Part shown: in pieces, positions 1-24,000 of the stretch | Layout: the number at the start of each line of letters is the position of its first letter | Numbering within the stretch: the stretch's first letter is position 1 | From: Cytobacillus oceanisediminis | Lineage (GTDB): Bacteria > Bacillota > Bacilli > Bacillales > Cytobacillaceae | NCBI RefSeq assembly: GCF_003182355.1 | Contig: NZ_QGTW01000003.1 | Coordinates: 361,273 to 385,272, forward strand | Length of the DNA: 24,000 nt | Direction: 5' to 3' | Position numbers and translations under genes: made by a program | Notes under the pieces: model-generated | What the model was told of the DNA's origin: nothing | Database searches by the model: none | The model's input: the letters and a program-made list of their open reading frames with translations, nothing else

Positions 1-684
1 GTGTTCAGCAGCCTCAAAAGAAATTGCATTATCCAAAGCCAAAGGGCCATCCACAACACAATCTTTAATTTGTCCCCGCTTGTTCATAAGGGATAAAGCA
101 GCCGCATCCAGCGTGGCCTGCATAGCCGGATTAACAACCTCCACTGCTGCAATAGGTGCAACCAGCGGCTTCTCAATCCCAATGCTCCTTGCTATGTCAA
201 CTGCGTTTTTCACAATTTGGGCTTTCTGATTAAGATCAGGTGCAATATTCATAGCTGCATCTGTTATAATCGTAAATCGGTCAAAGCCAGGAACTTCAAA
301 TACAGCTACATGCGATAATATATTTCCTGTCCTTAAACCGAAATCTTTATTCAAAACAGCCTTTAAGATTCCAGCAGTAGGGATATTCCCTTTCATCAAA
401 ACATTGGCTTTAAGCTCCTTCACAGCTCTCACTGCCTGTTCTGCCGCCGAAGCTGCAGATTCTGCAGGAATAATTTTAAGCTTCGGGCTTTCCGCTATTC
501 CACTATGCTTCTGATTTATTAACTCGTGAATTTTTTCTTCATTCCCGAATAATAAAAAGCTTGCTAAGTTACGCTTAATCGCTTCTGCGACAGCTTCCAG
601 CACTTCATCATCTTCTGCTGCGGCTACAGCTACCGTTTTTTCACCAAATTGGGTTGCTCTTGTTATAAGCGAATCCAATTCCAT
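1..684 (-). CDS. ptb: phosphate butyryltransferase (Ptb); N-terminal 228 codons, C-terminus lies beyond the window start
   Basis: My translation from the ATG at 684 gives MELDSLITRATQFGEKTVAVAAAEDDEV...LMKGNIPT...LSHVAVFEVPGFDR...DGPLALDNA, typical of Ptb/Pta-family acyltransferases. RBS GGTAAGGGGG lies upstream. Sits directly downstream of bkdR and a sigma-54 promoter, as in the B. subtilis bkd operon. Confidence 0.85.
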   Translation of the reverse strand, partial: MELDSLITRATQFGEKTVAVAAAEDDEVLEAVAEAIKRNLASFLLFGNEEKIHELINQKHSGIAESPKLKIIPAESAASAAEQAVRAVKELKANVLMKGNIPTAGILKAVLNKDFGLRTGNILSHVAVFEVPGFDRFTIITDAAMNIAPDLNQKAQIVKNAVDIARSIGIEKPLVAPIAAVEVVNPAMQATLDAAALSLMNKRGQIKDCVVDGPLALDNAISFEAAEH

Positions 685-777
685 CTGTTCAACCCCCTTA
701 CCAGAAAAAGCGCATGGCCTAAGCCAAGCTTCTTCACTTTGCTTTCAAATCTTTGATGCAACATCCGATTATTATAC

Positions 778-794
778 TTGCAAGAAGTATGCCA
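778..794 (-). promoter_or_regulatory. sigma-54 (SigL) -24/-12 promoter of the ptb/bkd operon
   Basis: Minus strand reads TGGCAT-ACTTC-TTGCA, with GG-N10-GC spacing matching the consensus TGGCAC-N5-TTGCW. It lies about 95 nt upstream of the ptb ATG and just downstream of the sigma-54 activator gene bkdR. Confidence 0.75.
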
Positions 795-813
795 ACTCAA
801 AAACCCAATGAAA

Positions 814-839
814 ACGCTTTATTCACTATGCTAAAGCGT
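814..839 (-). terminator. inverted repeat between the bkdR stop and the sigma-54 promoter (bkdR terminator and/or activator-binding site)
   Basis: ACGCTTTA-N10-TAAAGCGT is a perfect 8-bp inverted repeat. On the minus strand it is followed by TTTCATTGGGTTTTT. It starts about 25 nt after the bkdR stop. Confidence 0.4.
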
Positions 840-863
840 GAAATAAATTGCATACTATGAAAA

Positions 864-2930
864 TTATTGCATGCTAATATTTGCAATATTATATTTCTCC
901 AGCTTATAATACAGATTCCTCACCGACAATCCCAGCGTTTTTGCTGTCAGCGTTTTATTTCCTTCAAGCTTCTGCAGCGTCTGGCGGATCATTTTTTCCT
1001 CATATTGCTCAACCAGTTGAGACAGTGTTTTATCCTGTATCACCTCACTTATTTCCTGACTGGCAGCTGTGCTGTTCGAACTGATTAGTTCCGGGATATG
1101 CCTTTCCTCTATTTCCGTTTCATTGTAGCTCATAAAGATTATGGCTCTGCCGAGTATGTTATCCAGTTCTCTTACATTCCCCGGCCAATCATAGGCCATC
1201 AGCTTTTCAATCGCTTTTTCCGTTACTCCCTCAACATTTCTCCCATATTCCTGATTAATTTTTTGGATCAGTCTGCTGCTAAGCAGCGGGATATCTTTTT
1301 TTCTTCGCCTTAAAGAGGGAATATGTATCGGCATCCTATTTAGCCTATAGTATAAGTCTTCCCTAAAAGTGCCATTAGCAATTCCTTTTTCTAAATTGAC
1401 ATTTGTTGCGGCAATAATCCTGACATCAATATGGATTGGCTTAGTTCCTCCGACCCGCGTAATTTCATGCTCCTGCAGAACCCTTAGCAGCTTGGCTTGA
1501 GTATTGGCTGTCAACTCTCCAATTTCATCGAGAAAGATGCTCCCTTTATCAGCCTCTTCAAAAAGCCCTCTTTTTCCGCCTCTCTTGGCTCCGGAGAACG
1601 CGCCTTCCTCATAACCGAACAGTTCGCTTTCCAATAATGATTCAGATAAAGCAGCACAATTCACTCTTATAAATTTGTTATATTTTCTGTCACTCGCATT
1701 ATGGATGGCATGGGCAAACAGTTCTTTACCTGTGCCAGATTCGCCACGGAGCAGAACCGTGGCCGGTGTTTTGGCGCCGAGCTTCGCCTGTTCTATTGCA
1801 ATAGTTATCTCTTCTGATGTTCCAATGATATCTTCAAATGAATATTTTGCCTCCAAAGTCCGGATAATCTGCCTGGCCCGATGCAATTCCCTGTTTAGGC
1901 TTTGAATTTCCGAGACATCATGAATAACGCCTACACTTCCTTTTAATTTTCCATTAACGATAACTGGAGCGACATTAACTACAACATCCTTCCTTTTCGG
2001 TCCGACCCTCATGGCCACTCCTCTCATCGCTCTTCTTGTTTGAAGCACCTTCATATGTACACTTTCACCTTCAGATATATCTGTCGTTGCAGGCTGGCCG
2101 ATAACCTCTTCCTCTTTAAGTCCTGTCAGCCGTGAATAGGCCGGATTGATTAATATCCCTTTTCCGTTTTCATCTACAACTGAAATAGCTTCTTCACTGG
2201 ATTGGATAATTGCCTGAAGCATTGTCTGTATTTCCTTGAGATTAGTTATTTCCTCAGCCAGCGTGACTACCTCAGTAATATCTTTAAAAACAGCGAAGGC
2301 ACCCATCAGCTCATTATTTTCACCAAGCATCGGAATTCTCGTTGTGATAATCTTAAGGCCATTCTCTAAAATCATTTCCTGATTGACCTCTACCCTTCTC
2401 GTTTCCAATACTCTGGGCAGCAGGCTATCCGTTATAACGTCATTCACCTTTTGGCCGATAGCGTCTTTTCTTTTTATTCCGGTCATTTTCTCTGCACTTC
2501 GGTTAAAAACAGTAATTCTGGCATGATTATTAATGACGATCATGCCATCATCAGTAGAATTAAAAATCAAATCATGTTTATAAGCTTCATTTCTGAACTT
2601 CGAAATCAGCTCTTCCTTTTCTTCAAGAAGCTTTGCGATTAAATAAGCAACACTTCCCGGTATTAAAACAGTGTCCTTGCTTCTTGCTTCTCTAATATCT
2701 ACAAAGACCTGTTCATTCCCAGTAACCTCTATAATAATATCTATATTTTGATTCATGAATTCGCGCCAATCGGTGCCAACAGGAATCCCATTTTCTTTTG
2801 CAAGCTTCAGTCCAGGAGCATCGGAATTAACATCTACCATAGCTTTAACATCCAAAATAGCTGTTTCTTTTATAATTTTCAATATAGCTGTTCCGCCTTT
2901 TCCTGCTCCAACAATCATAGCTGTTTGCAT
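864..2930 (-). CDS. bkdR: sigma-54-dependent transcriptional activator BkdR (N-terminal GxGxxG domain, PAS domains, AAA+ domain, HTH)
   Basis: 688 aa. Walker A GESGTGKE, sigma-54 contact loop [15 protein letters not shown], Walker B IFLDEIGE, and a C-terminal Fis-type HTH ([17 protein letters not shown]). Position upstream of ptb matches B. subtilis bkdR. Confidence 0.9.
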
Positions 2931-3022
2931 TATCTAACCCGCTTTCATTGAAAATCTTTGCATACCCGCCTCTTATGAACATGCAATACTCTTCACGTTT
3001 TATTTTAGCATAGTTACTGCGC

Positions 3023-3050
3023 TTGACAAATTTCTCTAATGATTTATTAT
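3023..3050 (+). promoter_or_regulatory. candidate sigma-A promoter for the small membrane protein gene
   Basis: TTGACA (3023-3028), 16-nt spacer, TATTAT (3045-3050), about 37 nt upstream of the ATG at 3087. Confidence 0.45.
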
Positions 3051-3086
3051 TTCGATAGATGACTTCGTTATGAAGGGAACTGTTAT

Positions 3087-3323
3087 ATGATCAGACTAAT
3101 TGCATTATTGATTCTTTTGCTTCCAGGTGTACTAGCTGTTTATGGAATAAAATTAATGAGAGATATGGTTTTTGGCATCCTGCAGAGCCCATTTCCTTAT
3201 TTATGGCTTCAATTTATTGCAGGATTGCTGTTTTTACTAATCGGGCTTGGCTTTATCGCAGGCTTTGTCCTTTACCGCGATCGAAAAAGAAATAAGGTGC
3301 AAGCACGGTTTAAGATAAAATAA
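3087..3323 (+). CDS. yqzF: small two-TM membrane protein, YqzF/DUF2627-like
   Basis: 78 aa with two hydrophobic helices and a basic tail (YRDRKRNKVQARFKIK). RBS GAAGGGA. Divergent from bkdR, as I recall for B. subtilis yqzF; the symbol rests on memory of synteny and size. Confidence 0.65.
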   Translation: MIRLIALLILLLPGVLAVYGIKLMRDMVFGILQSPFPYLWLQFIAGLLFLLIGLGFIAGFVLYRDRKRNKVQARFKIK

Positions 3324-3339
3324 AATTTAACTCTCTAAA

Positions 3340-3585
3340 CTCGTCTGTTTGATTTCCAAGTTCTCGCTTCCGCGGGTGGTCAGGGAGCCCCTCGGCTATT
3401 TCGGCCTGTGGGATCTCCCATTTGACTCGCTTCTCCTGCACGATTTTGAATAAGCATCCTTGAAATAAACACCGCACGAAGAAAATGCGAAATGCATTTT
3501 CGGGGATTTCGCATCTTCCGCTCCAATCAAAAGAGTGCCAAAATCAACAATAAGCTTTAACATAGTCAAATATTTAAATAAGTGA
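3340..3585. repeat. intergenic repeat element, copy A (longest copy)
   Basis: Non-coding segment richer in GC than its surroundings. Its 3' ~70 nt (3514-3582) align at roughly 80% identity with 8900-8965 (TTCCGCTCCAA(A)TCAA...AAAATCAACAA..AGCTT..ACATAG..AAATATT.AAAT). The GCGAAAT, TTCCGCTC and AAGCTTTAAC blocks recur at 12530-12602. Confidence 0.7.
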
Positions 3586-3595
3586 GGGATACTCC

Positions 3596-3733
3596 GTGAA
3601 GCCACTGCAAATTTCGCCTGAAACTGCTCTAAAGTTATCTGAAAAGTTAAATCTCCCTTTGGAGCAAATCATGCATATGCCTCAGCATATATTAATTCAA
3701 AAAATGATTGAGCTTGAAAAGGAAGAAAAGTAA
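3596..3733 (+). CDS. hypothetical small protein (45 aa), convergent with spo0A
   Basis: GTG start preceded by GAGGGA with about 6-nt spacing. Translation: VKPLQISPETALKLSEKLNLPLEQIMHMPQHILIQKMIELEKEEK. Followed immediately by a rho-independent terminator. Not in the ORF track because it is under 60 aa. Family not recognised. Confidence 0.45.
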   Translation: MKPLQISPETALKLSEKLNLPLEQIMHMPQHILIQKMIELEKEEK

Positions 3734-3742
3734 AACAAAAAA

Positions 3743-3781
3743 AGGTTCAGTATGAATTAATTTCACACTGAGCCTTTTTTA
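3743..3781. terminator. bidirectional rho-independent terminator
   Basis: AGGTTCAGT-N15-ACTGAGCCT stem with one G-U pair, flanked by an A-run upstream and TTTTTT downstream. Confidence 0.6.
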
Positions 3782-3789
3782 TTGCACTT

Positions 3790-3812
3790 AAAAACGCTCC
3801 TTAAAGGAGCGT
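3790..3812 (-). terminator. spo0A rho-independent terminator
   Basis: Minus strand reads ACGCTCC-TTTAA-GGAGCGT followed by TTTTT, about 50 nt after the spo0A stop. Confidence 0.7.
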
Positions 3813-3863
3813 CTAAAGAACATGATGAGAATTTATAAGTAGGTGGTATTAGTCCTTACCCTT

Positions 3864-4652
3864 TCAAGAAGCCTTATGCTCCAAACGAAGCTTATCGGCA
3901 ACCATCGCGATGAATTCAGAGTTCGTTGGCTTTGCTTTTGTCATGCTGACTGTATAACCGAACAGCGAAGAAATGGAGTCGATATTTCCGCGGCTCCAGG
4001 CCACTTCAATTGCATGCCGGATCGCACGTTCCACCCGGCTCGCAGTTGTATTAAACTTTTTTGCAATATCAGGGTATAACACTTTTGTAATGGACCCAAG
4101 AAGTTCAATATCATTATATACCATAGAGATCGCTTCACGAAGATATAAATAGCCCTTAATGTGGGCAGGCACACCAATTTCATGAATGATGCTTGTAATG
4201 CTAGCGTCGAGGTTCTTTGGCTTTGCCTCTGCCTGCGGACGGTAAGCAGAAGATGGCTTGCGAAGTACAGCACTGGACTTTCCGCTGACCTGGCGGATAT
4301 GGCTTGCCAAATTGTCCATATCAAAGGGCTTCAGGATAAAGTAAGATGCTCCCAGGTCTACTGCCTTTTTAGTGACATCTTCCTGGCCAAAAGCAGTCAG
4401 CATAATGACATTCGGGAGAGTATTCAAATTTAGATTTCTCATCTTTTCAAGGACAGCAAGTCCATCCAAATGAGGCATGATTATATCTAATACAAGAACG
4501 TCGGGCTGAGTCTGCTCCAAAACCTCTAAACATTCCTGTCCATTATGGGCTACCCCTGCAACATCCATATCTTCCTGGGAAGATATATATTCTTCTAAGA
4601 GTCCGACTAGCTCCCTGTTGTCATCCACAACACAAACTTTTATTTTCTTCAC
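3864..4652 (-). CDS. spo0A: sporulation master response regulator Spo0A
   Basis: 262 aa. The receiver domain (VCVVDDNRE...[13 protein letters not shown]) and the Spo0A-specific C-terminal DNA-binding domain ([19 protein letters not shown]...[15 protein letters not shown]) are unmistakable. GTG start with a GGAGG RBS. Confidence 0.97.
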
Positions 4653-4750
4653 TTACTTTCCTCCTCGGTCCATTTATGGTCTCTTTTAAAAGATGTTCAA
4701 ATAGTTTGAACTCGCTCTTTTCGGTATCTATTTCTATTCTAAATGACAAT

Positions 4751-4887
4751 TTCGACAATGCAACAAAAAATCCTTTAGTTTTTTGAAAATTTCTTAAAAA
4801 AGCGGCAAAATCTCAATTTTTCTTTTGTTTTCTTCACTTTTCGACTACTTTCGTCATATACTTTAATTTCCAAATATATTTGTCGAA
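4751..4887 (-). promoter_or_regulatory. spo0A upstream control region with four 0A-box-like heptamers
   Basis: In the coding-strand sense: TTCGACA (4887-4881), TGACGAA (4856-4850), AGTCGAA (4846-4840) and TGTCGAA (4757-4751), against the consensus TGTCGAA. An AAAGGATTTT element (4776-4767) resembles a sigma-H -35 but no clean -10 was assigned. Confidence 0.6.
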
Positions 4888-4920
4888 AAATCTTTATATA
4901 ACCTATTTTAACATAAAAGT

Positions 4921-4944
4921 AAAAAAAGACGGGACTTTCCCGCC
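4921..4944 (-). terminator. spoIVB rho-independent terminator
   Basis: Minus strand reads GGCGGGA-AAG-TCCCGTC followed by TTTTTTT, about 25 nt after the spoIVB stop. Confidence 0.7.
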
Positions 4945-4969
4945 TTTTTCATTCATCCACTTTATTTAT

Positions 4970-6259
4970 TTACGACGCCTTTTCCTCTGTCTTTTCATAT
5001 ATATCAATCCCGGCTTCATTTAGCATCCATTCAATATGGACACCATATCCGGAAGTCGGATCGTTTACAAAAACATGTGTTACCGCTCCAATAATTTTGC
5101 CATCCTGTATAATCGGGCTTCCGCTCATCCCTTGGACAATTCCGCCTGTTTTATCCAATAGCTTTTGGTCCGTAACTTTTATGACCATTCCTTTGGTTGC
5201 AGGGAATTTTTGCGGAATGGTACTTACAATTTCAATATCGAATAATGAAACTTCATCATTATCGACCACAGTCAGGATCTGCGCCGGACCTTCTTTTACT
5301 TGATGTGACAACGCAATAGGCATTGGTTTGTCAAAAATTCCATTCTTCATATCCCGGTTTAATTCCCCAAATATTCCGAAAGGACTGTTTCTGACAATAT
5401 TGCCTATAATTTCTTTATCGGATGAGAATCGAGCCAATTTTTCTCCCGGATTTCCGTTGCTGCCTTTTTCAATAGAAGTGACAGTGGATCTGACAATTTG
5501 GCCGTCCTCCACCACAATTGGTTTCTTTGTGTCCATATCAGAAATAACATGGCCCAGGGCCCCATATTTCTTTGATTCAGGGTGATAAAAAGTCATTGTG
5601 CCAATACCTGCTGCAGAATCGCGAATATAAAGTCCAAGCTTGTAGGTTTCTTCCCCTTTTTCTTTCAACGGAGTAAGCTCGGTCTTTACTTTGCCGCTTT
5701 CACGGCTGACAACAATCTGAAGCGGGTTTCCCTTCTTTCCTGCTTCCTGTACAAATGGAGCTACATCTGACATTTTCTCGATTTTCTTGCCATTAATTTC
5801 AGTGATGATATCCCCGATTTTTATGCCTGCAGTTTCCCCAGGTGAAGCTTTACCATCAGCAGTATTTACCTGATGGTGGCCAACTACTAACACGCCTACA
5901 GTATTAAGCTTTACCCCAATGCTTTGGCCTCCAGGGATTACTTTGAAATCCTTTAATACGTTAACATCAACCTTCTTAATCGGAAAACCAGCCAATTCTA
6001 AAAACATTTCATTTTTCCCATTCTCTCGTGCGTGAAGAGAAACTGAATGGTTATCTTCTTTCAGTGAAATACTTGAATTATCTATGGACAATCCAGCTGA
6101 TACTGCTTCTGCTTTCACAAAATCAAGCTGCTGTCCTTCAAAAAGAGTTATATTTGCAGGTATTTGCAAATAATCTTGAACAGGCTTAGAAAAACCTAAT
6201 GCAATTAATGAAACAAGGAGAATTCCACCAATTATTTTACGCATAACGTCATATGTCAA
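4970..6259 (-). CDS. spoIVB: SpoIVB signalling serine peptidase (PDZ domain plus peptidase S55)
   Basis: PDZ region ([16 protein letters not shown]) and catalytic motifs GALGH and GMSGSPII. The ORF track starts at a GTG at 6292. I prefer the TTG at 6259, about 10 nt after GAGGAGA, which gives [12 protein letters not shown]...; the start is uncertain by about 11 codons. Confidence 0.9.
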
Positions 6260-6320
6260 ATTTTTCACTCTCCTCGCTTCTAGTCCACCCACATTAAATG
6301 GCTACATCTATAATTTTGCC

Positions 6321-6351
6321 TGCATCGAAGGCATTTATAACAGCCATTGAC
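6321..6351 (-). promoter_or_regulatory. candidate forespore (sigma-F/G type) promoter for spoIVB
   Basis: Minus strand reads GTTATA-N15-GGCAAAATTA, resembling the sigma-F consensus GYATA-N15-GGnnAnAHTR. spoIVB is forespore-expressed in B. subtilis. Motif match by eye only. Confidence 0.35.
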
Positions 6352-6352
6352 A

Positions 6353-6381
6353 TAAAAAAAGCTATCCTTCTTTGGATAGCT
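6353..6381 (-). terminator. recN rho-independent terminator
   Basis: Minus strand reads AGCTATCC-AAAGAA-GGATAGCT followed by TTTTTTT. Confidence 0.7.
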
Positions 6382-6456
6382 TTTCAAGGTATCAGCATCC
6401 CGCCTGCCCACACTGCTTTTAATGCAAAAAGAGCAAGGGCTTAGGACGTCTGGTAA

Positions 6457-8139
6457 TTATTTTAACTGATTGGCTAGCTGGAGCAATTCTTTGGCATGCT
6501 CTTTCGTTAAATCGGTGATTTCAACTCCTGAAATCATTCGCCCGATTTCCTTAATTTTTTCATCATCCGTTAAAGGTTTGACAGTTGTTTTTGTTCGCCC
6601 GTCTTTTATGTTTTTGGCAATAAATAAATGTGTATCCGCCATTGCAGCAACCTGCGGCAAATGTGAAATGCATAAGACCTGCGAGTTTACGGAAACATGG
6701 TGAATTTTCTCAGCAATTGCCTGTGCAACCCGGCCGCTGACCCCTGTGTCTACCTCATCGAAAATGATGCTGGTAACCCCTTGATGCTTTGAAAAAATGC
6801 TTTTTAAAGCCAGCATTATTCTGGACAGCTCCCCACCAGAAGCAATCTTTGACAATGGTTTGACAGGCTCTCCCGGGTTGGTGGAAATATAAAATTCAGC
6901 CCTGTCAATCCCATTCTTTAAAAAGCCGTCAGGTTCAGAAGAGAATCTGACTTCAAAAACGGTCTTTTCCATATATAATTCCTTAAGCTCTTTGTGGATT
7001 AACTTTGTTAAATGAAGTGCCGCCTTTTTCCTTAGCCGGCTTAGCTCTTCCGCTTCAACCAAAAGGTCTTTTTTCAGCGCAGCAACTTCCTTCTGGAGTT
7101 TATCAATATGCGTCTCTTTATTTTGAAGCGTTTCAATCTCCTCTTCAATCTTCGCTGCATACTCCAGGACTTCTTCCACCGTCTTCCCATACTTTCGTTT
7201 TAAACCGTTAATTTCGTTAAGCCTGTCTTCTATTTCGTTAAGCCGCTGAGGGTCATATTCCATAAAGTCCATCTCATTGCGGAGTGATCTTGCAGCGTCC
7301 TCCAGCATATAGAAGCTGTTTGATACATTCTCGGCTATTTCTTTATAGGCGGGATCCAGCTCAGCTGCATCCTGCAAATGCCCCATAACCATCCCTATCC
7401 AGTCAAGACCCTTTTGTTCGCCCTGAAGGCCGTTATAGCCTGTTTGCAGGGAATCATAAATACGCTCAAAGTTAGAAAGCTTTCTTCTTTCTTCAAATAG
7501 CTCTTCATCTTCATTTATTTTTATCTGAGCCGACTGGATTTCATCCATCTGGAATTGTATTAAGTCCAGCCGGTGTGCCATTTGCTGTTCATTTTCGCTT
7601 AAATTTTTCAGTTTTTTTAACGTACTTTCATACGATTTGTAAATCCCCTGATATTCTGCTAAAGCGTTTGATATTTTATTCCCGCCAAATTGATCCAGAA
7701 GTGATAAATGCCGAGTTTCGTCCATAAGCTCTTGGTGCTCATGCTGTCCGTGAATATCAATAAGAGTACTTCCTATTTCCCTTAAGGTTGAGATAGTAAC
7801 AAGTTTCCCGTTAACCCTGCAGACACTCTTCCCTGACTTTGATATATCCCTCCGCAGGACTACCATTCCATCTTCAATTTCTATGCCAAATTCCGATGTT
7901 TTCCTATAACAGGGATGTTTAGGGTCGTCCAGTTGAAACAGTCCTTCAATTACGGCCTTATCCTCTCCGTGGCGGACAAACTCGGCCGATCCCCTGCCGC
8001 CAACAAGCAAATGAATCGCATCTATGATGATTGACTTCCCTGCCCCGGTTTCACCGGTTAAAACAGTTAAGCCCTTTTCAAATGTCACAGAAAGGGCTTC
8101 TATAATAGCAAAATTTCGTATTGATATTTCATTTAACAA
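6457..8139 (-). CDS. recN: DNA repair protein RecN (SMC-like ATPase)
   Basis: 560 aa. Walker A GETGAGKS, long coiled-coil middle, signature SGGELSRIMLAL, Walker B IIFDEVD. TTG start 6 nt after GAGGTG. Confidence 0.95.
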   Translation of the reverse strand: MLNEISIRNFAIIEALSVTFEKGLTVLTGETGAGKSIIIDAIHLLVGGRGSAEFVRHGEDKAVIEGLFQLDDPKHPCYRKTSEFGIEIEDGMVVLRRDISKSGKSVCRVNGKLVTISTLREIGSTLIDIHGQHEHQELMDETRHLSLLDQFGGNKISNALAEYQGIYKSYESTLKKLKNLSENEQQMAHRLDLIQFQMDEIQSAQIKINEDEELFEERRKLSNFERIYDSLQTGYNGLQGEQKGLDWIGMVMGHLQDAAELDPAYKEIAENVSNSFYMLEDAARSLRNEMDFMEYDPQRLNEIEDRLNEINGLKRKYGKTVEEVLEYAAKIEEEIETLQNKETHIDKLQKEVAALKKDLLVEAEELSRLRKKAALHLTKLIHKELKELYMEKTVFEVRFSSEPDGFLKNGIDRAEFYISTNPGEPVKPLSKIASGGELSRIMLALKSIFSKHQGVTSIIFDEVDTGVSGRVAQAIAEKIHHVSVNSQVLCISHLPQVAAMADTHLFIAKNIKDGRTKTTVKPLTDDEKIKEIGRMISGVEITDLTKEHAKELLQLANQLK

Positions 8140-8157
8140 TCATATCACCTCATTTAA

Positions 8158-8335
8158 AAAGCGAAGGCGCCTCGCTGTAGGAACGCAGACTAAAGGCGCC
8201 ACGTCCTGTGGCAACGTCTGCATGACCTGCATCCTGCAGGCCTCAAGCACAAGACTCGCCTCACAGGAAGGTTTTCTTTACCTTTCTGGGAGGCTTGGCT
8301 TGTGACCTCGAGGCGGGCAGTCGCTGAAGCTGGAC
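8158..8335. repeat. GC-rich intergenic insert, probable divergent member (copy B) of the repeat family
   Basis: About 180 bp, clearly GC-richer than its flanks. AAGGCGCC occurs twice. Hairpin CAGGAAGGT-N7-ACCTTTCTG at 8262-8286. Shares GACTCGC(C/T)TC and GCGCC-TTCGC-like blocks with copy A. Relationship and orientation uncertain. Confidence 0.45.
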
Positions 8336-8364
8336 AAGTATCGAATTACTAGCTCATTTACAAT

Positions 8365-8814
8365 CTAGAGCATTTCAAGAAAACGGTTTGAAATCGCTTC
8401 TGTATCCTCTGGTGTTTTGCATATGATTAAACATGTGTCATCACCGCAAATGGTTCCCAAAATTTCTTCCCAGTCCAAATTATCAATAAGAGCCCCGATG
8501 GCCATTGCATTACCGGGAAGGGTCTTCATAACAAGCAGGTGGCCTGCTGTATCTACTCTGACAAAGGCATCCATCAGATTTCTTTTCAGCTTCTGCAATG
8601 GATTAAAGCGCTGGTCGGCGGGAAGGCTGTATTTATACCTTCCATCCATTAATGGAACCTTCACAAGATGAAGTTCTTTTATATCCCTCGAGACGGTTGC
8701 CTGGGTTACATTAAACCCGGCATTCTTTAATTCATCAACAAGGTCATCCTGAGTTTCAATATCGTTATTCGTTATAATCTCGCGAATTTTAATGTGTCGC
8801 TGGCCTTTATTCAC
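8365..8814 (-). CDS. argR: arginine repressor ArgR/AhrC
   Basis: [13 protein letters not shown]...[18 protein letters not shown]...GTICGDDT closely parallels B. subtilis AhrC. I place the start at the second GTG (8814), 6 nt after AGAGGTG, giving 149 aa. The ORF-track GTG at 8823 lies inside the RBS. Confidence 0.93.
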
Positions 8815-8884
8815 TTTTATCACCTCTATATTTTAAAAGCGTGTATCCGCTAATAGGCTACGGCTTTTTAAAGAATAGCTCTGT

Positions 8885-8965
8885 TAAGCTCGCCTGCTGA
8901 TTTCCGCTCCAAATCAACTAGCGCTAAAATCAACAAGAGCTTACATAGCCTAAATATTAAATCAT
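8885..8965. repeat. intergenic repeat element, copy C (short copy)
   Basis: 8900-8965 aligns with 3514-3582 at roughly 80% identity (see copy A). Confidence 0.7.
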
Positions 8966-9100
8966 AAACCAAGTATAATCTAATCATATGTTAGCCGATT
9001 TTCCTTATAAAGTACAATTTTTCCCCGTATAGGATTATAATTCGTTAAAAAACGACAAAATCCCTTGTGATCAAACAATAAAAGAGGAACAGGCTTCCGC

Positions 9101-9946
9101 CTATTCCTCCCCATTCTCCTGCTTTGTCTTTAACCCGGCATGTGCTTCTTTTACAACTGCATCAGGCTGGAGTTTTAAAAGATTTTCTCCCTCTTCTTTG
9201 CTGCCCGCCCAATACAAATGCAGTAAAAACTCTATATTTCCGTCTCCGCCTGTGATTGGCGAGAAAGAAACATCTTTCACATCATAGCCAAGGCCAAGCG
9301 AAAATTCAATAATTTTTCCAAGTACTGATTCATGGACCTTCGGATCTCTGACGATCCCTTTTTTCCCAACCTGTTCACGGCCTGCCTCAAACTGCGGCTT
9401 AACAAGAGCCACTACATCACTTCCGGATACCAGAAGTGTTTTTAGGACAGGCAGAATCAATTTTAGCGATATGAAAGAAACATCTATGGAAGCAAAATCA
9501 GGCATTCCTGCAGTAAGATCGGCTGGCGTAACATAGCGGAAGTTTGTCCTTTCCATGACCACTACCCGTTCATCCTGCCTTAGCTTCCAGGCAAGCTGAT
9601 TATAGCCTACATCCAGCGCGTAAGACATCTTTGCACCGTTTTGCAGCGCACAATCCGTAAAGCCGCCTGTGGAGGAACCAATATCAAGCAATATTTTGCC
9701 TTCGACATTTAAATCAAATACCTTTAGGGCCTTTTCAAGCTTTAGCCCTCCGCGGCTGACATAAGGCATCACTTTCCCTTTTAAAGTTAAAGGGATATCA
9801 ACGCTTACTTTCTCGCCGGGTTTATCAAGGCGGCTTTCATTGCTGAAAACCAGGCCAGCCATCACAGCTCTTTTAGCTTTTTCCCTTGTTTCGGCAAGAC
9901 CTCTCTCAACTAATAAAACGTCTAATCGTTCTTTCTTTGTTTTCAT
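9101..9946 (-). CDS. yqxC: TlyA-family rRNA 2'-O-methyltransferase (S4 domain plus FtsJ-like methyltransferase)
   Basis: 281 aa. N-terminal S4 RNA-binding region (RLDVLLVERGLAETREKAKRAV) and SAM motif DIGSSTGGFTD. Position between dxs and argR matches B. subtilis yqxC. Confidence 0.9.
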   Translation of the reverse strand: MKTKKERLDVLLVERGLAETREKAKRAVMAGLVFSNESRLDKPGEKVSVDIPLTLKGKVMPYVSRGGLKLEKALKVFDLNVEGKILLDIGSSTGGFTDCALQNGAKMSYALDVGYNQLAWKLRQDERVVVMERTNFRYVTPADLTAGMPDFASIDVSFISLKLILPVLKTLLVSGSDVVALVKPQFEAGREQVGKKGIVRDPKVHESVLGKIIEFSLGLGYDVKDVSFSPITGGDGNIEFLLHLYWAGSKEEGENLLKLQPDAVVKEAHAGLKTKQENGEE

Positions 9947-9949
9947 TCT

Positions 9950-11842
9950 TTAAGCCCTTTTTTGTTTTTTTCTTGCTAGTTTGCCGATTCTTTCAAAGAC
10001 ATCTTCCACTGTCATGCCGATTTCCTCTAATAGTTCTTTTACGCTGCCGTGCTCGATAAATTTATCAGGTATGCCCATCCTGTCAATCTCAGCATGATGA
10101 AAGCCTTGTTCATGTGCGTATTCCAGAACCGCACTTCCAAAGCCGCCCTGAAGGACAGCTTCTTCTATCGTCAGGATTGGCATATTTCCCCCGAACAAAT
10201 CCTGCAGCATTTTCTCATCAAGCGGCTTAATAAACCTAGCATTCACCACTTTAATGGAATATCCCTGCTTTTCCAATAGCGAAGCAGCTTTTAAAGCCAT
10301 AGGAATAGTTGTTCCGAAAGTTAGGATAGCTGCGTCATTTCCTTCTCGAAGAACCTCCCAGGTACCGATAGGAATTGGTTTGAGCTCATCATCCATTGGC
10401 ACTCCGATGCCATTTCCGCGCGGAAATCGCATGGCGATTGGACCATCATTATATTCGATAGCCGTTTTAACCATGTGCTGGCCTTCATTTTCATCTTTCG
10501 GCATCATTAGAACCATATTCGGCAAATGCCTTAAGAAGGCTATATCAAAGACTCCCTGATGTGTTTCCCCATCTGCACCCACCAGTCCAGCACGGTCAAT
10601 TCCAATAAATACATTTAAATTTTGACGCGCGATGTCATGCACAACCTGGTCATAGGCACGCTGCAGGAATGTAGAATAGATAGCAAGGAACGGCTTCATA
10701 TTTTGCGTTGCCAGCCCAGCAGCAACAGTGGCTGCATGCTGTTCTGCAATTCCTACATCATACATACGATCAGGGAACTCACTTGCAAAGCCCTCCAGCT
10801 TTGATCCAACAGGCATTGCAGGGGTAATGGCGACGATTCTTTCATCATTTCTGGCCAGCTTCCTAACTGTCTCGCTGACAAGCTTGCTCCAGCCAGGCGG
10901 AGTACTGACAGGTTTAACAAAATCCCCTGTTTCCATCTTATACGGGCCTGTACCATGCCATGTGCCAATCCGATCGCTTTCGGCAGGCTGATAGCCCTTT
11001 CCTTTTTTCGTTAGGACATGGAGAAGAACAGGTCCCTCAGTCTTCTTCGCATAAGCCAAATTCTCAAATAAATCGTCATAACTGTGTCCGTCCACAGGCC
11101 CCAGGTATGTAAAGCCCAACTCTTCGAAAAACATTCCTGAAACAAATAAATATTTCAGGCTATCCTTCAGCCTCTCAGCAGTAGAAGCTAATTTTCCGCC
11201 CACTGCAGGCACTTTCTTTAAAAAATGTTCAAGTTCATCTTTTACCCAATTATATTTGCCTGCTGTCCTTAGTCTTCCCAGAACATTGTGCAAAGCTCCA
11301 ACATTTGGGGCAATCGACATTTCATTATCATTTAAAATAACAATCATATTCTTTTTTTCATGGCCAATATGGTTCAAGGCCTCTAAAGCCATTCCACCGG
11401 TTAGGGCCCCGTCTCCTATGACTGGAATTACATAATTATTCTCTTTTTTTAAGTCTCTTGCGATGGCCATTCCCATTGCAGCAGATAGGGATGTGGAGCT
11501 ATGCCCTGTTTCCCAAACATCATGCTCGCTTTCAACCATCTTTGGGAAGCCGCAAAGACCCTTGTACTGCCTTAATGTATCAAATTGGCATGCACGGCCC
11601 GTCAATATTTTATGCACATAGGATTGATGTCCGACATCCCATATAATTTTATCCTTGGGGCTATCAAAGCATTTATGAAGCGCTACAGTTAATTCCACGA
11701 CACCGAGGTTTGGGCCGATATGCCCACCTGTACCGGACAGCTTTTCGATCAGAAATTCTCGGATATCCTGGCTCAAATTTTCAAGTTCCTTATTAGAGAG
11801 CCCCTTTAAAAAGGAAGGGTCTTTAATTGATAACAGATCCAT
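9950..11842 (-). CDS. dxs: 1-deoxy-D-xylulose-5-phosphate synthase
   Basis: [13 protein letters not shown]... matches the B. subtilis Dxs N-terminus. GHSSTS and TPP motif [10 protein letters not shown] present. The ORF track extends 4 codons to a GTG at 11854 that directly abuts the oapA stop; I prefer the ATG at 11842. Confidence 0.93.
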
Positions 11843-11854
11843 TCTGCGGACCAC

Positions 11855-12472
11855 TCACTTTCGTTTCTTATTCGTCCGTTGTTTTAATTTCGTCTTTTTC
11901 TTGTCTTTTATTATAACAATATGGAATTTATCCTCAAGAAAATGCAGGATCTTCCCTACCTGGAAGATAATATCTTTAGAGTACCTTATTGCAAGCGATT
12001 TTCCAAATGCTTTTCCTCCCACGGTCACGGCGGCAATGATGCTTGTTATGATTACTGAAGATGCATATTCAAAAAGGCTGCTGTTATTCATCTGAAATGA
12101 GACGGTTAGCTGTACAATGACGATTGCAGCCGCAGCACCGCTGATAATGCCAGAAATATCGCCAATAACATCATTGCAAAAACTGGCGAACCGGTCCGCA
12201 TTTCTAACAATGCGAATCGAATGCCTGGCTCCAAAAACTTTATTCGAGGCCATAGAATGAAAAGGTACCTCATCTGCAGCAGTGGCAGCAATTCCTATCA
12301 TATCAAAAAAAATGCCGATTAAAACAATAAATCCAACAACAATCAGCCCAGTTCCCCATGATACACCGTTCAATATGGAGTTTGAAATAATTGAAAAAAG
12401 AGCCGCTAGCACAAAAGTGATAACGGCAATACTAAAGCTCCATTTAATCGAATTCCGCAGCAACTCTCTCAT
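11855..12472 (-). CDS. oapA: small multi-pass membrane protein with a Lys/Arg-rich C-terminal tail; candidate OLE-associated protein A
   Basis: 205 aa with about four hydrophobic helices and the tail KDKKKTKLKQRTNKKRK. Sits between the structured RNA and dxs, the position reported for oapA in Halalkalibacterium (Bacillus) halodurans. Assignment is by context and architecture, not by alignment. Confidence 0.7.
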   Translation of the reverse strand: MRELLRNSIKWSFSIAVITFVLAALFSIISNSILNGVSWGTGLIVVGFIVLIGIFFDMIGIAATAADEVPFHSMASNKVFGARHSIRIVRNADRFASFCNDVIGDISGIISGAAAAIVIVQLTVSFQMNNSSLFEYASSVIITSIIAAVTVGGKAFGKSLAIRYSKDIIFQVGKILHFLEDKFHIVIIKDKKKTKLKQRTNKKRK

Positions 12473-12504
12473 TTCTGTAAAACTTCCTTTTTGGATTAAG
12501 AATG

Positions 12505-12602
12505 AAAAAGGGGCGGAGCTCGCCGTTTTTTCGCGAAATCGATTCCGCTCGTCAGCTTCAGCAAGAGCTTCGCCTCTTTATTTTTGCTTATTAAGCTTTA
12601 AC
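12505..12602. repeat. intergenic repeat element, copy D, between the OLE-like RNA and oapA
   Basis: Shares GCGAAAT, (A)TTCCGCTC, CAAGAGCTT and AAGCTTTAAC blocks, in the same order, with copies A and C. Contains the small GC hairpin GGCG-AGCTC-CGCC (12512-12524), flanked by T-runs on both strands. Confidence 0.55.
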
Positions 12603-12639
12603 CGTTCCACAACCTGCCCTTATAACGCTTATATATGTA

Positions 12640-13275
12640 TGAGAGGGGCAAACCCCTCAGAAACTCGAAAGAAGGATGGCCATACAAAGGGTTAAGATTG
12701 CGGCTTAGGTCCAGTAGGTTTTCCCAAGCGAATACCGGATGTCGCCATACCGGCGGTTTCCCTTTAAATACGCCTTAGCCGTGTCGCCACCAGCTAGACT
12801 GGATTGCCACTTAGTCCGCACTATAATCCCCTTTATATGTCATTGGAACAGTCTAGGAGATTTCCTCGGCAGCCTTTAACCATTTCCCTAGCCTCTTTTG
12901 CAAAGAAGATTTCATACAGGCGAAAAAGCATATATCAATGGCCAACTGATGTATGCCCTTATAACTGTAATCCCCTCTATCTTCACTCAAGGCAGGCTAC
13001 GCTGCTAGTGACCTCCCATGGGACCACATTGCAGGTTCATAACCCGAGACCATAGGGCCGTACGCTTTCGCTCAAGCCTGATCATCGGGGCCTCCGCGGT
13101 GAAAGGGTCAACGCCCACATGCCTTTGCAGATCGCCCTTACACCTTACTCCCTGAATCGACCCAAGGCTGGGCGCCTCAAGCCAAAACAAGGAACTTCAT
13201 CGATGTGCCCTTTAGTGGATTTTTAGCCCCACCTTCAGGAATGGTAGACCGACTAGAATACTGCACCATCCATAT
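12640..13275 (-). ncRNA. ole: OLE (ornate, large, extremophilic) RNA candidate
   Basis: The ~860-bp gap between ispA and the membrane-protein gene has no credible ORF. The ispA-[RNA]-oapA-dxs context is that reported for OLE. The ~630-nt length fits. Helices visible on the minus strand include GGATGGT...ACCATTCC, nested GGTG/CACC with AAGGG/CCCTT, GC-GAAA-GC (GNRA loop), GTGGTC-CCATGGGA-GGTCAC and GAGGGG-TTTG-CCCCTC. Ends are approximate (about +/-50 nt). Confidence 0.75.
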
Positions 13276-13281
13276 ATACCT

Positions 13282-13310
13282 ATTATACCATATTTGCGAT
13301 TGTGCAACAA
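13282..13310 (-). promoter_or_regulatory. strong sigma-A promoter with extended -10, driving the OLE-like RNA
   Basis: Minus strand reads TTGTTG (13310-13305), 17-nt spacer ending in TGg, then TATAAT (13287-13282). It begins about 24 nt after the ispA stop with no intervening terminator. Confidence 0.6.
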
Positions 13311-13333
13311 TCGGCCGCCCCTGCCCAGCCCTC

Positions 13334-14227
13334 TTAATGGTCCCTGCTGGCTACTAAATCTGTTATTGCCTCTAGTAGTTCCGTATTTAATCCAGTTTCT
13401 TTCAATTTTCCCTTGGCAGCCTTTATGTGGCTTTCAAGCGCTTCTTTAGCCCCCTCCATTGTAAGAAGGGAAGGATAAGTGCTTTTGTTTTTTGATTCAT
13501 CGCTGCCAATAGGCTTTCCAATCATATCTTCTGTGCCTTCAAGATCAAGAATATCATCCCTGATTTGGAAAGCCAGCCCCAGGTGATAGGCAAAATGGGA
13601 TAAAACCTGAACGGTTTCCTGATCGGCTTGTGCCAATATTGCACCCGATACAACGCTGCACTCCAGAAGCTTGCCTGTTTTATGCAAGTGGATGTATTCA
13701 AGATCTTCCAAAGCCAACTGCTGCCCTTCCCCATTAATATCTGCTACCTGTCCGCCAACCATCCCTTCTGCTCCGGATGCTTTGGACAGTTCCTTAATTA
13801 AAGAAAGCTTTATCTCAGCTGAAGCAAATTCATCCGGTGTTTCGGCGACAGACTGGAAGCTATATGTAAGCAGTGCATCTCCTGCAAGAATGGCAAAGGC
13901 TTCTCCAAATATTTTATGGTTCGTTGGTTTTCCTCGCCTCAAATCATCATCATCCATGCTCGGAAGGTCATCATGTATTAACGAATATGTATGAACCATC
14001 TCAATTGCTGCAGCCGTCCACAAACCTTTAATAGTATCCTCCCCAAAGGCAGCCAATGTAGCAAATAACAGCAATGGCCTAATGCGCTTGCCTCCTGCCT
14101 CAAGAGAATAAAGCATTGATTCTTTTACTGCAGGAGGAGCATTCAATTTGCTTATGCTTTCCTTTAGCTGATTTTCTAGAATTTTTTTATGGTGTTCAGA
14201 AAAAGAAACCAAGGATTGTTCCAGCAA
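13334..14227 (-). CDS. ispA: farnesyl diphosphate synthase (polyprenyl synthetase)
   Basis: 297 aa. First Asp-rich motif DDLPSMDDDDLRRG and second motif DDILD. TTG start 7 nt after AGGAGG. Confidence 0.93.
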   Translation of the reverse strand: MLEQSLVSFSEHHKKILENQLKESISKLNAPPAVKESMLYSLEAGGKRIRPLLLFATLAAFGEDTIKGLWTAAAIEMVHTYSLIHDDLPSMDDDDLRRGKPTNHKIFGEAFAILAGDALLTYSFQSVAETPDEFASAEIKLSLIKELSKASGAEGMVGGQVADINGEGQQLALEDLEYIHLHKTGKLLECSVVSGAILAQADQETVQVLSHFAYHLGLAFQIRDDILDLEGTEDMIGKPIGSDESKNKSTYPSLLTMEGAKEALESHIKAAKGKLKETGLNTELLEAITDLVASRDH

Positions 14228-14229
14228 TG

Positions 14230-14463
14230 TTATTCCTCCTCCGGAATGGCAAAGTTTTCCTTGCGTCCATCCTCCGTCAGTATTTCTGTTAGCTGTGATT
14301 CCACATTTTTCAATTTGTCATGGCATAGCTTGGAAAGCTCCATGCCCTTCTTATAAATATTAATTGCTTCTTCAAGGGGGACATCCCCTTCCTCAAGCTT
14401 TTCGACAATAACCTCCAGCTGATCCATCGCTTCTTCAAATGTAAGCTTTTTCTCATCCGCCAT
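14230..14463 (-). CDS. xseB: exodeoxyribonuclease VII small subunit
   Basis: [34 protein letters not shown]... is typical XseB. I prefer the ATG at 14463, 8 nt after GAGGAG, over the ORF-track GTG at 14472 that overlaps the xseA stop. Confidence 0.88.
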
Positions 14464-14468
14464 GGGAT

Positions 14469-15809
14469 TCACTCCTCAATATCCGTTACCCGGCAATTAA
14501 TTGTACCATCTGAAACCTTAACCTTTATTTGGTCATTCACCTTAATTTGAGTAACGGTCTTTATTAGTTTTTCCTTTTCTGTATATACAAGGCTGTAGCC
14601 TCTATCCATAATTTTAAGAGGACTAAGTGCTTCTAAAGTAGAGACAGCCCTCGCAAAGTCCTTTTCCTTGGCAGCAGCAATATTGCCCATCGCTCTGTTA
14701 AGAAGCTTATGCAGCCTGTCGTGTTTTTCCTTGGCCTGCTCCTTCAATTGTCCAGGGTGGCTGCGGTGCAATCGTTTCTGCAAAGCATCTGCTTGCTCAA
14801 GCTTTAAATCATGCAGCCTTTTGGATCCCCTTACAAGCTGTTCGTTTAGTTTATCAAGCTGCTCTAATTTCTGCTCATACAGTTTTTGAGGGTACCGGAA
14901 AGCATATGACTTTTGCACCCTTAGGATCCTTTCATTCTGAAGGGCAACTTGTTCTTTCATTGCTCTTATTAGCCTCGATTGCCTATTGAATAGCCTCTCT
15001 GTTAAATCGTCAATATGAGGGACCGCCATTTCGGCTGCTCCCGTAGGTGTAGGAGCCCTTAAGTCGGCGACAAAGTCGGCTATAGTAAAGTCGGTTTCAT
15101 GTCCAACAGCTGCTATAATAGGAATTTCAGATTGAAAGATCGCCCTTGCGACTGCCTCTTCGTTAAAAGCCCAAAGCTCTTCAATGGAGCCGCCTCCCCG
15201 GCCAATAATCAAGACATCAGCCTCTTGGGAGACATTCGCCATTTGTATCGCTCTAACGATGGATGGCGCAGCCTGGTTTCCTTGAACCAGCGCAGGATAA
15301 ATAAGAATATTTGCAATCGGATAGCGCCTTTTTATTGTAGTTAGAATATCTCTGATAGCAGCTCCTGTTGGCGAGGTGACAACAGCTACTTTTTTTGGAT
15401 AACGAGGTATGGCTTTTTTATAATTGCGTGAAAACAGCCCTTCTTTTTCAAGCTTTTCTTTCAGTTGTTCGTAGGCAAGATACAGCTCCCCAATTCCATC
15501 CGGCTGCATTTCTTTTATATATATTTGATATTGCCCGCTTGGTTCGTAGACCGAAACTTCACCCCGGACCAAGACTTTCATGCCATTCTCTGGCCTGAAT
15601 TTCATTGATCGGGTATTTCCTGCAAACATTACAGCCAAAATGCGGGCCTTCTCATCCTTCAATGTAAAATACATATGGCCGCTTGAATGCTGTTTAAAGT
15701 TTGAGATTTCTCCCTTGACCATAATATTTTGCAGATGGGGGTCAGCATCAAATTTTCTTTTTATGTACTTTGTTAAAGCGTTGACTGTTAGATACTGCTG
15801 TTCCTTCAT
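14469..15809 (-). CDS. xseA: exodeoxyribonuclease VII large subunit
   Basis: 446 aa. N-terminal OB fold ([23 protein letters not shown]), catalytic core and C-terminal coiled coil. RBS AAGGAG. Confidence 0.95.
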
Positions 15810-16011
15810 AACAATCTCCTTTTATGCAGAAGACGCCAATTGAGCATCCAAAGCAAGAGCAATAAACTGCATAGACAGCAAAAAACTGCCCTTCCACTTA
15901 ATATTTAGCCTTTTAGTCTGCATGCATTCGCACACAAAGCCAAAACCCTAAATATAGCATAATGGAAATGGACAGATTTTGCATCTGTATTGGAAGTTAG
16001 CAAAAATTCAA

Positions 16012-16869
16012 TTAGCGTTTGCTTTGGGCAGACCTTGCTGCCTTTAATGTGTTATACATAAGCATTGTGATTGTCATCGGGCCTACTCCGCCTGGAACTG
16101 GCGTTATATATCCCGCTTTTTCTTTAACCCCGTCGAAATCAACATCACCGCAAAGCTTGCCTTCATGATTTCGATTCATGCCAACATCAATGATTATTGC
16201 ACCTTTTTTCACATGGTCTTCTGTTATTAACCCAGCCTTTCCCACAGCTGCAACGAGAATATCCGCTCTTTTTGTATGTTCCTTTAAATCAGCTGTTTTG
16301 GAATGGCAATAGGTAACCGTTGCATCTTTATTTAGAAACAACTGCCCCGAAGGCTTTCCTACTATATTGCTTCGGCCGACAACTACCACGTGCTTGCCGG
16401 CAATATCAGCCCCGATAGAATCCAGCATCTCCATAATGCCAAAGGGAGTACAAGGAACAAAGGCATCTTGGCCGGTCATCATTCTGCCAATATTTATCGG
16501 ATGAAAGCCATCCACATCCTTCTTAGGTGAAATCGTTTCAATTATGACCTTTTCATTAATATGGCCTGGAAGCGGCAATTGGACAAGTATTCCGTGAATA
16601 TCCGGATTTTCATTTAACTCTTTGATTTTACTGATAAGCTCTTCCTCACTGACTTCTTTCGGAAGTTCAATCAGCATGGAATACATTCCTAGTTTATTAC
16701 AGGTTTTTTGTTTATTGGACACATAGGTTTTAGAAGCCTGGTTATCTCCTACTAAAATAACTGCAAGGCCTGGTGTAATTCCATTTGCCTTCAGCTTTTG
16801 CACTTCATTGCCTATGAAATCCTGTTTTACTCTTGCAATCTCTTTGCCGTCTATTAATTTTGCAGGCAT
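16012..16869 (-). CDS. folD: bifunctional methylenetetrahydrofolate dehydrogenase/cyclohydrolase
   Basis: 285 aa with [29 protein letters not shown] and PGGVGPMTI motifs. Confidence 0.95.
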
Positions 16870-16885
16870 TATTTATCCCCCTATC

Positions 16886-16945
16886 AGGACAGCGGAAGCG
16901 CCTAATGATAAGGAACGCCGGCATAGCACCGGCGCCAGCACATCC
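16886..16945. repeat. GC-rich hairpin segment in the nusB-folD spacer; possible short repeat-family fragment (copy E)
   Basis: CGCCGG-CATAGCA-CCGGCG hairpin at 16916-16934. The minus-strand block AGGCGCTTCCGCT (16903-16891) resembles the TTCCGCT core of the repeat family. Weak assignment. Confidence 0.3.
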
Positions 16946-16969
16946 CGTGCAAGTCCGAACCAGATATTT

Positions 16970-17359
16970 TTAAAGCTGTTCTTTCACCTTGGAAAGAACT
17001 CCATTTATAAACTTGCTTGACTGTTCATCGCCGTATAATTTCGCAATTTCAATTGCTTCATCCAGCACGACATTGGCTGGAACATCCTCACTAAGATACA
17101 GAAGTTCAAACACTGATAATCGCAAAAGGTTGCGGTCCACTGTAGCAAGCCTTTCCAAAGTCCACTTTTCAAGGTGTTTTTTTATCTCTTCATCAATTGT
17201 TTCCTTATACTGAGAAACACCTGATACAAGTTTGCTTAAATACGCATCAGCTGGTGCGCCTTCTAATACATGTTCAATAGCGGACTCTGTTTCCACCTGG
17301 CTTACATCGATTTGAAATAAAGCCTGCAATGCTTTCTCTCTGGCTGTTCTTCTCTTCAT
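16970..17359 (-). CDS. nusB: transcription antitermination factor NusB
   Basis: 129 aa. MKRRTAREKALQALFQIDV... with a typical NusB C-terminus (EAIEIAKLYGDEQSSKFINGVL). Confidence 0.93.
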   Translation of the reverse strand: MKRRTAREKALQALFQIDVSQVETESAIEHVLEGAPADAYLSKLVSGVSQYKETIDEEIKKHLEKWTLERLATVDRNLLRLSVFELLYLSEDVPANVVLDEAIEIAKLYGDEQSSKFINGVLSKVKEQL

Positions 17360-17591
17360 CTTTTTCTTTAACTCCTTTATGGCTAACGTTGTGGTTTTTC
17401 ATTTTTGAGCATATACACGTCCAAAAATAACATAACAAGATAATAGCACAAGTAAAGGATATTCGCACTAAGCAATAACAATAAGGTTCATTCCAGTACT
17501 TGTATGGATACTCGTTAAAAAGCCTTTGCTATATAAAAGTTATTTTCCCTTTAAAAAGTTTCTTTATAACAGTCTTTGAGATGAAGAGAAT

Positions 17592-17633
17592 AAAAAACCA
17601 GAAAAGCCAAAGACTCTGTCAGATGTCTTTGGC
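17592..17633 (-). terminator. rho-independent terminator after the asp23-family gene
   Basis: Minus strand reads GCCAAAGAC-N10-GTCTTTGGC followed by TTTTCTGGTTTTTT. Confidence 0.7.
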
Positions 17634-17646
17634 TCAGTGAAGTTTA

Positions 17647-18054
17647 TTACATTTCCTGCTCGTATTCAATCTCATGCTTTTGGTTTTCGAACATGATTCC
17701 TACTACATGGATATTTACTTCCTGTGCATCAAGGGCTGTCATATTCAAAAGCGCCTGGCGGATATTGTCCTGAATTTTTTGTGCAACACTTGGAATGGAT
17801 ACCCCAAACTTCATCAGGCAATATACATCAACTTTAATTCCTTCTTCGGTTAATTCAACCTTAACCCCTTTGCCATGGTTCTTTTTGCCGAGCCTTTCTA
17901 CCACACCTGTAGCGAAATTGCCGCGCATCTGCGCAACCCCTTCCACTTCAGAAGCTGCAATGCCGGCAATAACTTCAATCACTTCCGGAGCAATTTCAAC
18001 CTTGCCAAGCCCTGAGTTTTCATGGCTCATTTCAAGAATGTTATTTTCACTCAT
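17647..18054 (-). CDS. yqhY: Asp23/Gls24-family envelope stress protein
   Basis: 135 aa. GKVEIAPEVIEVIAGIAASEVEGV... is typical of the Asp23 family. RBS GGAGGT. Position after accC matches B. subtilis yqhY. Confidence 0.88.
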   Translation of the reverse strand: MSENNILEMSHENSGLGKVEIAPEVIEVIAGIAASEVEGVAQMRGNFATGVVERLGKKNHGKGVKVELTEEGIKVDVYCLMKFGVSIPSVAQKIQDNIRQALLNMTALDAQEVNIHVVGIMFENQKHEIEYEQEM

Positions 18055-18073
18055 TATGGCACCTCCATCAATC

Positions 18074-19426
18074 TTAAGAATTCATTACATCATGCAATTC
18101 CAGGAATTTCGTATTAAACTGCCCTTCCACGAATTTTTCATGGCTGAGGAGCTTGAGGTGAAATGGAATTGTGGTATGTACACCTTCAACAACAAATTCA
18201 CTTAATGCTCTCTTCATTCGGGAAATGGCTTCTTCTCTAGTATTGCCGTACGTAATCACTTTTGCAATCATGGAATCATAATATGGCGGAATCATATAGC
18301 CGGGATATGCTGCCGAATCAACTCTGACACCCAATCCGCCCGGCGGCAGATACATGTTGATTTTGCCTGCAGACGGCATAAAGTTCTTTTCCGGATTTTC
18401 CGCATTAATGCGGCATTCAATCGACCAGCCGCTAAAAGTAACATCTTCCTGGCTGATATTAAGCTTTTCACCGGAAGCAACTTTAATCTGCTCTTTAATC
18501 AAATCGACCCCAGTAACCATTTCTGTAACTGGATGCTCTACCTGGATGCGCGTATTCATTTCCATAAAGTAGAACCTTCGATTTTGGTAATCATAGATAA
18601 ATTCTACCGTGCCTGCACCTGTATAATCAACCGCTTTGGCTGCTTTTACAGCAGCATTGCCCATCTCTTCACGAGTTTCCCCATCAAGGGCAGGTGAAGG
18701 AGTTTCCTCCAGAAGCTTTTGCAAACGTCTCTGTATGGAACAATCCCTTTCTCCCAAATGTATGGTGTTTCCGTAATTGTCTGCCAGCACCTGTATCTCA
18801 ACATGGCGGAAGTCCTCTATATATTTTTCAATATATACGCCAGGGTTTCCAAACGCCGTTAAGGCTTCCTGCTGAGTAATAGTTATTCCTTTAATCAGCT
18901 CCTGCTCAGTACGTGCAACGCGAATCCCCTTGCCGCCGCCGCCGGCAGTTGCTTTTATAATCACTGGATATTCAATCTTCTCAGCAAGCTGAATGGCATC
19001 TTCGACATCCTTAATAATTCCGATGGAGCCGGGAACAATCGGAACTCCTGCTTCTTTCATCGTTTCCCTCGCAATATCCTTCGTACCCATTTTGCTTATG
19101 GCTTCAGGAGTCGGGCCGACAAAAATGATGTTACATTCCCTGCAAAGCTCAGCAAAATCAGCATTTTCTGCCAGGAACCCGTATCCTGGATGGATTGCGT
19201 CACAGCCAGTAAGCTTAGCAACACTAACTATATTTGTAAAATTCAAGTAGCTGTCCTTAGAGGCTGTCGGGCCAATGCAATAAGCCTCGTCGGCAAGCTG
19301 GACATGCAGTGCTTCCCTGTCAGCCTCTGAAAAAACGGCTACTGATTCTATTCCCATTTCGCGCGCTGCGCGGATGATGCGAACAGCTATCTCTCCTCTG
19401 TTAGCAATCAAGAGTTTTTTTATCAT
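18074..19426 (-). CDS. accC: acetyl-CoA carboxylase biotin carboxylase subunit
   Basis: 450 aa. [20 protein letters not shown]..., ATP-grasp glycine loop [16 protein letters not shown]. Confidence 0.96.
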
Positions 19427-19440
19427 TCTGTAACCGCTCC

Positions 19441-19935
19441 TTATTCAGGCTTTACTAAAAATAGTGGCTGGCCATACTCTACTAACTGGCCGTCCTTAAC
19501 AAGCACTTCTACAATTTCCCCATTGACTTCAGCTTCAATTTCATTAAACAGTTTCATTGCTTCCACTATGCAGACAATAGAATCTTTTGTAACTTTAGAA
19601 CCTGCTTTAACATATGGATCCGCATCCGGGGAAGAGGACTCATAAAAAGTCCCTACCATCGGAGACACAATTTTATGCAGGTTTGCGTCCACAGATGGTG
19701 CTTGTTGGACAGGCTCTTGTGCAGGTGCCTCAGCTATAGGCGCTTCCACTTTTATAGCTGCCGGCTGAACTGGCTGCGGAGCCGGAGCAGCTGGCTGAAC
19801 TTGCTGTACGACGGCCGCTTCATTCCCCTTTTTCTTCATTTTAATTTTCGAACCCTCTTGCTCGTATACGAATTCATCAATATTTGACTGATCAACCAGC
19901 TTGATCAGTTCACGTATTTCCTGTACTTTTAACAT
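19441..19935 (-). CDS. accB: acetyl-CoA carboxylase biotin carboxyl carrier protein
   Basis: The biotinylation motif EAMKL and a Pro/Ala linker are present. Start placed at the ATG at 19935 ([17 protein letters not shown]..., like the B. subtilis AccB N-terminus), 5-6 nt after AAGGGGTG. The ORF-track 33-codon N-terminal extension has no support. Confidence 0.92.
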
Positions 19936-20059
19936 TTTTGCACCCCTTGTTTTCTCACTGCTTTCCATCCCCTCTTTCATCATTAGAAAAACTTTGGAAG
20001 AATAGAGAAAGGAAGAACGGGAATGGTTCCGCATGATTTAATTATGACTAGATACTAAT

Positions 20060-20089
20060 ATCATACGATAAGACCTTATAAAAGTTCAA
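20060..20089 (-). promoter_or_regulatory. candidate sigma-A promoter for accBC
   Basis: Minus strand reads TTGAAC (20089-20084), 18-nt spacer, TATGAT (20065-20060), about 120 nt upstream of the accB ATG. Confidence 0.4.
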
Positions 20090-20148
20090 CATCGTATTAT
20101 GTACTGTATACTTTTTTCTCCATTCGTCCTCTAAAACCATTTTAATGT

Positions 20149-20203
20149 TTTTCGAAATCTTTGTGAAATGTTACGAAGGATTTTCACGAAATATCACGAA
20201 ATA
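20149..20203. repeat. helically phased GAAAT-type repeat array including an exact tandem 10-mer
   Basis: TCACGAAATA occurs twice in perfect tandem (20184-20193 and 20194-20203). It is preceded by TTCGAAAT, TGTGAAAT and TACGAAGG. The GAAAT/GAAGG cores start at 20154, 20165, 20175, 20188 and 20198. Confidence 0.6.
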
Positions 20204-20248
20204 TTGATTGCTAAGAGGACTATAGTACCAGAGAGGATCTGTTTTAGT

Positions 20249-21515
20249 ATGAAAAACATTGAGGAAATAAGGAAAGAGGATCTTATTAGCAAATTCGCTT
20301 GTGGTTAAGGCTGCTTTTGTAAGCGTTATATTGGAAAGCCCTTGTAGATATCGCCTTAAAGAAAGAGATGGCTGTTACCCTTTCAATTATTATTGCAGGA
20401 GGAATTGTGATAGGAATAGTTGCCGCGTTTCATTTTTCTAAAAAAGTTCATGTCCGCCATCCCCTATTTGGCGATTTTTTTGGTTGGAAGTGTGCTATTC
20501 ATTATCATGGAAAACAACGTATCGCGGGCTGCTTATTTTTTAGTCTACTTTGTTCTTGCAACAGCGGCAATTTATTTGGACAGAAAGATTTTATGGCTTT
20601 CATCAGCAATTGGCTTTACTGTTATTACAGTGTTGCCATACCTGCATCATAGCCACCTGCCGCTGGAATCAAAAAACTATTCAACCATTTATTTGCTTTT
20701 TATGCTTGTCAATATTATGCTCTCTTTTCAGCTTTCTATCTCGAAAAAACTGTCAGAAAATATTATCTCTGCTCAGAAAGAAACTGAAAATCTATTGCAT
20801 CAAAACCTTAAAATTAAAAAGACAATTTAGAATTGTACTGCAGGTCTTTCTTTCATGATTGATGAAGTTAAAAAATGAGCCAGGAGAATTACCATTCTGC
20901 AAGGGAAATGAGCTATACGATTGGGGAGATTTCTGCAGGAATCCATACCCAATCAGATACCATTCTGGATGTCACCAGTTCTCTGGAAAATTCAAATAAA
21001 GTGGTGAGCAATGCAAGTGAACTAGTTGGAAAATTGCATAATGATGCTTTGAAAGCGGAGAAAGCGGCAAAGGCTTTGCAGTTGTAGCGGAAGAAGTAAG
21101 AAAATTAGCTCATATTACAAGGGAAACAGCAAATCAAATATCAGAGAACCTTTACAATGTCATTCAAGAAACGGAACAATCCCAAGTCAATGTAATCTCT
21201 ACAGGTGATAAATTAACGGCAAATCTTGATTTGGCCTCAGAAACAGAGAGTGCTTTTGAAAAAATCCTGGAAACCTTTTTGCAGCTTAAAAATGATATAT
21301 CAGATTATAAGTCTTTAACCACTCAAATCCATCAGTCCTCTTCGTCTATAGGAGTATCAATTGGGGAGTTTAGTTCAGTTGTTGAGGAGACGAGCGCTTC
21401 CCTCCAGGAAATTTCCTCCTCTGTCGCATTCCAGACAGAGCAATATGAACATCTTGTTGAATCGATTAAAAAAGCCCATTATTCGATGGAACACCTAATT
21501 AATCTTCAGAAATAG
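20249..21515 (+). pseudogene. decayed methyl-accepting chemotaxis protein gene (multiple frameshifts and stops, truncated signalling hairpin)
   Basis: Coding potential hops between frames: 20249-20308 (MKNIEEIRKEDLISKF..*), 20323-20652, 20420-20830 (TM-rich N-terminal module), 20875-21087, and 21045/21072-21515. The MCP signature GFAVVAEEVRKLA (21072-21110) is out of frame with the preceding segment. The expected upstream ...LLALNAAIEAARAGE... tip is reduced to DALKAEKAAK. Confidence 0.7.
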
Positions 21516-21542
21516 CACGATTAACATTTATGAGAACTAAAA

Positions 21543-21577
21543 AGGTCCCCGCAAATTATTCCACGGGCACCCTTTTA
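21543..21577. terminator. bidirectional terminator between the MCP pseudogene and spoIIIAH
   Basis: GGTCCCCG-N12-CGGGCACC stem with one mismatch, flanked by AAAAA upstream and CTTTT downstream. Placed between convergent gene ends. Confidence 0.55.
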
Positions 21578-21586
21578 GTTCTGTGT

Positions 21587-22126
21587 TTACTTGGCAACTT
21601 GGAATTCAACCGCAACTGCTTCAAGCTGTCCAATTTCATTTCTTACTTCCTGAATGATCTTGTTTGCTGCAGAAGGCGAATGGTCTTTTGCCTTTACTGT
21701 AATCTGAACCTTTTTGCCATCTGCGCGAACAAGCACATCTTCGTAATCCATCGCTCTGATTAACGTTTCAAGCATCGCTTCTTTTTGAGCTATTTCATTT
21801 AATTCATCAATTTGATCCTTTGCCTTCATTCTTTCTTCAGCAGGAAGGTCTGTCTGGCCCAGGACTGTTGTCAGTTCTTCTTTCATGCGGCTGCGCTCGT
21901 CATCAAGCTGCAGGCGCAATGTTTCGAACATTTCATCACTGGCTGTATTTGTAATAATGGCATTGCCATCTTTACTTTCAACTGCTTCCATTTCCCCATT
22001 TGCCTTCTCTTCCATTGCAGCAAGATCATTCCCTTTCTGCTCCGGAGATGTTACATAATACACGGACAATACAACTACCAAACTTAGCATTGTTAATAAC
22101 CAAACCGTTTGTTTCTTTAAAAGCAT
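21587..22126 (-). CDS. spoIIIAH: stage III sporulation protein AH
   Basis: 179 aa. N-terminal TM (VWLLTMLSLVVVLSVYYV), acidic linker and C-terminal YscJ/FliF-like domain. Last gene of the spoIIIA cluster. RBS GGGGGAA. Confidence 0.9.
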   Translation of the reverse strand: MLLKKQTVWLLTMLSLVVVLSVYYVTSPEQKGNDLAAMEEKANGEMEAVESKDGNAIITNTASDEMFETLRLQLDDERSRMKEELTTVLGQTDLPAEERMKAKDQIDELNEIAQKEAMLETLIRAMDYEDVLVRADGKKVQITVKAKDHSPSAANKIIQEVRNEIGQLEAVAVEFQVAK

Positions 22127-22129
22127 CTA

Positions 22130-22795
22130 TTATTCCCCCTTAGTTTTTTTAGGCATTACGGAGACTCTGTGGCTTGGTACATCAAGCGCTCTTGTAACTG
22201 CCTCAATAATCCATTTTTTCACTTGTATATTTTCAGCTCCCTTTGCAACAACCAGCACACCCCTAATTTCAGGTTTCTTGGTTTCTATTACAATCGGAAC
22301 CTCTTTCTCGCCATTTCGGACAATCACAAGCTGTTCCTCCTGTGATTGGTCCTCTACTTTTCTTTTGCCGCCTTCCCGATCTGTTTCATCGGTTGTTTGT
22401 TTTTGGGTCGTTTTGTTTTTTTCAAGCACTTTCTTCTCTGTTGCATCCACATTGACGACGACCGTAGCATCACCTACGCCGACAATCGCATCAAGGGCCT
22501 CTTTTATTTGTGCTTCATATGCTTTTTCATAATTGGCAATTTCGTCATTGCCCCCAGATTGCTTCTGGCTGAACACAGGTGCATCCTCCTGCTTCGCCTC
22601 TTCTTCGTTTTTAAAAACGGACATGTCTTCAGTGGAGGCATTCTCTTTAAACAGCGTATTGCTGATCAGCATGATCGCTGCGCCAAAGAGGAGAACAAGA
22701 AGCAAGTATTGGTATTTACCGGCTTTTTTATCGGGCTGACCGTCTTTGGAGAGTAATTTCTTTAACCATGCGAAAGGACCTTTTTCATTCTCCAT
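22130..22795 (-). CDS. spoIIIAG: stage III sporulation protein AG
   Basis: 221 aa with a single TM (YQYLLLVLLFGAAIMLISN) and a C-terminal ring-forming domain (VVVNVDATEKKV...IRGVLVVAKGAE). Overlaps the spoIIIAF stop by 11 nt. Confidence 0.9.
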   Translation of the reverse strand: MENEKGPFAWLKKLLSKDGQPDKKAGKYQYLLLVLLFGAAIMLISNTLFKENASTEDMSVFKNEEEAKQEDAPVFSQKQSGGNDEIANYEKAYEAQIKEALDAIVGVGDATVVVNVDATEKKVLEKNKTTQKQTTDETDREGGKRKVEDQSQEEQLVIVRNGEKEVPIVIETKKPEIRGVLVVAKGAENIQVKKWIIEAVTRALDVPSHRVSVMPKKTKGE

Positions 22796-23420
22796 CCCTA
22801 TCCATATTCCCCCCTTCTACCAGTACTTCGATTGATTTTGCGTCTACATTCCATTTTTGTGCGAGAAGAGAAGCGACTTTTTTTGCCTCATCATGTTCAG
22901 CCCTGCTGGATGGAAGAGGTTTCCCGGTATTGATCTCCACTTTTGTAACCACTTCTACAGCTTCAGCTTCTGCATCTTTTGCTCTTAATTGGATCATGAC
23001 CTTTTGCAGGTTATCCGGGAAGGCTTGATCACTGCTTTCATCTACTAAAATATCAATGTTAGCAATTTCCAGACCGTACTGTTCCATCAACTCCTCTTCT
23101 GCGTCCTGTTTCATGTGGACAGCCATTTGTTCTAAAATATATGCATCACTTGAGGCTTGTATTTCTTTTTTCTTCATTTCTATTAAATTTTCCATATTTT
23201 TTTCGCCGGAAGCTTCAAAAACAGGCACAGAAGCCATCGCTTCTTCAAAATCGCTGGATATGATTTTTAAAATTGGCGTAAGAATAATAGCAATTAGCAG
23301 AAGCCCTGTCACCATTTTTGTATACTTCTGCAGCTTTGAGCTCGGAAGGAGCATATCAATGACAGTGGCCAGCAGAACAAATAATATGATGTTCGTTATC
23401 CATTCTTTTATAAAATCCAC
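22785..23420 (-). CDS. spoIIIAF: stage III sporulation protein AF
   Basis: 211 aa with two N-terminal TM helices (MDFIKEWITNIILFVLLATVIDMLLP..., VTGLLLIAIILTPIL). GTG start after a poly-G RBS. Confidence 0.9.
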   Translation of the reverse strand: MDFIKEWITNIILFVLLATVIDMLLPSSKLQKYTKMVTGLLLIAIILTPILKIISSDFEEAMASVPVFEASGEKNMENLIEMKKKEIQASSDAYILEQMAVHMKQDAEEELMEQYGLEIANIDILVDESSDQAFPDNLQKVMIQLRAKDAEAEAVEVVTKVEINTGKPLPSSRAEHDEAKKVASLLAQKWNVDAKSIEVLVEGGNMDRDGE

Positions 23421-23432
23421 TTCATCCCCCCC

Positions 23433-23999
23433 CTATCTAACCATCATGGTCAAATTCCCGGCTGCAATGATGACAGTAATACTAAGGAAAAACATCAAGG
23501 ATACTATGGCCAGAGCGGCAAACACGTATATGACACTTTTGCTGATAATATCCAGGCAGGATATTATCGGACCTCCTCCCAGCGGCTGCAAAATGGCAGC
23601 AGCGAATTTATATATAAACGCAATCATTAGTATTTTGATTGCCGGAAAAGCGGCTATGATCAAGAGGATCGCTACACCTGCAATGCCTACCGTATTTTTC
23701 AATAGAACCGAGGCGCTTATAACAGTATCTGTTGCATCGGTAAACATCCTTCCGATAACAGGAATAAAATTCCCCGTGATAAACTTTGCCGTACGTATTG
23801 TAATTCCATCGGTGACTGCAGCGGAGGCTCCCTGTACTGAAATGACTCCCAAAAACACTGTCAGGAACATGCCGAGAAGCCCTATACTCCAATTTCGGAG
23901 CAAATTTGCAAGCTGAGTTACCTTGTAATGCTCGGAAAGTGTGCTGACAATGCTTAATAATGCTGATAAAAATAGGAGCGGAAGAATGACATATTGGAT
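23433..23999 (-). CDS. spoIIIAE: stage III sporulation protein AE, C-terminal part (gene continues beyond the window end)
   Basis: Polytopic membrane protein. The frame stays open upstream of the ORF-track start (...QYVILPLLFLSALLSIVSTLSEHYKVTQLANLLRNWSIGLLG...). Position before spoIIIAF. Confidence 0.88.
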   Translation of the reverse strand: MQYVILPLLFLSALLSIVSTLSEHYKVTQLANLLRNWSIGLLGMFLTVFLGVISVQGASAAVTDGITIRTAKFITGNFIPVIGRMFTDATDTVISASVLLKNTVGIAGVAILLIIAAFPAIKILMIAFIYKFAAAILQPLGGGPIISCLDIISKSVIYVFAALAIVSLMFFLSITVIIAAGNLTMMVR

Positions 24000-24000
24000 A

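Follow-up and report, generated by a model that had tools for sequence, protein, structure and literature searches.

A canonical full-length OLE RNA gene upstream of oapA in a Cytobacillus oceanisediminis-like member of the Bacillaceae

The window analysed here (24,000 nucleotides in its entirety) carries an ole gene between ispA and dxs. With near certainty, this gene specifies the canonical OLE (ornate, large, extremophilic) RNA in its full-length form, from a C. oceanisediminis-like member of the Bacillaceae, and its partner gene oapA comes next. A preliminary description had placed an OLE-class RNA between ispA and dxs and had proposed a search of the minus strand with the Rfam OLE covariance model; this search yielded a full-length match to RF01071 (13285..12660, minus strand) of 503.8 bits, ten times the gathering score of 50, with an E-value of 3e-145. 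Related OLEs score 500-534 bits against the same model, and the copy in the window is thus typical. The extent originally proposed for the RNA, 12600-13310, does bracket it, but overshoots the 5' end by approximately 25 nt and the 3' end by 60 nt. Membership of the OLE family and the secondary structure were established directly, together with the full set of landmark motifs, the partner gene and the synteny, and no observation speaks against the identification as OLE.

The host belongs to the Bacillota, and the window is 96.4% identical to Cytobacillus oceanisediminis. Annotation with NCBIfam and Pfam gave the order nusB-folD-xseA-xseB-ispA-ole-oapA-dxs-tlyA-argR-recN, which is the classic OLE neighbourhood, a cluster of isoprenoid, DNA-repair and translation genes, and agrees with the order read beforehand (xseA, xseB, ispA, RNA, membrane protein, dxs, yqxC, argR, recN). 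The distance from the stop of ispA (13334) to the start of the next gene (12472) is 861 bp (previously given as about 860 bp). The ppnK/nadF gene that the preliminary description places before argR in the classic OLE context is present in some lineages (e.g., Thermoanaerobacterium, locus L039, in which Pfam places an NAD kinase between tlyA and argR). Among the 20 fetched Bacillaceae loci, no NAD kinase gene was found before argR, the gaps between tlyA and argR measuring 97-463 bp; the absence of ppnK from the window is therefore typical of the lineage, and its reading as an anomaly was rejected. The gap between argR and recN contains strain-variable inserted elements in these Cytobacillus genomes. 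The coordinates of the features are summarized in Table 1.

Table 1. Features of the ole-oapA region, listed in the direction of ole transcription (positions are those of the window).
Feature	Position	Strand	Remarks
Predicted sigma-A-type proximal promoter	13282..13310	-	Read from sequence and conservation
OLE RNA (Rfam RF01071)	12660..13285	-	503.8 bits, model positions 1-616 of 616
P1-bounded OLE core	13271-12674	-	P1: GGAUGG (13271-13266) pairs with CCAUCC (12679-12674)
L4 A-rich loop GCUAAAAAU (dimer bridge B1)	13219..13227	-	CUAAAAAU in 41 of 42 aligned OLEs
P5/P5.1 hairpin with flanking k-turn strands	13143..13204	-	OapC site in H. halodurans
P6/P6.1 with loop GCAAAGGCAUGU (13128-13117)	13094..13146	-	Helices 4 and 5 of the covariation analysis
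P7, 49-nt lineage-specific hairpin with GAAA cap	13042..13090	-	Folded alone: -21.3 kcal/mol, z -1.97
P8 hairpin, CUGCA..GUGGUC-CCAUGGGA-GGUCAC..GCAG	13002..13034	-	Model, pairing, covariation (helix 7) and folding
P9 long arm, 101 nt	12894..12994	-	-28.5 kcal/mol, z -2.59
L9.3 loop UGGCCA, self-complementary (kissing loop B3)	12947-12936	-	Palindromic in 40 of 42 sequences
P13, 8 bp, single-nucleotide bulge, GCGA tetraloop	12794-12781	-	OapB site in H. halodurans
UUUAAAGGGAAACCGCC junction	12768-12752	-	OapB site in H. halodurans
P14.1 GCGA loop	12749-12739	-	OapB site in H. halodurans
3'-flank hairpin GAGGGG-UUUG-CCCCUC, no U-tract after it	12643..12658	-	-11.1 kcal/mol, z -3.6
Terminator-like branched helix, U-run 12509-12505	12505..12579	-	MFE -25.7 kcal/mol, z -1.3
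oapA, 205 aa, OLE-associated membrane protein	11855..12472	-	RBS AAAGGAAG, 12490-12483

The predicted promoter of ole consists of a -35 element TTGTTG (13310-13305), a 17-nt spacer and an extended -10 element TGgTATAAT (13290-13282), with a predicted start near 13275, 4-6 nt before P1. It is invariant in all five Cytobacillus-group loci, in which the sequence just upstream drifts. In 17 of 19 Bacillaceae loci, the distance between a TATAAT box and the GUGCAG box is 15-21 nt. An automated promoter scan missed it, since the -35 element matches at only 3 of 6 positions, and flagged mostly chance sites inside oapA. In Halalkalibacterium halodurans, an active proximal ole promoter was demonstrated by experiment (PMC3413148). 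By analogy, ole is probably transcribed strongly from the extended -10 promoter adjoining it, with a start near 13275, and the conservation of this element is evidence that such promoters are general among Bacillaceae OLEs.

The small membrane protein noted downstream of the RNA is OapA, as indicated by its homologues, its DxxxD motif and its hydrophobic segments. A total of 5609 homologues were retrieved, the nearest named one being from Cytobacillus sp. NCCP-133 (94%), and an OLE lies directly upstream of oapA in 54 of 54 homologous loci. The DxxxD motif (D101-V-I-G-D105) is invariant in 16 sequences ranging from Bacillaceae to Christensenellaceae and also in 20 closer homologues. Kyte-Doolittle analysis places hydrophobic segments at about residues 7-39, 32-69, 101-128 and 131-158, and the last 30 residues form a basic tail with 12 K/R. 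A low-confidence AF2 prediction of the monomer from a 20-sequence alignment gave a secondary structure of four long helices (pLDDT 57.6, pTM 0.40). These features correspond to the published description of OapA as a small four-helix membrane protein with a DxxxD motif, a basic cytoplasmic tail and weak similarity to CNNM (PMC11332333). The CNNM/CorB/MpfA Mg2+ transporters (Pfam PF01595) are distant relatives, whose fold OapA may or may not share and from which it differs in its sub-threshold score (20.7 bits, gathering threshold 28.4) and in having neither CBS nor CorC domains; a sequence search of the PDB with OapA gave no meaningful match.

The spacer between ole and oapA measures 187 nt, and among the Bacillaceae loci lengths like these occur only in the Cytobacillus group. 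Its first structure, the hairpin GAGGGG-TTTG-CCCCTC, had been picked out by eye as one of the helices of the RNA; the hairpin is real, but it belongs to the 3' flank and lies outside the OLE model. It is invariant in five Cytobacillus-group loci, the following 55 nt or so being variable, and may serve as a protective or processing hairpin for the 3' end. In the second structure, AAAGAGGCGAAGCUC (12579-12565) pairs with GAGCUCCGCCCCUUU (12521-12507) and encloses an inner hairpin. This helix folds no better than shuffled sequences, and in this strain it contains an A.C mismatch; it is conserved in sequence in the five loci, of which a purpose-made scan detects four, and the built-in scanner flagged only its inner GC stem, on the plus strand. 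The fold of the whole spacer has a z-score of -0.62, and in the consensus fold of the five loci only 1 of 42 predicted pairs is changed on both sides, i.e., there is essentially no covariation. Given these weak z-scores and the scarcity of covariation, the case for the spacer structures is one of sequence conservation.

The helix at 12505..12579 may be a partial terminator, by which oapA-dxs would be uncoupled from ole. Alternatively, the two helices (12658-12643 and 12579-12505) may not constitute an ole terminator and may be a cis-regulatory leader affecting how well oapA-dxs is translated or how stable it is, or what is left of an inserted repeat. We regard this as a genuine though somewhat unlikely possibility: the stem followed by UUUUU and preceded by an A-rich 5' flank has the standard layout of an intrinsic terminator, no Rfam family matches the spacer, and an unsystematic look at the rest of the window showed no further copy of the element, whereas the lineage-specificity of the spacer, the inserted elements in the argR-recN gap of the same genomes, the position of the helix end only about 20 nt ahead of the oapA RBS and the insignificance of the fold against shuffles favor the leader or repeat. 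The partial terminator would be consistent with the response of H. halodurans to ethanol, in which OLE rises about 7-fold and oap mRNA only modestly (PMC3413148); since OLE rises far more than oap mRNA, this response fits some uncoupling of the two. Uncoupling is not a general requirement, because many lineages have ole-oapA spacers of 8-38 nt without a terminator. A more far-reaching proposal, which we consider distinctly doubtful, is that hairpin and U-tailed helix together form a regulated attenuator and not a passive terminator, setting the OLE:OapA stoichiometry and gating dxs and isoprenoid flux under the stresses to which the OLE ribonucleoprotein responds; if true, this would be a previously undescribed cis-regulatory element joining OLE to its conserved neighbor genes.

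The covariation set consisted of 42 fetched OLE loci aligned with MAFFT, onto which the secondary structure was projected by way of the window row. Of the 153 pairs in the model, 141 (92%) are canonical in the window copy. Across the 42 sequences, 90.1% of the paired cells are paired versus 40-45% in slid controls, compensatory changes on both sides were found at 110 of 159 pairs (P1 included), and none of 500 shuffles reached the observed values. Within the P9 arm, helix 13 shows covariation in all 14 pairs. P7 (helix 6) is the most variable region of OLE in the 42 sequences, and its distal part is poorly aligned by the covariance model. Three of the four helices recognized by eye have their place in this structure: the GC-GAAA-GC hairpin is the tip of P7 (13071-13064), the GGTG/CACC and AAGGG/CCCTT pairings are P6, and GTGGTC-CCATGGGA-GGTCAC is P8 (about 13025-13006).

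Regarding the landmark motifs of domain 1, the A-rich loop L4 is known as dimer bridge B1 from cryo-EM structures (PMC12286853, PMC12265935), and L5.1 has the loop GCGCCCAGC (13175-13167). The k-turn at the base of P5 consists of a 5' strand AUCGAUGAAGUU (13204-13193) and a 3' strand GGGAGUAAGG (13152-13143). Of these, the 5' strand equals the consensus AUCGAUGAAG, as in 39 of 42 sequences, whereas the 3' strand keeps AAGG and is one U short of the consensus UUAAGG (GU-AAGG), a state common to 12 of the 42. In the published k-turn, which is the OapC site, the C-helix contains U84.G and C85-G, followed by a 3-nt bulge and tandem G.A/A.A pairs (PMC9723947); the window sequence aligns with it at U84, at C85, at the bulge (G-A-U) and at G89-A90. 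The window k-turn thus has the features of an OapC site by sequence, and OapC binding is predicted here.

The P6 3' strand reads GACCCUUUCACCGCGG. P6 is the bS21 region in H. halodurans, where CCUCCU in the 3' strand acts as a mimic of the anti-Shine-Dalgarno sequence. This motif was found in none of the 42 OLEs, a set that includes the window and leaves H. halodurans outside, and CCUCC was found in two. The consensus of the covariance model is lower-case at the corresponding positions, i.e., the mimic does not define the family. Because CCUCCU is absent from all 42 OLEs, bS21 as a partner cannot be extrapolated by sequence.

The palindrome of L9.3 alternates among UGGCCA, GAGCUC and GGGCCC in the 42 sequences; both this alternation and the role of the loop as dimer kissing loop B3 were reported earlier (PMC12286853). 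With GCUAAAAAU, GCGCCCAGC, GCAAAGGCAUGU and UGGCCA, all dimerization motifs were found, and the dimer itself is predicted. The block formed by P13, the UUUAAAGGGAAACCGCC junction and P14.1 spans 12739..12794 on the minus strand. OapB recognition requires a GNRA loop and a one-nucleotide bulge (PMC7936274); the bulged base of P13 is G in the window versus U498 in H. halodurans.

OLE is the most conserved DNA of the locus, with an identity of 96.1% to the related locus L007 versus 81-88.5% for the flanking coding genes, and an identity of 86.5% to the copy of Mesobacillus. This bears on the reading of ole as a decaying remnant that is non-functional in an aerobic mesophile. The host lineage is no obvious extremophile or anaerobe, the bS21 anti-Shine-Dalgarno mimic is missing and the k-turn strand is one U shorter, as such a reading would have it, but the latter two traits are common to many other lineages, the neighbors of the RNA are less constrained than the RNA itself, its model pairs are largely intact, all dimerization and protein-site motifs are kept, the promoter is conserved, and oapA is intact with its invariant residues. 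We consider decay very improbable.

The size of the region and its dense nested helices would, by eye, also fit several other large RNA classes, and group II introns, ribozymes and a riboswitch leader of oapA-dxs come into consideration. A permissive Rfam scan of both strands of 12400-13400 returned OLE (E-value 1e-146) and a single chance-level sRNA match (25 bits versus a gathering score of 55, E-value 0.26), i.e., no other RNA family at an E-value of 0.1 or below. A better match to another family, which the preliminary description had named as an outcome that would speak against OLE, was thus not found. In addition, the OLE match spans all 616 model positions, and neither an intron-encoded protein nor an exon junction is present. 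With OLE as the only credible Rfam family in 12400-13400, a group II intron or another family was rejected, and the probability we assign to such an RNA is negligible. Scarcely any credence is due, either, to the view that small proteins, one or several, are encoded in the gap and that the helices are incidental: mechanical ORFs of 61-137 aa do overlap it (12804-13055 plus, 13005-13190 minus and 12282-12695 plus), but they begin with TTG or GTG and, according to the preliminary description, the ORFs of the gap have no ribosome-binding site, while the identity of the segment exceeds that of every flanking protein gene, the opposite of wobble drift, and compensatory substitutions pervade its helices. 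Despite the overlapping ORFs, the segment is therefore not coding: no other DNA of the locus is as conserved, and its substitutions are compensatory.

The window OLE is of the full-length type, as all landmark motifs are present, and is neither of the reduced variants 1 and 2 (definitions of the three types in PMC11332333). Variant 1 (TANB77) and variant 2 (RF39) have the core conserved nucleotides in common with it; in the former P7-P9 are shortened and the OapB site is often missing, and in the latter P7 and P8 are missing. A reduced variant was rejected since P7, P8, the long P9 and the P13 site are all present, the presence of P7 in itself excluding variant 2. The OLE of the model organism H. 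halodurans C-125 (RF01071; full-length type according to Fernando & Breaker 2024, PMC11332333) resembles the window copy in having P1-P15 including P7, P8 and a long P9, the A-rich L4, the k-turn at the base of P5, the palindromic L9.3 and P13 with a GNRA loop and a one-nucleotide bulge, as well as its own proximal promoter, oapA directly downstream and the nusB to recN neighborhood. Unlike H. halodurans, the window OLE lacks CCUCCU in P6, has a k-turn 3' strand shorter by one U, a G in place of U as the P13 bulge and a lineage-specific P7 sequence, and is followed by a 187-nt spacer with a hairpin and a terminator-like helix. It further departs from the classic OLE system in that no NAD kinase gene precedes argR (as in all fetched Bacillaceae loci) and from classic OLE hosts in that its host is no obvious extremophile.

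The closest copy is that of C. oceanisediminis CGMCC 1.10115 (NZ_VLKI01000003.1; locus L005, 9187-9813), the OLE of which is 99.4% identical to that of the window. The two RNAs differ at a few points (e.g., nt 7, G against A, and an additional U near nt 406), and over 20.6 kb the loci are 96.4% identical and agree in promoter, spacer structures and gene order. Two items of the window are lacking in L005: a Bacillaceae-1 element in the argR-recN gap and a block of about 970 bp at 20323-21294. The worth first attached to the locus as a new host or variant was overstated: a public genome of the same species has an almost identical OLE of the standard full-length form, and the window OLE is new neither as a class nor as a host but is an ordinary family member. 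No published record of OLE in Cytobacillus was found in the OLE literature searched, including one supplement; C. oceanisediminis is presumably covered by the published GTDB survey.

OLE RNA is characterized as an abundant, very stable, membrane-localized transcript of about 600 nt, which would be predicted for the window copy as well, and is among the largest bacterial noncoding RNAs; it may be the first natural membrane-spanning RNA. The family has about 2,800 catalogued representatives. According to published correlations, the OLE ribonucleoprotein goes with the presence of oapB (ybzG) and oapC (ybxF), which lie outside the 24-kb window, and is anticorrelated with mpfA; the genome of this host would thus be predicted to have the former two and to lack the latter. 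From the sequence and from experiments with H. halodurans, the window RNA is expected to form two domains within the limits set by the P1 strands (13271-12674), P3-P9 making up domain 1 and P1, P2 and P10-P15 domain 2. As in the cryo-EM and biochemical studies of other species, two copies would dimerize via the A-rich L4 loops, contacts of L5.1 and L6.1 and the palindromic L9.3 kissing loop. A dimer of OapA would hold the RNA at the cell membrane or across it, OapB would recognize the P13 GNRA loop and bulge, and OapC the k-turn at the base of P5 (roles drawn from PMC9723947, PMC7936274, PMC12286853, PMC12265935 and PMC11332333). The resulting ribonucleoprotein may assist the cell under stress from alcohol, cold or excess Mg2+ and during growth on poor carbon sources. 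Specifically in the Cytobacillus group, the spacer hairpin and the terminator-like helix would end most ole transcripts, and only read-through would reach oapA-dxs; termination in the spacer would keep OLE abundant and OapA scarce.

The fresh set of loci independently confirms the published structure of OLE and the switching of the L9.3 palindrome, and the correct call of OLE from raw sequence is a good validation of reading without database searches. The non-conserved anti-Shine-Dalgarno mimic cautions against generalizing the bS21 interaction of H. halodurans, and the lineage-specific structured spacer of the Cytobacillus group may offer a model for the uncoupling of the levels of an RNA and its protein partner.

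An intergenic gap of 861 bp separates the ispA stop codon (13334) from the next gene on the minus strand, which starts at 12472. When the entire window was searched with Rfam 15, the ornate, large, extremophilic (OLE) RNA (RF01071) emerged as the single dominant match in this gap, with a score of 503.8 bits (gathering score 50 bits), an E-value of 3e-145 and coverage of model positions 1-616 of 616. A permissive Rfam scan of both strands of 12400-13400 gave, besides OLE, only one match of 25 bits (E 0.26). The element is OLE RNA, and the preliminary description, which had called an OLE-class RNA here and named the covariance model as its check, was borne out. Three of the four helices that it had picked by eye are OLE helices, whereas the fourth is real but lies outside the model. 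The class and the type of the element were already known, and so, in effect, was its host. A GTDB-wide survey reported 2,822 OLE hits in Bacillota (PMC11332333); a literature search found no published OLE record naming Cytobacillus, and, given the 500-bit score and a host species within GTDB, the survey must presumably already include the Cytobacillus OLE.

The window has the same sequence as a 24-kb Logan contig of SRR7175142. Over 20.6 kb it shares 96.4% identity with C. oceanisediminis CGMCC 1.10115, whose OLE shows 99.4% identity (504 bits); the identity between the window and an isolate entered as 'Pseudomonas sp. ISL-84' is 90.7%. The latter record (JAGGRA010000014.1) holds a Bacillaceae sporulation and ole locus (OapA 98%) and almost certainly derives from Cytobacillus, the assembly being either mislabelled or contaminated.

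When the Rfam consensus structure was mapped on the window copy, 153 pairs had both of their nucleotides, and 141 of these were canonical. Loci encoding OapA relatives (n=54) were fetched from named genomes and 42 full-length OLE copies were aligned, pairs being counted for the projected structure plus P1. Paired cells amounted to 90.1%, as against 40-45% with partners slid by 1-3 columns; both sides changed in 110 of 159 pairs; the covariation score was 0.454 (about 0.1 in the slid controls), and none of 500 shuffles matched any observed measure. P1 is absent from the Rfam structure line, yet covaries cleanly, with strands GGAUGG/CCAUCC in the window and GAGUGG/CCACUC, GGGUGG/CCACCC or UAAAGA/UCUUUA elsewhere. 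The OLE segment has the highest DNA conservation of the locus, with identities of 96.1% to Cytobacillus sp. NCCP-133 (flanking genes 81-88.5%) and 86.5% to Mesobacillus (67-79.5%). Because the segment outconserves the flanking genes and its substitutions are compensatory, mechanical ORFs overlapping the OLE region were excluded.

Three forms of OLE are distinguished, namely full-length, variant 1 (short P7-P9, OapB site often missing) and variant 2 (without P7 and P8) (PMC11332333). The window copy is a standard full-length OLE: P7 measures 49 nt (-21.3 kcal/mol), P8 is present and the P9 arm measures 101 nt (-28.5 kcal/mol, z -2.6). The Rfam model numbering equals that of H. halodurans, as U84 and C85 are located in the C helix of the k-turn, and published sites could therefore be tested directly on the window copy. 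The L9.3 palindrome occurs in 40 of the 42 OLEs and switches among UGGCCA, GAGCUC and GGGCCC, which reproduces at the sequence level the published evidence for an intermolecular kissing loop. The 3' strand of the k-turn is one U short (a form common to 12/42 OLEs) and the P13 bulge is a G; such small departures are common to many relatives.

Features of the ole locus and of other sites in the window
Feature	Position	Strand	Remark
OLE RNA (RF01071)	13285-12660	-	
Candidate ole promoter	13310-13305 (TTGTTG); 13290-13282 (extended -10 TGgTATAAT)	-	17-nt spacer; directly upstream of ole
A-rich L4 loop	13227-13219	-	present
k-turn strands	13204-13193 and 13152-13143	-	present
L5.1 and L6.1 loops			present
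P6, nested	13109-13094 (3' strand)		OLE helix picked by eye
P7 tip, GAAA-capped			OLE helix picked by eye
P8			OLE helix picked by eye
L9.3 loop UGGCCA	12947-12936	-	present; self-complementary
P13	12794-12781	-	present; GCGA tetraloop, one-nucleotide bulge
P14.1 GCGA loop			present
Hairpin GAGGGG-UUUG-CCCCUC	12658-12643		just 3' of OLE model; picked by eye
Branched helix	12579-12505		ole-oapA spacer
oapA	12472-11855	-	205 aa
tlyA-argR gap	8824-9100		
Inverted-repeat segment	~8245-8360		argR-recN gap
Bacillaceae-1 RNA (RF01690)	8174-8240	+	between recN and argR; 80.9 bits
DUF2627 small protein	3087-3323	+	left window end
Sigma-54-dependent PAS-domain activator	864-2930	-	688 aa; left window end
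~970-bp block	~20323-21294		

The candidate extended -10 promoter of ole shows no change across five Cytobacillus-group loci, unlike the neighbouring sequence, which drifts, and the -10 box overlaps the first four Rfam OLE model positions. Of 19 Bacillaceae loci, 17 carry a TATAAT box at a distance of 15-21 nt from the conserved GUGCAG box. The predicted promoter matches the proximal promoter of H. halodurans ole, which was experimentally active, with a start close to P1 (PMC3413148). Regarding the ole-oapA spacer, the distance from the Rfam 3' end to the oapA start codon is 187 nt in the Cytobacillus group; counted from where P1 ends, it is 195-203 nt in this group, 36-113 nt in other Bacillaceae and down to 8-27 nt elsewhere. 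The spacer hairpin is invariant, with no U-tract behind it, and about 55 variable nt follow. The branched helix is conserved and ends in UUUUU, with the oapA ribosome-binding site after it; its fold was not better than shuffles, and with essentially no covariation the conservation is one of sequence. We infer a partial intrinsic terminator that would uncouple abundant OLE from oapA-dxs, a reading that fits the modest increase in oap mRNA on OLE induction in H. halodurans (PMC3413148).

OLE was found directly upstream of oapA in 54 of 54 loci, and 5609 OapA homologues were counted. DVIGD (D101-D105) represents the OapA DxxxD motif and is invariant from Bacillaceae to Christensenellaceae; the protein contains four stretches of hydrophobic residues and a tail rich in K/R. 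At 20.7 bits, the match to CNNM stays below the threshold, a weak similarity as described for OapA (PMC11332333). The AF2 model (pLDDT 57.6) is too poor for fold assessment, and a sequence search yielded no related solved structure.

The gene order is nusB-folD-xseA-xseB-ispA-ole-oapA-dxs-tlyA-argR-recN, then spoIVB and spo0A (NCBIfam, Pfam). The lack of ppnK/nadF before argR, as previously remarked, is real and lineage-typical, since tlyA-argR gaps are only 97-463 bp in 20/20 Bacillaceae loci. Thermoanaerobacterium carries a NAD kinase between tlyA and argR, and these gaps are about 900-1000 bp in many clostridial loci. The PAS-domain activator and the DUF2627 protein, downstream of spo0A, are unrelated to OLE.

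Several intergenic spots vary. The Bacillaceae-1 RNA is an insertion of about 70 nt relative to the 96%-identical CGMCC 1.10115 and also to the ISL-84 record; Bacillus sp. J33 (L006) has a degenerate remnant in its recN-argR gap and a full copy between folD and xseA (L006 6480-6541). The motif therefore resembles a small element that is mobile or prone to insertion rather than a fixed gene. The argR-recN segment of about 150 nt, in which CCTCGAGGTCACAAGCCAAGCCTCCCAG ... CTGTGAGGCGAGTCTTGTGCTTGAGG form long inverted repeats, is common to CGMCC 1.10115 and the ISL-84 record and missing in NCCP-133 and Mesobacillus, which have just about 20 nt separating argR from recN; the segment resembles a palindromic repeat element of the intergenic kind. 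The ~970-bp block lies between the spoIIIA genes and accB and is an insertion specific to the strain, without counterpart in CGMCC 1.10115 (flanks contiguous there). On its plus strand are an ORF of 136 aa, with a weak DUF4077 match below the threshold, and one of 70 aa, without a Pfam match. The tlyA-argR gap differs between close strains (8873-8950 does not align to CGMCC 1.10115) and is about 230 bp longer in the ISL-84 record and NCCP-133 than in CGMCC 1.10115 and J33; it is another variable spot in an otherwise collinear operon.

In H. halodurans, bS21 binding rests on an anti-Shine-Dalgarno mimic, 5'-CCUCCU, in P6 (PMC12054373). Among the 42 Bacillaceae, Paenibacillaceae-like and clostridial OLEs, a set without H. 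halodurans as positive control, P6 contains CCUCCU in none, the window copy included, and CCUCC in two; the helix itself is kept by covariation. The mimic is not family-defining, and sequence-based extrapolation of bS21 recruitment is unwarranted.

The analysis shows that the RNA belongs to the OLE family, with its fold and motifs, and that the locus has the partner gene and the gene order of an ole locus. Judging from experiments in H. halodurans, ole would be transcribed from its own promoter into a stable RNA. Cryo-EM and biochemistry in other species suggest that OLE may dimerise via L4, L5.1/L6.1 and L9.3; by the same analogy, OLE would be tethered to the membrane, or span it, through an OapA dimer, with OapB predicted to bind P13 and OapC the k-turn. 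As in those species, OLE may help the cell to withstand alcohol, cold, Mg2+ and poor carbon sources.
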